From: Bacteroidota bacterium
GTDB taxonomy: Bacteria > Bacteroidota > Bacteroidia > Bacteroidales > JAIOZK01
NCBI GenBank assembly: GCA_034521425.1
Contig: JAXHMP010000001.1
Location: 1,737,737 to 1,801,736 of the forward strand
DNA length: 64,000 nucleotides
Reading direction: 5' to 3'
Below are positions 1-64,000 of this stretch, in pieces (the first letter of the stretch is position 1; each line of letters starts with the position of its first letter). Below the pieces are notes generated by a model. The model was not told where the DNA came from. It did no database searches and saw only the letters and a program-made list of their open reading frames with translations. The translations under genes were made by a program, and so were the position numbers.

Positions 1-467
1 ATGATCCCCCGGGGAATTACCAGGTGATCACCGTAGCCGAAGTCGATATTCCCGTACATGGTCCTCAAAGTCCCTTCCCCTTCATGAACAAAGATCACTT
101 CGGTTGCCTGGGAATTCTTGAAAAAATAATCATCCATGGATCTGGTGGGAGCTGCAAGCTCAAGATACAGGTCATTGTTCACCAGTACCGGCACCCGGCT
201 TTTGATATAATCCGGATCGGGTTTGATATTGAAGCCCTGGAAACTCCTGTGCTGCAGGTTCTTCTCGATGGCAATCTCCGGAGTAACGGAATAACTTTCT
301 TCTATGTCAAGCACTTTGGTTGGCGGATATACGTGATAGGTCAGGGAGTACAGGTCTGAAAAGCCTTCCGTGGAAACCAGCTGCTCTGCATACAGGCCAC
401 CGTCGGGCTTGCGGAACTGTGTATGTCTTTTTGATGGGATCTTACCTAGTTTATGATAATGTGGCAT
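1..467 (-). CDS. hmgA: homogentisate 1,2-dioxygenase, N-terminal ~155 codons (gene continues past the window start)
   Basis: My own minus-strand translation from the ATG (rc of 465-467) gives MPHYHKLGKIPSKRHTQFRKPDGGLYAEQLVSTEGFSDLYSLTYHVYPPTKVLDIEE...GDHLVIPRGI. It is open to the window edge and the N-terminus is typical of Bacteroidota HmgA. It is absent from the ORF track because the stop lies outside the window. ORF 24..359(+) is its antisense shadow. Confidence 0.85.
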   Translation of the reverse strand, partial: MPHYHKLGKIPSKRHTQFRKPDGGLYAEQLVSTEGFSDLYSLTYHVYPPTKVLDIEESYSVTPEIAIEKNLQHRSFQGFNIKPDPDYIKSRVPVLVNNDLYLELAAPTRSMDDYFFKNSQATEVIFVHEGEGTLRTMYGNIDFGYGDHLVIPRGI

Positions 468-1017
468 AACTGAATATTGTTGGTTTAATCATTAGTCACC
501 GGAATAATAAAGCAATTTGTGTGCCTCAAATAACAATTACTTTCAGAGCAAAAGCATTTTTTCCATCTGCATTCCAAAAGTTCTACAAATATACAAAGAA
601 ATTGTCTATTTAGACCGAATCTAAATCACAAGCCTTCTATCCGGATATACAATTGTTTACTCCTGCTCAACTGAAGGTGTATACTTGCAGTTGCCTGGCA
701 GCCCCGACTGCAAATTAATTTCAGCACTTTGTTGCATGAGATGGTTCAGGGCCTGCAGGTTTTACTATATTTATGCTGTAATTATTAGCGCTTCCCGGCA
801 ATGCGAAAACTTAACTGCCTGAAGAACTAAAAATGTCGACCGGCCTGCTGAACCTTTCGGGTAAACCCAAAAAGAAACTCCGGAATTACATCGAAGAAAG
901 AAAAAAAATTCCCGTCAACCACCTGGAATTCGCCACAGATAATATCAAAGAAATGACCAGCATCAAAATTGAAAAGATCCTGAAAGCCATCCTGAGGGGG
1001 AGCCATTAACTTAATAA

Positions 1018-1335
1018 TTTTTCAAATCAAGCGATCCTGCAAAAACCCGGGAATGGTATTACAAAAATCTCGGACTGGCAGAGAACGATTACGGCTCCAT
1101 GTTTGAATTCATGGAAGGCCGGGATCCGGATAAGATAGCCTATCTCCAATGGAGTCCTTTCGCTGAATCAACAACATATTTTGAACCATCTGATAAAGAT
1201 TTCATTTTAAAGGCTTCGGGTTTTGTGAAAGGGGAGTATATTGGCTTCCAGTTCGGCGGCGTTCAGCCTGCTTTTTCTTTATCTTTAAAACACAATATTC
1301 AATCATTTGAACCGATTTATAATCATGAAAAATAA
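1018..1335 (+). pseudogene. VOC (glyoxalase/bleomycin-resistance/dioxygenase fold)-like gene fragment
   Basis: The frame is open from 1018: FFKSSDPAKTREWYYKNLGLAENDYGSMFEFMEGRDPDKIAYLQWSPFAESTTYFEPSDKDF. This resembles the N-terminal half of small VOC-family proteins. There is an in-frame TAA at 1015-1017 and no usable start ahead of the motif. The C-terminal half of the fold is not recognisable, and the 3' end overlaps the OYE gene. Confidence 0.35.
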
Positions 1336-2455
1336 AAAGCTGTTCGAAGCCTTTTCACTTGGTGGCCTGGATTTACAAAACAGGCTGGTCATGGCACCCC
1401 TCACCCGGCAAAGATCCTCAAAAGGCAATGTCCCTAACAGGCTGATGGCCGAATATTATAAGCAAAGGTCGTCTGCGGGGCTTATCATCACCGAGGGAGC
1501 ACAGATATCCTGGCAGGGATACGGCTATTATGATGCACCAGGCATCCACACTGAGCAGCAGCTAAAAGGATGGAAAAATGTCACGAAAGAAGTTCACAGG
1601 AAAAACGGGAGAATATTCCTGCAGCTCTGGCATGTTGGTCGTCACAGCCACCCATACTACCAGGAGGACGGGAAGCTGCCTGTTGCTCCCTCAGCCATAA
1701 AAGAAAACGGTCACATCCGGGTTCCGGAAGGAAAACTGGATACCATAACACCCCACGCACTGGAAAGAACGGAAATCGCATCCATTGTTGAAGACTACCA
1801 TCAGGCAACATTAAACGCCAGGGAAGCAGGCTTTGATGGTGTGGAAATCCATGCTGCCAACGGTTACCTCATCGACCAGTTCCTGCACGATGGAAGCAAT
1901 CAGCGCGAGGATGAATACGGTGGCTCCATAGCCAACCGCCTGCGATTCATGAAAGAAGTCCTTGAAAGTGTATGCGATGCCTGGGAACCGGCAAGAGTTG
2001 GAATACGGCTATCACCCAGCGGACAGCACGGGGATATGCATGATAAAAACCCCAGGGAGCTCTTCACGCAGGCTATAAAGGAACTGAACCAGTACAGGCT
2101 CGCATATTTGCATCTTGTTGAACCGCTCAACGATGTCAGCAAGCTTGAAAATTATGTAAAGGAGGTCGCAAAATATTACAGGGAATTTTACGAAGGTACG
2201 CTGATTTCCTGTGGAGGGTATACCCCCCGCTCAGCCGAACAAGCCCTTCAGGAAGGCATTGCCAACCTGATCGCCTTCGGCCGCCTGTTCATTGCCAATC
2301 CCGACCTTCCTGAGCGGATCCGCCGGGATGCCGGATTGAATGACTGGGATACCGAAACTTTTTACGGAGGAGATGCAAAAGGTTATACGGATTATCCTTT
2401 TCTGAAAAAAGAGGGAGGAGAAAACCTGAACATCAGGTATTGCTGCAAGACCTGA
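1325..2455 (+). CDS. NADH:flavin oxidoreductase, Old Yellow Enzyme / NemA family
   Basis: The ORF carries LVMAPLTR, HVGR and GVEIHAANGYLIDQFL motifs of the OYE family. I prefer the ATG at 1325 over the TTG at 1307 used by the track. Confidence 0.85.
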   Translation: MKNKKLFEAFSLGGLDLQNRLVMAPLTRQRSSKGNVPNRLMAEYYKQRSSAGLIITEGAQISWQGYGYYDAPGIHTEQQLKGWKNVTKEVHRKNGRIFLQLWHVGRHSHPYYQEDGKLPVAPSAIKENGHIRVPEGKLDTITPHALERTEIASIVEDYHQATLNAREAGFDGVEIHAANGYLIDQFLHDGSNQREDEYGGSIANRLRFMKEVLESVCDAWEPARVGIRLSPSGQHGDMHDKNPRELFTQAIKELNQYRLAYLHLVEPLNDVSKLENYVKEVAKYYREFYEGTLISCGGYTPRSAEQALQEGIANLIAFGRLFIANPDLPERIRRDAGLNDWDTETFYGGDAKGYTDYPFLKKEGGENLNIRYCCKT

Positions 2456-2500
2456 TAATTAATCAGAGTCTGTTAATATAGTTACTTGCCTGGAACAAAA

Positions 2501-3487
2501 TTATTCAATTCCGCTGAAATATTTCATGAATTGCACTCTTTCGTAAGCAGCGGGGTTCTCAGCCTTCCTGATGTTCATCTTTCCGATAAAATCATCCAGT
2601 TTCTGAAAGCTGTGCTTTGCCATCCATTCCTTCAGGCGCTCATTCATTTTGCTGATCTCGTCAAAACCGTTCTTGTAAAGGGTTGAACTAACCTGCACGG
2701 CTTTGGCACCGGCCAGCAGCTGTTTGATGACACCTTCTCCGTTGTGCACCCCGGTTGATGCAGCAATATCGCAATGCAGACGGTCAGAAAGCATGGCCAC
2801 CCAGCGCAGGGATGTTGTCAGTTCATCGGGTGTGCTGAACACATTGCTGGGTTTTACTTCAAAACTGTTGATGTCGATATCGGGAGAGAAAAAACGGTTA
2901 AACAATACCATACCGGAAATACCGGTCCAGGAGAGCTTCAACGCCATTTTGGCCAATCCTGAAAAATAATAGCTGATTTTTACCGCAACCGGCATATTAA
3001 CAACTTTGAGGATCTTTTCGACGATTTCGAAATAGATCTTTTCATTTTCGGTCCCGTCGCGTCGGGGATCGGAAGGCAGGATAAAAATATTCAGCTCCAG
3101 TCCGTCAGCACCGGCTTCTTCAATTTTCTTTGCAAAACTGATCCACTCCGAGGAGCTGATACAGTTTACACTTGCGATCACGGGAATATCAACGGCTGCC
3201 TTGGCATCCCTGATCAGTTTGAGGTAACTGTCAACATCTTTGTCCCGGGTATAGTTCATGATATAATCCTGGGCTTCGGGATAAGCATTGCTCACTTCAT
3301 CTTCCTTGTAAGTCCGGTCGGCCTGGTGCAGGATCTGCTCTTCAAAAAGGGATTTCAGCACAACAGCACCGGCGCCTTTTTCAGCCAGTTCTTTGATGTT
3401 TTCGAGGGAATTTGTCATTCCTGAGCTACCTGCAATGACAGGACTTTGCAGTTTCAAGCCCATGTAAGATGCTGTAATGTCGACCAT
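2501..3487 (-). CDS. dihydroorotate dehydrogenase-like protein (class-1 PyrD/PreA-like TIM barrel, orphan)
   Basis: MVDITASYMGLKLQSPVIAGSSGMT...ELNIFILPSD shows class-1 DHOD-like architecture with a C-terminal extension. The ATG at 3487 is preferred over the TTG at 3514. This gene is distinct from the canonical pyrK-pyrD pair at 36.8-38.6 kb. Confidence 0.7.
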   Translation of the reverse strand: MVDITASYMGLKLQSPVIAGSSGMTNSLENIKELAEKGAGAVVLKSLFEEQILHQADRTYKEDEVSNAYPEAQDYIMNYTRDKDVDSYLKLIRDAKAAVDIPVIASVNCISSSEWISFAKKIEEAGADGLELNIFILPSDPRRDGTENEKIYFEIVEKILKVVNMPVAVKISYYFSGLAKMALKLSWTGISGMVLFNRFFSPDIDINSFEVKPSNVFSTPDELTTSLRWVAMLSDRLHCDIAASTGVHNGEGVIKQLLAGAKAVQVSSTLYKNGFDEISKMNERLKEWMAKHSFQKLDDFIGKMNIRKAENPAAYERVQFMKYFSGIE

Positions 3488-3530
3488 TATTTTAATTTTT
3501 ATTGATATTTGCAATCATATTTAATAAAGG

Positions 3531-3538
3531 CAAATTTA
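3531..3538 (-). promoter_or_regulatory. candidate Bacteroidota -7 box (TAAATTTG) for the DHOD-like gene
   Basis: The reverse complement of caaattta matches TAnnTTTG and lies ~44 nt upstream of the ATG at 3487. Confidence 0.3.
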
Positions 3539-3673
3539 AGGATTTATTTTTGAAGGCATAGCCGCTCCAGGCCGAATTTATAAGCAGTTTAAATTATACT
3601 TAATGCATTACATATTAACAGGCTTATGTTTGCAAAATAAACGATCGCAAAGGGACTTCCCCGGGAATGCATA

Positions 3674-3681
3674 TAATTTTG
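3674..3681 (+). promoter_or_regulatory. candidate -7 box (TAATTTTG) for the OmpA-family gene
   Basis: This is an exact TAnnTTTG match, 36-75 nt upstream of the two candidate ATGs (3717, 3756). Confidence 0.35.
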
Positions 3682-3755
3682 CAATAATTGAACTGTTAAA
3701 AGAATTATAAGCTGGTATGAATCAATTTGCCGAATCTTCCAAGAACTTAACCAAG

Positions 3756-6002
3756 ATGATAAAAAAAATTTCTCTTTCAATCCTGATGCTGAGTCTGATC
3801 CCGTTGCTGCTGCCGGGACAATCCAAAATGCTGGAAAAAGCAATCGCTGCAGAGAACAAGAATGACCTTATGTCGGCAATTGCTTATTACAAAGAGGCCA
3901 TTGCCGTTGAGCCGGCTGACTCAGTCAAAAGACAGCTCTCTTACAGGATAGCCCTGAATTACCTCGACATGCAACAATACCAGACTTCCTTTCCCTGGTT
4001 TGAAGATGCTGTCGGCAAGCAAGCTTCCGATCCGGGGATCTATCTTCATTATGGTGATGCCCTGGCCCGGGCCGGCAGGCTTAATAAAGCGCTGCATATT
4101 TATGAAAAGGCAGCGGAACTTAAGGGATATGGACAGGAGGTAACGACAAGGATCCGCTCCGCTGAGCTGGCCCTGAAGGTGATGGATATGCCTGATGGAT
4201 TTAATATTCAGCGGGATGAAATACTGAACAGTGAATTCCGGGATTTTGCCCCGGCATGGTTCGAAGGCCAGCTCGTATTTTCCTCCAGCAGGATCAGCAA
4301 GAAAAGGGAAAGGATCGATGCTACCACAGGGCAACCCTATGCTGATCTTTATATTGCCAGCTTCAATGAAAGCAATGCTGATTGGGGATTGCCCGTTGAA
4401 ATGAAAAAGCCATTCCGGATAAGGTATAATAAACCCGCTTTTGCCTACAACCCGGTGACGGAAGAAGCCTATTGCATGCAATACGATAAGTATTCCCGCA
4501 AGGGCAATATTCTGAAAGCCCGTTATTATAAGGCCAATAACAAATGGTTGCGTTTTCAGAAACTGGATTTCAATGCAGCCGCTTATTCGGTTGGATACCC
4601 AGCGCTTTCAGCCAACGGGCAACTGATGTATTTTGCCTCTGATATGAGCGGGGGATCTGGTGGTTTTGACATCTGGAAGGCTTATAAAAAAATTGACGGA
4701 AGCTGGGGTTTGCCCATCAATGCCGGAGAAAACATTAACAGCAGCGGAGACGAGATCTATCCCTTCCTGCTGGCCGACAGCATTTTATTTTTTGCCAGTG
4801 ATGGCCGTGAAGGACTGGGTGCCCTGGATATCTTTTATTCCATCCAGAAGGAGTTTGAATTTACCGAAGCCGTCAACCTGGGGCATCCTTTTAACAGCGC
4901 GGCCAATGATTATGCCATGATCATCAACAAAGACCTGGATGGCGGATTGTTCTGTACCAACCGGGAAAATGAATACAGTGATGATATTTATACTTTCGAG
5001 CACTTTCCCTTGATGGAAAATTTGTCGGGTACCGTTTGGGACATGGTTACCAAAACCCCGCTCGAAAAGGCAAATGTTACAATAATAAGGCAGGATGAGG
5101 AGATCAATCTGCAAACGGATGAAAAAGGAAAATTTGAATACTTCGGACTGATCCCTGATGCCTCTTACGAGATAAGGGTAAGTAAGGAGAATTATTATCC
5201 CGAAAGCAAACAACTGTTGATTGACCAGCTTGTTCAGCGGGACGTCAGCAACAATGTACAGCTTGTCTTCAAACTCAGCAAACTGGAATACCCCCTGGCA
5301 ATTAAAGGGCGTGTCCTCGACCGGGCCGACAAGTTGCCCATGCGTGGGATCCTTGTTGAGATCCGCGGCCCTGGCGATTACCAGACACTGGCATATACGG
5401 ATGAGGCCGGGTACTATTCGTTTTCCGATCTGAAACCCGGAAAATCATATAACCTGAAGGTCAGCAAGGAAGGCTACTTCTCCGAATCCAGGGATATCGA
5501 ACTGCCCGATGCGAAAGAGCCCATGAGCCTTTCCAGCGCAAATGGTTATGACACCGACTTCCTGATGACCAGGATCGAAAAGAAAAAGGAGATCGCCCTC
5601 AACGAAATTTATTACGATTTCGACAAAGCCAGCCTGCGGCCTGAATCCCTGAAAGAACTGAATAAACTGGCCTCCATGTTAAAGGAAACCCCCGAAGTGG
5701 TGATACAGATCAGCAGCCATACCGATACACAGGGAGCCGAATGGTATAACCAGCAGTTGTCGGAAAAAAGAGCGCAAACTGTTGTGAATGCACTGATCGA
5801 AAGAGGTATCAGCAAGGACCGGCTGATCGCAAAAGGCTACGGCGAAAGCAGGCCGCTGATCCCGGGTGCCAGCAATGAGGCGGAACACCAGCAAAACAGA
5901 CGGACCACCTTCAAGGTACTGGAAGTAAAATCTTCCCGGATGAAAAAGCGGAAGAAGACAAGGAAGCAAAGCACGATGATCTCAGCTACAGGATCCAGCT
6001 GA
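3756..6002 (+). CDS. large OmpA-family outer-membrane/peptidoglycan-associated protein (TPR + TolB-like beta-propeller + carboxypeptidase-regulatory-like repeats + OmpA_C)
   Basis: A signal peptide (MIKKISLSILMLSLIPLLL) is followed by TPR-like repeats, then WD40-like-beta repeats (GDEIYPFL.., FASD.. GLGALDIF) and two CarbopepD_reg-like segments. The OmpA_C domain is present (IYYDFDKASLRPES...HTDTQG...NQQLSEKRAQ...NRRTTFKVL). An alternative start is the ATG at 3717. The last ~24 codons (SSRMKKRKKTRKQ..) look out of frame; see the SPOR finding. Confidence 0.85.
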   Translation: MIKKISLSILMLSLIPLLLPGQSKMLEKAIAAENKNDLMSAIAYYKEAIAVEPADSVKRQLSYRIALNYLDMQQYQTSFPWFEDAVGKQASDPGIYLHYGDALARAGRLNKALHIYEKAAELKGYGQEVTTRIRSAELALKVMDMPDGFNIQRDEILNSEFRDFAPAWFEGQLVFSSSRISKKRERIDATTGQPYADLYIASFNESNADWGLPVEMKKPFRIRYNKPAFAYNPVTEEAYCMQYDKYSRKGNILKARYYKANNKWLRFQKLDFNAAAYSVGYPALSANGQLMYFASDMSGGSGGFDIWKAYKKIDGSWGLPINAGENINSSGDEIYPFLLADSILFFASDGREGLGALDIFYSIQKEFEFTEAVNLGHPFNSAANDYAMIINKDLDGGLFCTNRENEYSDDIYTFEHFPLMENLSGTVWDMVTKTPLEKANVTIIRQDEEINLQTDEKGKFEYFGLIPDASYEIRVSKENYYPESKQLLIDQLVQRDVSNNVQLVFKLSKLEYPLAIKGRVLDRADKLPMRGILVEIRGPGDYQTLAYTDEAGYYSFSDLKPGKSYNLKVSKEGYFSESRDIELPDAKEPMSLSSANGYDTDFLMTRIEKKKEIALNEIYYDFDKASLRPESLKELNKLASMLKETPEVVIQISSHTDTQGAEWYNQQLSEKRAQTVVNALIERGISKDRLIAKGYGESRPLIPGASNEAEHQQNRRTTFKVLEVKSSRMKKRKKTRKQSTMISATGSS

Positions 6003-6262
6003 TGACCACAAAACAACCCATTCCGGGACACCACCTATTTAATGAGATCCTGGTCAACATCCCCGAAACAGATGTTTTTGTCAGCAAGGAGGAAGGCATG
6101 TACAAGTATGAGATCGGCAGCAGGAACAGTCTGGAAAAGGCCGGCAGGCTTAAGAACAGACTGGCTGAGATTGGCTACAAAGATTGCTTTACCAATGCCT
6201 ACTACAAAGGAGAAAAAATATCGATCCAGCGGGCCAGGGAGATTGAAAACCAGAGAAAATAA
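6002..6262 (+). CDS. SPOR-domain segment, probably the frameshifted C-terminus of the preceding OmpA-family protein
   Basis: The same frame is open from 5879 and reads ..KIFPDEKAEEDKEAKHDDLSYRIQLMTTKQPIP... The first SPOR strand (YRIQL) lies upstream of the only ATG. No start codon exists between 5879 and 6002. Confidence 0.6.
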   Translation: MTTKQPIPGHHLFNEILVNIPETDVFVSKEEGMYKYEIGSRNSLEKAGRLKNRLAEIGYKDCFTNAYYKGEKISIQRAREIENQRK

Positions 6263-6264
6263 AC

Positions 6265-7885
6265 TTATTTTTTTTCGATCAGGCGGTTGTATTTCTTCTC
6301 ATCCTGCAATATCTCAAGGGCTTTCTGGTATTCATCATCAATATCCACAATGATCTCATAGAATGAACTCACATCCCACAGGTTTCTTGCCATCAGTGCC
6401 TTCAGCCGGTATTCGATGAGTTCCCTGGATTCCTCATATTCCTGCTCATTGTATTCCACCTCCCTTTTTGTTCCAAGGGTTGTAAGATCTTCCAGGGTTT
6501 TATCATCCAGCTCGAACTTATCCCTGAAATCAGAAAAGTCAGGATATTTCTTCAGAATTCTCTGCCTGTTCTTATCGAGGTAGTTCAGAATAAATTCATT
6601 GAACACCCCTTTTCTCACCAGGTCGGTGAAATAATCCGTCACACGGGTTGAATCCCAGGGTGTAAAAATATCGGGCATGATACCACCACCGCCATAAACC
6701 GTCCTTCCCCTGGGGGTTACATATTTGAGGGAGTCGGGGAATTTGATGCTGTCGGCATGCACCAGTTCACCATGCTCAAGTCTTTTGATCAGGTCCATGT
6801 AATATTCTTCCTTACCTTCGTTGTAAGGGCGCTGGATACATCTGCCAGTTGGGAGTATAATATTTGGCTGTTGTCAGGCGCATGAAGGAAGAATCCGGGA
6901 GGCGGAAAGGCTGCTGTACCAGGCCTTTTCCAAATGACCTTCTTCCCAGGATCACACCACGGTCCCAGTCCTGCACAGCACCTGAAACAATTTCGCTGGC
7001 GGAAGCCGATCCTTCGTTGATCATCACCACCATTTCACCATCCTGGAAGAGTCCTTCCTCAGTGGCAAAAAACTCCCTTGGATAACTCCGAAGGCCCTTC
7101 GTATAAACGATAAGCTTGTCATCATCCAGAAACATATCGGAGATCTCAATGGCCGGGAACATCAGTCCGCCGGGATTGCCCCGCAGATCCAGGATCAGCT
7201 TTTCCATGCCCTTCCCTTTCAGATCAATAATGGATTCAGCAATCTCATCACCAGTGGTTTTTGAAAAGCGGTTCAGTTTGATATAGCCGATCCCCGGAGC
7301 AGCTATAAAACTGGCATCCACACTGTTGAGGGGTATTTCATCCCGCACGATGGTAAAATCAATAAGTTTTTTCCTTGAAGGCCGGTAAATGGCAACATCC
7401 ACTTCCGTTCCCTTTTTCCCGCGCAAGCGGTCCATTACATACTGGTTGTTGATATCATCGCCGGTGGCATCCTCGCCCTCAATCTTTACGATCTTATCCC
7501 CGGCCATGATGCCCAGTTTGTCGGAAGGGCCTCCAGGTACCGGTGCGATCACCAGGATAGTATCCTTGTATATCTGGAAAGTAACCCCGATACCTTCAAA
7601 ACTGCCTTCGATGGGTTCATTGGCTTTTTGCAGGTTTTCCCTTGAAATATATGTTGAATGTGGATCCAGTTCTTTCAGCATCTCAATAATAGCATCTTCC
7701 ACAAGTTCAGGCTCATTAACGCTGTCAACATAATACATGCGGATATACTGCATGGCCGCAAGCATTTTTTTAAAGGTCTCGTTGGGATCATAATCCTTCT
7801 GGGCCATGGTGCCGGAGGGTGCAGCAAACAACAGTCCCAGCAACAGGATAAAAATCATTCCTGCTTTTTTTCTGAATATTTTCAT
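6265..7885 (-). pseudogene. S41 family C-terminal processing peptidase, split by a +1 frame disruption near 6849-6850
   Basis: Signal peptide MKIFRKKAGMIFILLLGLLF, a PDZ domain (GDKIVKIEGEDATG) and catalytic regions NEGSASASEI and GRRSFGKG are present. ORF 6812..7939 ends ..AKYYTPNWQMYPAPLQRR. The downstream frame reads TGRCIQRPYNEGKEEYYMDLIKRLEHGEL and continues as ORF 6265..6798. Confidence 0.85.
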
Positions 7886-8079
7886 ATCTTTTAATATAGA
7901 TTTCATCTTCAAAGTTATGACAATTGCCCGTAAAGGCATTGTTGAAGGCTACATTATATGTTAATTATTGTTAATAGCAGGTAAGCCCGAATAATTCATA
8001 AACTTAATAGGTGAAACTCTGAATTTTTCTGACGTACCAAAATGATACATCCTTCTTATAAGAATCGCTTTGCCGGCCG

Positions 8080-10146
8080 CTAATATGCCAGCAAGTCCTT
8101 TGCACTTCCAAAAATCTTTTCAGTATTCGGCAGGATGGCTTTTTCGAGGATGCGGTTAAAGCCTACGGGGGTGAAAGCAGAACCCACCCTTTTCAGCGGG
8201 GCATCCAGATATTCAAATGCTTCATCTGCGATGGTGGCAGCCAGTTCACCGCCAAAGCCACCGAATACTTTATCCTCGTGGACCAGCATGGCACGGTTTG
8301 TCTTTTTTACGGATTCCAGGATACAATCCTTATCGAGGGGGATGAGCGACCTGAGGTCGATCACTTCGACATCATGGCCTTCTCCGGCCAGCTTCTCAGC
8401 AGCTGCAAGGCATTGATGTGTGGTATTTCCAAAGGTGATCATGGTCAGGTCACTGCCTTTCCGCCTGATCCTGGCCTTACCGAAAGGAACTTCAAAATCA
8501 TCCGGGAAATAGGCTTCCGCAGCCGGGTCGTTATAGAGGGCTTTGGGTTCGAGAAACATTGTTGGTCCTTCCGAACGCATAGAAGTACGCAAAAGCCCTG
8601 CCGCATCATCTGCAAAAGAAGGGTATACCACCCTGATACCCGGGAATGTTGTGAACACCGCTTCGGTGGTCTGGGAATGGTACAGGCCTCCCCCGATGTA
8701 TCCACCGGAAGCAAGCCGGATGGTCACATTGGGAGCGAACTTTCCGTTCGAGCGCCAGTAATCATGGGTCAATTCCACAAGCTGCTCCATGGCCGGCCAG
8801 AAATAATCGGCAAACTCAGCACCTTCCACCACCACCCTTATCTTTTGATCATAACGGCTCATGCCATTCGCAGTTCCCACAATATAATCCTCGGCAATGG
8901 GCGCATTGAATACACGGCTCCTGCCGAATTCCTGCTGCATGCCTTTGGTGACATTAAAAATACCGCCTTTATCCTTATTGGCGATATCCTGCCCCCAGAC
9001 AAAGGTATCCGGGTTATGCCTGAATTCGGCCCTGAGTGTTTCATTCAGTGCGGTGATGAATTTCTTTTTCTCTCCCTCCCCTGCCGGAATGCCATCCGGG
9101 TATTTTTCCGAAATATAGGGTGCGGGGATCACATGCTGGAAAATAGATTCGGGGGATGGATCCCTGGCTTTGATCACTTTTTTATGGGCTGCACTTACCT
9201 CCTTCTTTACCTGGTCTTCGATCTCCAGCAATTCTTCTTCGGTAAATATCTTCGAATACAACAAACGCTGGCGGAAGCGGGCCAGGGGATCCTGTCCGCG
9301 AACCTCGTCAAGTTCGTACTGGCTGCGGTAAAGTTCATGACGGTCGGAATTGGAATGGGATCCGATGCGCACGCAGTTGGCGTGCACGATCACCGGGATC
9401 CCTTTCTCTTTCACGATCTTCTTGGCCTTTACCATGGCATTCATGGAATTGAAAAAATCTTTTCCATTGCAGTAAATGATCTCCAGGTTTTTGAAACCAA
9501 GGAAATTGTCTGCTGCACGGGGGTTGGCTGTCTGGTCCGCCTTGGGGACTGAAATGCCAAAACCATTGTCCTGCAGCACAAAGATCACAGGCAGCTTTTC
9601 ATTGCTTGCTCCGTTGATAGCTTCATATACATATCCCTCGGAAGTTGCCGATTCGCCCAGTGAGCAAATGGAAACCGCATCATCTTTGTAATATTTGATG
9701 GCCCGCGCCACCCCGGCAGCATGCAGGGTATGGTTTCCCGTGGCGGATGAAACATTCTGGATGTTCCATTCCGGTTTTGCAAAATGATTCGACATATGCC
9801 TGCCGCCCGATGCCACATCATCGGCCTTGGAAAGGCCATTCAGTATGATCTCCTCGGCTGTCAGTCCGGCTGAAATTGTCGTGAGCATATCCCTGTAGTA
9901 GGGAAATAAAAAATCTTTGTTCTTTTCAAACACCTGCCCGATGGCCAGTTGAATACCATCATGACCGGCATAAGGAGCATGATACGACCACCCGAGGGCC
10001 TGCTTCAGGTAATTGGGTGCTTTGTCATCCAGCTTACGGCCCAGCGTGGCCAGGTAAAACCATTTGTGCAGGGTCTCCTTTTCAACATTCTTGATGGTTA
10101 GTTTCTTGTCTTCCTTTTTTATTTTTAATCTCTTCCTCTGTATCAT
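8080..10146 (-). CDS. 2-oxoacid (branched-chain-type) dehydrogenase E1 component, fused alpha+beta subunits
   Basis: A single 688-aa ORF combines a TPP-binding E1-alpha part with a transketolase-like E1-beta part. This fusion is common in Bacteroidota. Confidence 0.8.
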   Translation of the reverse strand: MIQRKRLKIKKEDKKLTIKNVEKETLHKWFYLATLGRKLDDKAPNYLKQALGWSYHAPYAGHDGIQLAIGQVFEKNKDFLFPYYRDMLTTISAGLTAEEIILNGLSKADDVASGGRHMSNHFAKPEWNIQNVSSATGNHTLHAAGVARAIKYYKDDAVSICSLGESATSEGYVYEAINGASNEKLPVIFVLQDNGFGISVPKADQTANPRAADNFLGFKNLEIIYCNGKDFFNSMNAMVKAKKIVKEKGIPVIVHANCVRIGSHSNSDRHELYRSQYELDEVRGQDPLARFRQRLLYSKIFTEEELLEIEDQVKKEVSAAHKKVIKARDPSPESIFQHVIPAPYISEKYPDGIPAGEGEKKKFITALNETLRAEFRHNPDTFVWGQDIANKDKGGIFNVTKGMQQEFGRSRVFNAPIAEDYIVGTANGMSRYDQKIRVVVEGAEFADYFWPAMEQLVELTHDYWRSNGKFAPNVTIRLASGGYIGGGLYHSQTTEAVFTTFPGIRVVYPSFADDAAGLLRTSMRSEGPTMFLEPKALYNDPAAEAYFPDDFEVPFGKARIRRKGSDLTMITFGNTTHQCLAAAEKLAGEGHDVEVIDLRSLIPLDKDCILESVKKTNRAMLVHEDKVFGGFGGELAATIADEAFEYLDAPLKRVGSAFTPVGFNRILEKAILPNTEKIFGSAKDLLAY

Positions 10147-10239
10147 TTACATTAAATCTTAATTCCTGAATAAGAAAACGCAAAATTAACACTTATTGTT
10201 TATTTATATGCAATCTAAATTAAACTAATTAAAAAAGGA

Positions 10240-11019
10240 TTAATAGAAGTCGGGCCTGCGGTCTTTCAGCACATGATTCCTCCCGGTGATCATTTTATTC
10301 CTGGCGATTGCAGGATCGATTTGTGCATGAATGACTTCTTCTGTATTTATTCCGGCAAGGGCGAGTTGTTTGCCTTCTGGATCGGAAACAAAGGATCCCC
10401 CATTGAAAGTGATCCCATGATCTGTTCCGGTGCGGTTGGCGGTTGCAACATAGAAGCGGTTGATGATCCCCTGCACAGGGGCTACCCTGGCGCCATAGGG
10501 GGTAACCAGGTTGCTGGGATGACTTACCAGGTCCGCTCCTTTCAGGGCAAGTGAACGCCACAATTCAGGAAACAAATAATCAAAACAGATCAGCATGGCG
10601 GTTTTCAATCCGCCAATATCATAAACCAGCGGTTCCAGATCGCCGGGCACAAAAAAGTCCTTTTCATTCATGAATAAATGGATCTTCCTGTACAAACCAA
10701 CAATACCAGCGGCATTCAGCAGGATAGCAGAATTAAACAGCCTGTCGCCATCCCGCTCACAAAAACCTGAAACGATATGGCATTGCTTTTCACTGGCTTT
10801 TGATTGAAGGAAAGAAAGGAAGGGTCCATGATCCTTGCGGCTTTCTGAAGCATTGAAGGCTTGTTCCGTCGACTGAAAATTATATCCTGAATTAGCGAGT
10901 TCGGGTAAAATAATCAAATCCGAGTGTTCAATTCCCGACATAAGCTTTCTGAGCCGGGCAATATTATTATCAATTTCTGCCAGTTGCGGATTGAATTGTA
11001 CCAGATGAATATTGAACAT
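10240..11019 (-). CDS. carbon-nitrogen hydrolase (nitrilase superfamily)
   Basis: The Glu-Lys-Cys triad contexts are present: ILPELANSGY, LYRKIHLF and MLICFDYLFPE. Confidence 0.8.
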   Translation of the reverse strand: MFNIHLVQFNPQLAEIDNNIARLRKLMSGIEHSDLIILPELANSGYNFQSTEQAFNASESRKDHGPFLSFLQSKASEKQCHIVSGFCERDGDRLFNSAILLNAAGIVGLYRKIHLFMNEKDFFVPGDLEPLVYDIGGLKTAMLICFDYLFPELWRSLALKGADLVSHPSNLVTPYGARVAPVQGIINRFYVATANRTGTDHGITFNGGSFVSDPEGKQLALAGINTEEVIHAQIDPAIARNKMITGRNHVLKDRRPDFY

Positions 11020-11031
11020 GATCCTGTATTT

Positions 11032-11595
11032 TTACGGGCGGATCACATCATAGGATCCGTCATTCTTCAGTTTAATTATCGTGCTGGGTTTTGTTTCCGT
11101 GATACGCGTCCGGTGCAAGTTTACAACATAATCCACTTCCTTTTTGATCATTGGGGATATCTGGCTGAAAAGGATGGGGTTTGGTTCTCCGGAAATATTG
11201 GCAGATGTCGATACGATGGGTTTTCCGAATTCCCGGATGATCCTACGGCAGAACTCATCCCTGCTCACGCGAATGGCAATTGTCCTGTCGGCAGCAAGCA
11301 CATTTTTGGCCAGGTTCTTAGCATTGGAAAAGATCACAGTAAGTGGCGTTTCAATGCTGGTGATCAGATCAAAAGCAATATCAGGAACAAATTCAACATA
11401 ATCGGTGAGTTTCTTAACATCATCCAGCAGTATGATCATGCTTTTGGATTCCTGGCGCCGCTTGATCTTAAAAACTCTTTGCACAAACTTCTGGCTGGTG
11501 GCATCACATCCAATACCCCAGATGGTATCCGTAGGATAGAGAATGACTTTGCCCTTCTTCAGGTATTCAACGGTTTTTTTTACTTCTTCTTCCAT
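11032..11595 (-). CDS. tsaC: L-threonylcarbamoyladenylate synthase (YrdC/TsaC family)
   Basis: This 187-aa ORF carries ILYPTDTIWGIGCDATS and STSANISGEP motifs. Confidence 0.8.
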   Translation of the reverse strand: MEEEVKKTVEYLKKGKVILYPTDTIWGIGCDATSQKFVQRVFKIKRRQESKSMIILLDDVKKLTDYVEFVPDIAFDLITSIETPLTVIFSNAKNLAKNVLAADRTIAIRVSRDEFCRRIIREFGKPIVSTSANISGEPNPILFSQISPMIKKEVDYVVNLHRTRITETKPSTIIKLKNDGSYDVIRP

Positions 11596-12599
11596 CAGTT
11601 CAGTCTGTCAAGTAAATCCTTTGTATTGATTGTTAAAGCACATTTGAAGTGCGATTCGGGGCATTTATTAAAACCGTGCAATCCGCAGGGTTTGCATTTT
11701 AGCTCGAGTGGAGTTTGCACCACACGGGAATTATCCGAAAGCGGGCCGAAGCCGAATCCGGGCACAGTAGAGCAAAATATTGCGGTAACTGCTGCATTCA
11801 TGGCAGATGCCATGTGTTGCGGCGCCGAATCATTCACATAATTCATAAGGGCATCCTTCATCAGGGCGGCCGTTTGCAAAAAGCTCAGCGAACCAGCCAG
11901 GTTCAGCGACTGTGCATGCCCACTTTTGTTGATGATGCGTGCACAAAGATCCCGGTCAGCCGGACCGCCGATAAAAAGTACCTGGATATCCTCATCCAGT
12001 TCTTTCACAAATTCAAGCCATTTCTCTTCAGGATATTGTTTTGTAAACCAGAGAGAGGCCGGGGCAATGCATATGTACTTTTTGGTTTTATACTGTGAAA
12101 CCAGGGCAAAATCCCTTTTCCCGGGATACAGGGCAAGCTTTTCCCCGGAATCATCCGTCAGATGCTCGATCAGTTTCAGGTTACGGTCAACTTCGTGCAC
12201 ACCCTGAATATCCTTCCCGATCCTGTGCCGGATCCGTTTCCCGAAAAATAAGGAAAAGGGATTCTTGCTGAAGCCAACGGTATGCCCCGCTCTTGAAAAT
12301 GCGGTGAGGAAACCTGAAGAGGCAAAACGCTGCAAATTGATCACATAATCATACTCCCTGCCCTGGACGAGCCTTAAAAGATCAAGCAGGTTCCTGTACT
12401 TTCTGCCTGATTTATCCCAGATCAGGATTTCTGAAAGGACGGGGTGATTATGCATCAGGCTCTCATTTCCTTTCTTCACCAGCATGTCGATCCTGGCATC
12501 CGGGAAGAACCTGTTTAGTTTCTCCACTATTGGACTTGCAAGGATCACATCCCCGATGGATGCCGTTTGTATGATAAGAAATTTCTTCAAGCCAGCCAT
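11595..12599 (-). CDS. glycosyltransferase family 9 (heptosyltransferase-like)
   Basis: FLIIQTASIGDVILASPIVEKL is a typical GT9 N-terminus. The ORF is 334 aa. Confidence 0.75.
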   Translation of the reverse strand: MAGLKKFLIIQTASIGDVILASPIVEKLNRFFPDARIDMLVKKGNESLMHNHPVLSEILIWDKSGRKYRNLLDLLRLVQGREYDYVINLQRFASSGFLTAFSRAGHTVGFSKNPFSLFFGKRIRHRIGKDIQGVHEVDRNLKLIEHLTDDSGEKLALYPGKRDFALVSQYKTKKYICIAPASLWFTKQYPEEKWLEFVKELDEDIQVLFIGGPADRDLCARIINKSGHAQSLNLAGSLSFLQTAALMKDALMNYVNDSAPQHMASAMNAAVTAIFCSTVPGFGFGPLSDNSRVVQTPLELKCKPCGLHGFNKCPESHFKCALTINTKDLLDRLN

Positions 12600-12666
12600 A
12601 TTAAGAATAACAAAGATAGTTTCAATTTCCTTCTAAAGGAATCGCCAAGCAGCAAATAACAATTTT

Positions 12667-13503
12667 TTATATAACGATCTCATAATCGCGCAGCACCTCG
12701 TTCAAACTGGTTTTCCTGTCGGTGGAGGCTTTGCGCTTTCCGATGATCAGGGCGCAAGCAACATGATATTCGCCGGCAGGGAACTTTTTCGGATAACTTC
12801 CCGGGATCACCACGGATCTTTCCGGCACCTCTCCTTTCATAACAACTGCTTCCGGCCCGCTCACATCGATGATACGGGTGGATTGGGTGATCACAACATT
12901 GGCGCCGAGCACAGCTTCTTTTCGTATCCTCACACCTTCCACAACAATGGAACGTGATCCGATAAAACAGTTGTCTTCGATGATAACAGGAGATGCCTGA
13001 ACAGGTTCCAGCACACCCCCGATACCGACTCCTCCGCTCAGATGCACATTTTTACCGATCTGTGCGCAGGAGCCCACGGTTGCCCAGGTATCGACCATGG
13101 TACCTGAATCAACATAGGCACCGAGGTTCACATAGGAAGGCATCATGACCACTCCTTTTGCCAGGAAAGCACCATATCGTGCCACCGCATGCGGCACCAC
13201 CCTAACCTCCTGGGATTTATAATCCTTCTTCAAAGGGATCTTATCATGAAACTCAAAAGGCCCAGCTTTGATGGTCTCCATCTGTCGGATCGGGAAATAA
13301 AGCAAAACAGCTTTCTTGACCCATTCATGTAAATGCCATTCCGTTAGTCCTCCTGTATCTTCAATAGGTTCAGCCACCCTGATCCTGCCGCTGTCGAGCA
13401 ACTCTATAGTGTGGTTGATGACATCTACCACTTCCTTTTTTTGCAGCAAAGCACGGTTATCCCATGCCTCTTCGATGATTCGTTTCATTTTCTCCATAAT
13501 CAT
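12667..13503 (-). CDS. dapD: 2,3,4,5-tetrahydropyridine-2,6-dicarboxylate N-succinyltransferase
   Basis: The N-terminus is IIEEAWDNRALL and the C-terminal half has left-handed beta-helix hexapeptide repeats. Length is ~275 aa. Confidence 0.8.
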   Translation of the reverse strand: MIMEKMKRIIEEAWDNRALLQKKEVVDVINHTIELLDSGRIRVAEPIEDTGGLTEWHLHEWVKKAVLLYFPIRQMETIKAGPFEFHDKIPLKKDYKSQEVRVVPHAVARYGAFLAKGVVMMPSYVNLGAYVDSGTMVDTWATVGSCAQIGKNVHLSGGVGIGGVLEPVQASPVIIEDNCFIGSRSIVVEGVRIRKEAVLGANVVITQSTRIIDVSGPEAVVMKGEVPERSVVIPGSYPKKFPAGEYHVACALIIGKRKASTDRKTSLNEVLRDYEIVI

Positions 13504-13586
13504 AAATTTCTGATTTGCCCCGATAACAAAAGTAATTCATAATTTTGTAAAGTAAAATTCGTTTAGAAAAACATTATTGGGAAAAG

Positions 13587-14006
13587 ATGGCAAGGATCAT
13601 GGCAATAGATTACGGAAGAAAACGCGTTGGCATTGCCGTTACGGATGAGAACCAGATCATTGCAAGTGCCCTGACTACGGTTCATGCCCGTGAGATCTTT
13701 GAGTTTCTCGATGATTACCTGAGGGAAGAAGAAGTGGAATGCATTGTGGTTGGCGAACCCAAGGACTGGCAGGGCAGGGATTCGGAGGCGGTTGAATTTA
13801 TCAATCCTTTTGTGAAGAAGTTGCACAAAAAATACAGTGGGGTCAGGATCGAAAGGCATGATGAAAGCTATACTTCAAAAATGGCCTTTCAAGCCATGAT
13901 AGATGCCGGATTGAAGAAGAAGGCCAGGCAGCAGAAGGAAACCATCGATAAGATCAGTGCAACGCTTATCCTGCAGTCATTCATGGAGGCCAACCCAAAA
14001 AATTGA
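13587..14006 (+). CDS. ruvX: Holliday junction resolvase-like protein RuvX (YqgF)
   Basis: MARIMAIDYGRKRVGIAVTD; 139 aa. Confidence 0.85.
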   Translation: MARIMAIDYGRKRVGIAVTDENQIIASALTTVHAREIFEFLDDYLREEEVECIVVGEPKDWQGRDSEAVEFINPFVKKLHKKYSGVRIERHDESYTSKMAFQAMIDAGLKKKARQQKETIDKISATLILQSFMEANPKN

Positions 14007-14012
14007 AAATAA

Positions 14013-14585
14013 ATGGTATATCCAATAGTAGCATACGGACATCCGATATTGAAAAAAGTTGCGGAAGAGATCGACAAGGACTATCCGGATCTGCATAAAC
14101 TCATCGAGGACATGTACGAAACTATGTACGAAACGGTGGGGGTCGGGCTGGCAGCTCCGCAGATTAACAAATCCATACGCTTGTTCGTGATCAACACCCA
14201 GCCCTTTACTGATGATGATCCTGAGGTAAAGCCCCTTAAGAAAGTATTCATAAACCCCAGGATCATTGAGGAAAAAGGGGAGGATGAAGATTTCAAAGAA
14301 TCCTGCCTGAGTCTGCCGCGGCTGGCCGAATATGTGACCCGGAAAAATAAGATCAGGCTACAGTACTATGATGAGAATTTCGAATTTCATGATGAAGAAT
14401 TCGACAATATAACTGCCCGGGTGATCCAGCATGAATATGACCATCTCGAAGGCATCCTTTATGTGGAGCGGGTGAGCAACCTGGCCAAAACCCTTCTGAG
14501 GAGCAAACTTCGTGATATTGAGAAGGGCAAGATAGATCCGCCTTACAAAATGATCTTTGCACCCGGTAAAAAGAAAAACCTTTAA
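14013..14585 (+). CDS. def: peptide deformylase
   Basis: The three deformylase motifs are present: GVGLAAPQI, ESCLSLP and HEYDHLEG. Confidence 0.9.
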   Translation: MVYPIVAYGHPILKKVAEEIDKDYPDLHKLIEDMYETMYETVGVGLAAPQINKSIRLFVINTQPFTDDDPEVKPLKKVFINPRIIEEKGEDEDFKESCLSLPRLAEYVTRKNKIRLQYYDENFEFHDEEFDNITARVIQHEYDHLEGILYVERVSNLAKTLLRSKLRDIEKGKIDPPYKMIFAPGKKKNL

Positions 14586-14589
14586 AAAT

Positions 14590-15135
14590 ATGTATATGAA
14601 AACGATTCAGAATCTTGTTGTATTTTTTTTAACAGCATTCGTGCTGGTTTCCTGTGGCCCTTCCAAGTCGGATATGCAACAGGAAATAACACAGAATGAA
14701 GAAGCTCTTTTCGCAGGAGAAGCGAAAGGCATTGACAAGGGAAAAGCCGCACTGTTAATCAACAGTTATGTGCAATATGCCGATGCCTTCCCCGAAGATT
14801 CCATGTCGCCCGATTATCTTTTCCGGGCGGCCGACATTTCCATGAACATTTTTGAGTCGGGACAGGCCATCGACCTGTACAACAGGATCATCAACAACTA
14901 CCCGGAGTATGAAAAAGTGCCGCAATGTGTTTTCCTGAAAGCCTTTGTGTACGAAAACAACCTGAACGACCTGAACAGTGCCAAAAAGTATTACAAAGAA
15001 TTCCTGGCCAAATATCCGGATGATGAATTTGCAGATGATGCGGAGATGTCGCTGCAAAATCTCGGCAAATCACCCGAGGAACTGATCAAAGAATTCGAAG
15101 CCAAAATGAAAGAGCAGGAAGAAAAAGGGAGTTAA
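14590..15135 (+). CDS. TPR-like lipoprotein, unknown function
   Basis: The lipobox is FVLVSCG and the body is TPR-like (YLFRAADISMN..YPEYEKVPQCVFLKAFVYENNL). The ATG at 14590 lies just after the def stop; the track start at 14557 is a TTG. Confidence 0.65.
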   Translation: MYMKTIQNLVVFFLTAFVLVSCGPSKSDMQQEITQNEEALFAGEAKGIDKGKAALLINSYVQYADAFPEDSMSPDYLFRAADISMNIFESGQAIDLYNRIINNYPEYEKVPQCVFLKAFVYENNLNDLNSAKKYYKEFLAKYPDDEFADDAEMSLQNLGKSPEELIKEFEAKMKEQEEKGS

Positions 15136-15168
15136 ACCGAATAATTCAGGTTAAAACATGAATCCTTT

Positions 15169-16794
15169 TCACGATAAAACCTGAAATCTGAATCCTGAAT
15201 CTGAAATCTGAATATAAAAAAAAAACCGGCGGGTCTTCCACCGGTTTTTTTTATTTGCATACGCGACCGATCGTGTTTCACGGATCACCGTGATCTTGAT
15301 CTGCCCCGGGTAGGTCATTTCCTCCTGTATTTTTTTGGAAAGGTCGTAAGAGATCTGGTTGGCTTCCTGGTCGCTGACCTTTTCGGCACCAACGATCACC
15401 CGCAATTCCCTGCCGGCCTGCACGGCAAATGTCTTCACCACTCCCGGGTAACTCAGGGCCAGTTCTTCGAGCTTACTGAGCCGTTGAATATAAGCCTCCA
15501 CCACTTCTCTTCTGGCACCCGGCCGGGCTCCGGAAATGGCATCGCAAACCTGTACAATCGGTGCCAGCAGGCTCTCCATTTCCACTTCGTTGTGGTGGGC
15601 GCCGATGGCATTCACGATATCGGGTTTTTCCTTGAATTTTTCTGCCATTTTCATTCCCAGCAGGGCATGGGGCAGGTCAGATTCATTGTCGGGCACCTTG
15701 CCGATATCGTGCAACAATCCGGCCCGTTTGGCTTTTTTGGGATTCAAACCGAGTTCGGCTGCCATGGTGGCGGACAGCAACGCAACTTCTTTGGAGTGTT
15801 GCAGGAGGTTCTGTCCGTAGGACGACCTGTATTTCATCCGCCCGATCATGCGCATCAATTCGTGATGCATATTGTGGATCCCCAGATCAATGCAGATCCT
15901 CTTGCCGGTTTCCACGATCTCCTGTTCGATCTGTTTCTGTGTTTTGGCCACCACCTCCTCAATTCTGGCCGGATGTATTCTTCCGTCGGTAACCAGTTTA
16001 TGGAGGGAAAGCCGTGCGATCTCTCTTCTCACCGGGTCAAAACCTGAAAGGATGATGGCATCGGGAGAATCATCGATGATGATCTCAATACCTGTAAGTG
16101 ATTCCAGGGTCCTGATATTACGTCCTTCCCGCCCTATGATGCGGCCCTTGATCTCGTCATTCTCAATATTGAAAACAGAAACCGTATTTTCGATGGCATG
16201 CTCTGCTGCCGTTCGCTGGATGGTTTCAATTACGATCTTCTTGGCTTCCTTTTCCGCTGTGATCTTAGCCTCTTCAATGATGTCGTTCATCATGACCGAA
16301 GCATCGGCACGTGCCTCATCTTTCAGCGATTCAATCAACTGCTCCATGGCCTGCTCGGTGCTCAGGCCGGAAATGGCTTCCAGTTGTTCGATTTGTTTCT
16401 GGCGGGCCTTTTCCAGGTCTTCCTGTTTCCTGGCAACAATCTCCAGTTGCCCGCTCAGGTTTTCCCGGATCTTGTCCACCTCGTTCTGTTTACGCTGAAA
16501 CTCCTCCATTTTCTGCGAAAGACTTGCTTCTTTCTGCTTTAACCTCGATTCTCCGTTTTGGATTTCAGCATTCCTGTCGTTAATTACCTTCTCATGTTCT
16601 GATTTAAGTTGAAGAAATTTTTCCTTGGCCTGAAGGATCTTTTCCTTCTTGATAACTTCTGCCTTTTCTTCGGCCTCCTCCAGCACGATCTTGCTTTTCT
16701 TTTCAACAGCCTTGCGCAGTATAGTGGCAGTGATAATACCCCCGATCAATGCGCCTGCAACAGCTGCAATGACTCCAATTATTATACAATCCAT
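15169..16794 (-). CDS. rny: ribonuclease Y; as sequenced the ORF reads through its own terminator, true stop probably near 15251
   Basis: An N-terminal TM helix, coiled coil, KH domain and HD domain (AGLLHDIGK) are present. The canonical C-terminus ..VIRETRxVxYAK* would be restored by one extra A in gcaAAAt (plus-strand ttt at 15254-15256). As sequenced, 27 extra codons cross the terminator hairpin. Confidence 0.9.
15181..15213 (+). repeat. five tandem CTGAA(A)T(C) units in the 3' UTR of the TPR-lipoprotein gene
   Basis: ctgaaat ctgaatc ctgaat ctgaaat ctgaat, read directly from the sequence. It lies immediately upstream of the terminator hairpin. Confidence 0.8.
15216..15252. terminator. bidirectional intrinsic terminator between the TPR-lipoprotein gene (+) and rny (-)
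   Basis: A10, then hairpin ccggcggg-tct-tccaccgg (15226-15244, one mismatch), then T8. Both strands read as a hairpin followed by a U-tract. Confidence 0.75.
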
Positions 16795-16829
16795 AGCATT
16801 TTATATTAAGTGCTTTCGCTTGAAGGAAT

Positions 16830-17039
16830 AAAAAAACCCACATTAATTCAGGAGTTTTTATAAACCCCAAAAAAGACACGTATAGGGTTGCCAAATTTTT
16901 CGAAAGTCCACTGTCTTCCTGAGAAGAATCCCGGTTTTCCCTTTACAGGGCGGGATTGAGGCCTGTTCTAGAAATTTATGAGCTTTTAACCCTAAATTAA
17001 AAAATGTTGAGTTTAAAAACTGTTTGAATTAATGCGGGT
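16830..17039 (-). ncRNA. candidate ~210-nt structured RNA (6S-like rod with central bubble, or structured rny leader/attenuator)
   Basis: No credible ORF is present. The helices are concentric. Helix 1 pairs 17038-17025 with 16850-16837 (14 bp, one G-U that would be an A-C mismatch on the plus strand). Helix 2 pairs 17021-17011 with 16865-16853. Helix 3 pairs 16994-16988 with 16889-16883. The apical hairpin spans 16957-16927. A U7 tract directly follows the closing helix. Confidence 0.5.
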
Positions 17040-17070
17040 AACTCTTTATATTCTATATCAAAGAACCTTG

Positions 17071-17358
17071 TTAACTTAAAGCTTCTGATAATACCCTGTC
17101 AATTTCAGTAAGCCTGTCCGACAGCTCTCTCTTCTCCTCCGATTCCAGCAACTCCTGTTTGAGTGCTCTGGAGGCGAACAACAGGGAAACCATCGCCAGC
17201 AGGTCCTGCCTGTCTTTGTAGGCATAATTGTCAGAAAAATCTTTCAATCTTTCATTGATCTGCTTGGCTGCCTTCCTTACAACTTCTTCCTCCTGTTTGG
17301 TTATGGTTAGCCTGTAAGGCCTGTCTGCTATCTTAACTGAAATTGTCAGTTCTTCCAT
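17071..17358 (-). CDS. zapA: cell division protein ZapA
   Basis: This 95-aa ORF (ISVKIADRPYRLTI..) has a coiled-coil C-terminus, as expected for the ZapA family. Confidence 0.8.
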   Translation of the reverse strand: MEELTISVKIADRPYRLTITKQEEEVVRKAAKQINERLKDFSDNYAYKDRQDLLAMVSLLFASRALKQELLESEEKRELSDRLTEIDRVLSEALS

Positions 17359-17380
17359 ATGGAATTATCTCAAAACATAA

Positions 17381-17668
17381 TTACGTATTCAAAAGCCCAA
17401 TACATTTATCAATTTCCCGCACGAGCTCACCAATCTTATTTTTGGCCTGATCTCTGCCAGGTCCATCTTCAAGCGATTTAGCCAGTTTTAATGTTGTTAT
17501 TTTTTCTTCCAGTATTTTGATTCCTAATTTTTGTTGTTTCAACTCCTGATTCAAGTTGTCATTCCTGTTGGCCAGTGCTGAATTCTCCTCCTGCAAAGCT
17601 CCCAGCTTTTTGATAAGCTTTCCAACCTTGTAGTCAATCCCTGATATGAGGGTCTTTTCATCCTTCAT
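17381..17668 (-). CDS. small coiled-coil protein upstream of zapA (ZapB-like architecture, unknown function)
   Basis: About 95 aa with heptad-rich sequence (LGALQEENSALANRNDNLNQELKQQKLGIKILEEKI). It sits 22 nt upstream of zapA on the same strand. The ATG at 17668 is preferred over the GTG at 17671. Confidence 0.6.
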   Translation of the reverse strand: MKDEKTLISGIDYKVGKLIKKLGALQEENSALANRNDNLNQELKQQKLGIKILEEKITTLKLAKSLEDGPGRDQAKNKIGELVREIDKCIGLLNT

Positions 17669-17684
17669 CACTCGCTAATTTGAG

Positions 17685-17692
17685 CAAAAATA
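17685..17692 (-). promoter_or_regulatory. candidate -7 box (TATTTTTG) for the coiled-coil/zapA operon
   Basis: The reverse complement of caaaaata matches TAnnTTTG. It is only ~16 nt from the start codon, so the leader would be very short. Confidence 0.3.
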
Positions 17693-17842
17693 GTAAATGA
17701 CTTACTCAAAAACAAGTATTTACAAAGACCTGCAGCTAATCATTTAACAATCAATCTTTAAGCAAATCAGCTTAAAACTATTCTAAATTGCATTCCACCT
17801 GAGACATTTTCACCCTGAAAGGTATTAATACAATAAAAGCCT

Positions 17843-19117
17843 ATGACAGAAGAATTCCTGCATTTCGTATGGAAGTTCAAGATGCTTTCGCTGCCTTTGT
17901 TTTTGCAAAGCGGAGAGGAGGTTCATATCCTGAGATCCGGGATCCATAATCATGATGCCGGCCCCGACTTTATCAATGCCATGATCAGGATTGGAAAAAC
18001 CCGCTGGGCCGGCAATGTTGAAATCCATCTGAATGCCTCCGACTGGTTCAAGCACCGCCACCAGAATGATCAGCGTTACGACAATATCATCTTGCATGTG
18101 GTATACCGGAATGACCGGGAGGTAAAAAGGAAAAACAATGAAAGCATTCCCACGCTCGAATTGACCCGGCATATCGATGAGAGTTTGCTGAACCGCTACC
18201 TGGATATCATCGGATCCACCCGGCGCATCCCTTGCCAGAATATGTTGAAAAGCGTCGACAGCATCATCATCCGGGACATGCTGGAGAAAGTCCTGGTGGA
18301 GAGGCTGGAGCAAAAGTCCATTTTTATCCTGAACAGGCTGGTGCAGAACAAGAACAACTGGGAGCAAAGCTTTTATGAACACCTGGCGGCAAGTTTCGGA
18401 CTGAAAGTCAATGCAGAAGCATTTGAGATGCTGGCCAGGTCTTTACCGGTGCACTATCTTGCCCGGCACAAGGATGATCTTTTTCAGCTTGAGGCTCTAC
18501 TGTTCGGACAGGCAGGCTTCCTGAACGGGAGTTTCAAGGATAGCTATCCCCGCCAATTGAAAAAGGAATACCGGCACCTGCGGAATAAATTCAATTTGCA
18601 ACCCATTCCTGTTCACAACTGGAAATTTTTGCGTCTGAGGCCTTCCAATTTCCCGGGCATCAGGATCGCCCAGTTTGCCGCACTCATGCATTGCTCGCCC
18701 GGCATCTTCTCCGAAATACTCGAGACCAAAGAGGTGGATCATTTCGCCGGGATGTTCAAGCTCAGGGCTTCATCTTACTGGGACAGCCATTATCGTTTCG
18801 AAAAGAAAAGCAGCGGCCGCCCGCGGCCTAAAGTGCTTGGAGAGAACAGCCGGTTGGTAATCATGATCAATACCATTGTGCCCTTTCTCTTTGTTTACGG
18901 CAAACAAAAATCGGATCAGCGATACTGCAGCCGGGCGATCAACCTGCTCGAAAGAACTGCCCCCGAAGAAAACCAGCTAACACGCCTGTGGAAAGAAAGC
19001 TGTATGCCGGTGCAATCTGCTTTCGACAGCCAGGCATTGTTGCAACTCTTTAACCAGTATTGCAGGAACAAGAAATGCATAGAATGTAAAATCGGTATCA
19101 AACTCCTGAAGGCTTAG
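17843..19117 (+). CDS. DUF2851 family protein
   Basis: 424 aa; the N-terminus EEFLHFVWKFKML and the C-terminal cysteine pattern (CRNKKCIECKIG) are typical of DUF2851. Confidence 0.75.
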   Translation: MTEEFLHFVWKFKMLSLPLFLQSGEEVHILRSGIHNHDAGPDFINAMIRIGKTRWAGNVEIHLNASDWFKHRHQNDQRYDNIILHVVYRNDREVKRKNNESIPTLELTRHIDESLLNRYLDIIGSTRRIPCQNMLKSVDSIIIRDMLEKVLVERLEQKSIFILNRLVQNKNNWEQSFYEHLAASFGLKVNAEAFEMLARSLPVHYLARHKDDLFQLEALLFGQAGFLNGSFKDSYPRQLKKEYRHLRNKFNLQPIPVHNWKFLRLRPSNFPGIRIAQFAALMHCSPGIFSEILETKEVDHFAGMFKLRASSYWDSHYRFEKKSSGRPRPKVLGENSRLVIMINTIVPFLFVYGKQKSDQRYCSRAINLLERTAPEENQLTRLWKESCMPVQSAFDSQALLQLFNQYCRNKKCIECKIGIKLLKA

Positions 19118-19258
19118 CCCGAATACATCATCAATCCTGACCCTGAGACACACCTCCTGCCAAACAGTAAATTATTTGTACTTGGAAATTCCGATCAGAT
19201 TGTCAGGGCAAGAGAATTCCTTTCGGCTGGCCCGGCCAACCCGAAGGATTCATCATGA
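19118..19258 (+). pseudogene. relic C-terminal fragment of an RCK_C (TrkA_C) domain protein
   Basis: My own translation gives PEYIINPDPETHLLPNSKLFVLGNSDQIVRAREFLSAGPANPKDSS*. This matches the last strands of the TrkA_C consensus (..iPsgdtvleagDvLvvvGepedle.l..). There is no upstream coding partner and no start codon. Confidence 0.45.
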
Positions 19259-21142
19259 TACCAGCCCGCGGATACTGTCCAGAGCTGTGGGTGTACCGAA
19301 AACATTCAGAATATCCCCCTGCCGCAGGTAAGTATCCCCATGGGGTATATACATATTATCGTTTCTCCTGATCAGCATGAGGGTTCCATCACGGTGGAAG
19401 GGCAGGTCTTTGATCTGCTTCCCCTCAATTCCCGCGCTTGTAATTTTGATCTCCTCCACCAAAAAGTTCTCGAAAGATTCCACCAGGGTATGGTAAGTAG
19501 TTGGGCGGATGATCAGGTTCTCGATGGTGGTAGCCACCACCCGGGTTGAATCGAATGATTCCACGTCCAGTTTCCTGAGTACCCGCTCAATGCCCGTCTT
19601 ATTGGCCTTGGTAATGATCTTCTCATGATTCAGATCATTCCGCAGCATCTTGCAAATCTCTATATTCATCTGGTCTACTTCGGTAAGGACCACCACATAA
19701 TTAAAATGGGAAAGCCTGACGAGCCGGTAGGTTTCAGGATCCTTCCCATCAGCATATACAACTTCAATACCTTTGGATTTGATCTCTTCATACCTTTCTT
19801 TCCGGCTTTCGATGATCACCGCTTCCCGGTTGTGCATTTTCAACCGGCGCGCCAGCAAAACACCGGTGCTGCTTCCCCCAACAATAACGGTTTTCTCCCC
19901 TGCAAATTTTACCCGGGGATAAACCTGGTTAAAGATTAGCGGGGAAAGGATGCAGGTGACCACTGCCATCAGCACGATGCTGGCATTGATCCCTTCGGAG
20001 ATCACCCCAAGTTCCAAGCCAATTGCTGAAGCCGCGATGATGAGACTCAGGCGGGAGGAAATCAGGAAACCGCCTGCCAGTGCCTTACGCATGCCAAACA
20101 GTCGCGACCAGATCAGGGAGGGGATTACCTTCACCGCAAAAAGGGTTAGCAGAAAAAAGCCCAGGAAAAGGTAGAGGGAATCATCGAGTTGAAGCAGGGC
20201 TTCGGGATTGAACCTCACCCCCACCATGATGAAGAAAATGGGGATAAAAAAGCCATACCCCATCCCATCCAGTTTGATCAGCAACAGTGAACGGGCCTTG
20301 TGCAGGAACATCGACAGCAAGAGTCCACCAAGAAATGCACCCAGCAACATGACTTCTTTCCCGATGAACTGGGAAAGGGCAACAAATACCAGGGCAATCA
20401 AAATGGCCCCTCTCACCTGTATCTGGGAGGCGGCATGAGAAAGCTGATAGGTGATCCGCTGAAAAAGGGATATGCGGTTCAACTGCTTGCCTGCAACATA
20501 AAAGAGAATAAAGATGACGGCAAGAAATAAAATGTACAGCAGTTCGAACTGGAATCCTTCCTTGATCACAAATGCGGTTATGGTAAAAAGTAAGATGCTC
20601 ATGATATCTGCGATGGCCGCCGCCAGGATCAGCATCTGCCCATAGCGCGTATTGATTTCACCCCGGTTCTTCAAGACTGGCAGGATGATCCCCACCGAGG
20701 TGGTAACCATGATCAGGGCAAAATACCAGACATTCCTGATATCGACGACTCTGGATAATAAACCGGAACCGATCTCCGACAACAAAAGCGTGACCCCGAA
20801 CACAAAGATCCCGACCAGAAAAGGATTTCGCAGAAAACCCGCATAGGTGATCCTTTTTCTGGGAAAGGAATTGATGATCTGGTCGACATCGATCTCCAGA
20901 CCGCTCAGGAACATCAAAAACATAAAGCCGGTGAGGGCCAGAAAATCGACAATTTGCATCGACTCCACGGGAATGCCTTCGAGCAGGTAACTCCCGATGA
21001 AATACCCGGCCAGGATCTCCACGATAACCGTGGGCACCTTGGTGGCCTTGATCAGCGACATGGCCATGGGAATGAGCCAGGCCAAGGCAGCCACGATCAG
21101 CAAAGGATAATAATCAAAGTCGAAAGAAATTGTCAGCAGCAT
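19253..21142 (-). CDS. cation:proton antiporter (CPA2-type) with C-terminal TrkA_N/TrkA_C regulatory domains
   Basis: A 629-aa ORF with ~12 TM segments, then a Rossmann motif (VIVGGSSTGVLLARRL), then an RCK_C end (GDTYLRQGDILNVFGTPTALDSI). Confidence 0.8.
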   Translation of the reverse strand: MLLTISFDFDYYPLLIVAALAWLIPMAMSLIKATKVPTVIVEILAGYFIGSYLLEGIPVESMQIVDFLALTGFMFLMFLSGLEIDVDQIINSFPRKRITYAGFLRNPFLVGIFVFGVTLLLSEIGSGLLSRVVDIRNVWYFALIMVTTSVGIILPVLKNRGEINTRYGQMLILAAAIADIMSILLFTITAFVIKEGFQFELLYILFLAVIFILFYVAGKQLNRISLFQRITYQLSHAASQIQVRGAILIALVFVALSQFIGKEVMLLGAFLGGLLLSMFLHKARSLLLIKLDGMGYGFFIPIFFIMVGVRFNPEALLQLDDSLYLFLGFFLLTLFAVKVIPSLIWSRLFGMRKALAGGFLISSRLSLIIAASAIGLELGVISEGINASIVLMAVVTCILSPLIFNQVYPRVKFAGEKTVIVGGSSTGVLLARRLKMHNREAVIIESRKERYEEIKSKGIEVVYADGKDPETYRLVRLSHFNYVVVLTEVDQMNIEICKMLRNDLNHEKIITKANKTGIERVLRKLDVESFDSTRVVATTIENLIIRPTTYHTLVESFENFLVEEIKITSAGIEGKQIKDLPFHRDGTLMLIRRNDNMYIPHGDTYLRQGDILNVFGTPTALDSIRGLVS

Positions 21143-21261
21143 ATAAAGGTCTTGAAGTTCAGTTTTCAGTACGATTTAAGTGTAAACAAATTTGAAAATA
21201 AATCTTTGGTTTTCGTGATAAAATTAGCATTTTTGTCGACACTATTTTCATACCAGGGCCT

Positions 21262-22713
21262 ATGACTTCTTTTTTTGACCAGTTTCTATTGCTTGAAATT
21301 CAGAATCCAATCCTAAAATCCATTGATGATGCTATTCAATATTATAATGAATACATAGGCGGGTTTTTGATATTGTTGATGCTCATCCCCACGGGGATAT
21401 ATTTTATCATCAAGCTGAAATTCCTGAATGTTACAAAACTAAGGCATTCAATCAGGATCGTGGCGGGCAAATATGACAACAAAGATGACATTGGTGACGT
21501 AAACCATTTCAAGGCGCTCACCACGGCACTATCTGCCACAGTGGGTACCGGCAACATTGTTGGTGTTGCCCTGGCAATTGGCTGGGGCGGTCCCGGGGCA
21601 GTTTTCTGGATGTGGGTGACCGGTTTCCTCGGCATGATCCTGAAATATAGCGAATGTACCCTTTCCCACAAATACCGCAGATTCAATTCCGATGGGAGTG
21701 TTTCGGGTGGCCCCATGTATTATATGGAGTTCGGACTAAAAGACCGGATTGGAAAGATGGCCAGGGTACTTGCCTTGGTATTCGCAGTGGCCACAATACT
21801 CTGCTCGCTGGGAACCGGCAATATGGCCCAGTCTAATTCCATGTCAGCCGCGCTTTTCAGCACTTATGAGATCGACAAATGGTTTTCGGGTTTTGTAATC
21901 GCGGTGCTGGCCCTGCTTGTAATTGTGGGCGGTATCAAGCGGATCGCTGAAGTCACATCAAGGCTGGTACCCTTAATGGCTGTGCTATACGTACTCAGCG
22001 CACTCACCATTATCTTCATTGAATATGACCGCATCCCCAACGCCTTTTCTGCCATATTTACCGATGCTTTTACCGGTAAGGCGGCAGCAGGAGGCTTCTT
22101 TGGTTCCGTCTTCCTGATGACCCTTGTGATGGGGGTAAGAAGGGGCCTGTTCTCCAATGAGGCGGGTCAGGGCTCAGCACCCATTGCCCATGCAGCCGCA
22201 AAAACCGAACACCCTGCCCGTGAAGGACTTGTTGCTTCACTGGAACCGCTGGTAGATACCCTGATCATTTGCACCCTGACAGCTCTGGTTATTATTCTTA
22301 CAGGTGCCTGGGAGCTGGACAAGGAAGGCGTTTCCATGACCTCCAGAGCCATGGAGATCGGGCTGAACCGTGTCGGGATCCATGGCATCGGTGATCATAT
22401 TGTGGCCATCGGACTGATGCTGTTTGCATTCTCAACCATCATCAGCTGGTCATATTACGGAACCCGCGCCGTGAATTACCTGTTCGGGGAGAAATTTATC
22501 AAACCTTACGGTTATCTCTACGGACTTTTTGTTTTCCTGGGATCCATATGGGGGCTGGATCTTGTATGGCATTTTGTGGATATGGTGATCACCTTTATGA
22601 CGATACCCAACCTGATCGCCCTGCTATTATTGGCACCCGTTGTGATGAGTGAAACGAAAAAATATTTTGCGGAAATGGAGAAGATTGAACACAGCAGAAA
22701 AAAGCCCTTCTGA
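21262..22713 (+). CDS. alanine/glycine:cation symporter (AGCS) family transporter
   Basis: FKALTTALSATVGTGNIVGVALAI is the AGCS signature. The ORF is 483 aa. Confidence 0.85.
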   Translation: MTSFFDQFLLLEIQNPILKSIDDAIQYYNEYIGGFLILLMLIPTGIYFIIKLKFLNVTKLRHSIRIVAGKYDNKDDIGDVNHFKALTTALSATVGTGNIVGVALAIGWGGPGAVFWMWVTGFLGMILKYSECTLSHKYRRFNSDGSVSGGPMYYMEFGLKDRIGKMARVLALVFAVATILCSLGTGNMAQSNSMSAALFSTYEIDKWFSGFVIAVLALLVIVGGIKRIAEVTSRLVPLMAVLYVLSALTIIFIEYDRIPNAFSAIFTDAFTGKAAAGGFFGSVFLMTLVMGVRRGLFSNEAGQGSAPIAHAAAKTEHPAREGLVASLEPLVDTLIICTLTALVIILTGAWELDKEGVSMTSRAMEIGLNRVGIHGIGDHIVAIGLMLFAFSTIISWSYYGTRAVNYLFGEKFIKPYGYLYGLFVFLGSIWGLDLVWHFVDMVITFMTIPNLIALLLLAPVVMSETKKYFAEMEKIEHSRKKPF

Positions 22714-24386
22714 TGATTAAACCCGGCAAAATAAAATTTACCTGGCTGATCACAATACTTCTATTTACTTTCCAAAGCACAATTGCATATGGGCAAACAG
22801 ATCCTGATTTTGAAAAACCGGAATTTTTAAAGGAAACCAAAACAGAAGCTGCCGACACCACTTTCAGTCAGCGCATCGAGCATGTTTTTTCCCCTTTTGT
22901 AAAAGTACTCGGGGATGTACTCTTCTGGGATCCCTTTTCCGCGATTGGCATTTACGATCCCGTGGTGAGGGACGACACAGGGCAGCCTCTGAAAGACGAA
23001 AAAGGAAATACGGTAGAAGCCCCTTTGAAACTAATCGTGGTCTGGCTGATCTTCGGCGGATTATTCTTTACCATTTTCATGCGCTTCATCAACATAAGGG
23101 CTTTCAGGCATGCCATCGGGCTGATCCAAGGCAAATACGACACCCCCCTTTCGGGCGGGGAAGTTTCACACTTCCAGGCCCTGACCACTGCACTGAGTGC
23201 AACTGTGGGGCTGGGCAACATTGCCGGTGTTGCCCTGGCTGTTTCCATTGGCGGGCCCGGAGCTACCCTGTGGATGATACTCGCCGGCTTCCTGGGCATG
23301 TCCTCAAAATTCGTGGAATGTACGCTGGGGGTAAAATACCGGAAAATAGATAAAAAAGGCAGGGTGTCGGGAGGTGCCATGTATTATCTTAAACACGGCC
23401 TGAAAAAAAGGAAATTATCCTGGCTCGGCTATTTTCTGGCCGCAACATTTGCAGTGCTGGTGATCGGGGGCTCTTTCGGGGGCGGGAATATGCTGCAGGC
23501 CAACCAGGCCTTTGAGCAATTTGCCAGCTTTTTCCCGTCAACAGCGAATCATGGGGCCTGGTACGGGCTGGTACTGGCTGTTTTCGTGGGCCTGGTTATC
23601 ATTGGCGGCATCAAAAGCATTGCCAGGGTAACTTCCCGCATTGTTCCGCTTATGGCCCTTCTGTATGTGCTTACCGCCCTGGTGATCATTTTTATGAATT
23701 ATGACAAAACAGGAGAAGCTTTCAGCCTGATCTTTCACGGAGCTTTCTCGGCGGATGCCATGAAAGGTGGATTTATCGGTGTGCTGGTGTGGGGCTTTCA
23801 GCGCGGCGCATTCTCGAATGAAGCCGGGGTTGGTTCCGCTTCCATCGCTCATGCCGCCGCCCGCACCAGTGAACCGGTAAGTGAAGGCATTGTAGCTTTG
23901 CTGGAACCTTTTGTGGATACCATCGTGGTTTGCACCATGACTGCCCTGGTGATCATATTTACAGGTTTTTATGATGACAGCTCGGGAGTGGAAGGTGTAA
24001 GCCTCACTTCTGCTGCCTTCGGCTCTGTTTTTTCCTGGTTTCCTTATCTGCTGCTGATCGCCGTAACATTATTCGCATTCAGCACACTCATCTCCTGGTC
24101 GTATTATGGTCAAAAAGGTTTCGACTATCTCTTCGGCGGCTGGAGCGAAAAACTCTTTGGCAACAGGACGGTTACGGATACCATTTACAGGCTGCTGTTC
24201 CTAACCTGTATCGTGATCGGCTCTGCTTCCAGCCTGCGATCGGTAATGGACTTTTCGGATATGATGGTATTGTGCATGGCTTTTCCCAATATCATTGGTT
24301 TACTGATCATGGCACCGGAGGTAAAAAGAGACCTGAATATCTACTGGAAAAAACTTAAAACAGGTGAAATTAAAAAGCATAAATAA
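22713..24386 (+). CDS. AGCS family transporter paralog with ~100-aa N-terminal extension
   Basis: FQALTTALSATVGLGNIAGVALAV is the family signature. A signal-like N-terminus (FTWLITILLFTFQSTIAYGQ) plus a soluble segment precede the first core TM. The start overlaps the previous stop (TGATG). Confidence 0.85.
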   Translation: MIKPGKIKFTWLITILLFTFQSTIAYGQTDPDFEKPEFLKETKTEAADTTFSQRIEHVFSPFVKVLGDVLFWDPFSAIGIYDPVVRDDTGQPLKDEKGNTVEAPLKLIVVWLIFGGLFFTIFMRFINIRAFRHAIGLIQGKYDTPLSGGEVSHFQALTTALSATVGLGNIAGVALAVSIGGPGATLWMILAGFLGMSSKFVECTLGVKYRKIDKKGRVSGGAMYYLKHGLKKRKLSWLGYFLAATFAVLVIGGSFGGGNMLQANQAFEQFASFFPSTANHGAWYGLVLAVFVGLVIIGGIKSIARVTSRIVPLMALLYVLTALVIIFMNYDKTGEAFSLIFHGAFSADAMKGGFIGVLVWGFQRGAFSNEAGVGSASIAHAAARTSEPVSEGIVALLEPFVDTIVVCTMTALVIIFTGFYDDSSGVEGVSLTSAAFGSVFSWFPYLLLIAVTLFAFSTLISWSYYGQKGFDYLFGGWSEKLFGNRTVTDTIYRLLFLTCIVIGSASSLRSVMDFSDMMVLCMAFPNIIGLLIMAPEVKRDLNIYWKKLKTGEIKKHK

Positions 24387-24454
24387 TCCCCAATCTTCAT
24401 TTGAAGATTTTTGTATCATTGTAATCAATATGACCATCCAAAGCAATGTGAAAT

Positions 24455-25810
24455 ATGGCAAATTTTGACTTTTCCAAGCGCGACAGCTTCGGTTCTAAAA
24501 TTGGTGTCATCTCGGCAGCAGCAGGCTCTGCAATCGGATTGGGAAACATCTGGAGGTTTCCCTATGTGGCTGGAGAGAATGGCGGCGGAGCATTCCTGCT
24601 GATCTACATCGGATTTATCCTGCTGATCGGTGTACCCGTTATGTTGTCGGAGTTTGCCATCGGCCGCAGGGCACAAAGAAATCCCTACGGGGCTTTCAGA
24701 TTACTCAAACCCAAGCAACCCTGGTACCTGATCGGACTGATGGGAATCGCCGCGGCTTTCATGATCCTGGCCTTTTACAGCACAGTAGCCGGATGGACAC
24801 TGGAATATCTTATCAATGCCATATCCAACAATTATGCTGATAAATCCCCGCAGGATTTAAGCGTAATGTTCGACAACTTCGTTTCACTGGGTTTTAAACC
24901 TGTCATCTTCCAGCTTGTTTTCATGTTTCTAACTGCCTGGATCGTATTCTCGGGCGTGCGCCACGGAATAGAAAGATATGCTAAAATCCTGATGCCGGTT
25001 TTACTGCTCATCATTATCGTACTGGGCATACGTTCTGTTACATTGCAGGGAGCTGGTGCAGGGCTGAATTTCCTGTTTAATCCGGATTTCAGCAAGATTG
25101 ATACCAGTACCATCCTGGAAGCCCTGGGGCAGGCATTCTTCTCTCTCAGCATTGGCATGGGAACCCTGATCACCTATGGCTCCTACATCAATAAAAAAGA
25201 AAACCTTTCCACCACTGCCTTCCAGGTTTCGGCTGCCGACACAGCCATTGCCATCCTGGCGGGTGTTGCCATATTTCCTGCTATGTTTGCCTTTGGTATT
25301 GAACCCAATACCAGCGGTGAAGGTCTTGTTTTTAAAATATTGCCGCTTATCTTTAATGAGATGCCCGGAGGTTTTGCCTTCCAGTTGCTTTTTTGCTTCC
25401 TGCTGATCGTTGCCGCACTTACCTCCACCATTTCCGTACTGGAAGTTGTGGTGGCTTATTTTTCAGAAGAACTCGGGATCGGCAGAAAACTGGCCACCGT
25501 CATCGCTGCAAGCGCCATCGGATTCCTGGGCATCTTCTGTACCCTGTCTTTCGGCCCCCTGCGGGGACTTGACCTGTTTGAGATATTCAATTTTACTTCC
25601 GCCAACATATTGCTTCCGCTGGGCGGATTGCTGATCGTGGTCTTTGTAGGCTGGTTCCTTGGCAAACAAAATGTGTATGACGAAATTTCCAATTCGGGAA
25701 TATTGAAAATGAGGCTTTACAAAGTATTTATGATCATCGTGCGATTCATCGCACCGGTCGCCATCGCCATGGTTTTCCTCCATGGAATGGGGATCATCAA
25801 CCTGGAATAA
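24455..25810 (+). CDS. sodium-dependent transporter, neurotransmitter:sodium symporter (NSS/SNF) family
   Basis: GSAIGLGNIWRFPY motif; 451 aa and polytopic. Confidence 0.85.
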   Translation: MANFDFSKRDSFGSKIGVISAAAGSAIGLGNIWRFPYVAGENGGGAFLLIYIGFILLIGVPVMLSEFAIGRRAQRNPYGAFRLLKPKQPWYLIGLMGIAAAFMILAFYSTVAGWTLEYLINAISNNYADKSPQDLSVMFDNFVSLGFKPVIFQLVFMFLTAWIVFSGVRHGIERYAKILMPVLLLIIIVLGIRSVTLQGAGAGLNFLFNPDFSKIDTSTILEALGQAFFSLSIGMGTLITYGSYINKKENLSTTAFQVSAADTAIAILAGVAIFPAMFAFGIEPNTSGEGLVFKILPLIFNEMPGGFAFQLLFCFLLIVAALTSTISVLEVVVAYFSEELGIGRKLATVIAASAIGFLGIFCTLSFGPLRGLDLFEIFNFTSANILLPLGGLLIVVFVGWFLGKQNVYDEISNSGILKMRLYKVFMIIVRFIAPVAIAMVFLHGMGIINLE

Positions 25811-25860
25811 TCTATGCCTGTTTTACAGGATCTTTTATAAACCAAAACCAAATTAATACT

Positions 25861-27111
25861 ATGAAAAAGCAATTATTCCTGATTATACTTATATCAGGCC
25901 TTTGTTTTAGTTCAAGGATTTCAGCGCAGAAAAATTTTGAAAGCGGATTTGTTGTCAGCTCAGACGGTGACACATTGAAGGGTCAAATAGAAGACCGGGG
26001 GTTTTCCAAAAACTCCTATTCATGTATTTTTCGCAAAAGCAACAAAACCGAAAGCATGGTTTTCCAGGCAAATGATATTTCTTCATATGGATTTGAAAAC
26101 GGTGATATTTATGTGAGTAAAGAGATCATGAATGGGGATATTCAGGAGAAAAGATTTCTAACGTTGATCGTTAGAGGAGAAGCAAATCTATATGGTTTAA
26201 ATGATCATCAGAAAAAATGGCGATATTTTATCAGCAAAGACACCCTTGGTCCAACAGAACTAAAGGTCAAAGAGTATTATGATATGCGCCTGCGGGGTGG
26301 GTTGAATAAGATGGTTCTGATTAAACGCAAAGATTATCAGGGAGTGTTAAAATACTTTTTGAATGATTGCAGGAACTTAAAACCTTCCTTTGAATCAGTT
26401 TCTTTAAACAGGAATAATCTTACTAATATAATAAACAATTATAATTACTGTATAAATCCTTCAGGTTCTGAAATTATCGCTCAAAAAAAGCGTGGAAATA
26501 ATAATCTTGGATTCAATGTTGGATTAAGCTATTCAAAACTTAAGTTTTCTAAAAATTACTATAATAAAACTAGCGAATACTATATGTCGCGGGAATGGCC
26601 AGGTACTGTTCAGATACATCTGGGTATTTACAAAAACTGGAGCCTTCAATTCATTGGTTCGAATACCAATTTGCAGGTAGAAGCAAATCTTACATCATAC
26701 AGCAGCACGCCAAAAATCGACGGTAAAAAGGAGAATAATGAACTTGTATTAAAGTCCACTTATTTTCAAACCCCCCTGATTTTACAGCAAGTATTTCCAA
26801 CTGAAAAGATGAGCTATTTTGTAACCCTGGGTGTTTATCTTTCTCCTTTAGGTTATTTAAACCATACATATAATGGAAAAAAAGTAATGATAAATAAGGC
26901 ATACCCCGGAATAACCAATAACAAAGTTGCAGTTGTTGAATGGCCAAAATCCGGTTGGATAATGGGAGCCGGAATTAAGGTGCCGGTTAAAAACAGGAAA
27001 TCTTTTATGGTTGAAATTAGATATGGGCACTCCTCGAGTATGTCATCGGTGTCTTCATTTGATATAAGAATGAGAAAATTCGATTTCCTAATTGCATTTG
27101 ATCTTTTCTAA
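25861..27111 (+). CDS. outer-membrane beta-barrel protein, unknown function
   Basis: A signal peptide (MKKQLFLIILISGLCFSSRISAQ) is followed by alternating beta-strand patterns in the C-terminal half and a terminal aromatic residue (..IAFDLF*). The gene is visibly more A+T-rich than its neighbours. Confidence 0.55.
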   Translation: MKKQLFLIILISGLCFSSRISAQKNFESGFVVSSDGDTLKGQIEDRGFSKNSYSCIFRKSNKTESMVFQANDISSYGFENGDIYVSKEIMNGDIQEKRFLTLIVRGEANLYGLNDHQKKWRYFISKDTLGPTELKVKEYYDMRLRGGLNKMVLIKRKDYQGVLKYFLNDCRNLKPSFESVSLNRNNLTNIINNYNYCINPSGSEIIAQKKRGNNNLGFNVGLSYSKLKFSKNYYNKTSEYYMSREWPGTVQIHLGIYKNWSLQFIGSNTNLQVEANLTSYSSTPKIDGKKENNELVLKSTYFQTPLILQQVFPTEKMSYFVTLGVYLSPLGYLNHTYNGKKVMINKAYPGITNNKVAVVEWPKSGWIMGAGIKVPVKNRKSFMVEIRYGHSSSMSSVSSFDIRMRKFDFLIAFDLF

Positions 27112-27169
27112 TTTTTTCTATTTATAGCGGACAAAAAGTGTATTAAAGGTATTAATAGTAAAAACCTTT

Positions 27170-28078
27170 ATGCATTCAGACTTAAAGAAATTCCTCACCT
27201 ACAACAAATCGGAAAGAAGAGGGATCTTTTTCCTGCTCCTGATGATCATTGTCGTAATTATCATCAATCTCTCCTTGCCCTCGCTGGTAAGAAATGAAGG
27301 CGGGAACAAAGTTGAACTGATTGCAATGTACGACAGCATCATGCAATTGCGTATTATTCAGGATTCCCTGGCATATTCGCAAAACATAGATACAGCAATC
27401 AGCTATTTCACTTTTGATCCCAATGGCCTGCCCCCCGAAAAATGGGAATTGCTGGGTCTTACGCAAAAGCAGATCCGGGTTATTAAAAATTATGAGAATG
27501 CGGGTGGCAAATTCTACCGCAAGGAAGACCTGAAAAAGATTTACAGCATATCGGATGAGCTCTATGAAAAGCTTAAACCTTATATCAAGATCCCGCAAAG
27601 GAAAAGCAAGAAAAAAGAAAAAAAGATAAGCTATTCGGATAGCAGTCAGCGAAGTCAGAATTTCTTAGTTAATAAGGAAGTCAGTAGTAAGAACAAAGAC
27701 AGTTCCTATATCCTGGAGCTGAATAATGCAAGCAGTGATGAACTCGAGACACTCTATGGCATCGGCCCTGTTTTTGCTGATCGCATCATCAAGTACCGGG
27801 ATCTGCTAGGTGGCTTTCACACAAAAGAACAATTGCTCGAAGTATATGGCTTCGACAGTGCCCGTTACCGGCAAATTGAAAATGCAGTTGTCACAGACAG
27901 CATTAAGGTCCGCAGGCTCAGGATCAACCTGGATGAATTCAGGGATATCCTGAGGCATCCATATTTTTCATACGAACTCACCAGGGAAATATTCAATTAC
28001 CGTTCAAAAGGGAGGATCAAACGCCTGGAATCCATTCGTCAACTCAATTCCATCAATGATTCCATCTTTAAAAAATAA
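27170..28078 (+). CDS. ComEA-like helix-hairpin-helix DNA-binding protein
   Basis: An N-terminal TM anchor is followed by HhH motifs (ELETLYGIGPVFADRIIKYR, and a second one near LGLTQKQIRVIKNYE). Confidence 0.7.
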   Translation: MHSDLKKFLTYNKSERRGIFFLLLMIIVVIIINLSLPSLVRNEGGNKVELIAMYDSIMQLRIIQDSLAYSQNIDTAISYFTFDPNGLPPEKWELLGLTQKQIRVIKNYENAGGKFYRKEDLKKIYSISDELYEKLKPYIKIPQRKSKKKEKKISYSDSSQRSQNFLVNKEVSSKNKDSSYILELNNASSDELETLYGIGPVFADRIIKYRDLLGGFHTKEQLLEVYGFDSARYRQIENAVVTDSIKVRRLRINLDEFRDILRHPYFSYELTREIFNYRSKGRIKRLESIRQLNSINDSIFKK

Positions 28079-28112
28079 TGCCATATTTGTCGCTCGAATA
28101 AACAAGCGAGCT

Positions 28113-29558
28113 ATGGGCTTAGGAAAAACACTGAAGAAATTCCCGCGTACTTTCTGGGTAGCCAATACCATGGAATTGTTTGAGCGCTGGGCCTGGTATG
28201 GGATGTTCATCCTGCTGGCACTTTACCTGACCGGTTCCAAAGATAGCGGAGCCCTCGGTTTCAGCCAGTCACAAAAAGGGATACTGATGGGAACCGTTGT
28301 CGGCATATTGTATTTCCTGCCCATTATCACCGGGGCCATCGCCGACCGTTACGGATACAAGAAAATACTTTTGCTTAGTTACGGCATACTTTCAACAGGC
28401 TACCTTGCCATGGGGTTTGTACAATCCTATACTTCATTTTTTCTGGTATTCCTATATGTGGCCCTGGGCGCCGGTCTCTTCAAACCCGTGATCGGAGCTA
28501 CGATTGCCAAAACCACCAACGAAGAAACCTCCTCTGTCGGCTTCGGGATTTTTTACAGCATCGTAAATATCGGAGCATTCGTAGGACCCGTTGTAGCTTC
28601 TCAGTTTCGCGAGATCAGCTGGAAAATGCCTTTCATCATTGCCTCCCTGGCCATACTGGTCAATTTTGTGCTGGTGATCTTCTTTTACAAAGAACCACCA
28701 AGAAAACCGGATACAACACCCATCGGGGAATCACTTGTTAAAATCCTGAAAAACCTGGGTGTTGCACTGAGTGATATAAAATTCCTCATTTTCCTGATCA
28801 TCGTGATTGGATTCTGGACCATGTATAACCAGTTATTCTTTACCCTGCCGGTTTTCATCGAGCAATGGGTGCATACCGGTGTGATGTATGAGAGGATCCA
28901 TGAGTTCTGGCCATGGCTCGCCAGGGTGATGGGCACCGAAGAAAAGCATATCAATCCCGAAATGATCGTCAACATCGATGCCCTCTACATTGTTATTTTC
29001 CAGGTATTGATATCCAGCATGATACAAAAGTATAAACCCATAAATACCATTATCAGCGGGTTTCTGATCAGCTCCATCGGGATTGGTTTGTGGTTTATTA
29101 CCCAGAATGGTTTTTATCTTTTTATCAGCATTTTTATTTTCGCCATTGGCGAGATGGCCAGTTCACCCAGGATCATGGAGTATATCGGAAGGATCGCTCC
29201 AAAAGATAAGACAGCCCTTTACATGGGGGCATATTATGTCCCACTGGCCGGCGGTAATTTTTTTGCGGGACTGATATCGGGCGGTGTTTATGAAAAATTA
29301 TCCGGGAAACTCTATTTATTAAAAGAAGAAGTAGCTAAGCGGGGATTGAACATCCCGGAAATCAGTGAGGAATTCAGCAAGAACGAATACTTTGCTGCAG
29401 CCGCCGAAAAGATGAACATGACTCAGCTGGAAATGACCGATTATCTCTGGTTGAATTACCATCCCGGCAATTTCTGGATCATCGTAAGCAGCATCGGAAT
29501 TGGTACCACCCTGCTGATGTTTTTATATGACAGGCTGCTGTTGAAGGAAACCAAGTGA
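28113..29558 (+). CDS. proton-dependent oligopeptide transporter (POT/PTR2, MFS)
   Basis: FWVANTMELFERWAWYGMF and GAIADRYGYKK motifs are present. I prefer the ATG at 28113, because the track start at 28056 overlaps the previous gene. Confidence 0.85.
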   Translation: MGLGKTLKKFPRTFWVANTMELFERWAWYGMFILLALYLTGSKDSGALGFSQSQKGILMGTVVGILYFLPIITGAIADRYGYKKILLLSYGILSTGYLAMGFVQSYTSFFLVFLYVALGAGLFKPVIGATIAKTTNEETSSVGFGIFYSIVNIGAFVGPVVASQFREISWKMPFIIASLAILVNFVLVIFFYKEPPRKPDTTPIGESLVKILKNLGVALSDIKFLIFLIIVIGFWTMYNQLFFTLPVFIEQWVHTGVMYERIHEFWPWLARVMGTEEKHINPEMIVNIDALYIVIFQVLISSMIQKYKPINTIISGFLISSIGIGLWFITQNGFYLFISIFIFAIGEMASSPRIMEYIGRIAPKDKTALYMGAYYVPLAGGNFFAGLISGGVYEKLSGKLYLLKEEVAKRGLNIPEISEEFSKNEYFAAAAEKMNMTQLEMTDYLWLNYHPGNFWIIVSSIGIGTTLLMFLYDRLLLKETK

Positions 29559-29614
29559 TTTTGGGTTTTCAATAGACTGTTTTGTATTCGAAATCGATGA
29601 CTGACAAGCGGCAA

Positions 29615-30289
29615 TCAAAAGGTTCTATCCGGTTTTTTCCAGTAGGCATTCTCATCATCCTCATCTTCTTCTTCCTCCAGCTCATCCCATTCCCAGGAAT
29701 AGATCTTGCGTTTGGGTCCCTCCTTTCGGAAAAAGATCGCCAGCACAGAACCAGCCACAAAGCCCATCAGATGCGATTCCCAGCTGATATTGCGTTCCGG
29801 GAAGAATTCAGGAAACACCCCCCATACCATACTTCCGTAAAGAAAAGCAATTACCATGGTTAGCACCATGAGGCTCGGGTTCCTGCGGATCACACCACTT
29901 ACAAAAAGGAATGCTGCCAGGCCATACACCAGGCCGCTGGCCCCGATATGGTAGGATGGCCGTGCCATCAGCCAGACCCAGATACCCGTGAGCAACCAGG
30001 TCAATATGAATATTTTTGGGGCGATCTGGCGGTAAAAATAGAACAGCATCCAGGTCAGCATAAACATCGACATGGAATTGGCCGCAAGGTGTTCAAAATC
30101 CCCGTGAATGAGCGGGGCTGTTATAATCCCGATCAGGCCATAAGATTTCAGGGGGTACAGGCCGTATTCCGCAAACCTCACCTGGAAAACCACCTCCGCC
30201 AATTTAATGATCCAGAGAATCACCACCATGATGCTTGCCAGGTAAAGGCTGGAGAAAATCCGCCTCTTATCAGTTTTTATCGAATCCAT
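29615..30289 (-). CDS. rhomboid family intramembrane serine protease
   Basis: It has GASGLVYG (catalytic Ser) and HLMGFVAG (catalytic His), with an acidic C-terminal tail. Confidence 0.8.
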   Translation of the reverse strand: MDSIKTDKRRIFSSLYLASIMVVILWIIKLAEVVFQVRFAEYGLYPLKSYGLIGIITAPLIHGDFEHLAANSMSMFMLTWMLFYFYRQIAPKIFILTWLLTGIWVWLMARPSYHIGASGLVYGLAAFLFVSGVIRRNPSLMVLTMVIAFLYGSMVWGVFPEFFPERNISWESHLMGFVAGSVLAIFFRKEGPKRKIYSWEWDELEEEEDEDDENAYWKKPDRTF

Positions 30290-30449
30290 TGTAGCTTCCT
30301 GATCAAAAGTTATTCCACAAAACGATTAACAGATACGATCATTTCCGGTCTTGCAAAAACTTGTACATATTGCTTACATTGTGTGCTTTACGACATCAAA
30401 AAACTACCAATGACGCGACTGCAAAATTGACATACCCTTCTTTATGGCC

Positions 30450-30457
30450 TACTTTTG
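30450..30457 (+). promoter_or_regulatory. candidate -7 box (TACTTTTG) for the TonB-dependent receptor operon
   Basis: This exact TAnnTTTG match implies a ~220-nt leader. Confidence 0.35.
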
Positions 30458-30473
30458 AACAATTTTATCAAAT

Positions 30474-30501
30474 ATTATCGATTTTTGCAATAATCGATAA
30501 T
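30474..30501. promoter_or_regulatory. perfect 10-bp inverted repeat ATTATCGATT-N8-AATCGATAAT (operator or leader hairpin)
   Basis: Read directly from the sequence. Each arm contains the palindrome ATCGAT. It lies ~10-40 nt downstream of the predicted transcription start. Confidence 0.45.
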
Positions 30502-30684
30502 TTGACAGGTGAATTTGAAAAAGAAGGTTTATGAAATCAAAAAGCATTTTGACATTGAACAAGCAGATGACCAGCTTGTTTATCATCCATACTTCGAAGC
30601 TGAATAATTTAATAAGCCCCTTGGTCATATCAGTTTCCTGTTCAGATGATTTGTAGATTAAGTAACCCACATTATAGATGTTCA

Positions 30685-33045
30685 ATGAAAAGGCAAATTA
30701 AATTGATTGTGCTGCTGGCTGTTTTTATCCTGCCCATTGCAAAACCAGTCATTGCTGAAAGCGAAGGGGAAATTGCAAAAACATATTCCATCAGTGGTCA
30801 TGTAGTAGATAAATATACCGGTGAAGATCTGCTGGGCGCCACGATATATATTGAGGAAATAAACGCGGGGACGGTAACCAATGATTATGGTTTTTATTCC
30901 ATCAGCCTGGAGCCGGGCAATTACACCATTCGCTATTCTTTTATCGGTTATGAGAATGAGGTGAAGGAAATCAACTTGAAAAACGACATTGTACTGGATG
31001 TTGAGCTGCGTTCTGCAGAGCATCAACTTGATGAAGTAGTGATCACCGGAGAAGCGCTAAACAACAATGTGACCAAAGCCGAGATGAGCGTTACAAAGAT
31101 GGATGTAAAGACCATCAAACAGATCCCTGCCCTGATGGGTGAGGTGGACGTGATTAAGGCAATACAGCTTCTTCCGGGGGTACAGACAGCCGCAGAGGGA
31201 AGTTCGGGCTTTTCGGTAAGGGGAGGATCCATCGACCAGAACCTGATCCTGCTGGATGAGGCTGTAGTCTATAATCCCTCTCATTTAATGGGGTTTTTCA
31301 GTGTATTTAACAATGATGCAATCAAGGATGTAAAACTTTACAAAGGCGATATTCCCGCAGCGCATGGGGGCAGGCTTTCTTCTTTGCTGGATGTGCGAAT
31401 GAAAGACGGCAACCTGAAACATTTCATCGGCACCGGGGGGATCGGAACCATCTCCAGCCGGTTCACCTTCGAAGGGCCACTGGAAAAAGATAAAGCCTCT
31501 TTTATTATTTCAGGCCGGAGGACCTATGCGGATATCTTCCTTGCATTCTCCAATGATGAGAACCTGCGTGACAACAAAATCTATTTTTACGACCTGAATG
31601 CCAAAGTCAACTATAAGATCGATGATAATAACCGGATCTTTGCATCCCTCTATTATGGCAAAGATGTTTTCAAGAATGACGACTTCGGCATGGGTTGGGG
31701 CAACCAGACAGAGACCATCCGCTGGAACCACCTTTTCGGCAAAAAGCTGTTTTCCAATTTTACCCTGATCAGGAGTGTATTTGATTACTACCTCGGGGTA
31801 CCCGAAGGCGAAGCCAGTTCATTCCGTTGGGATGCCGTAATGCGTGATTACAGCCTGAAAGCCGACTTCAGTTATTTTCCCGACAGCAAGAACAAAATCA
31901 AGTTCGGGTTGGTCTCCACCTTTCATAATTTCCAGCCCGGAAGCGCGGTGGGACTGGGCGGAGCATCTTTCTTCAATCAATACACTGTACCCAAGAATTA
32001 TGCGATCGAGTCCGGCATTTACCTAAGCAACGAGCAAAGCATTGACGAAAAATGGACATTGAAATATGGCCTCCGCTTCTCCCTCTTCAACAATATTGGC
32101 AGGGGCGTCATTTACAATTATGATCGTGAATACGTAAAGATCGACTCAACGGTTTATCCTTCCGGCGAAATATTCAATACCTACAGTGGCCTGGAACCAA
32201 GGCTCGGAGTTACTTACCTGCTCAACGAAAGATCCAGCATCAAAGCCAGTTATTCCAGGAACTTTCAGTATATTCACCTGGCCACCAATTCAACTGCCGG
32301 CACTCCCCTGGATGTCTGGTTTCCCAGCAGTCCGAATGTTAAACCGCAGATCGGCGACCAATTTGCGCTGGGTTATTTCAGGAATTTCAGGGGCAATACC
32401 ATCGAAACTTCTATGGAAGCCTATTACAAATTCAATCAGCATGCCATCGACTTCAAGGATCATGCGGAACTTTTGCTCAACAAAGAGTTTGAAGGAGAGC
32501 TTCGCTTCGGTGAAGCCTGGTCTTATGGCATGGAATTCCTGGTGAAAATGCAACTGAAAAAACTGAATGGCTGGATCAGTTACACCCTGTCAAAATCTGA
32601 ACGCAGGATCCCCGAGATCAACAATGGCAAGGCTTACCGTTCGCCTTACGACAGGCCTCACGACATTTCCGTGGTTTTGAACTACCAGATCAATGAGCGT
32701 TGGCTGATCGGGGCCAACTGGGTTTATATGACCGGCCAGCCCGTAACTTTCCCCACCGGTCGCTTTGAATATGGCAATGTGATCGCACCTGTTTATTCCA
32801 GCAGAAATGAATACCGCCTGCCGGATTATCACCGCCTGGACCTTTCGGTTAGCCTGAAAGGAAAGCAAAAACCCGGCAGGAAATGGCAGGGGGAATGGAA
32901 CTTCTCCCTGTACAATGCTTACGGCCGAAAAAATCCATGGGTGATCAATTTTGAGCAGGAACCGGGTAATCCCGATCAGACCTATGCCGAAAGCACCTAT
33001 TTGTTTGGCATCGTACCATCCATTACCTATAACTTTCACTTTTAG
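30685..33045 (+). CDS. TonB-dependent receptor with N-terminal carboxypeptidase-regulatory-like domain
   Basis: A signal peptide starts at MKRQIKLIVLL. It has CarbopepD_reg (ISGHVVDKYTGEDLLGATIYI), a plug (LDEVVITGE...) and a terminal ..ITYNFHF*. The track start at 30646 is less likely. Confidence 0.85.
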   Translation: MKRQIKLIVLLAVFILPIAKPVIAESEGEIAKTYSISGHVVDKYTGEDLLGATIYIEEINAGTVTNDYGFYSISLEPGNYTIRYSFIGYENEVKEINLKNDIVLDVELRSAEHQLDEVVITGEALNNNVTKAEMSVTKMDVKTIKQIPALMGEVDVIKAIQLLPGVQTAAEGSSGFSVRGGSIDQNLILLDEAVVYNPSHLMGFFSVFNNDAIKDVKLYKGDIPAAHGGRLSSLLDVRMKDGNLKHFIGTGGIGTISSRFTFEGPLEKDKASFIISGRRTYADIFLAFSNDENLRDNKIYFYDLNAKVNYKIDDNNRIFASLYYGKDVFKNDDFGMGWGNQTETIRWNHLFGKKLFSNFTLIRSVFDYYLGVPEGEASSFRWDAVMRDYSLKADFSYFPDSKNKIKFGLVSTFHNFQPGSAVGLGGASFFNQYTVPKNYAIESGIYLSNEQSIDEKWTLKYGLRFSLFNNIGRGVIYNYDREYVKIDSTVYPSGEIFNTYSGLEPRLGVTYLLNERSSIKASYSRNFQYIHLATNSTAGTPLDVWFPSSPNVKPQIGDQFALGYFRNFRGNTIETSMEAYYKFNQHAIDFKDHAELLLNKEFEGELRFGEAWSYGMEFLVKMQLKKLNGWISYTLSKSERRIPEINNGKAYRSPYDRPHDISVVLNYQINERWLIGANWVYMTGQPVTFPTGRFEYGNVIAPVYSSRNEYRLPDYHRLDLSVSLKGKQKPGRKWQGEWNFSLYNAYGRKNPWVINFEQEPGNPDQTYAESTYLFGIVPSITYNFHF

Positions 33046-33056
33046 GAGGAATCAGT

Positions 33057-33887
33057 ATGAAAAAACTAACCTGTATATTTTTGATCGCACTGGCCTTTGC
33101 AGCCTGCACAGAACGGATTGATGTGGAACTGGATGAGACCTATACCCGCCTGGTTGTTGACGGGAAGATCACCGATGATACCACCGAACATATCGTGCGG
33201 CTCACAAAAACCACCAGCTATTTTTACAATCAGCCGGCTCCAGGGGTGGAAGGGGCCCTGCTTACAATCAGCGATGGTGAGGAAACTTTTATACTCACGG
33301 AAGAAGAGCCCGGGATCTATAAAACCGAAAAGATGGCCGGGATCATCGGCAGGACTTACACGCTCAATATCGAGCTTCCGGAGCCCATCGATGGTTATAG
33401 CCAGTATGCGGCAAGCGATAAAATGATGCCGGTCGGGAAAATCGACTCCATTCAGATGCATTATATTTCCCAGTGGGAAAACTGGGAGATCAAACTCTTT
33501 GCCCAGGAACCCCCCACCACAGATTTCTATATGTTCCGATGGGGAAAGAATGGGGTTATGATAACCGACACCATCAACGAAGTGAATGTTTCGGACGACA
33601 AATTCTTTAACGGGAGCTATTCCAACGGCATCGGCGTAGGCTGGTTCGATGATGAACGCACGGATGAAAAGCTGCAAGCGGGAGATACGGTTTTTCTGCT
33701 GATGTCGACCCTTACCGAGACTTATGCCAATTTCATCTGGGAGATCCAGGACGAGACAGGATACAACAATCCGCTCTTCGGCGGGCCGCCGGCCAATGTT
33801 TCCAGCAACATCAGCAATGGAGGACTTGGCTTTTTCGCCGCTTATCCAAACCGCTCGGCTTCGACCATTGTGGGCTCAAAAGAATAA
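33057..33887 (+). CDS. DUF4249 family lipoprotein (usual partner of this TonB-receptor subclass)
   Basis: The lipobox is ALAFAACT, with LVVDGKITDD..HIVRLTKT. It starts 11 nt after the receptor gene. Confidence 0.75.
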   Translation: MKKLTCIFLIALAFAACTERIDVELDETYTRLVVDGKITDDTTEHIVRLTKTTSYFYNQPAPGVEGALLTISDGEETFILTEEEPGIYKTEKMAGIIGRTYTLNIELPEPIDGYSQYAASDKMMPVGKIDSIQMHYISQWENWEIKLFAQEPPTTDFYMFRWGKNGVMITDTINEVNVSDDKFFNGSYSNGIGVGWFDDERTDEKLQAGDTVFLLMSTLTETYANFIWEIQDETGYNNPLFGGPPANVSSNISNGGLGFFAAYPNRSASTIVGSKE

Positions 33888-33909
33888 AACTGGCAGATGA
33901 AAAATAATT

Positions 33910-33930
33910 AGCAAAATTACTTGCTTTTTT
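33910..33930 (+). terminator. weak intrinsic terminator after the DUF4249 gene
   Basis: agcaa-aattac-ttgct followed by T5-6. The stem is only 5 bp and A/U-rich. Confidence 0.3.
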
Positions 33931-33942
33931 CTCATTCTTAAT

Positions 33943-33950
33943 TACTTTTG
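33943..33950 (+). promoter_or_regulatory. candidate -7 box (TACTTTTG) for purB
   Basis: This exact TAnnTTTG match lies 25 nt upstream of the ATG at 33975. Confidence 0.4.
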
Positions 33951-33974
33951 ATTGATCATCAAACAAAATCAATC

Positions 33975-35327
33975 ATGAAGCTTACAACACTGAATGCAGT
34001 TTCACCCATCGATGGCCGCTACAGGAAAGCATGTGAATCGCTGGCATATTATTTTTCAGAGGCAGCTTTCATCAATTACAGGATATTTGTTGAAATTGAA
34101 TATTTCATCGCCCTGTGTGAAATACCGCTTCCACAGCTGCATGACTTTGACAAAAAGAAATTCGAGACCCTCAGGAAGATCTCCAAGAACTTTACCTTTG
34201 GTGATGCCGAGGAAGTGAAGAAAATTGAAAAAACAACCAATCACGATGTAAAAGCAGTTGAGTATTACCTGAAAAAACGCTTTGATGATCTGGAACTTAG
34301 CAAGTACAAGGAATTCATTCACTTCGGGCTGACCAGCCAGGATATCAACAACACCTCCCTGCCCTATGCATTGAAACTGGCTTTTCATGATGTGATCCTT
34401 CCTGCCTACGAGCATACGATACAGCGTCTTACACTTCTTGCCAAAGAATGGAAAAATGTGCCCATGCTGGCCCGCACCCACGGGCAGCCCGCCTCTCCCA
34501 CCACCCTTGGCAAAGAGCTTTATGTTTTCGTTGACCGGATGAAGAAACAGATCAAACAACTGAAAGCCATTCCATTCACCGCCAAGTTCGGCGGGGCTAC
34601 GGGCAATTTTAATGCACACAATGCGGCATATCCCGGTATCGACTGGGTAGCATTCGGTGAATACTTCCTGGGTGAACATCTGAAACTTAAACGGCAAAAA
34701 GTGACCACACAAATTGAGCACTATGATGATATGGCCGCTTTTTTTGATGGCATGAAACGGATCAACACCATCCTGATTGATCTCTGCCGTGATATGTGGA
34801 CCTACATCTCCATGGATTATTTCAAGCAAAAGATCAAAGAAGGAGAAGTCGGTTCATCAACAATGCCACATAAAGTCAATCCCATCGACTTTGAAAATGC
34901 TGAAGGGAATCTTGGGGTGGCCAATGCAGTTTTCGAGCATCTCTCGGCCAAGCTTCCGCTATCCAGGCTGCAGCGGGACCTGACCGATTCTACGGTGACC
35001 AGAAACACCGGTGTGCCCGTCGGACATACCCTGGTCTCCATCAAATCATTGCTCAGGGGGCTGGATAAGTTGTTGATCAACCAACCTAAGATCAAGCAGG
35101 ACCTGGAAGATAACTGGGCGGTGGTGGCCGAAGCCATCCAGACCATCATGCGCCGCGAGGGCTACCCAAATCCCTATGAAACCTTAAAAAAACTGACCCG
35201 CAAGAATGAGAAGATCACAGCCGAATCCCTTGCCCACTTTATCGACCAGCTCGAACTGAGCGAGGAAATTAAAAAAGAATTAAAATCCTTCAGTCCTCAA
35301 AATTACACAGGAATAATAAAATTCTAA
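33975..35327 (+). CDS. purB: adenylosuccinate lyase
   Basis: LNAVSPIDGRYR forms the N-terminus and GSSTMPHKVNPIDFEN is the family signature. The ATG at 33975 is preferred, because the track TTG at 33948 overlaps the promoter box. Confidence 0.9.
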   Translation: MKLTTLNAVSPIDGRYRKACESLAYYFSEAAFINYRIFVEIEYFIALCEIPLPQLHDFDKKKFETLRKISKNFTFGDAEEVKKIEKTTNHDVKAVEYYLKKRFDDLELSKYKEFIHFGLTSQDINNTSLPYALKLAFHDVILPAYEHTIQRLTLLAKEWKNVPMLARTHGQPASPTTLGKELYVFVDRMKKQIKQLKAIPFTAKFGGATGNFNAHNAAYPGIDWVAFGEYFLGEHLKLKRQKVTTQIEHYDDMAAFFDGMKRINTILIDLCRDMWTYISMDYFKQKIKEGEVGSSTMPHKVNPIDFENAEGNLGVANAVFEHLSAKLPLSRLQRDLTDSTVTRNTGVPVGHTLVSIKSLLRGLDKLLINQPKIKQDLEDNWAVVAEAIQTIMRREGYPNPYETLKKLTRKNEKITAESLAHFIDQLELSEEIKKELKSFSPQNYTGIIKF

Positions 35328-35336
35328 TTTTGCAGC

Positions 35337-36206
35337 ATGAAGGTTAGCGGTTTTAGTTTTATCCGGAATGCTATAACATTTGATTACCCGATCGTTGAAG
35401 CCATTACTTCAATACTTCCGCTTTGCGATGAATTTATTGTTGCTGTTGGCAATTCGGAGGATGATACCCGTGAACTGATCTCTTCCATCAATTCCCAAAA
35501 AATCAGGATACTCGATACCACCTGGGATGAGCGTATGCGCAAAGGTGGCAGGGTGCTCGCTGCAGAAACCGATAAAGCCTTTTCCGGGATCAGCCGTGAT
35601 TCCGACTGGGCTTTTTATATACAGGGCGATGAGGTGCTGCATGAAAAATACCATGCTGCCGTGCAGGAAGCCATGCTCAAATGGAAGGATCAACCCGAAG
35701 TGGAAGGGCTGCTCTTCAATTATCTTCATTTTTACGGCTCCTATGATTTTGTGGGCGACTCCAGGAGATGGTACCGCAAAGAGATCAGGATCGTCAGGAA
35801 CGACCCCTCCATACACTCCTACCGGGATGCCCAGGGATTCAGGAAAAATAACAGCCATCTCAGGGTGAAGCCTGTTGATGCCACCATGTATCACTACGGC
35901 TGGGTCAAACCCCCGGAGCACCAGCAGGCCAAACAAAAGAGTTTCCAGAAACTATGGCACGACGACGACTGGATTGAAAAAAACCTGCCCCGCGACGATG
36001 TCTTTGATTATTCCCGCATCGACTCCCTCAGAAAGTTCGAAGACACACATCCGTCGGTGATGAAGAAACGCATCCGGAACAGGAACTGGGAATTCTCTTT
36101 TGATCCCACCCAAAAAAATCTCGGTATCAGGAAAAAAATCCTTCATGTCATTGAGGAAAAAACCGGCTGGCGGATAGGGGAATACAAAAACTACCGGATC
36201 ATTTAA
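35337..36206 (+). CDS. glycosyltransferase family 2-like protein
   Basis: MKVSGFSFIRNAITFDYPIVEAITSILPLCDEFIVAVGNSEDDT... matches a conserved Bacteroidota family usually annotated GT2. Confidence 0.6.
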   Translation: MKVSGFSFIRNAITFDYPIVEAITSILPLCDEFIVAVGNSEDDTRELISSINSQKIRILDTTWDERMRKGGRVLAAETDKAFSGISRDSDWAFYIQGDEVLHEKYHAAVQEAMLKWKDQPEVEGLLFNYLHFYGSYDFVGDSRRWYRKEIRIVRNDPSIHSYRDAQGFRKNNSHLRVKPVDATMYHYGWVKPPEHQQAKQKSFQKLWHDDDWIEKNLPRDDVFDYSRIDSLRKFEDTHPSVMKKRIRNRNWEFSFDPTQKNLGIRKKILHVIEEKTGWRIGEYKNYRII

Positions 36207-36263
36207 TTTTTATAACACTCCCACAAGCATAAGTTTATCGGCCATTGGTATGATGAAAATTCC

Positions 36264-36271
36264 TAAATTTG
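36264..36271 (+). promoter_or_regulatory. candidate -7 box (TAAATTTG) for the DUF5606 gene
   Basis: This exact TAnnTTTG match lies 16 nt upstream of the ATG at 36288. Confidence 0.35.
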
Positions 36272-36287
36272 CAAAAATTTTGCATGT

Positions 36288-36755
36288 ATGGATTTGAAAG
36301 AGATTTTAGCGATCGCAGGCAAGCCCGGTTTGTTCAAAATGGTTGGCCAGACCAAGAATGGTGTAGTTGTTGATTCCTTGGTTGACGGAAAACGATTTAC
36401 CGCCTTTGCGCATGAAAGGATCAGCTCACTGGAAGAGATCAGCATTTACACCGAAACAGAGGACCTGCCCCTGAAGGACATCTTCAAAAAGATCTACGAC
36501 AAACTGGAAGGAAAAGCAGCCATTGACCCCAGGTCAAGCACCCAGGACCTGAAAGATTTTTTCCTGGAGGCTGTGCCCGACTATGATGAAGAAAGGGTTT
36601 ACCCTTCCGATATCAAGAAAGTGGTCAGGTGGTATAACCTGCTCCATGATAATGATATGCTCCATTTTGAAGAAGAAGAGGATGAAGAAAAGGAAGGACC
36701 TGGAGAAATAGAAGAAGAAAATCCCGGGGACGATGAGGCTGAAGAAAAAAAATAA
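36288..36755 (+). CDS. DUF5606 family protein with acidic C-terminal tail
   Basis: MDLKEILAIAGKPGLFKMVGQTKNGVVVDSL.. is the DUF5606-type N-terminus. The tail reads EEEEDEEKEGPGEIEEEN. Confidence 0.65.
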   Translation: MDLKEILAIAGKPGLFKMVGQTKNGVVVDSLVDGKRFTAFAHERISSLEEISIYTETEDLPLKDIFKKIYDKLEGKAAIDPRSSTQDLKDFFLEAVPDYDEERVYPSDIKKVVRWYNLLHDNDMLHFEEEEDEEKEGPGEIEEENPGDDEAEEKK

Positions 36756-36761
36756 GTTAAC

Positions 36762-36790
36762 GTCCGTTGCTGAGCAGCGGACTTTTTTTT
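36762..36790 (+). terminator. intrinsic terminator
   Basis: gtccgttgc-tga-gcagcggac (9-bp stem including one G-U) followed by T8. Confidence 0.8.
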
Positions 36791-36834
36791 GAAAATTATG
36801 TATTTTGTAAGGAATTTTACAGTCCCAATTGCAA

Positions 36835-37593
36835 ATGAAAAAAGTACAGGACTTCAGTGTAAAAAGCTACAAATGGCTGAATGAGAACAATTACATCATT
36901 GAATTGCAGTCGCAGGAAGATATACCAGCTATTCTTCCAGGCCAGTTTGCCGAACTCAAAGTACCCGGTGTTTTCCTGCGAAGACCCCTGTCCATCCTGG
37001 ATTACAATAAAAATGATAACAGCCTGAGTTTTTATGTAAAGGCCATCGGGAAAGGGACCCGCAAGTTGGGTACCCTGGCCAAAGGTGAAACCGTGAATGT
37101 GATCTATCCGCTGGGAAATTCTTTTAACGCCGGGCAAACTAAACGGGCACTCATAATCGGGGGTGGTTCAGGCATTGCACCCTTCATTCTTCTGGGCCGG
37201 GAGTTGCAGAAAAAGAAGATCGAGACCACCTTCCTCATTGGGGCCAGGACGAAACAGGATGTATTTCTCACCGATGTTTTTTCACTCTTCGGGAAAGTTT
37301 ATGTAACTACCGAAGATGGCAGCGCAGGGGAAAAAGGACTGGTTACCCGGCATTCTGTATTCAAAAATGAGGATTTCAATTTTGACAAGATCTTTACCTG
37401 TGGTCCCGAGCCCATGATGAAAGCGGTTTCCTATATCGCTGCAGAAAAGAACGTTCCCTGCGAAGTTTCCCTGGAGAACATGATGGCCTGCGGCTTTGGT
37501 GCATGCCTTTGCTGTGTTACCGAAACAAAAGACGGGAATAAATGTGTTTGCACAGAAGGGCCTGTTTTTGACACAAATTATTTACAATGGTAG
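36835..37593 (+). CDS. pyrK: dihydroorotate dehydrogenase (class 1B) electron-transfer subunit
   Basis: An FAD/NAD-binding fold is followed by the C-terminal 2Fe-2S motif [10 protein letters not shown]...C. The gene overlaps pyrD by 7 nt. Confidence 0.85.
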
Positions 37594-38561
37594 ATTTAAA
37601 GGTAAAAATAAAAGATCTGGAATTTAAGAATCCGGTTACCACCGCTTCGGGAACCTTTGGTTTTGGAGAAGAATTCCTTGATTTTATGAACCTGAATAGA
37701 ATCGGGGGCATTTTCGTTAAAGGACTTACCCGTTTGAAACGCGAAGGAAACCCTTACCCAAGGATGGCTGAAACCCCTTCCGGTATGCTTAATGCCGTTG
37801 GGCTTCAAAACAAAGGAGTGGATTATTTTATCAGTGATATTTATCCCAGGATCAAACATCTTGATACGGAAATTATTCCCAATGTGAATGGAGGCACCCT
37901 TGATGATTATATAGAAGTAACCGAAAAACTCAATGCGGTGGAAGGCATCCATGCCATTGAGTTGAATATTTCCTGTCCCAATGTTAAAGAGGGCGGCATG
38001 GCCTTCGGGGTAAGCTGCCCATCGGCAGTAGCTGTTACAAAAGAGGTGCGCAAAGCATGGGACAAGCATTTGATGGTAAAACTTTCACCAAACGTAACTG
38101 ATATTACCGAGATTGCCAAAGGAGTTGAAGGCGCAGGCGCTGATTCTGTTTCGCTGGTCAACACTTTCCTGGGCATGGCCATTGATGCGGAAAGCAGAAA
38201 ACCCATTTTATCAACCATCACCGGTGGCCTTTCCGGTCCTGCAATCAAACCCATAGCCCTGCGCATGGTGTGGCAGGTTTACAATGCCGTTAACATTCCT
38301 GTTGTTGGGATGGGCGGCATCATGAATGCCACCGATGCCATCGAATTCATGCTGGCCGGTTCATCCGTAATTCAGGTAGGAACGGCTAATTTTATTGATC
38401 CTGCCATTTCAATTAAAATTGTTGATGGGATCAGGGAATATTGCAAACGACATGGCTTCAGTAGCATGGATCAGATCATCGGCATGATGGATACCGGACA
38501 ATCTACCCATCTAAGAAGCAATGTTAAAAAAGATATTACTTCTTACCCGGAAACAAAGTAA
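37587..38561 (+). CDS. pyrD: dihydroorotate dehydrogenase (class 1B) catalytic subunit
   Basis: [15 protein letters not shown] forms the N-terminus; [13 protein letters not shown] carries the catalytic Cys; also [14 protein letters not shown]. Confidence 0.9.
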
Positions 38562-38598
38562 TTTATATTTCTATATCTTTATCCCTTTATCAAAAACA

Positions 38599-38790
38599 AT
38601 GGAAATATTTTTCGGAAGCAAAGCAGAAAACAACAAAAGGCGGGAAGACGAATTTTTAAAACTCTCTCCCACTGAACGCCTGATAGCTTTCTTTAAAATG
38701 ATTGAGGAAACAAAATCATTATCCATTCAAAAAGATCACGAACACCCGAATGATAAAAAAGGAAATTTTGTTCTGTTAAAAGATGACTGA
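38599..38790 (+). CDS. small hypothetical protein (63 aa), candidate antitoxin-like partner of the downstream nucleotidyltransferase
   Basis: MEIFFGSKAENNKRREDEFLKLSPTERLIAFFKMIEET... Its stop overlaps the next start (ATGACTGA, 8-nt overlap). The region is A+T-rich. The track's longer version starts inside the pyrD 3' end. Confidence 0.45.
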   Translation: MEIFFGSKAENNKRREDEFLKLSPTERLIAFFKMIEETKSLSIQKDHEHPNDKKGNFVLLKDD

Positions 38791-39265
38791 TATTCAATTC
38801 AATAAAGACGTTGAAGAATTTATTCATGCGGCTAACAATAACGATTTACGCATGTTAATGGTTGGAGGTACAGCGGTAAATTATTACGGTTATAAAAGGC
38901 ATTCAGCAGATATTGACTTTTGGATTGAACCATCAGAAAAAAACTTTCACAGATTATTAAAAACATTGCAAGAAATCGGATACAAATTAGACTCCCTTCC
39001 TGATAAAGTAAAAAAGGCAGAACAAAACATTTCCCTTAAGATAAGCCCCGATTTTGAAATTGAGCTGATTACAAACTTCAATCCCGGGAAGACTTTCGAA
39101 CAGGCTTTTAGTGAAAGTGTAAATATAGAATTAAGAAAACAACAGTTACTAAAGTGGAATGTAATTTCACTTCATGACTTAATCAGTAGTAAAACTAAAT
39201 CGGGACGACCCAAAGACCTGCTGGATATACAAGAGTTAAGAAGAATCAATCCGGATAAAATATAA
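38783..39265 (+). CDS. minimal nucleotidyltransferase-fold protein (Pol-beta superfamily; MNT/AbiEii-like)
   Basis: It has the hGG-x13-DxD motif (MVGGTAVNYYGYKRHSADIDFWI) and a C-terminal ..SGRPKDLLDIQEL.. helix typical of small NTase toxin/antitoxin-type families. Confidence 0.6.
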   Translation: MTDIQFNKDVEEFIHAANNNDLRMLMVGGTAVNYYGYKRHSADIDFWIEPSEKNFHRLLKTLQEIGYKLDSLPDKVKKAEQNISLKISPDFEIELITNFNPGKTFEQAFSESVNIELRKQQLLKWNVISLHDLISSKTKSGRPKDLLDIQELRRINPDKI

Positions 39266-39354
39266 GTCCCACCCGAACAATTACTTAACCTAAACTGTTA
39301 AGCAAACCCTGGTTTTGAGCCTACAAAAAAAAGTACGTCAGAATTGTTAAAATC

Positions 39355-39708
39355 TTACTTCATCCCACCCATCACTGCATTCACCTCATTGGCAATCCGC
39401 TGGTTAAAGGAGAAGGCGATGTCCTGGTAATTGATCAGGTCCACGATGGTTCCGATAAAACACAGGCCTGCGGTGAAGAAGTACAGTATACCCATTCCGA
39501 TCTGCCCAACAAGGAAACGCTGTATACCTGCAACCACAACAAATCCCAGCAGAGTGGTAATTAAAATGATGTTGGGGTCTTTCCTCCTGACCCTGTAAAT
39601 ATTAACGAAGTTCTGAAGTTGTTCATCCGAATAATCCTTGGTGAGATTTTGAACAAAAGCCATTTCCTGGCCTTGTAATTCGGGCATAAATTGTAATATA
39701 TGAGCCAT
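39355..39708 (-). CDS. TM2 domain-containing membrane protein
   Basis: 117 aa. It has two TM helices with GIQRFLVGQIGMGILYF, which is the TM2 pattern. Confidence 0.7.
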   Translation of the reverse strand: MAHILQFMPELQGQEMAFVQNLTKDYSDEQLQNFVNIYRVRRKDPNIILITTLLGFVVVAGIQRFLVGQIGMGILYFFTAGLCFIGTIVDLINYQDIAFSFNQRIANEVNAVMGGMK

Positions 39709-39712
39709 AATT

Positions 39713-40027
39713 TTAAGTTTTGGTTACTACTTTAACATAATTTGCCGAACTTCTGAGGACTGCAATAATCCTCAGCGACAGCACGATCACAGCAAAAAAC
39801 CCAAGCGGATGCAATTGAAAGGAAGTCATAAATTTTCCCTGGAAAAATGCAGAAACAGACCTTCCCAGTCCGCATCCCGGGCAAAAGTCCAGGCCCAGGT
39901 TATCCAGCGGGCACAAGGAATAATGATGCAGCCCGGGATCCTGGAAAGCCAGGAAAACCAGGGCAGCGATCCACACAAAGGCTTCAACGCTTCTGAATAA
40001 AAAGATCTTTGCTGTGCGTAAATCCAT
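39713..40027 (-). CDS. DUF2752 domain-containing membrane protein
   Basis: CPLDNLGLDFCPGCGLGRS cysteine motif; 104 aa. Confidence 0.7.
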   Translation of the reverse strand: MDLRTAKIFLFRSVEAFVWIAALVFLAFQDPGLHHYSLCPLDNLGLDFCPGCGLGRSVSAFFQGKFMTSFQLHPLGFFAVIVLSLRIIAVLRSSANYVKVVTKT

Positions 40028-40094
40028 TCAACGAATTTAGGAAATAAATATAAAACCAAATTTGATCAAATCAAAAGTTGCTGAACAATATTTA

Positions 40095-41111
40095 TCAAAG
40101 GAGGATCACCTCACGCTCCAGATCGATATCAAAATGCTTCTTTACATCCATTCTGACAGCCTCTGAGAATTCGAAGATCTCCCTGCCTGTAGCCTCTCCG
40201 TAGTTAACGATCACCAGGGCCTGATTTTCATGCACACCTGCATCGCCCATCCTTTTCCCTTTCCATCCCAGCTGTTCGATCAGCCAGCCGGCTGCAATTT
40301 TGAATTGTTGCCCCTCGAGCTTATAAGCGGGCACTTCAGGATAAGCTGATCTGAGTTTACTGAAGGCCTCCTGCTGGATTACCGGATTTTTGAAAAAACT
40401 CCCGGCATTTCCCAGCAGCTCAGGGTCAGGCAGCTTGCTGTTGCGAATTTCCGAAACGATCCCTGAAATCACTTTCAGGTTGATCTCCCCCCTATGGCGT
40501 TCCCTGATCACCTTATCAAGTGCGGCATAACCCAGCTGATACGTGTGTGACAAACTGAGGGAATAAGTTACATCCAGGATGAGGTATTTGTTCCGGTGGT
40601 CCTTTTTGAAGATACTGTTTCGATAAGCAAAATTACAATCCTTTTTCCTGAACTTCTTTGGTTTCGCCTTTTCGAGGTCGAAAGCAGTGAGTTCATAAAA
40701 AACATCCTGCTGCTCAACCCCATAAGCCCCGATATTCTGTATGGGTGCTGCGCCCACATTTCCCGGTATCAGTGAGAGGTTCTCCAAACCACCGAGGTCA
40801 TGGCTGATACAATATTCCACCAGCGAATGCCAGTTCTCACCCGCTGCCGCTTTTACCAGCATCCGGTCTTTTATTTTTCCGGGTTGCCCGATGCCTTTCC
40901 CCGCCATTTGTATGATCACACCCTCGTAATCATCCGTAAAGAGCACATTGCTCCCCCCTCCGAGGATAAAGCAGGGATAATCCTTCAAAAGCCCTGAACG
41001 CTTAAGCTTTATAGCATCTTCCAGGTTTTCCAGCTTCACAAAATAACGGGCCTGTGCATCAACTCCAAAAGTATTCAGTGATTTGAGGGAATGGTTTTCG
41101 CGTATTTCCAT
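40095..41111 (-). CDS. murB: UDP-N-acetylenolpyruvoylglucosamine reductase
   Basis: LKSLNTFGV, FILGGGSNVLF and GSFFKNP motifs are present. The ATG at 41111 is preferred. Confidence 0.9.
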   Translation of the reverse strand: MEIRENHSLKSLNTFGVDAQARYFVKLENLEDAIKLKRSGLLKDYPCFILGGGSNVLFTDDYEGVIIQMAGKGIGQPGKIKDRMLVKAAAGENWHSLVEYCISHDLGGLENLSLIPGNVGAAPIQNIGAYGVEQQDVFYELTAFDLEKAKPKKFRKKDCNFAYRNSIFKKDHRNKYLILDVTYSLSLSHTYQLGYAALDKVIRERHRGEINLKVISGIVSEIRNSKLPDPELLGNAGSFFKNPVIQQEAFSKLRSAYPEVPAYKLEGQQFKIAAGWLIEQLGWKGKRMGDAGVHENQALVIVNYGEATGREIFEFSEAVRMDVKKHFDIDLEREVILL

Positions 41112-41211
41112 TGTGTGATTTTCTGCTTTCAAAGATACGCTTTGTGCAATAAAATCTTCCAGCTATTGTTCATTTTGAAGGAACTTTCTACTTTTATTAA
41201 AAATTGCGGGA

Positions 41212-42330
41212 TTGAAAAGGATTATCGTTTCGGTGATTAACGACCTGGTTACAGATCAGCGGGTAGACAAGACCTGCAGGTTTCTGACCGGACAGGGATG
41301 CAGGGTATTGCTTGTCGGCCGGAAGTTGAAAAACAGCCTGCCCCTGGAAGGCCGTCCATACAAAATGCACCGGATGAAACTCATCTGGAGAAAAGGACCG
41401 CTGTTTTACGCAGAATTTAATATCCGCCTGTTCTTCTTTCTGTTGGTCAGGAAGTCACATCTACTGCATTCAAACGACCTGGACACCCTGCTTCCGAATT
41501 ACCTCATCCACAGGCTGAAAGGCATCCCGCTTGTTTACGACAGTCATGAACTCTTTACACAAACACCGGAAGTTATCAACCGGCCTTTCGTGCAAAACAG
41601 CTGGAAGCTGATCGAAAAATGTATTGTACCCCGCCTCGACAGGGCATATACCGTGAATGCTTCCATTGCGAGGATCTTCCACTTTATGTATAAAACCGAT
41701 TTCAGGGTGGTGAGGAACATACCCGAGTGTAAGGATAATATTCCCGAAGGCAGCAGGAATGAACTGGGTTTACCGCCAGACAAGAATATCATCCTGTTGC
41801 AGGGATCAGGCATCAATATGCAGCGGGGAGCAGAGGAACTGGTTGAGGCTATGCGGTACCTGGATGAGCATTATCTGCTACTGGTCATCGGGGACGGCGA
41901 TGTGATCGATGAACTAAAAGAGATCAGTCGCAAAAATGAGCTCGGTGAAAAAGTACGTTTTCTGCCAAAAATGCCTTTCCGGCAGTTGCAGCAATACACA
42001 CGCCAGGCCGATCTTGGGGTAAGCATCGATAAAGACAGCAACCCAAACTACCGCTACAGCCTGCCCAACAAATTGTTCGATTATATTCATGCAGGCGTTC
42101 CTGTTATGGCATCCAGACTTTTTGAGATCGAAAAGATCATCCGGCAATACCGGATCGGGGATTTTATTGAAGATCACCAACCGGAGATCATTGCAGCAAA
42201 GATCAGGGAAATGCTCGGGAACCGGGAAAAATTGGACTATTGGAAAGAAAATCTTAAGTTTGCAGCAAAAGAACTTAGCTGGCAAAATGAGCAGAAAGAA
42301 TTAAAGGAGGTATACAGAGGGTATGTCTGA
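41212..42330 (+). CDS. glycosyltransferase family 4/1-like protein
   Basis: 372 aa. The GT-B C-terminal half carries E..x7..E-like motifs (RFLPKMP..., LFDYIHAGVPVMAS). It has a TTG start. Confidence 0.65.
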   Translation: MKRIIVSVINDLVTDQRVDKTCRFLTGQGCRVLLVGRKLKNSLPLEGRPYKMHRMKLIWRKGPLFYAEFNIRLFFFLLVRKSHLLHSNDLDTLLPNYLIHRLKGIPLVYDSHELFTQTPEVINRPFVQNSWKLIEKCIVPRLDRAYTVNASIARIFHFMYKTDFRVVRNIPECKDNIPEGSRNELGLPPDKNIILLQGSGINMQRGAEELVEAMRYLDEHYLLLVIGDGDVIDELKEISRKNELGEKVRFLPKMPFRQLQQYTRQADLGVSIDKDSNPNYRYSLPNKLFDYIHAGVPVMASRLFEIEKIIRQYRIGDFIEDHQPEIIAAKIREMLGNREKLDYWKENLKFAAKELSWQNEQKELKEVYRGYV

Positions 42331-43450
42331 GAAACATTTACATATAATATCCTTCGACATTCCGTACCCTCCTAATTACGGGGGAGTGATCGATGTTTTT
42401 TTCAAAATCAAAACCCTGAAGGAAGCCGGGGTCAAAATCCACCTGCATTGTTTTGAATACCCGGGGCGCGAAAGGGCGGATGAACTGAAGCAGTATTGTG
42501 AATCGGTGGATTATTATCCCCGGAAAACCGGGATTACCCCAGCCCTGAGTCTGAAACCTTACATCGTCTCTGGCAGAAAGTCGGATGAACTATTTGACAA
42601 GCTGATGCAGGATGATTACCCCATACTTTTCGAAGGCCTGCACTCCTGTTATTATATCGATGACCCAGGGCTGAAAGACCGCTTTAAGATCTACCGCGAA
42701 TCAAATATTGAACACCGTTATTATTTTAACCTGTTTAAAGTGGAGCACAGGGCTTATAACAAATTCTACTTTTTTATTGAAAGCCTGAAGCTGAGGATAT
42801 ACCAGAACAAATTGAAGCATGCTGACCTCATGCTTGCCGTTTCGCAAAAGGACACGGAATACCTGCAATCGAAATTCCCGCATCACCAGGTTAAACACTT
42901 GCCCAGTTTTCATGCCAATACCCGCCTTGACATAAAAAAAGGAAGGGGAGAATATGCACTTTACCATGGAAACATCGAAGTACCCGAAAATGCTTTTGCA
43001 GCAAAGTATTTGATCAACAAAGTTTTCAGCCGGCTGGACTTTCCACTGATCATTGCCGGCATGAACCCGCCGGAGGAGATCAGCAGGCTGGCTGATCGGC
43101 ATGATCATATTAAAATGATCCCCAACCCCAGTGATGAAGAAATGTTCGAGTTGATCAGGAATGCACACATCAATGTGCTGGTGACATTTCAGGCAACCGG
43201 CTTAAAACTCAAACTGCTGAACACCCTTTACAACGGGCGATTCTGCGTGGTAAATGACAAAATGCTCAGCGGGACTCCGCTCGGCGGTGTTTGTGATGTG
43301 GCCAATAATGAAAATGAGCTAAGGGAAAAGATCGGCCAGCTTGCAAAAGCAGAATTCGGGGAGGAGCTGATCAGTGACAGGAATTTTAAACTGAACGGGC
43401 TTTACTGCAATAAAATCAATGCTGAAAAGCTAATTGGTTTGATTTCCTGA
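42323..43450 (+). CDS. glycosyltransferase (GT-B fold, mannosyltransferase-like)
   Basis: [38 protein letters not shown] is a conserved Bacteroidota GT family N-terminus. The gene overlaps the preceding GT by 8 nt. Confidence 0.6.
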
Positions 43451-44115
43451 GGTGATGATCTTGCCATCCTCACACTTAATGATCCTTGACGGAAAACGGT
43501 GTATCAGGTTATAGTTATGGGTGGCCATAAATACAGCCCTTCCGGATTCACTAATCTCAAGCAAAAGTTTCATGATCCCGTTGGATGTTTCCGGATCGAG
43601 ATTTCCTGTTGGCTCATCAGCCAGGATGATCTCAGGATCGTTCAGCAATGCCCTGGCAATGGCCACACGCTGCTGCTCCCCGCCTGATAGCTGGGTGCCA
43701 TTTTGTGCCCTTTGCCACCCAGATCTACTTTGTCCAGTACATCCTGTATACGCGCTTCGATTTCCTTTTTGTCTTTCCAGCCGGTGGCCTTCAGTACAAA
43801 ATGCAGATTGTCGTATACGGTCCGGTCGGTCAGCAACTGAAAATCCTGGAAGACAATTCCAAGTTTTCGTCTCAACAAAGGGATCTCTTTTTGCCTGAGG
43901 TTTTTCAGATCATAACCACAAATAGATGCTTTTCCATCTCTGACGGGCAAGTCAGCATATATGGTCTTCATCAGGCTGCTTTTACCGCTGCCGGTTTTCC
44001 CGATCAGGTAAACAAATTCTCCTTTATCAATCCCGAAAGTCACATTGTTCAGCACCAGCATGTCTTTTTGCAGTACCGGTACTTCTTTAAAATCTATAAG
44101 GGTATCCAATGGCAT
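43430..44115 (-). pseudogene. ftsE: cell-division ABC ATPase FtsE, split by a 1-nt frame disruption at 43693-43695
   Basis: Walker A is GKTGSGKSS. The ABC signature [16 protein letters not shown] appears only after shifting frame at gcaCCCag (plus-strand ggg at 43693-43695). Walker B is [11 protein letters not shown]. ORFs 43642..44115 and 43430..43666 are the two halves. Confidence 0.85.
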
Positions 44116-44120
44116 AACAC

Positions 44121-44801
44121 TTAAATCTGATAATACATTTTAATTGCATTGTTAATTCCTGAAATGATCATTTGCACGGATATCACTGCCAGAATAAGGC
44201 CCATGATCCTGGAGATCACATTGATGATGCCATGTCCTAATAATTTAATGATCCGCTCACCCCCGATGAACATGAGGAAGGTAATGAAAGACATTAGCGC
44301 GAAGATGATTACCACCGTGGCTGTATGCATAATGGTATCCAGCCCTGAGGATTTTGTTGCACCGACAAAATTCATTGCCGTTGCAATGGTTCCGGGCCCA
44401 GCCAGGATGGGGATTGCCAGTGGCGAGATGGCAATGCTGCTGCTGGCATTTTCGACCTGTTCCTGAACAGCCTCCTTATGCTTGTCGGTGCTGGGATACT
44501 GGACATGGGAAGGTTTTCCGTGGATCATCTGCAGACCAACGGAAAACAACAAAATGCCACCTGTGATCTGAAAGGCTGGTAAAGTGATCCCAAAGATCTT
44601 GAAAATAAACTGACCGCCAACACAAAAGACTGTCACGATCAGGAAGGCATACAAGACAGCTTTGAAAGCCGTTGCATGAATCTTTCCACTGTTTTCAAAA
44701 TTCTTTGTCAGGGAAACGAAAACCGGCGTATTGGCCACAGGGTTCATAATGGCAAAAAATCCCATAAAAACAGTACCGGCAAATGCAATGATCTCATTCA
44801 T
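44121..44801 (-). CDS. MarC family (NAAT) membrane protein
   Basis: 226 aa with six TM segments; FAIMNPVANTPVF and ISPLAIPILAGPG motifs. Confidence 0.8.
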   Translation of the reverse strand: MNEIIAFAGTVFMGFFAIMNPVANTPVFVSLTKNFENSGKIHATAFKAVLYAFLIVTVFCVGGQFIFKIFGITLPAFQITGGILLFSVGLQMIHGKPSHVQYPSTDKHKEAVQEQVENASSSIAISPLAIPILAGPGTIATAMNFVGATKSSGLDTIMHTATVVIIFALMSFITFLMFIGGERIIKLLGHGIINVISRIMGLILAVISVQMIISGINNAIKMYYQI

Positions 44802-44813
44802 ATATTCAGAAAT

Positions 44814-44844
44814 AAAAAAAATCCGGAACGTTTTGTCCCGGATT
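44814..44844 (-). terminator. intrinsic terminator of the rnf operon
   Basis: On the minus strand: AATCCGGgacaaaacgttCCGGATT followed by U8. It lies 25 nt after the rnfA stop. Confidence 0.7.
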
Positions 44845-44868
44845 CAAATTTACTGAAAATATTCCTTT

Positions 44869-45441
44869 CTATACCAATCCGCTGAAACCCATAAAGGCCA
44901 TGGCCAAAATACCTGCGGTAACAAGTGCAATGGGTACTCCGCGCATTCCTTTTGGCACACTCATCAGGTTGAGGTGCTCGCGCAAGCCGGCAAAAAGCAA
45001 CATGGCCAGCCCAAAACCTATGGCATTGGCAATGGCAAAGACCACGCCTTCCAAAAGGTTAAATTCCATTCCGACCGTGAGCAGGGCAACACCCATGATG
45101 GCACAGTTGGTAGTGATAAGGGGGAGAAAAATACCCAGGGCCTGGTAAAGGGGCGGACTTACTTTTTTCAAAATAATTTCCACCATTTGCACCAGGGAAG
45201 CGATCACCAGAATAAAACTGATGGTTTGCAGAAAAGTAACGCCGAAAGGCATCAAAATATAGTTGTGGACCAACCAGGTAACGATGGTGGCAATGGTCAT
45301 CACGAACAATACCGCTCCGCTCATTCCGACAGCGGTGTCAATTTTGCCCGAAACCCCGAGCCAAGGACATATTCCGAGAAATTGTGCAAGAACGATGTTG
45401 CTGACAAAAATGGCTCCGATAATAATTACAATATATTCCAT
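44869..45441 (-). CDS. rnfA: Rnf electron-transport complex subunit A
   Basis: [20 protein letters not shown]; 190 aa and polytopic. Confidence 0.9.
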
Positions 45442-45451
45442 GATCTATCTT

Positions 45452-46036
45452 TTAAGCAGTTTTTTTAATTCTATTCAACAATGCGATCAGGTATCCAAGT
45501 ACGATAAAAGCGCCTGGTGAAAGGATAAATATAAGAATGCCGTCGCCTTCAATAAATTTATAGCCAAAAACCGAACCGGCACCCAGCATCTCCCTGACTG
45601 CGCCAAGCAGGGTCAGCGCAAAAGCGAATCCGAGTCCCATGCCCAGTCCGTCTAACACAGAAGAGAAAAAATTTTGTTTGGAAGCAAAGCCTTCTGCTCT
45701 TCCCAGTACCAGGCAGTTTACTACGATGAGGGGAATAAAAATACCCAGTGATTCGAAGAGGTCGGGCAGAAATCCTTCCATCACCATTTCCACGATGGTA
45801 ACAAAAGAAGCGATGATCACAATGAAAGACGGGATCCTTACCTTATTCGGGATCACATTTTTGATCAGGGTAACCACGATGTTGGAACAAACCAGCACAA
45901 AGGTGGTGGCCATTCCCATTCCGAACCCGTTAAATGCCGATGAGGTTACGGCAAGCGTAGGACAAAGACCCAGCAACAAAACAAAAACCGGGTTTTCTTT
46001 AATAAAGCCTTTTGAAAAATTTTTCCATTGATTCAT
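45452..46036 (-). CDS. rnfE: Rnf electron-transport complex subunit E
   Basis: NPVFVLLLGLCPTLAVTS; 194 aa. Confidence 0.9.
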   Translation of the reverse strand: MNQWKNFSKGFIKENPVFVLLLGLCPTLAVTSSAFNGFGMGMATTFVLVCSNIVVTLIKNVIPNKVRIPSFIVIIASFVTIVEMVMEGFLPDLFESLGIFIPLIVVNCLVLGRAEGFASKQNFFSSVLDGLGMGLGFAFALTLLGAVREMLGAGSVFGYKFIEGDGILIFILSPGAFIVLGYLIALLNRIKKTA

Positions 46037-46611
46037 TATTCCTTCCCTCCATCTTTTTCATTATAGGATGAATAAGCTCTTCTCAGGGCATCGCAAAACG
46101 CTCTGGAAGTAATGGTTGCCGCAGTAATGGCATCCACATCCCCACCATCTTTCTTCACTTCCAACTTGAAGCTGGCAGGGTCCTTTCCCATAAACTGATC
46201 TTTAAACTTGGGGTCAGACATTTTGGTTCCCAGTCCGGGAGTTTCTTTCTGCTGAACCACAGCCGTATTCTGTATGAAGCCATCGGGCAGTATGCCCACC
46301 ATAACCTGGATCTGTGTCGGGTCGTAGCCTTCATTGGAATAAGTTCCGATGGCCGTACCAACCAGTTCTCCATTCAAATATCCTTTATTGATGGTGAGGC
46401 TGTCTTTCCCGTTTTGCGGCATTAGCTTGTATATTTCCAGGCTGTCAAATGCAGGAATAACCGCTTTGATCGCTGCTTCGGCCTTTGCTTTCTTTGCCAG
46501 CCGGATGGGCTCCTTGGTCAGCTCGTAAACTCCGCCCAGAGCAAGTGAGGCGATACCCGCGATCACGAATAGCGTGATCACCATATTTGTAAACGTTGAT
46601 TCTTTAGCCAT
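46036..46611 (-). CDS. rnfG: Rnf electron-transport complex subunit G (FMN-binding)
   Basis: An N-terminal TM anchor and the FMN-attachment context DAITAATITSRA are present. Confidence 0.85.
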   Translation of the reverse strand: MAKESTFTNMVITLFVIAGIASLALGGVYELTKEPIRLAKKAKAEAAIKAVIPAFDSLEIYKLMPQNGKDSLTINKGYLNGELVGTAIGTYSNEGYDPTQIQVMVGILPDGFIQNTAVVQQKETPGLGTKMSDPKFKDQFMGKDPASFKLEVKKDGGDVDAITAATITSRAFCDALRRAYSSYNEKDGGKE

Positions 46612-47605
46612 TTTTCACTACCTCCCCAAATCTTTTTGGTTTAAATCCCCTGTTGATCAAAGGGGCAAATGCATTCATAATTAAAATTGCAAATGATACA
46701 CCTTCAGGGTAGGCTCCCCATACCCTGATGATCACGGTGATGACCCCACATCCGAGCCCGAAGATCAGTTGCCCTTTGCTCGACATGGGTGTGGAAACCA
46801 TATCGGTTGCCATATAGAAAACGCCCAGCATCAAACCACCGGTAATGAGGTGGAAAAGCGGGTTCACATAGAGTTCGGGATTGATCATCCAGAGAATCCC
46901 TGTGAAAACAAATGCAGACAGCAGGTAAGAAACAGGAATCTCCCAGGTAATGATCCTGCGGTAGAACATGTAGATGCCTCCCAGGATCAGTGCTATGGCT
47001 GAAACCTCACCCAGCGAGCCCCCCATATCACCCACCATGGTTTGCATATAGGATGGCACCTGGTCCATAAGTTCGGGAACCTTTTTCCCCATCATCAATC
47101 CCTCCTTGATAAAACCAAGTGGTGTCGGTCCTGTAACCGCATCAGTTAAACCACCTTCCATGATCGGTTTGGGAATGGGCCAGCTGGTCATTTGCACCGG
47201 AAAGGATATCAGCAGAAATACACGTCCGACCAGGGCCGGGTTGAAAGGATTTTTTCCCAGCCCGCCGAAAGACATCTTGGCTATTCCGATGGAAACGAAT
47301 GCCCCGATCAGGATAATCCCGATGGGCAGGTTGGAAGGCACATTGAATGCCAGCAAAACCCCGGTGACAATTGCAGAGCCATCGTTGATGGTGACAGGCC
47401 CTTTGATGATATATTTCTGAATGACCCATTCAAAGAACATGCATGCGAGCACGGATAAGAGTATGACCCTCAAAGCGTCCAGTCCAAAGAAATACACAGA
47501 TACAAGCATTGCCGGAATCATGGCATAGATAACGCCATACATGATCTTTTTAACCGACAAATCCGCGTGAACATGCGGAGAACCCGAAATCGTTAATAAA
47601 CCCAT
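46604..47605 (-). CDS. rnfD: Rnf electron-transport complex subunit D
   Basis: ISGSPHVH forms the N-terminus. 333 aa, polytopic, with MATDMVSTPM. Confidence 0.9.
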   Translation of the reverse strand: MGLLTISGSPHVHADLSVKKIMYGVIYAMIPAMLVSVYFFGLDALRVILLSVLACMFFEWVIQKYIIKGPVTINDGSAIVTGVLLAFNVPSNLPIGIILIGAFVSIGIAKMSFGGLGKNPFNPALVGRVFLLISFPVQMTSWPIPKPIMEGGLTDAVTGPTPLGFIKEGLMMGKKVPELMDQVPSYMQTMVGDMGGSLGEVSAIALILGGIYMFYRRIITWEIPVSYLLSAFVFTGILWMINPELYVNPLFHLITGGLMLGVFYMATDMVSTPMSSKGQLIFGLGCGVITVIIRVWGAYPEGVSFAILIMNAFAPLINRGFKPKRFGEVVKNG

Positions 47606-47608
47606 ATC

Positions 47609-48940
47609 TTATTTTTTTCCTCTGTTTCTAATTAATTGACCAACTTTCTGTTTTCCCAGCCTGATATAGTCAAGCAAAGGCCTGCCTGAGGGGCATGTAT
47701 ACTGGCATGAACCACATTCGATACAATCCATCACCTTTTCCTTTTCCGCAGCCTCCCATCTTTCATTTTCGGATAACTGGGCCAGCAGAACAGGTTCGAG
47801 GCCCATGGGGCAGGCATGTATACATTTTGCACAGCGGATGCAAGTAAGTGTGGGCACCCTTCTGGCTTCTTTTTCTTCAAAAAGCAGGATCCCTGAAGTT
47901 CCTTTTACCACAGGAACATCGATGTTGTTGAGGGCCTTGCCCATCATCGGGCCACCGCTGACCACTTTCCCGGTATTTTCGGGCAGATCACCCAGGGTTT
48001 TGAGAAGGTCCGAGACCGGGGTACCAATTCGCACCAGGAAGTTTGCTTTTTCTTTGAGGTTTTTGCCTGTTACTGTAACGATCCTTTCAAAGAGGGGTTT
48101 GTTTTTCTGGACAGCTTCATATACCGCGAATGCCGTTCCCACATTGTTCACTACGCAACCCACTTCGATGGGCAGCTTGCCGGAGGGCACTTCCCTGCCC
48201 GTAAGGGCTTTGATGAGCTGTTTTTCCCCGCCCTGCGGATATTTGACTTTGAGTCCTTCAACTTCGATCCCTTCGTAAGAAGCGGCGAACTGCCTGAGTT
48301 TTTCGATGGCATCGGGTTTGTTATTTTCAATCCCAATATACGCCTTGTCCACTCCGAGCCCTTTCATCAGGATCTTTGTTCCGATCAGGATCTCTTCGGT
48401 CTTCTCCAGCATCAACCGGTGGTCTGACGTAAGGTAAGGTTCACATTCCACCCCATTGATGATCAGCACATCGGCTTTCTTGCCTTCCGGCACCATCAAC
48501 TTCACATGGGAGGGAAAAGTAGCGCCACCAAGGCCAACAATACCGGATTCCTTGATCTTGTTAATAATTTCATCTTTCCCCAGTGAAAAATCCTTTTTGA
48601 TGATATCGGTGCGGTCGATGTTTTCTTCCCACTCATCTCCTTCCACATTTATAATGATGGCCGGCCTTCTGTAGCCGGTTTGATCCGGTACATCATCAAT
48701 CTTTAAGACCTTTCCGGAAACCGAAGAATGCACACTGGCAGAAATAAAGGCTTCCCCCCTGGCGATCAATTGGCCTACCTTAACCTCATCGCCCTTGTTC
48801 ACAATGGGCTTGGCGGGAACGCCCAGGTTTTGTGCAAGCGGGATGGAAACCTGCTTTGGAAGCGCCAGCACCTGGATTGCACTTTCTGCTGAGAATTTAT
48901 TTTCGGGTGGATGAACACCGCCTAATTTAAATGTTTTCAA
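47609..48940 (-). CDS. rnfC: Rnf electron-transport complex subunit C
   Basis: It has two 4Fe-4S motifs (CIRCAKCIHACP, CIECGSCQYTCP) and the NADH-binding region GLGGATFPSHVK. The start is TTG, preceded by AAGGAGG. Confidence 0.9.
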   Translation of the reverse strand: MKTFKLGGVHPPENKFSAESAIQVLALPKQVSIPLAQNLGVPAKPIVNKGDEVKVGQLIARGEAFISASVHSSVSGKVLKIDDVPDQTGYRRPAIIINVEGDEWEENIDRTDIIKKDFSLGKDEIINKIKESGIVGLGGATFPSHVKLMVPEGKKADVLIINGVECEPYLTSDHRLMLEKTEEILIGTKILMKGLGVDKAYIGIENNKPDAIEKLRQFAASYEGIEVEGLKVKYPQGGEKQLIKALTGREVPSGKLPIEVGCVVNNVGTAFAVYEAVQKNKPLFERIVTVTGKNLKEKANFLVRIGTPVSDLLKTLGDLPENTGKVVSGGPMMGKALNNIDVPVVKGTSGILLFEEKEARRVPTLTCIRCAKCIHACPMGLEPVLLAQLSENERWEAAEKEKVMDCIECGSCQYTCPSGRPLLDYIRLGKQKVGQLIRNRGKK

Positions 48941-48974
48941 TCTTCCGATCCTCCTTAATTTTATTGAGAGAATT

Positions 48975-49958
48975 CTAGTTTAACTTATCTTTGTTATCCT
49001 TGCCGTCCGCATCCAGTTTGGCTTTGGCAATCTTGCCGGGATCCGCTTTTTCGGATGGTTGTTTTCTTTCTTCTTCCCTGGCCTCCTTATCCTTCATGGG
49101 TGGTTTCTTTTCGGATTTCTCTTTGCGGGGCGGGAAATTTAGTTCATGGATGGCATTGGTCGGACATTCGGGAACACATTTCCTGCATAGCTTGCACTTT
49201 TCATAATCAATATATGCCAGGTTGTTGTTCATGGTAATGGCATCAAAGGGGCATACCTTGAAGCACTTCTGGCAGCCAATACAGGCCACGCTACAGTTTT
49301 TCTTGGCCACACCGCCTTTTTCCTCGTTAATACAACTTACGAAAATGCGACGGCTCTTCTTACCGACATTGCGCAATTCGATAATATCCCTCGGACATGC
49401 TTTCACACAGGCACCACAGGCGACGCAATTTTCTTCAATCACCACCGGGAGACCTGTTTTCTCATCCATATACATGGCATCGAAATCGCAGGAATCAACG
49501 CAGTCACCAAGCCCGAGACAACCATAAGGGCAACCACTTTCACCACTGGAAAGGTTATGGGCAAAAGCACAGGTGGCCGGCCCGTCGTATTGTACTTTTT
49601 TGGGAGCATTCTCAAAGGAGCCGCTGCACCGGATCACCGCCACCTGGGGTTCTTTCTCCTCAACTTCCATATTGAGCGCCTCAGCGATCAGGCCCATGAC
49701 CTCGTTTCCTCCTACCGGACAATTAAAACCTTCCAGGTTCCCTTCCTTTTTGGCTTTGGTGACCACTGCCTCGGCAAAATTACGGCAGCCTGCAAAACCA
49801 CAACCACCGCAATTGGCAGCAGGCAAGCGGCCTTCAACCACGTCAATGTCGGGGTCTTCGACTACTTTGAATTTCTGAGCTACGAAATACAAAATAACGG
49901 CTGCAGCAATTCCGATCGCACTCAATGAAATAACTGCATAAATAATTACGTCGTTCAC
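48975..49958 (-). CDS. rnfB: Rnf electron-transport complex subunit B (polyferredoxin) with Lys/Glu-rich tail
   Basis: An N-terminal TM helix is followed by CGGCGFAGC and several CxxCxxCxxxCP motifs. The start is GTG, preceded by AAGGAG. Confidence 0.9.
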   Translation of the reverse strand: MNDVIIYAVISLSAIGIAAAVILYFVAQKFKVVEDPDIDVVEGRLPAANCGGCGFAGCRNFAEAVVTKAKKEGNLEGFNCPVGGNEVMGLIAEALNMEVEEKEPQVAVIRCSGSFENAPKKVQYDGPATCAFAHNLSSGESGCPYGCLGLGDCVDSCDFDAMYMDEKTGLPVVIEENCVACGACVKACPRDIIELRNVGKKSRRIFVSCINEEKGGVAKKNCSVACIGCQKCFKVCPFDAITMNNNLAYIDYEKCKLCRKCVPECPTNAIHELNFPPRKEKSEKKPPMKDKEAREEERKQPSEKADPGKIAKAKLDADGKDNKDKLN

Positions 49959-50039
49959 TTTGCTCTCCTTTTATGATTAAAAAATTGCATGTCTTATCGT
50001 TGAAAATCAACCAGTAAAGGGCTGTTAGGATTTTCACAG

Positions 50040-50047
50040 CAAAATTA
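50040..50047 (-). promoter_or_regulatory. candidate -7 box (TAATTTTG) for rnfBCDGEA
   Basis: The reverse complement of caaaatta matches TAnnTTTG, ~82 nt upstream of the rnfB GTG. Confidence 0.35.
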
Positions 50048-50265
50048 AAAACAAATACGAAAAGGAGTAAGCGACCCGGGTATTAATCATTCCCGGTTAT
50101 TTAGCTGGTTATCAATTTTTTAGAAGGGTTTAAAATCAGGGGGCCGGATGCTTTGATATATACAATATTGATTTACAGTAATTTATTTCGATTATTTAAA
50201 ATCTATATAAATTGCCCTCAAATCCGCTATTTAGAAAGCATTTATAGAAACTGCCAGCAAGCGTT

Positions 50266-52655
50266 CTATTGGTACAGCACTTTTTTCACAATCTGCTTTT
50301 TTTCGCTGATTACCTTGAAAAAATACAATCCTTTGGGATAGTCTTCAATACTAAGTTCGCCATGAACTGTATTGACGGCTGTGAAAATGTATTTATTGAA
50401 GATGACATCTCCCAGCTTGTTGTAGATTTGTATGTGCAATTGCGTGCCCGCTTCAGACTGAATACTGTATTTGAACAATCCCTTGCTCGGGTTGGGGATG
50501 ATCCTGGCTGAAAGAGGCAGTTCGGCATCTTTGTCAATACCGGTGCAATTATCCACCGTAACGGTGATCTTATCCATATCTTCCTCATCACAGGGTGATT
50601 GAGAAAAAGCTGTCAGGGTGAGTTGAACAAAGCCGTTCTGCACATCCTGGAAACCGGGGGTGTATGTGGAATTCAGTGCGGTATCGTTCTCAAATACACC
50701 GTCTCCCGAAGTGGTCCAAAGCACGGCAGAATCATGCACAGCCAGCCCGTTGAGCAATAAGACCTCATTATCACAAATGGTGGTATCATTGCCGGCAAAT
50801 GCCTCAGGGAACATCTGGAAATACAGGGTCATAGTATCCCTGGCAACTTCTCCCGGGATATAGCTGTTGGCTGTTAAAACAAGCTGCACCTGTCCGCTGT
50901 CGAGATCATCAACACCCCGCCAGTAATTGGCTGTAAGGCTGTTTGGATTTCCAAACACCCCGTCACCAAGGGTTTCCCAGTAAACAGAATTATAGTTCTG
51001 CCCGCTGCCGGAAGTCAAATAGATATCATTCTGGCAACTTGTATCATCACTGCCTGCATTTGCCGATGCTGTTCCGGCAGGTTCCAGGTCAAAGGATGAA
51101 ATCCTGGTATCCCATCCACCTGACAGGTATTCCTGCGTAAACCAGAAAATTTCGCCGTTTGCGGGATCCACCGACATCATGGAATAATCACCCCAACGGC
51201 TGATGGAGGATTGTGCACCATAACCGGAGACCAGTTCCACCTCTGCAATGTTCATGATACCGGAGTCAGCGTCCGGGGTCTGTGCTGTGTATCTTACGGA
51301 AGGTGATATTTCATCACTGGAAACCGAGTAGCCCAGTGCGATCTCACCATTTTCATTCATGGCAATGCTGCCCATCCAGCGATTAAGTTCATCGGGGGCA
51401 TAGGTCGATTGCTGGTAGATGAACCATCCATTGCCATCATTGTTGTTGCGCAATTCATACCACCTGATCCCGGCCTGTCCGTTGCCTATATCCACCGTAT
51501 GGTTGGTCATCATTACCTGGTAAGTGCCAAAATCGCGGTATTGCAGGCGGTACATCATCCTGTCGGACAAGGATTCAAGTTTGGTATCGGTATTGGGTTG
51601 TTCCACGCATCTTCCTCTGGGGGCAGTACACAATTCGGAATCGAAGGGAGCAGCCGGCAGGGTGTAGGCTTCTGTAAAAGTACTGTTTGCCGGATTGTTC
51701 CAGTCCACATCAAATTCATAGATCTTAAGCTGATCCTGGGGATATCCCCATTGATCATCATTGAAATAAATAAAATAATTCGGTTCGGAGGGATCCGGTT
51801 CCTCCCCGTCGAAATCCGCCGGCAGGAGGCTGAAAGGATCGCTTCCCGGGGAAGATCGAACAATACCATCCTGGCAGTAGAGTCCCCCACGAGCATCTTG
51901 TCACGCTCATAAGCCGAAACGGCGGCCCGTACATAATCATTGCCAAACATATTAAAAGAAGCATAATAGGCATCATGCCAGATCCCGAACTTGGGATAGT
52001 CGTTAAAAGCCGGGTATTGAAATGCATACTGGTACCATGAACCCAGCGGGTCGCTGGTTTCTGAAATCGCCACCAGTTCCCAATAGGTGCCATCGCCGGT
52101 ATTGATGGCAAACTGGCTGGCCATCCAGCGGTCGGCTTCCTCATCGTAAAGCACAATGGGATCTCCATCGTTGGTGCCGGTCCAGGGACCGATAAAGCCA
52201 CTCCAGAGGGTTGAATTGGCTACCGGCCCGTACAGCAGGTTTCCTTCTTTGTCCCAGATGGCAAAGGAAAGATTGATCATCTGGAAATAATGATCAAGGC
52301 TGACATCCCCGTCTGTATCCGGGGGATAAACCCCGTCGACATTATCGATGCCGTCAAAATTCAGGATCGCTGCACGGCTTTGCCTCATTCCTCCCTGGAA
52401 ATCCTGAAGCACAGGGTCCATACCGATTGGTAAGGCATCCTCCTTCTTTTCTCTTTCCAGTTTGATATTCACCTCGTTCCTGATAATATTGTCTTTCCAT
52501 GACCGGTCGCGCGGACCGGAAGGGATAACTTCCATATCACGCAGGGGCATGGTTTTCCGGAAATGTTTTGCTTTTTGGACCAGGGGCACATTTTGAGCCA
52601 CAAGGCCTGAAAGGCTTATCAGGCCAGCCAGTAATAAAAGTGTAAGTTGTTTCAT
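50266..52655 (-). pseudogene. T9SS-secreted protein of unknown function, paralog 1, split by a 1-nt frame disruption at 51845-51851
   Basis: The N-terminal ORF 51555..52655 has signal peptide MKQLTLLLLAGLISLSGLVAQ. The C-terminal ORF 50266..51708 ends in a T9SS type-A sorting domain (..IIPNPSKGLFKYSI...GLYFFKVISEKKQIVKKVLYQ). The C-terminal frame extends upstream as GSDPFSLLPADFDGEEPDPSEPNYFIYFNDDQWGYPQDQLKIYEFDVDWNN. The frames join at the minus-strand run CCCCGGG. Confidence 0.8.
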
Positions 52656-52689
52656 TATTCAATCCCGCTTCTGATAATACTAAAGCTTA

Positions 52690-52697
52690 CAAAGTTA
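52690..52697 (-). promoter_or_regulatory. candidate -7 box (TAACTTTG) for T9SS paralog 1
   Basis: The reverse complement of caaagtta matches TAnnTTTG, 35 nt upstream of the ATG at 52655. Confidence 0.4.
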
Positions 52698-52704
52698 CAA
52701 CAAA

Positions 52705-55047
52705 TTACCTGAGAATTAGTTTTTTGTTGATCCGGGTGTTTTCCTGTTCCAGCCGGAAAATATAGGTTCCCTCCGGAAAATGGCTAACATCCACTTCTCT
52801 GTTGCGGATATCCTCTGTGAAATTAAACATCACCCGGAACAAAACCTGGCCATTCAGGTTAAGAATACTCATGATGGTTTTCCCTTGTTCCAGTCCTGAG
52901 ATGTTGTATGAAAAATGATCGCTGGCAGGGTTGGGTTTAATTTCAAGCTTTACGGTTTGGGCACCCGGCCTGTCTATGCCTGTGCATTCGTCGATGGTGA
53001 GGGTAAGTTCATCCGTGTCTCCCTCTTCACAGGGTGCAATGGGATGAGCATTCAGGGTAATTTCAACGCTCCCTTCCTGAATATCATTCGGGCCAGGATA
53101 ATAAATGCTTGATGTGAGGGTATCATTTTCAAAACTACCGTCCCTGTTGGTTTCCCACAACACACCGGAAGCGTTGATCACGCTTGCCGCAAGTGGCAGG
53201 AAATCATCGGTGCAGATCAAAGTATCGTTGCCGGCATCAGCATCGGGTTTTTCGTTGATGTAAAGCATCAGGCTGTCGGCTATTTCCTGTCCCGAGCCAT
53301 AACCAACTGCCGTAATTTTTAGTTGCACTTCTCCATTGGAAAGATCCGATGGGCCATGTGCATAAGTGGTATTAAGAGATGTAGGATTGTTGAAAATCCC
53401 GTCACCTGCAGTCTCCCACAATACACTTTGTTGATAGGTTGCCGACGCAGATGCATTGTAATAGGTGTATTCACAAATCGTGTCCATATCTACGAGTACG
53501 ATGACCGGATCGAGTGGCGGGCTGAAATCGAATGAACTGATCCAGGTAGCCCAGTTGTTGCTTTTCCGGTATTCGGTAGTAAACCAGAAAGTGGAATCAT
53601 CAGCAGGATCCACCGACATACAACTGTAATCGCCCCAACGGCTAATGCCCGACTGCGAGCTTTGCCCGGCTTTAAGCTCCAGTTCATCATAGTTCATTTC
53701 TCCGAGTGGTGCATCGGATGATCTCCCGGTATACCGGATTGAAGGATAAATATCATCGCTGGAGACCGAAAAACCCAGGGCAATCTCGCCATTGCCGTTC
53801 ATGGCGATACTGCCCATCCAGCGGTTGTCAGGATCCGGAGAATAAGTCCCCTGCTGGTAAATATACCAGTCACCGGTTTCCTTTCTCAATTCATACCAGC
53901 GGATCGCGGCCCTCCCATAATATTGCACTGTGTGGTTGGTGACCATGGTCTCATAGCTTCCAAAATTCCGGTATTGCAGGCGGTACATCAACATCCCGGC
54001 CAGGTCGTCCAGCTTGGTGGAAGTATTGGGCTGTTCAATACCATTCACGCCGGTACTGTAATTATCCGGTGTTTCGGACTGTGTTTGGTTGAGGGTGGAA
54101 TTGGCCGTATTGTTCCAGTCTACGCTCAGTTCATAAAAATCCATTTTATGTGAGTCGTCCATATCGATAAAATAGCAGGGCGCGCCAGCCGGAGGCGGGT
54201 TACCGTCAAAGTCGGAAGGAAGCACCCCGTAAACGCTGGGATATTCGCCGAAATAAACCATGCGTGCTGTGGAGTCTCCCACCAGCATCTTATCCCTCTC
54301 AAAAACCGCAAAAGCTGCTCCCCGGTAGGTGCCTGAAAACATATGATAAGAAGAATAATATCCATCGGGCCAAACGCTCAGTTTGGGATAATCGTTCATA
54401 TAATCGAACTCAAAGGCATAGCGGTAATAGGAGCCTGTAGGATCCGGTGTTTCCGAAATGGCAACCAGTTCATAGGATTTTCCATTGCTGAGGTTCACGG
54501 CAAATTGTGTTGCCATCCAGCGGTCGGCCAGTTCATCATAAACCACGACCGGGTCTCCATCGTTGGTGCCGGTCCAGGGACCGATAAAGCCGTTCCAGAG
54601 CGTACTGTTATCAACCGGGCCATACAAAAGCTCACCTTCTTTGCTATAGATGGCAAAGGAAAGGTTGATCATCTGGAAATAATGATCCGGGCCCACATCG
54701 CCGTCGGTATCCGGTGGCCAAACACCGTTCACATTGCCGACCCCGTCAAAATTCCGGATCGGGCCCCTGATCTCCCGGGTACCGAAATAATCCTGTGTTT
54801 CGGGAGGATTGATTTCCGGTCCGCTGTTGTTTGCTTTATCCAGCTCTTTCAGGGATTCATTGGCAATAATATTATCTTTCCAGCTGCGGTCACGCTCTCC
54901 GGGTAAAACAACCTTCATATCCCGCAAGGGTGGTGTTTTATCGAAAAATGCGGCTTTAACAACTTTTTTGGGTTTCTCATTCCGGAGCTGGCCGAAAGCC
55001 ATGCTCACCAACAATAAGAGTGTTAAAAGGGGTAGTATTTTCTTCAT
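52705..55047 (-). CDS. T9SS-secreted protein of unknown function, paralog 2 (intact, 780 aa)
   Basis: The signal peptide is MKKILPLLTLLLLVSMAFGQ. The conserved N-terminal domain reads GVWPPDTDGDVGPDHYFQMINLSFAIYSKEG..GPWTGTNDGDPVVVYDELADRWMATQF. Two cysteine-framed modules follow, then a T9SS type-A C-terminal domain (IKPNPASDHFSYNI...GTYIFRLEQENTRINKKLILR). Confidence 0.85.
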   Translation of the reverse strand: MKKILPLLTLLLLVSMAFGQLRNEKPKKVVKAAFFDKTPPLRDMKVVLPGERDRSWKDNIIANESLKELDKANNSGPEINPPETQDYFGTREIRGPIRNFDGVGNVNGVWPPDTDGDVGPDHYFQMINLSFAIYSKEGELLYGPVDNSTLWNGFIGPWTGTNDGDPVVVYDELADRWMATQFAVNLSNGKSYELVAISETPDPTGSYYRYAFEFDYMNDYPKLSVWPDGYYSSYHMFSGTYRGAAFAVFERDKMLVGDSTARMVYFGEYPSVYGVLPSDFDGNPPPAGAPCYFIDMDDSHKMDFYELSVDWNNTANSTLNQTQSETPDNYSTGVNGIEQPNTSTKLDDLAGMLMYRLQYRNFGSYETMVTNHTVQYYGRAAIRWYELRKETGDWYIYQQGTYSPDPDNRWMGSIAMNGNGEIALGFSVSSDDIYPSIRYTGRSSDAPLGEMNYDELELKAGQSSQSGISRWGDYSCMSVDPADDSTFWFTTEYRKSNNWATWISSFDFSPPLDPVIVLVDMDTICEYTYYNASASATYQQSVLWETAGDGIFNNPTSLNTTYAHGPSDLSNGEVQLKITAVGYGSGQEIADSLMLYINEKPDADAGNDTLICTDDFLPLAASVINASGVLWETNRDGSFENDTLTSSIYYPGPNDIQEGSVEITLNAHPIAPCEEGDTDELTLTIDECTGIDRPGAQTVKLEIKPNPASDHFSYNISGLEQGKTIMSILNLNGQVLFRVMFNFTEDIRNREVDVSHFPEGTYIFRLEQENTRINKKLILR

Positions 55048-55071
55048 TTCGCTATTTAATTAATTAATTTT

Positions 55072-55079
55072 CAAAAGTA
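55072..55079 (-). promoter_or_regulatory. candidate -7 box (TACTTTTG) for T9SS paralog 2
   Basis: The reverse complement of caaaagta matches TAnnTTTG, 25 nt upstream of the ATG at 55047. Confidence 0.4.
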
Positions 55080-55172
55080 TTCACAAAAACAACATAGAAA
55101 TGTTAATCTGATGTTAAGATCGGTTTCAGGCCGCATAATTCATCAGCCCAAAAGGAGAACTCTGAATCATTC

Positions 55173-55589
55173 TTACCGGATGCTGAACACAAAAGTTTTC
55201 TGCAATTTATCGCGCATATAATACATAATAACATAATAAGGCACGAGCAATCCGAGTGATATCAGCGCAGACAATCCTTCTTTGCCGGTAGCATATACCA
55301 GAACAAAAAGCGCGACCAGAACGACCAGGAAGGGGAGCACATAACCCAGAAATACGGCCCTGGGCGCCAGGCCTCTTTTCATGATCAGGTCAACTGTTTC
55401 GCCTTCCTTAAAATCCCTTCCTGCTTCAGGGCTCACCTCCACGATCTTTTCTTCAACATCAGAAACGGTACAATGTCCCCTGGCATGGCATGAAGCGCAG
55501 GCCGACTGTGAAAGTATCCTGACCTCTACTTTATTTTCTTTCACCCGGATGATCTGTCCCGGGTGAGTAATGACATCATCTGAACTCAT
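55173..55589 (-). CDS. rseC: SoxR-reducing system protein RseC family
   Basis: It has the GQIIRVKENKVEVRILSQSACASCHARGHC motif plus two C-terminal TM helices. 138 aa. Confidence 0.8.
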   Translation of the reverse strand: MSSDDVITHPGQIIRVKENKVEVRILSQSACASCHARGHCTVSDVEEKIVEVSPEAGRDFKEGETVDLIMKRGLAPRAVFLGYVLPFLVVLVALFVLVYATGKEGLSALISLGLLVPYYVIMYYMRDKLQKTFVFSIR

Positions 55590-55595
55590 ACGATC

Positions 55596-56291
55596 TTATG
55601 GTGTTGAAACTGAAACAGGAACGACCTTTCCGTTAAAATATTTGCTGCCGTTAACAGAAAAATCGGCAATAAATGCCGCCATCCCGGCTGCAGTAAGGGG
55701 AGCCTTGTATCCCGGAAAAGCCTCTGCCAGCATTTCCGTTTGTGCAGCTCCCAGCGCCAGACAGTTCACCTTGATCCCATCCTCTTTGAATTCCTCTGCC
55801 AGGCATTCACTCAGGATGGCCAGGGCGCCTTTGCTGGCGCTGTATATTGATAAACCCGGGAACTTGGCGCTGCCCTGGAAACCGCCCATGCTGCCAATAT
55901 TCACAATATGAGAGCCAGCCGGCATCATGCTTTTCATAGCACGGATCAGGTAAAAGGGGGCCCTGAGGTTGGCATCCAGCATGAGGTTGAAATCATCCTC
56001 GCTGAGCTCATTAAAAGGTTTACTAACCAGCGCACCTGCATTGTTTACAAGTACATCCAGGCTTTTAAAGCGGAGCCTGATTTGCTGAACAAGCTCATCA
56101 ACCGCAAAAGATTTTGCCAGATCGGCTGTAAAGGAATGAATTGCACCCTTCAGGTCAGAGGATTCACGTTCCAGTAGTTGCATCTTTTCTTTTGTCCTGG
56201 CAACTGCCAGTACACAATGACCCTGGGCAGCCAGTAATTTTGCCAGTTCATAACCCACTCCCCTGCTGGCTCCTGTAATCAAAATATTCAT
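55596..56291 (-). CDS. short-chain dehydrogenase/reductase (SDR)
   Basis: TGASRGVGY is the cofactor motif and YSASK the catalytic motif. 231 aa. Confidence 0.85.
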   Translation of the reverse strand: MNILITGASRGVGYELAKLLAAQGHCVLAVARTKEKMQLLERESSDLKGAIHSFTADLAKSFAVDELVQQIRLRFKSLDVLVNNAGALVSKPFNELSEDDFNLMLDANLRAPFYLIRAMKSMMPAGSHIVNIGSMGGFQGSAKFPGLSIYSASKGALAILSECLAEEFKEDGIKVNCLALGAAQTEMLAEAFPGYKAPLTAAGMAAFIADFSVNGSKYFNGKVVPVSVSTP

Positions 56292-57012
56292 TATTCTCCT
56301 TTGATCTTTTGGAGATAAGCCTTGCGCTGATTCCCATTAACGGCAATCATGGTAAGTTTGCCTTTCTCATCAACACTGATGGATATTTTATATTCCACAT
56401 TCTTATCTCCCAGTTCGTAATTCATAAAAGAAATACCTTTTATCTGCTCCCCGGCCGAGGGATACTTCTCAGCCATTTCATAAGCTCTTGCATACTCTTT
56501 ACTCATGGGAATCCCGGCATTTTCCGCGATCAGTCGGGCCTGATTCAGGGCAGTGTTGTAATCGCCCTCGAAAACCAATTTGATGGAATTGAAGCCTTCC
56601 GCTTCATTATCCACCGAAGTCTTCTTGGAAAAGTCATTGTCAAGGATCATATTCCCGGGTTCGATCAGGCCAAGCTCTTTGGCCCATGCAGGCAGGTGTG
56701 TGGCCGGGTTCAAATTGGAACGCCTGGCGATCTCCCGCCTGTATTCTTCATTCAATTCCTCTGCTAGCCGGTTGCCTTCCTCCGCGTCAATTCTCCCCTG
56801 AGGACCTTGTCCTCAATTTGTTTTAATTTTTTATTCAGGAAATCGACCAGCGCCATGGTCTGATCGATCTCTTCCATTGATTCGGAAAAGCCCTCCATCT
56901 GCTCTTCAAAGTTCTCTCCGCTGTTTTCTTCATTCCTTTTATCGGGATTGCAGGAAACAAAAAAAGCAAGCAGGAGTATACTGCTTATTATAAACTGGCA
57001 AGATTTTTTCAT
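56291..57012 (-). pseudogene. lipoprotein of unknown function, split by a 1-nt frame disruption at 56795-56798
   Basis: ORF 56764..57012 has a lipobox (LLAFFVSCNPD) and ends ..KQIEDKVLRGELTRRKATG*. The frame of ORF 56291..56755 is open upstream as GRIDAEEGNRLAEELNEEYRREIA. The frames join at a minus-strand G4 run. Confidence 0.6.
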
Positions 57013-57088
57013 ATCAAGGATAAAAATAAAAAAAATGCTTTTGAATTTTACATTTACCAGAGCAAACTTATCAAAAAAAATAAAATGC

Positions 57089-57096
57089 TAAATTTG
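57089..57096 (+). promoter_or_regulatory. candidate -7 box (TAAATTTG) for the DUF4783-nadC-yihY cluster
   Basis: This exact TAnnTTTG match lies 28 nt upstream of the ATG at 57125. Confidence 0.4.
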
Positions 57097-57124
57097 TATT
57101 GAAGCATTTATAAAACTAGAAAAC

Positions 57125-57523
57125 ATGAAGATCAGGATATTGCTGGCCTTGACAGTGTTGATCATATCGGCATGGCAGTTACGGGCCCAAAAAAACGACA
57201 AGGACCTGGAAAAGATTTCCACAGCCCTGAAAGAAGCAGATCACGAAAAGCTGCATAACTATTGCAACGATATGGTAGAAATTTCGGTGCCTGGCAACGA
57301 AGGCACCTACAGCAAAACACAGGCAAAATTCATATTGCGGGATTTTTTCCGGGAATATCCTGTAAAGGACTTCCGCATAAAACATGAAGGTCTCTCCAAC
57401 AGTGGGGCAAAATTTGCGATCGGGGAATATTCGCACCAGAAAGGTAAAATGAGAACCTATTTCCTGTTAAAAAACGACGGAAAAAAATATTCCATACACA
57501 TCATTCAATTTGAAAAACAATAA
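57125..57523 (+). CDS. DUF4783 domain-containing secreted protein
   Basis: A signal peptide is followed by ..MVEISVPGNEGTYSKTQAKFILRDFF.., the typical DUF4783 core. 132 aa. Confidence 0.7.
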   Translation: MKIRILLALTVLIISAWQLRAQKNDKDLEKISTALKEADHEKLHNYCNDMVEISVPGNEGTYSKTQAKFILRDFFREYPVKDFRIKHEGLSNSGAKFAIGEYSHQKGKMRTYFLLKNDGKKYSIHIIQFEKQ

Positions 57524-57536
57524 AGCAAAAGCATTT

Positions 57537-58373
57537 ATGGATCCGGAACGACTGATCAAACTGGCACTGGAGGAAGACCTGGGCGACGGGGATCACACAT
57601 CACTTGCAACCATTCCCGCCGGTACCAGGGGACGGGCGCGTTTGCTTATCAAGGAAAAGGGAATACTTGCCGGTATGGAAGTTGCCCGGAAAGTTTTCAA
57701 AGAGCTTGATAAAGGCATCCAAATGAAGTGCTTTCTGCAGGATGGAAATGCAATCAATCCCGGCGACGTGGCATTTGTGATCGAGGGAAAGGTACACAGT
57801 ATACTCTCCGGCGAACGCCTCGCCCTGAACTATATGCAGAGGATGTCGGGCATTGCAACTTTCACACACAAAGTAAGCAGTCAACTCAAAGGTTTGAATA
57901 CCCGCATCCTGGACACCCGAAAAACCACCCCGAACATGCGGTATTTTGAAAAAGAAGCGGTGAGAACCGGCGGGGGATTTAACCACAGAATGGGTTTATA
58001 TGATATGATCATGATCAAGGACAACCATATTGATTTTGCAGGAGGGATAGAAGCTGCTGTAAAATCCGTACATAAGTACCTTGACAAACAAAATAAAAAG
58101 CTTGGCATCGAGATAGAAGTGCGCAGTTTCGACGAATTGCATGAAGTTTTATCTATCGGCAAAGTTGACCGCATCATGCTGGATAACTTTGATCCCGAAG
58201 ACCTGAGAAAGGCTGTAGAGATCATTGACGGCCGTTATGAAACCGAGGCTTCGGGCGGGATTACGATCGGTGAAGTGAGAAAATATGCTGAAACGGGGGT
58301 GGATTACATATCCATTGGCGCCCTTACGCATCAGATAAACAGCCTCGATATGAGCCTGAAAGCCATTAACTGA
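57537..58373 (+). CDS. nadC: nicotinate-nucleotide diphosphorylase (carboxylating) / quinolinate phosphoribosyltransferase
   Basis: ALEEDLGDGDHTS, ILDTRKTTPNMR and MIKDNHI motifs are present. The ATG at 57537 is preferred; the track TTG at 57510 overlaps the previous gene. Confidence 0.9.
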   Translation: MDPERLIKLALEEDLGDGDHTSLATIPAGTRGRARLLIKEKGILAGMEVARKVFKELDKGIQMKCFLQDGNAINPGDVAFVIEGKVHSILSGERLALNYMQRMSGIATFTHKVSSQLKGLNTRILDTRKTTPNMRYFEKEAVRTGGGFNHRMGLYDMIMIKDNHIDFAGGIEAAVKSVHKYLDKQNKKLGIEIEVRSFDELHEVLSIGKVDRIMLDNFDPEDLRKAVEIIDGRYETEASGGITIGEVRKYAETGVDYISIGALTHQINSLDMSLKAIN

Positions 58374-58377
58374 AAAC

Positions 58378-59328
58378 ATGTTCCAAAAGAGTATACAGAA
58401 AGTTAAGCTGCTGGCAGATAAGATCCGGCAAAAGGCAACAAAGATTGCCCGGAAGATTATCATTCCGGGCATGTCGGGCATTCCGCTCTATGATGTGATT
58501 GAATTTTTTTTTAAAGGGATACAGCAAAGTTCACTGATCTCCAGGGCCAATGCTGTATCATTTTCTTTCTTGCTGGCCATTTTCCCGGGCATCCTCTTTT
58601 TCTTCACCCTCATCCCCTACTTCCCGATCGAGAATCTGCAGGAATCCATCATGAATACCCTGAGCCGGGCCATGCCGGAAGATGCCTTCAATACTGTTGA
58701 AGAGACCATCCGCGACATCATTAGCAGGAACAATACTGGATTACTCTCACTGGGTTTTGTATTATCCCTTTTCTTCGCCACCAACGGCATGATCGGCCTG
58801 ATCAAGGCGTTCAACCGTACAGCGCACACCATCGAATCCCGCTCGAATATTAAGGTCCAACTGGTTTCGATCTTACTGGTTATTCTAATCAGCCTGATGG
58901 TGATCATTTCCATGACCTTACTGATCTCGACCAATTTTTTACTGAATTACCTGGTCGAACAGGGTCTAATTCATAAAGAATGGACCCAGGGACTGATCCT
59001 GGTCGGGAAATGGGTGGTAACCTTCCTGATGGTATTCCTGGCCATTTCCACCATTTATTACCTGGCACCGGCCAAACGAAAAGGTTTTCATTTTTTCACA
59101 CCGGGTTCCACCTTTGCAACCTTCCTGGCCTTTGTTTTTATCCTGGGTTTTAATATATATATCGAGAATTTCAGCCAGTACAACAAATTGTACGGTTCCC
59201 TGGGAACCATTATCATTTTGATGCTCTGGGTTAACTTCAACATGATCACCCTGCTGATCGGCTTTGAACTGAATGCAAGTATTAATGACGCGAAGAGGCG
59301 GGGGAGGAGTATTCGGGAAAATCCCTGA
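58378..59328 (+). CDS. YihY/BrkB (virulence factor BrkB) family membrane protein
   Basis: 316 aa and polytopic; ..SFSFLLAIFPGILF.. and ..YGSLGTIIILMLWVNF.. motifs. Confidence 0.8.
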   Translation: MFQKSIQKVKLLADKIRQKATKIARKIIIPGMSGIPLYDVIEFFFKGIQQSSLISRANAVSFSFLLAIFPGILFFFTLIPYFPIENLQESIMNTLSRAMPEDAFNTVEETIRDIISRNNTGLLSLGFVLSLFFATNGMIGLIKAFNRTAHTIESRSNIKVQLVSILLVILISLMVIISMTLLISTNFLLNYLVEQGLIHKEWTQGLILVGKWVVTFLMVFLAISTIYYLAPAKRKGFHFFTPGSTFATFLAFVFILGFNIYIENFSQYNKLYGSLGTIIILMLWVNFNMITLLIGFELNASINDAKRRGRSIRENP

Positions 59329-59438
59329 TGTCTGATTTAATATGTAATAATTCTAAATTTTGTTTTTTAATGACAAGCTTGTAATAATCATTATCTTAGT
59401 AGTTTAATTTTAATTACGAACAATTTCATATTGCAAAA

Positions 59439-62400
59439 ATGACCTCATCCATTCATTTGAGAACCATTCTGAGTTTATTTGTTCTTCTAACTATTTATAC
59501 ATATTCATTTGCCCAGAACCAAGCCAATATCTGGTATTTCGGAGAATATGCAGGCATTGATTTCAATGGGGCCAATCCGGTTCCTCTTTTAAACAGTGCC
59601 ATGGATCAAAATGAAGGTTGTGCAACAATTTCGGATGAAAATGGCAATCTGCTATTCTATACAGATGGATCCACAGTATGGAACAGTAATCACGACATTA
59701 TGATGAATGGAACGGGTTTGTTGGGGCACCCCTCTGCTACACAATCTGCCGTCATCGTTCCCCATCCGGGTGATCCGGATCTTTATTATGTTTTCACCGT
59801 ACCTGTCAGTACTAGCAGTGATGGTCTGCGGTATTCAATCGTTGATATGACCCTTGACGGTGGATTGGGAGGGGTTACGAGCACAAAAAATATATTTCTT
59901 ATTGGGCCAACCGAAGAAAAAGTCACTGCAGTCAAACATGGTAACAACAACGATATTTGGGTCCTGACACATACCTGGGATTCAGATGCTTATTATGCCT
60001 ACCTAATCGACAACAATGGGCTGGACCCAACACCGGTAGTTTCAAATGTTGGCTTATGGCACAGTGGCATTGTCGGTAAAAAAATTGGATCAATGAAAGC
60101 CTCACCGAACGGGCAAAAATTGGCTATTGTGGCTCGTTGTGATACAACCCTGGAACTGTTGGATTTTAACTACCTGGATGGCACATTATCCAATCCTATA
60201 AGCTTTCTGCACAATTATATATCCGGATATGGGATCGAGTTTTCTCCAGATGGCAACAGGCTATACATGACAGAATACTCTTCAGGATCTAAGCTTTACC
60301 AGTTTGATCTGACAGCCGGCACTCCAGACCAGATCATCAATTCAGAAACAATTGTCGGTACGGTCTCAAATATTCACTTTGGAGCATTACAGGTTGCAAC
60401 AGATGGTAAGATCTATGCCTCAAAACACGACAACCTATTTGGTGATGATTATCTGGGTGTAATCAATAACCCAAATGAACTTGGAGCTGCCTGTAATTTT
60501 GTTGAAGACGGGTTTTATCTTGGTGGAAGGAAGTGTATCTGGGGATTACCCAATTTTATACAAAGCTATTATACGCCTGTTTCATTCACCTATGAGTATA
60601 CCTGTTTTGGTGATTCCACTGCGTTTCTGTTATCGGATCCAACATCCCCTGATTCAGTATACTGGAATTTCGGTGATCCTGCTTCGGGCAACGATAATTA
60701 TTCTAGCTTGTTCAATCCCAAGCACCAGTATACTGCAACGGGTAATTTTACTGTGACTTTAATCACTTACCAGGAATATTTTACAGATACCCTGATTCAG
60801 GATCTGACCATTTTCGAATACCCGCAACCCGACCTGGGAAACGATACCAGCATATGTGATATTGGAGGAAATACAGCCTACTTTGATGCAGGTCCCGCAG
60901 ATAGTTATCTCTGGAGCACAGGAGCAACGACCCGGGTGATCACACCAAGCATCACAGACTGGTATTGGGTCATTGCAACGAATGGTAATAATTGTTCAAG
61001 CACTGATTCTGTCTACCTCAATATGGTTTTACCCGCCCAGGTATTTGCCGGTTCTGATACCTCCATTTGCCATGGCAGTTTTCTGGATATCTCTGGATTG
61101 GTGTTGCCACCCTCTGCCAGTAATTATGATTCGATAAAATGGAGCGGCGGCACAGGAAGTTTCGATGATCCAAATATACTTTGGCCTACCTATTACCCCG
61201 CACCCAGTGAATATGGTACGATTGAACTGACATTGACAGCCTATGCTACTTCTCCCTGCAATGATGTGTTTTCGGTGCTTGAATTGACAATTGACTCCTT
61301 ACCAGACGGTAGTTTTACGATTTTACCTGCTGATACAGTTTGTACCCAGGAAGAATTATCCTTTCAGGGAATGAATAACAACAATACGACAATAAATACC
61401 TGGACATGGGATTTTGGTGATGGTAACCAGGCAGAAGGAAAAAATGTCAGTCATGCCTATGGCAATGCAGGTGATTTTGAAATTCAACTTGTTCTAACAA
61501 ACAACTCAGGTTGCACCGATACGATTATTGACTCAGTGCATATCCTGGATCCCCAAATAGATTTCGTAATATCCAGTAATCCCTCCTGCCTGGGTGATAC
61601 AATATTATTCTCACGAACTGATAATTCTCTGCCTTATGACTGTTACTGGGAATTTGGAGATGGGACAAATGCCAATGATTGTAGCATTGAGCATGTTTAT
61701 GCTGATGCGGGAAATTATGAAGTACGATTGAGTGTATGCTCACATGACACAACAAAAACTGTGACTGTTTACCCCCCGGCCATATCCAATGCCGGCTCCA
61801 ACGAAAGCATTTGCGAAGGCCAGCCCTTTGATCTTTCCACTTCTGCAGTCCAGCCCGATACCACTGATGCAGTCTCCCTGCTCTGGTACGGAGGAACCGG
61901 AAGTTTTGACGAGCCTACTGCCCTCTGGCCGGTCTATACGCCAGGCCCGGGAGAGGAAGGCCCGGTACCTTTATATATGATCGCATACAGCAATGTGCCC
62001 TGCGCCGATGATACCACCTTTATGATCCTGACCCTGGATTCCCTGCCTGAGCCTTCTTATACCTACCTGCCTGCCACAGGCATCTGTGTAAACGAGGCCA
62101 TACAATTCAGTGGTCAGAACAACAATACAACCACAGTAAGTTCCTGGAACTGGAACTTTGGTGATGGAGGATCATCCTCAGCCCGGAACCCATTATACAG
62201 TTACGCCACTGCAGCCACCTACGATGTCACCCTCACCCTGACCAACGGGGAAGGCTGCGTGGATTCCATTACCCAGCAAGTTACAGTACATCCTTTGCCA
62301 GAACCCAGCTATTGCAGTCATACCCGGCAATGATACCATTTGTGCCGAACTGCCTTTTACCTTCAATGGATCTTCAACCACCAACATCACCGACTGGCAA

Positions 62401-64000
62401 TGGGACTTCGGCGATGGCGTGGGAACAGCCACCGGGCAGAATGCGAGCTATACTTACAACACCGCAGGTGATTATACCGTACGCCTGATCGTGGTCAACG
62501 ACAATAGCTGTACCGATACGGTCTTTACCAAGATGTAAGAGTGAACGCCCTGCCACAGGCAGATTTCACCAACAGCCCGCAGGATACCACCTGTACCGGA
62601 GATGTGATCTCTTTCAGCGCTTTTGAAATCAGCGGAGGGGTCACCAACTGGCAATGGCAGTTTGGCGATGGCAACACGGCCAGCGGAATGAATGTAACCC
62701 ACAGCTATGCCAACCAGGGAGATTATACCGTACTCTTGATTTACAGCAATGGAGACGGCTGTTTGGATACAGCCTTTCAAAACCATCCGCATCGAACAAC
62801 TGGATGTGGACTTTACCCGTTCACCTTCGCCCTCTTGCCAGGGTTACCTGGTCACTTTCCAGGGCATCGACTACAACGGCAATGCCGATTTTGCCCAGTG
62901 GGAATGGGATTTTGGTGATGGCTCCACGGGCTTTGGCCAGAATGTGGCCCATATCTATCCCAACCCGGATGATTATGATGTGACCCTGAATGTTTGCACC
63001 GAGACCGTGGTAAGATCCATTACCGTCAATCCGCAGGCCATGGCAAATGCCGGATCCAACGAGGCAATATGCGAAGACCTGCCCTTTGATTTCTCAACTT
63101 CAGCCATACATCCCTCTGCCAGTGGGTACAGCGCTTTGTACTGGTATGGCGGGCAGGGTAGTTTTGACAACCCAAATGCCTTGCAACCTGTCTATTTTCC
63201 CCACATCAGTGAAAATGATACGACAATCACCTTTACCCTGGTGGCATTGGGCATGCAGCCTTGCGACAATGATACTTCAACAATGGAGCTTACAATTGTT
63301 CCGGGAGCCTATGCCTATGCAGGTAGTGATGAAGATGCTTGTTTCGGGGAGCCTTATGACTTTGCATCCTCTTCTCAGATACCCATAGCCCTTAACTATG
63401 ACACAATATATTGGTCGGGTGGTACCGGTTATTTTGTCGATCCGAATGTAGACATTCCCATTTATGTACCCGGCTCCGGAGAAATTGGTCCGGTACAACT
63501 CACCCTGGTTGCTTCAGGGAATGTGGTCAACTGTGATTCCATCGATGAAATGATCCTCAACATCCGCCCGGACTACCTGACGGATCTCTACCCTGAGATC
63601 TGTTACGGCGACAGCTTATTCGCCCAGGACGCCTGGCGCTACAGCTCGGGCACTTTCTACGATACTTTGCAGAGCGTGTACTTCTGCGACAGCGTGATCC
63701 AGACCAATCTGACGGTCTATCCCAAGATCGACAAAGACTTTCTGATTTCCACGGGCGATTCAGCCTGTCTGGAAGAGACGATACAATTTACCCAGACCGG
63801 CTCGGCTACCTTGACTAACTGGCTGTGGGACTTCGGCGACGGGACCACTTCCTCAGAGCAAAACCCCGGGCACACCTATCTGGATCCTGGCCTGTACGCC
63901 ATCTGGTTTTATTATGATGACGACATGGGATGTAATGACTCTGTCAGCCACAATGTAAGGGTATTTGATCTGCCCGATGTGGACTTCTTCGCCTCCCAGA
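59439..64000 (+). pseudogene. giant secreted PKD-repeat surface protein (N-terminal beta-propeller-like domain, at least 8 PKD domains alternating with cysteine-framed modules); three frame disruptions; 3' end outside window
   Basis: The signal peptide is followed by NIWYFGEYAGIDFNG, an N-terminal domain typical of large gliding/T9SS-type-B proteins. PKD cores recur (W.FGDG....N..H.Y...G.Y.V.L). The reading frame switches 0>1 near 62304-62310, 1>0 at 62530-62531 and 0>1 at 62779-62782. It then stays open to 64000. Confidence 0.8.

Follow-up and report, generated by a model that had tools for sequence, protein, structure and literature searches.

The 64,000-nt stretch of DNA analysed here (the window) very probably carries a 6S RNA gene of the ssrS type, belonging to an uncultured Bacteroidales bacterium. 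The gene spans ~205-212 nt on the minus strand (16830..17041), between zapA and rny, and is recognised by a match to a covariance model of its relatives, a match to the Rfam family 6S-Flavo, an unusually stable predicted fold, and covariation. 6S RNA is a global transcription regulator which parks RNA polymerase in resting cells, and annotation pipelines assign it via Rfam thresholds. An earlier, sequence-only reading of this segment had offered two interpretations, a 6S-like RNA or a leader/attenuator of rny. The first of these is borne out by the match to the full 6S-Flavo model, by covariation, by matches in both directions with the 6S RNA of Bacteroides thetaiotaomicron, and by the zapA-ssrS arrangement of the locus. 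It represents a known class of RNA in a diverged form so far left unannotated, and a new kind of element is not implied.

Genomic context of the RNA gene

The gene order in the window is a 96-aa coiled-coil ORF (orf96; 17381..17671), zapA (17071..17358), the RNA, and rny encoding RNase Y (15169..16794), all on the minus strand. The identities proposed earlier for the two flanking genes are confirmed by Pfam, with ZapA found at 2.3e-17 in the upstream neighbour and RNase_Y_N at 6e-40, along with KH and HD domains, in the downstream one; searches of the PDB for relatives of Rny and ZapA found none. The gap from zapA to the RNA is 31 nt, and rny starts 35 nt past the U-tract at the 3' end of the RNA. 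The spacer between the two genes (17071 to 16794) had also been described as free of ORFs, which agrees with our finding that ORFs of at least 20 aa in it are exclusively TTG-started and mostly overlap rny. One such ORF of 63 aa overlapping the spacer has no Pfam match.

orf96 sits at the position held by zapB in proteobacteria and is kept upstream of zapA in loci L201-L213. Homology to ZapB is unsupported, as Pfam and NCBIfam returned only coiled-coil noise for the 96-aa ORF and BLASTP against E. coli ZapB gave an E-value of 0.17.

Conservation and covariation

Loci related to the window were collected by a scan with the Rny protein, keeping one genome per species, which gave 80 loci, nearly all of them from MAGs of Bacteroidales or unclassified Bacteroidota. 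Rny is 94% identical in the best locus (L001) and 68-78% identical in the remaining ones. In about 75 of the 80 loci zapA lies upstream, and the spacers measure 230-320 nt. Spacer DNA is 65-83% identical over ~240 nt (blastn) in genomes whose Rny is 70-77% identical. Identity of this degree is unusual in non-coding DNA at such protein divergence.

The fold predicted for the window was mapped onto a structure-blind MAFFT alignment of 37 spacers (alignment A2). In A2, 75.8% of the cells are paired, compared to 35-49% for partners displaced by 1-3 columns; double changes occur in 37 pairs, and none of 500 shuffles reaches the observed covariation score. The zapA-rny spacers in A2 were also used to build a covariance model, R1, which contains no Bacteroides sequence. 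R1 matches the window at 16830-17041 with 199 bits, and in 79 of the 80 loci it gives a single strong match (62-199 bits), which always lies just upstream of rny and on the rny strand; on the reverse strand it never exceeds 35 bits. The single locus without a match is from Arcticibacter, where the spacer is only 130 nt long.

Fitting the window and the 79 matching loci to the model resulted in an alignment of 80 sequences (A4), which leans towards structure and for which A2 serves as the independent check. Here, 82.8% of the cells are paired, against at most 49% with slid partners, compensatory changes are seen in 55 of 62 pairs, and the covariation score is 0.442 compared to 0.174 for shuffles. 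Testing the helices for covariation in related spacers had been put forward together with the 6S-like reading, and on these Bacteroidales spacers both A2 and A4 show strong covariation. The transcript had further been assigned to the minus strand on account of a G-U pair. This assignment stands, as it is backed by abundant G-U pairs, by the U-tract at the 3' end and by the orientation of the Rfam match; in A4, 77 of 79 sequences have a U-G pair at columns 94/241, and further G-U pairs are common.

Structure of the RNA

The minimum free energy (MFE) fold of 17045-16825 on the minus strand has -61.7 kcal/mol, compared to -44.6 +/- 4.0 for 200 dinucleotide shuffles, none of which is as good (z -4.27). 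The plus-strand fold is weaker (z -3.10). The MFE fold reproduces at their exact positions all four helices that the sequence-only reading had drawn, which are CCCGCAUUAAUUCA (17038-17025) paired with UGAAUUAAUGUGGG (16850-16837), AGUUUUUAAAC (17021-17011) paired with GUUUAUAAAAACU (16865-16853), UAGGGUU (16994-16988) paired with AACCCUA (16889-16883), and an apical hairpin at 16957-16927, as well as the run of seven U residues. It adds the short helices GCU/GGC, AAAUUU/AAAUUU and GAA/UUC and a second apical hairpin, UCUUC-UCAG-GAAGA (16927-16914), which had been missed. The central bubble had been put at roughly 16 x 17 nt and needs correcting to 14 x 15 nt (17008-16995 and 16882-16868).

The closing helix P1 comprises 15 bp between its 5' strand ACCCGCAUUAAUUCA (17025..17039) and its 3' strand UGAAUUAAUGUGGGU (16836..16850). 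Directly after its G+C-rich base comes the U7 tract (16830..16836), within which the 3' end of the RNA gene was placed, while the mature 5' end probably lies a few nucleotides upstream of P1. Together, the 3' strand of P1 and the U-tract have the form of an intrinsic terminator, predicted from GUGGG followed by U7 (16841-16830) at the base of a 15-bp helix which encloses ~180 nt. A terminator consensus scanner reported nothing at the closing helix because it only allows loops of 3-8 nt. GCGGG followed by a U run is kept in all aligned orthologues, in which the tract varies from U5 to U11, and the two outermost helices of A4 (helices 1-2) are 85-95% paired with compensatory changes in 13 of 13 pairs.

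In helix P2, the 5' strand (AGUUUUUA followed by AACUC; 17009..17021) pairs with 16867-16853 and is the predicted template of a product RNA. Pairing in A4 amounts to 94% over the inner 5 bp of P2 and only 59% over the outer 8 bp, so that the outer half of the helix drawn at this place in the earlier reading is the weakest part of the structure across orthologues. The 3' strand (GGGUU..UAAAAACU; 16853..16867) could form a local hairpin of 7 bp (16868-16851) once P2 is opened. Most orthologues are able to form this hairpin, which is 73.9% paired compared to 52-62% in slid controls, with weak covariation. It is the sole alternative structure found, and it is not mutually exclusive with the closing helix.

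The 5' strand of the central bubble (AACAUUUUUUAAUU; 16995..17008) begins with AACA (17008-17005), the most conserved unpaired nucleotides of the RNA, present in 80 of 80 sequences and located directly 3' of the AAAC(U/C)(C/U) segment of P2. The 3' strand (UACGUGUCUUUUUUG; 16868..16882) is non-template-like. On this side, near-invariant bases are the adjoining U16884 (66/80) and A16883 (77/80), as well as U16878 (79/80).

Beyond the bubble follows an internal stem with small internal loops, made up of a 5' strand (UAGGGUU, GCU, AAAUUU, GAA, AG, CC and C; 16958..16994) and a 3' strand (16883..16911). This stem, which corresponds to the paired core of 6S-Flavo in the Rfam match, is seen in both the fold and the covariation, its helices in A4 (helices 6-10) being 77-97% paired with many compensatory changes. 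The apex is a three-way junction carrying two hairpins (16914..16956), the first of which is AUCCCG-CCCU-GUAA-AGGG-AAAAC-CGGGAU (16956-16928). The apical hairpins covary as well, helix 11 of A4 in 6 of 6 pairs and helix 13 in 5 of 5. With its large bubble between a closing stem and an apical stem that both covary, the RNA has the architecture of the 6S class, a rod of ~150-210 nt.

Relationship to known 6S RNA families

At Rfam curated thresholds the window has no match at all. When matches are reported by E-value, 6S-Flavo (RF01685) is the only one in the window, at 16862-17012 on the minus strand, covering model positions 1-108 with 41 bits against a threshold of 85 (E 8e-5 local, 0.0073 window-wide). 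Of the two Rfam labels considered earlier, 6S-Flavo therefore holds over its full length at a sub-threshold score, and the classical 6S model fails. Neither the latter nor Bacteroidales-1 (RF01693, threshold 60 bits) matches the window at E <= 10, and the classical 6S/SsrS model has no match at E <= 1 in ten relatives. With 6S-Flavo, relatives score 32-39 bits.

The 6S-Flavo score falls short because a 45-nt insertion replaces the tetraloop of the model and because the Rfam model ends at the inner edge of P2. The RNA shares 5' ACUCAAC, 3' GG(A/G)GUUU and the internal stem with the 6S-Flavo RNAs of Flavobacteriia, one of which is annotated and expressed as 6S RNA in Flavobacterium psychrophilum (PMC9723704). 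It differs in that the Rfam model is a 108-nt core, which in the window is extended by two outer helices plus a terminator, and in having a 45-nt apex of two hairpins in place of a tetraloop hairpin. Weinberg et al. noted that the 6S-Flavo alignment "might be partial" and that further pairing could extend the hairpin; the two outer helices found here are the extension they foresaw.

A second line of homology leads to Bacteroidales-1, known from B. thetaiotaomicron (BTnc017) and Segatella copri. BTnc017 has been validated as a 6S RNA by dRNA-seq, which gave its transcription start site (TSS), a processing site and product RNAs (PMC7366714), and Bacteroidales-1 was described as a 6S RNA which accumulates in stationary phase in S. 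copri (bioRxiv 10.1101/2024.04.05.588293); the Rfam entry RF01693 itself carries the remark "6S-Bacteroidales suggested". The B. thetaiotaomicron 6S locus, which was fetched from gut metagenome contigs, matches Bacteroidales-1 at 179 bits. R1 matches this 6S RNA end to end with 29.7-30.9 bits (E ~1e-5 in 57 kb, E-values being rough). Conversely, Bacteroidales-1 matches the zapA-rny RNA of one relative, locus L046, over its full length with 31.4 bits, and 6S-Flavo matches the same RNA with 33.5 bits. Homology to a validated 6S RNA is thus seen in both directions, from R1 to BTnc017 and from RF01693 to L046.

A sequence-only nhmmer profile of the 80 RNAs did not detect the B. thetaiotaomicron 6S RNA, identity being too low, so the link depends on models that take structure into account, whose E-values are rough. 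In global pairwise alignment with the B. thetaiotaomicron 6S RNA the best sequence is that of locus L064 (117 compared to 55 +/- 6 for shuffles), and the window reaches 68, which makes its own link an indirect one. Judged from these models, homology to the Bacteroidota 6S RNAs is well supported, and it is not overwhelming for the window sequence alone. The zapA-rny RNA family bridges 6S-Flavo and Bacteroidales-1.

Likenesses to Bacteroidales-1 include a length of ~180-210 nt, a closing helix with a G+C-rich base ending in CGG(G/C) followed by a U run (GCCG...CGGC and U6 in B. thetaiotaomicron), AAACUC at the edge of the central bubble, GGCC..CA and GUGGA blocks in common, and a two-hairpin apex in the Rfam consensus structure, with alignment to R1 from end to end. 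In B. thetaiotaomicron the gene differs in lying after rplT instead of between zapA and rny, and in having a canonical TACATTTG promoter box where the zapA-rny RNA family has GTTCTTTGA.

Compared to E. coli ssrS, the RNA has the same rod shape with a large central bubble, and no sequence similarity is detectable. The adjacency of zapA and ssrS in E. coli, mentioned in the earlier reading, was verified in NC_000913.3. There, ssrS lies directly downstream of zapA on the same strand at a distance of 41 nt, and as in the window the RNA is directly followed by a protein gene with which it is possibly co-transcribed, fau in E. coli and rny here. ZapB-ZapA-SsrS has been described as a conserved array in beta- and gamma-proteobacteria (Bell et al., PMC7641849). 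The 3' end predicted here is an intrinsic terminator, whereas termination of E. coli ssrS is Rho-dependent, with implications for 3' processing, going by the title of Chae et al. 2011 (cited in PMC7641849). The partner sigma would also differ from that of E. coli, being in this lineage the Bacteroidota sigma-A, which uses -33/-7 promoters.

Bacteroides and Phocaeicola loci and alternative readings

True Bacteroides and Phocaeicola loci were recognised by an Rny 93-95% identical to that of named species. Their gene order is likewise coiled-coil ORF, zapA, rny, but the spacer measures only ~100 nt, and no 6S RNA was found in it. A strong hairpin followed by U6 lies at the same place before rny. 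Unfiltered R1 matches of 13-20 bits to short terminators of hairpin and U run in Bacteroides loci were considered as remnants of a 6S RNA and rejected in favour of generic terminator matches, as the terminators of rny itself score equally. In B. thetaiotaomicron the 6S gene follows infC-(rpmI)-rplT and precedes a flavodoxin-like gene. The simplest reading is a single 6S gene per genome, which in the Bacteroides/Phocaeicola lineage left the zapA locus for the rplT locus.

These loci also bear on whether the segment is instead a dedicated cis-acting leader or attenuator of rny, in which the rod and U-tract would terminate transcription 35 nt before rny and read-through, perhaps controlled by RNase Y, would set its expression, with no function in trans. 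Such a leader would account for the position of the RNA directly upstream of rny in 79 of 80 loci and for the hairpin and U6 retained at that place in Bacteroides and Phocaeicola, and RNase E, RNase III and PNPase are known to autoregulate through structured leaders. Part of this proposal survives, as none of the 80 spacers (the window and 79 loci) has a canonical promoter between the U-tract and the rny start, a distance of 23-98 nt. As the primary function it is very unlikely: the validated 6S homologue in Bacteroides precedes an unrelated flavodoxin-like gene, rny does without the RNA in Bacteroides, Phocaeicola and Arcticibacter, the invariant nucleotides lie in the central bubble and not in a terminator/antiterminator switch, and a conserved alternative that would compete with the closing helix was not found.

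Two homologous 6S-type RNAs at separate loci in Bacteroidales, one in zapA-rny and the other downstream of rplT, would also be expected if the RNA were a second, paralogous copy beside an rplT-linked Bacteroidales-1 copy, comparable to Bacillus 6S-2 and possibly with another sigma or growth-phase specificity. We regard this as improbable. rplT, which was sought as a sign of a second copy, was found neither in the window nor in loci L001-L080, and its absence from the window leaves room for such a copy; against it, neither R1 nor the Rfam models found a second 6S-type match in the 64-kb window, in end-to-end alignment the two types share their helices and their two-hairpin apex, and the genomes of Bacteroides and Phocaeicola which have Bacteroidales-1 lack an RNA between zapA and rny, as fits one gene that moved. 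Least probable of all is an RNA unrelated to RNA polymerase, be it a base-pairing sRNA, independent or derived from the zapA 3'-UTR, or an elaborate zapA terminator. Its position 31 nt past zapA, the lack of a canonical promoter and the terminator at its end would suit this reading. A simple terminator needs neither ~60 covarying pairs nor a conserved 14 x 15-nt bubble, a base-pairing sRNA would be left with almost no extended single-stranded seed besides that bubble, and homology to 6S families speaks against both.

Promoters and transcription of the locus

Just past the zapA stop lies a conserved 10-mer motif, GGUUCUUUGA (17058..17067, minus strand; GGTTCTTTGA in the window, consensus CGTTCTTTGA). 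About 51 of 80 loci have exact GTTCTTTGA at this post-zapA place, and elsewhere in the loci it hardly occurs. The motif sits, relative to the RNA, much as the TACATTTG box does in B. thetaiotaomicron, with the TA missing. It could act in processing or as a non-canonical promoter box of -7-like type.

The only canonical Bacteroidota -7 box on the minus strand within 16700-18000 is TATTTTTG (17685..17692), upstream of the 96-aa ORF, which makes it a possible promoter for orf96-zapA and perhaps for 6S-rny. No canonical TAnnTTTG box was found on the minus strand between 17685 and 16795. A canonical box occurs somewhere inside the RNA gene in 7 of 79 loci, which is about the chance rate. One candidate for an internal promoter bypassing the terminator, AAAAUUUG (16899-16892), was rejected, as its positions covary as helix pairs and its TTTG is unconserved.

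Given the lack of a canonical promoter between the U-tract and rny, rny is probably transcribed through the 6S gene. This recalls the co-transcription of ssrS and fau in E. coli. A bolder version is conceivable, and we put it forward only tentatively as rather less than an even prospect: the 6S gene may be an obligatory 5' leader of rny, so that expression of rny would depend wholly on reading through the terminator or on cleaving a zapA-6S-rny precursor, with GTTCTTTGA as the promoter or processing signal and the array of coiled-coil gene, zapA and ssrS as an ancient unit shared with proteobacteria.

Proposed mechanism

The mechanism of 6S RNA is established in E. coli, B. subtilis and B. thetaiotaomicron, and by analogy the following steps may be proposed. 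The RNA would either start from a non-canonical promoter at GTTCTTTGA, with its TSS ~5 nt after GTTCTTTG, or be processed from an orf96-zapA transcript, and it would end at the closing-helix terminator. Its bubble would mimic an open promoter and bind the RNA polymerase holoenzyme with the housekeeping sigma-A, which would be sequestered as growth slows. Upon a nutrient upshift, the polymerase would take the bubble's 5' strand as its template, starting at about C17006 within the invariant AACA and giving a short product RNA predicted to read 5'-GUUGAGUUUAAAAAC (first letters GUUGAGUUU). The product RNA would then unzip helix P2, the freed 3' strand would fold into the local hairpin, and the enzyme would be released.

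The predicted start opposite C17006 derives from the R1 alignment, in which this nucleotide aligns with C34 of BTnc017. In B. thetaiotaomicron one product-RNA TSS was called (PMC7366714). The orphan TSS 512957, the only one listed inside the B. thetaiotaomicron 6S gene, falls on C34, in a table that gives no strand. Relative to the predicted start, the near-invariant UA (16884-16883) and U16878 would lie where a -7 box (TAnnTTTG) is expected.

Implications

The mechanism of 6S RNA itself is not new, and the value of the finding is practical and evolutionary. Since its score is under half the threshold of the nearest model, the RNA has probably remained unannotated in its carriers. These number at least 79 Bacteroidales genomes at species level, among them MAGs labelled Prolixibacteraceae, Lentimicrobiaceae, and rumen or gut Bacteroidales. 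In many Bacteroidales of environmental and gut origin, this form of 6S RNA escapes Rfam. By bridging 6S-Flavo and Bacteroidales-1, the RNA argues for one family, and it extends the zapA-ssrS linkage of beta- and gamma-proteobacteria to Bacteroidota. If the 6S gene were indeed an obligatory leader of rny, an RNA that sequesters RNA polymerase would be coupled to the supply of the main mRNA-decay endonuclease.

Gene order around zapA and rny

A coiled-coil ORF of 95 to 111 aa invariably lies upstream of zapA, both in the window (17381-17671, minus strand) and in the further zapA-rny loci L201-L213, and this order is common to environmental Bacteroidales and Bacteroides/Phocaeicola. At its C terminus, it carries the conserved motif (R/E)L(V)REIDKCI.LLN. 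In proteobacteria, the place that the coiled-coil ORF has here is occupied by zapB; homology between the coiled-coil ORF and ZapB was undetectable (E 0.17).

The divergent neighbour of the orf96-zapA unit in the window is a 424-aa ORF (17843-19117, plus strand), whose counterparts in the long-read metagenome contigs L201-L206 contain Pfam DUF2851. Among these contigs, the neighbourhood of DUF2851, TonB_C, orf95, zapA, 6S and rny is conserved. An IMG/VR contig filed as viral (L209) also has zapA-6S-rny, with a match of 52 bits to R1, our covariance model of the 6S RNA, at 2671-2879. On its opposite strand, approximately 470 nt upstream of the 6S match, is a match to the Rfam RT-17 RNA (2114-2197, minus strand; 43.6 bits, threshold 40.4).

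The rny ORF of the window encodes 541 aa, while homologues stop at residue 513, leaving 28 extra codons (15169-15255, minus strand). The extended ORF crosses an apparent rny terminator hairpin, AACCGGUGGAAGACCCGCCGG followed by U10 (approximately 15250-15216), as well as a short tandem repeat with a 6- to 7-nt unit (15177-15213). Possibly, the stop codon was lost, or the extension reflects a homopolymer error in the A-run.

The zapA-rny spacer

The 10-mer (C/G)GTTCTTTGA (17058-17067, minus strand) lies 4 nt 3' of the zapA stop and approximately 17 nt 5' of the 6S closing helix, and it occupies the same relative place in approximately 51 of the 80 loci from the Rny protein scan. Compared with the Bacteroidota -7 box, it has TTTG but no TA. 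Where insertions part it from the 6S RNA, the 10-mer remains adjacent to zapA.

The largest of these insertions, approximately 130 nt in L013 (2120-2263), is MITE-like, with inverted CTTTGTGAA/TTCACAGAG-type repeats. The same site carries shorter, hairpin-forming insertions in L018 and L030, and one of 14 nt in the group of L008, L019, L028 and L029.

The 6S RNA is absent from the approximately 100-nt zapA-rny spacer of true Bacteroides/Phocaeicola (L208, L210, and L212), and no canonical promoter was found in these three loci between the spacer hairpin and rny. This near-perfect hairpin of approximately 22 bp (CACGCACA...UGUGCG) is followed by U6 and lies approximately 35 nt 5' of the rny ATG (L208, 2924-2982; L212, 1429-1476; L210, 1422-1480). 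Such a hairpin may terminate zapA transcription or attenuate rny; alternatively, it may be what is left of the 6S closing helix.
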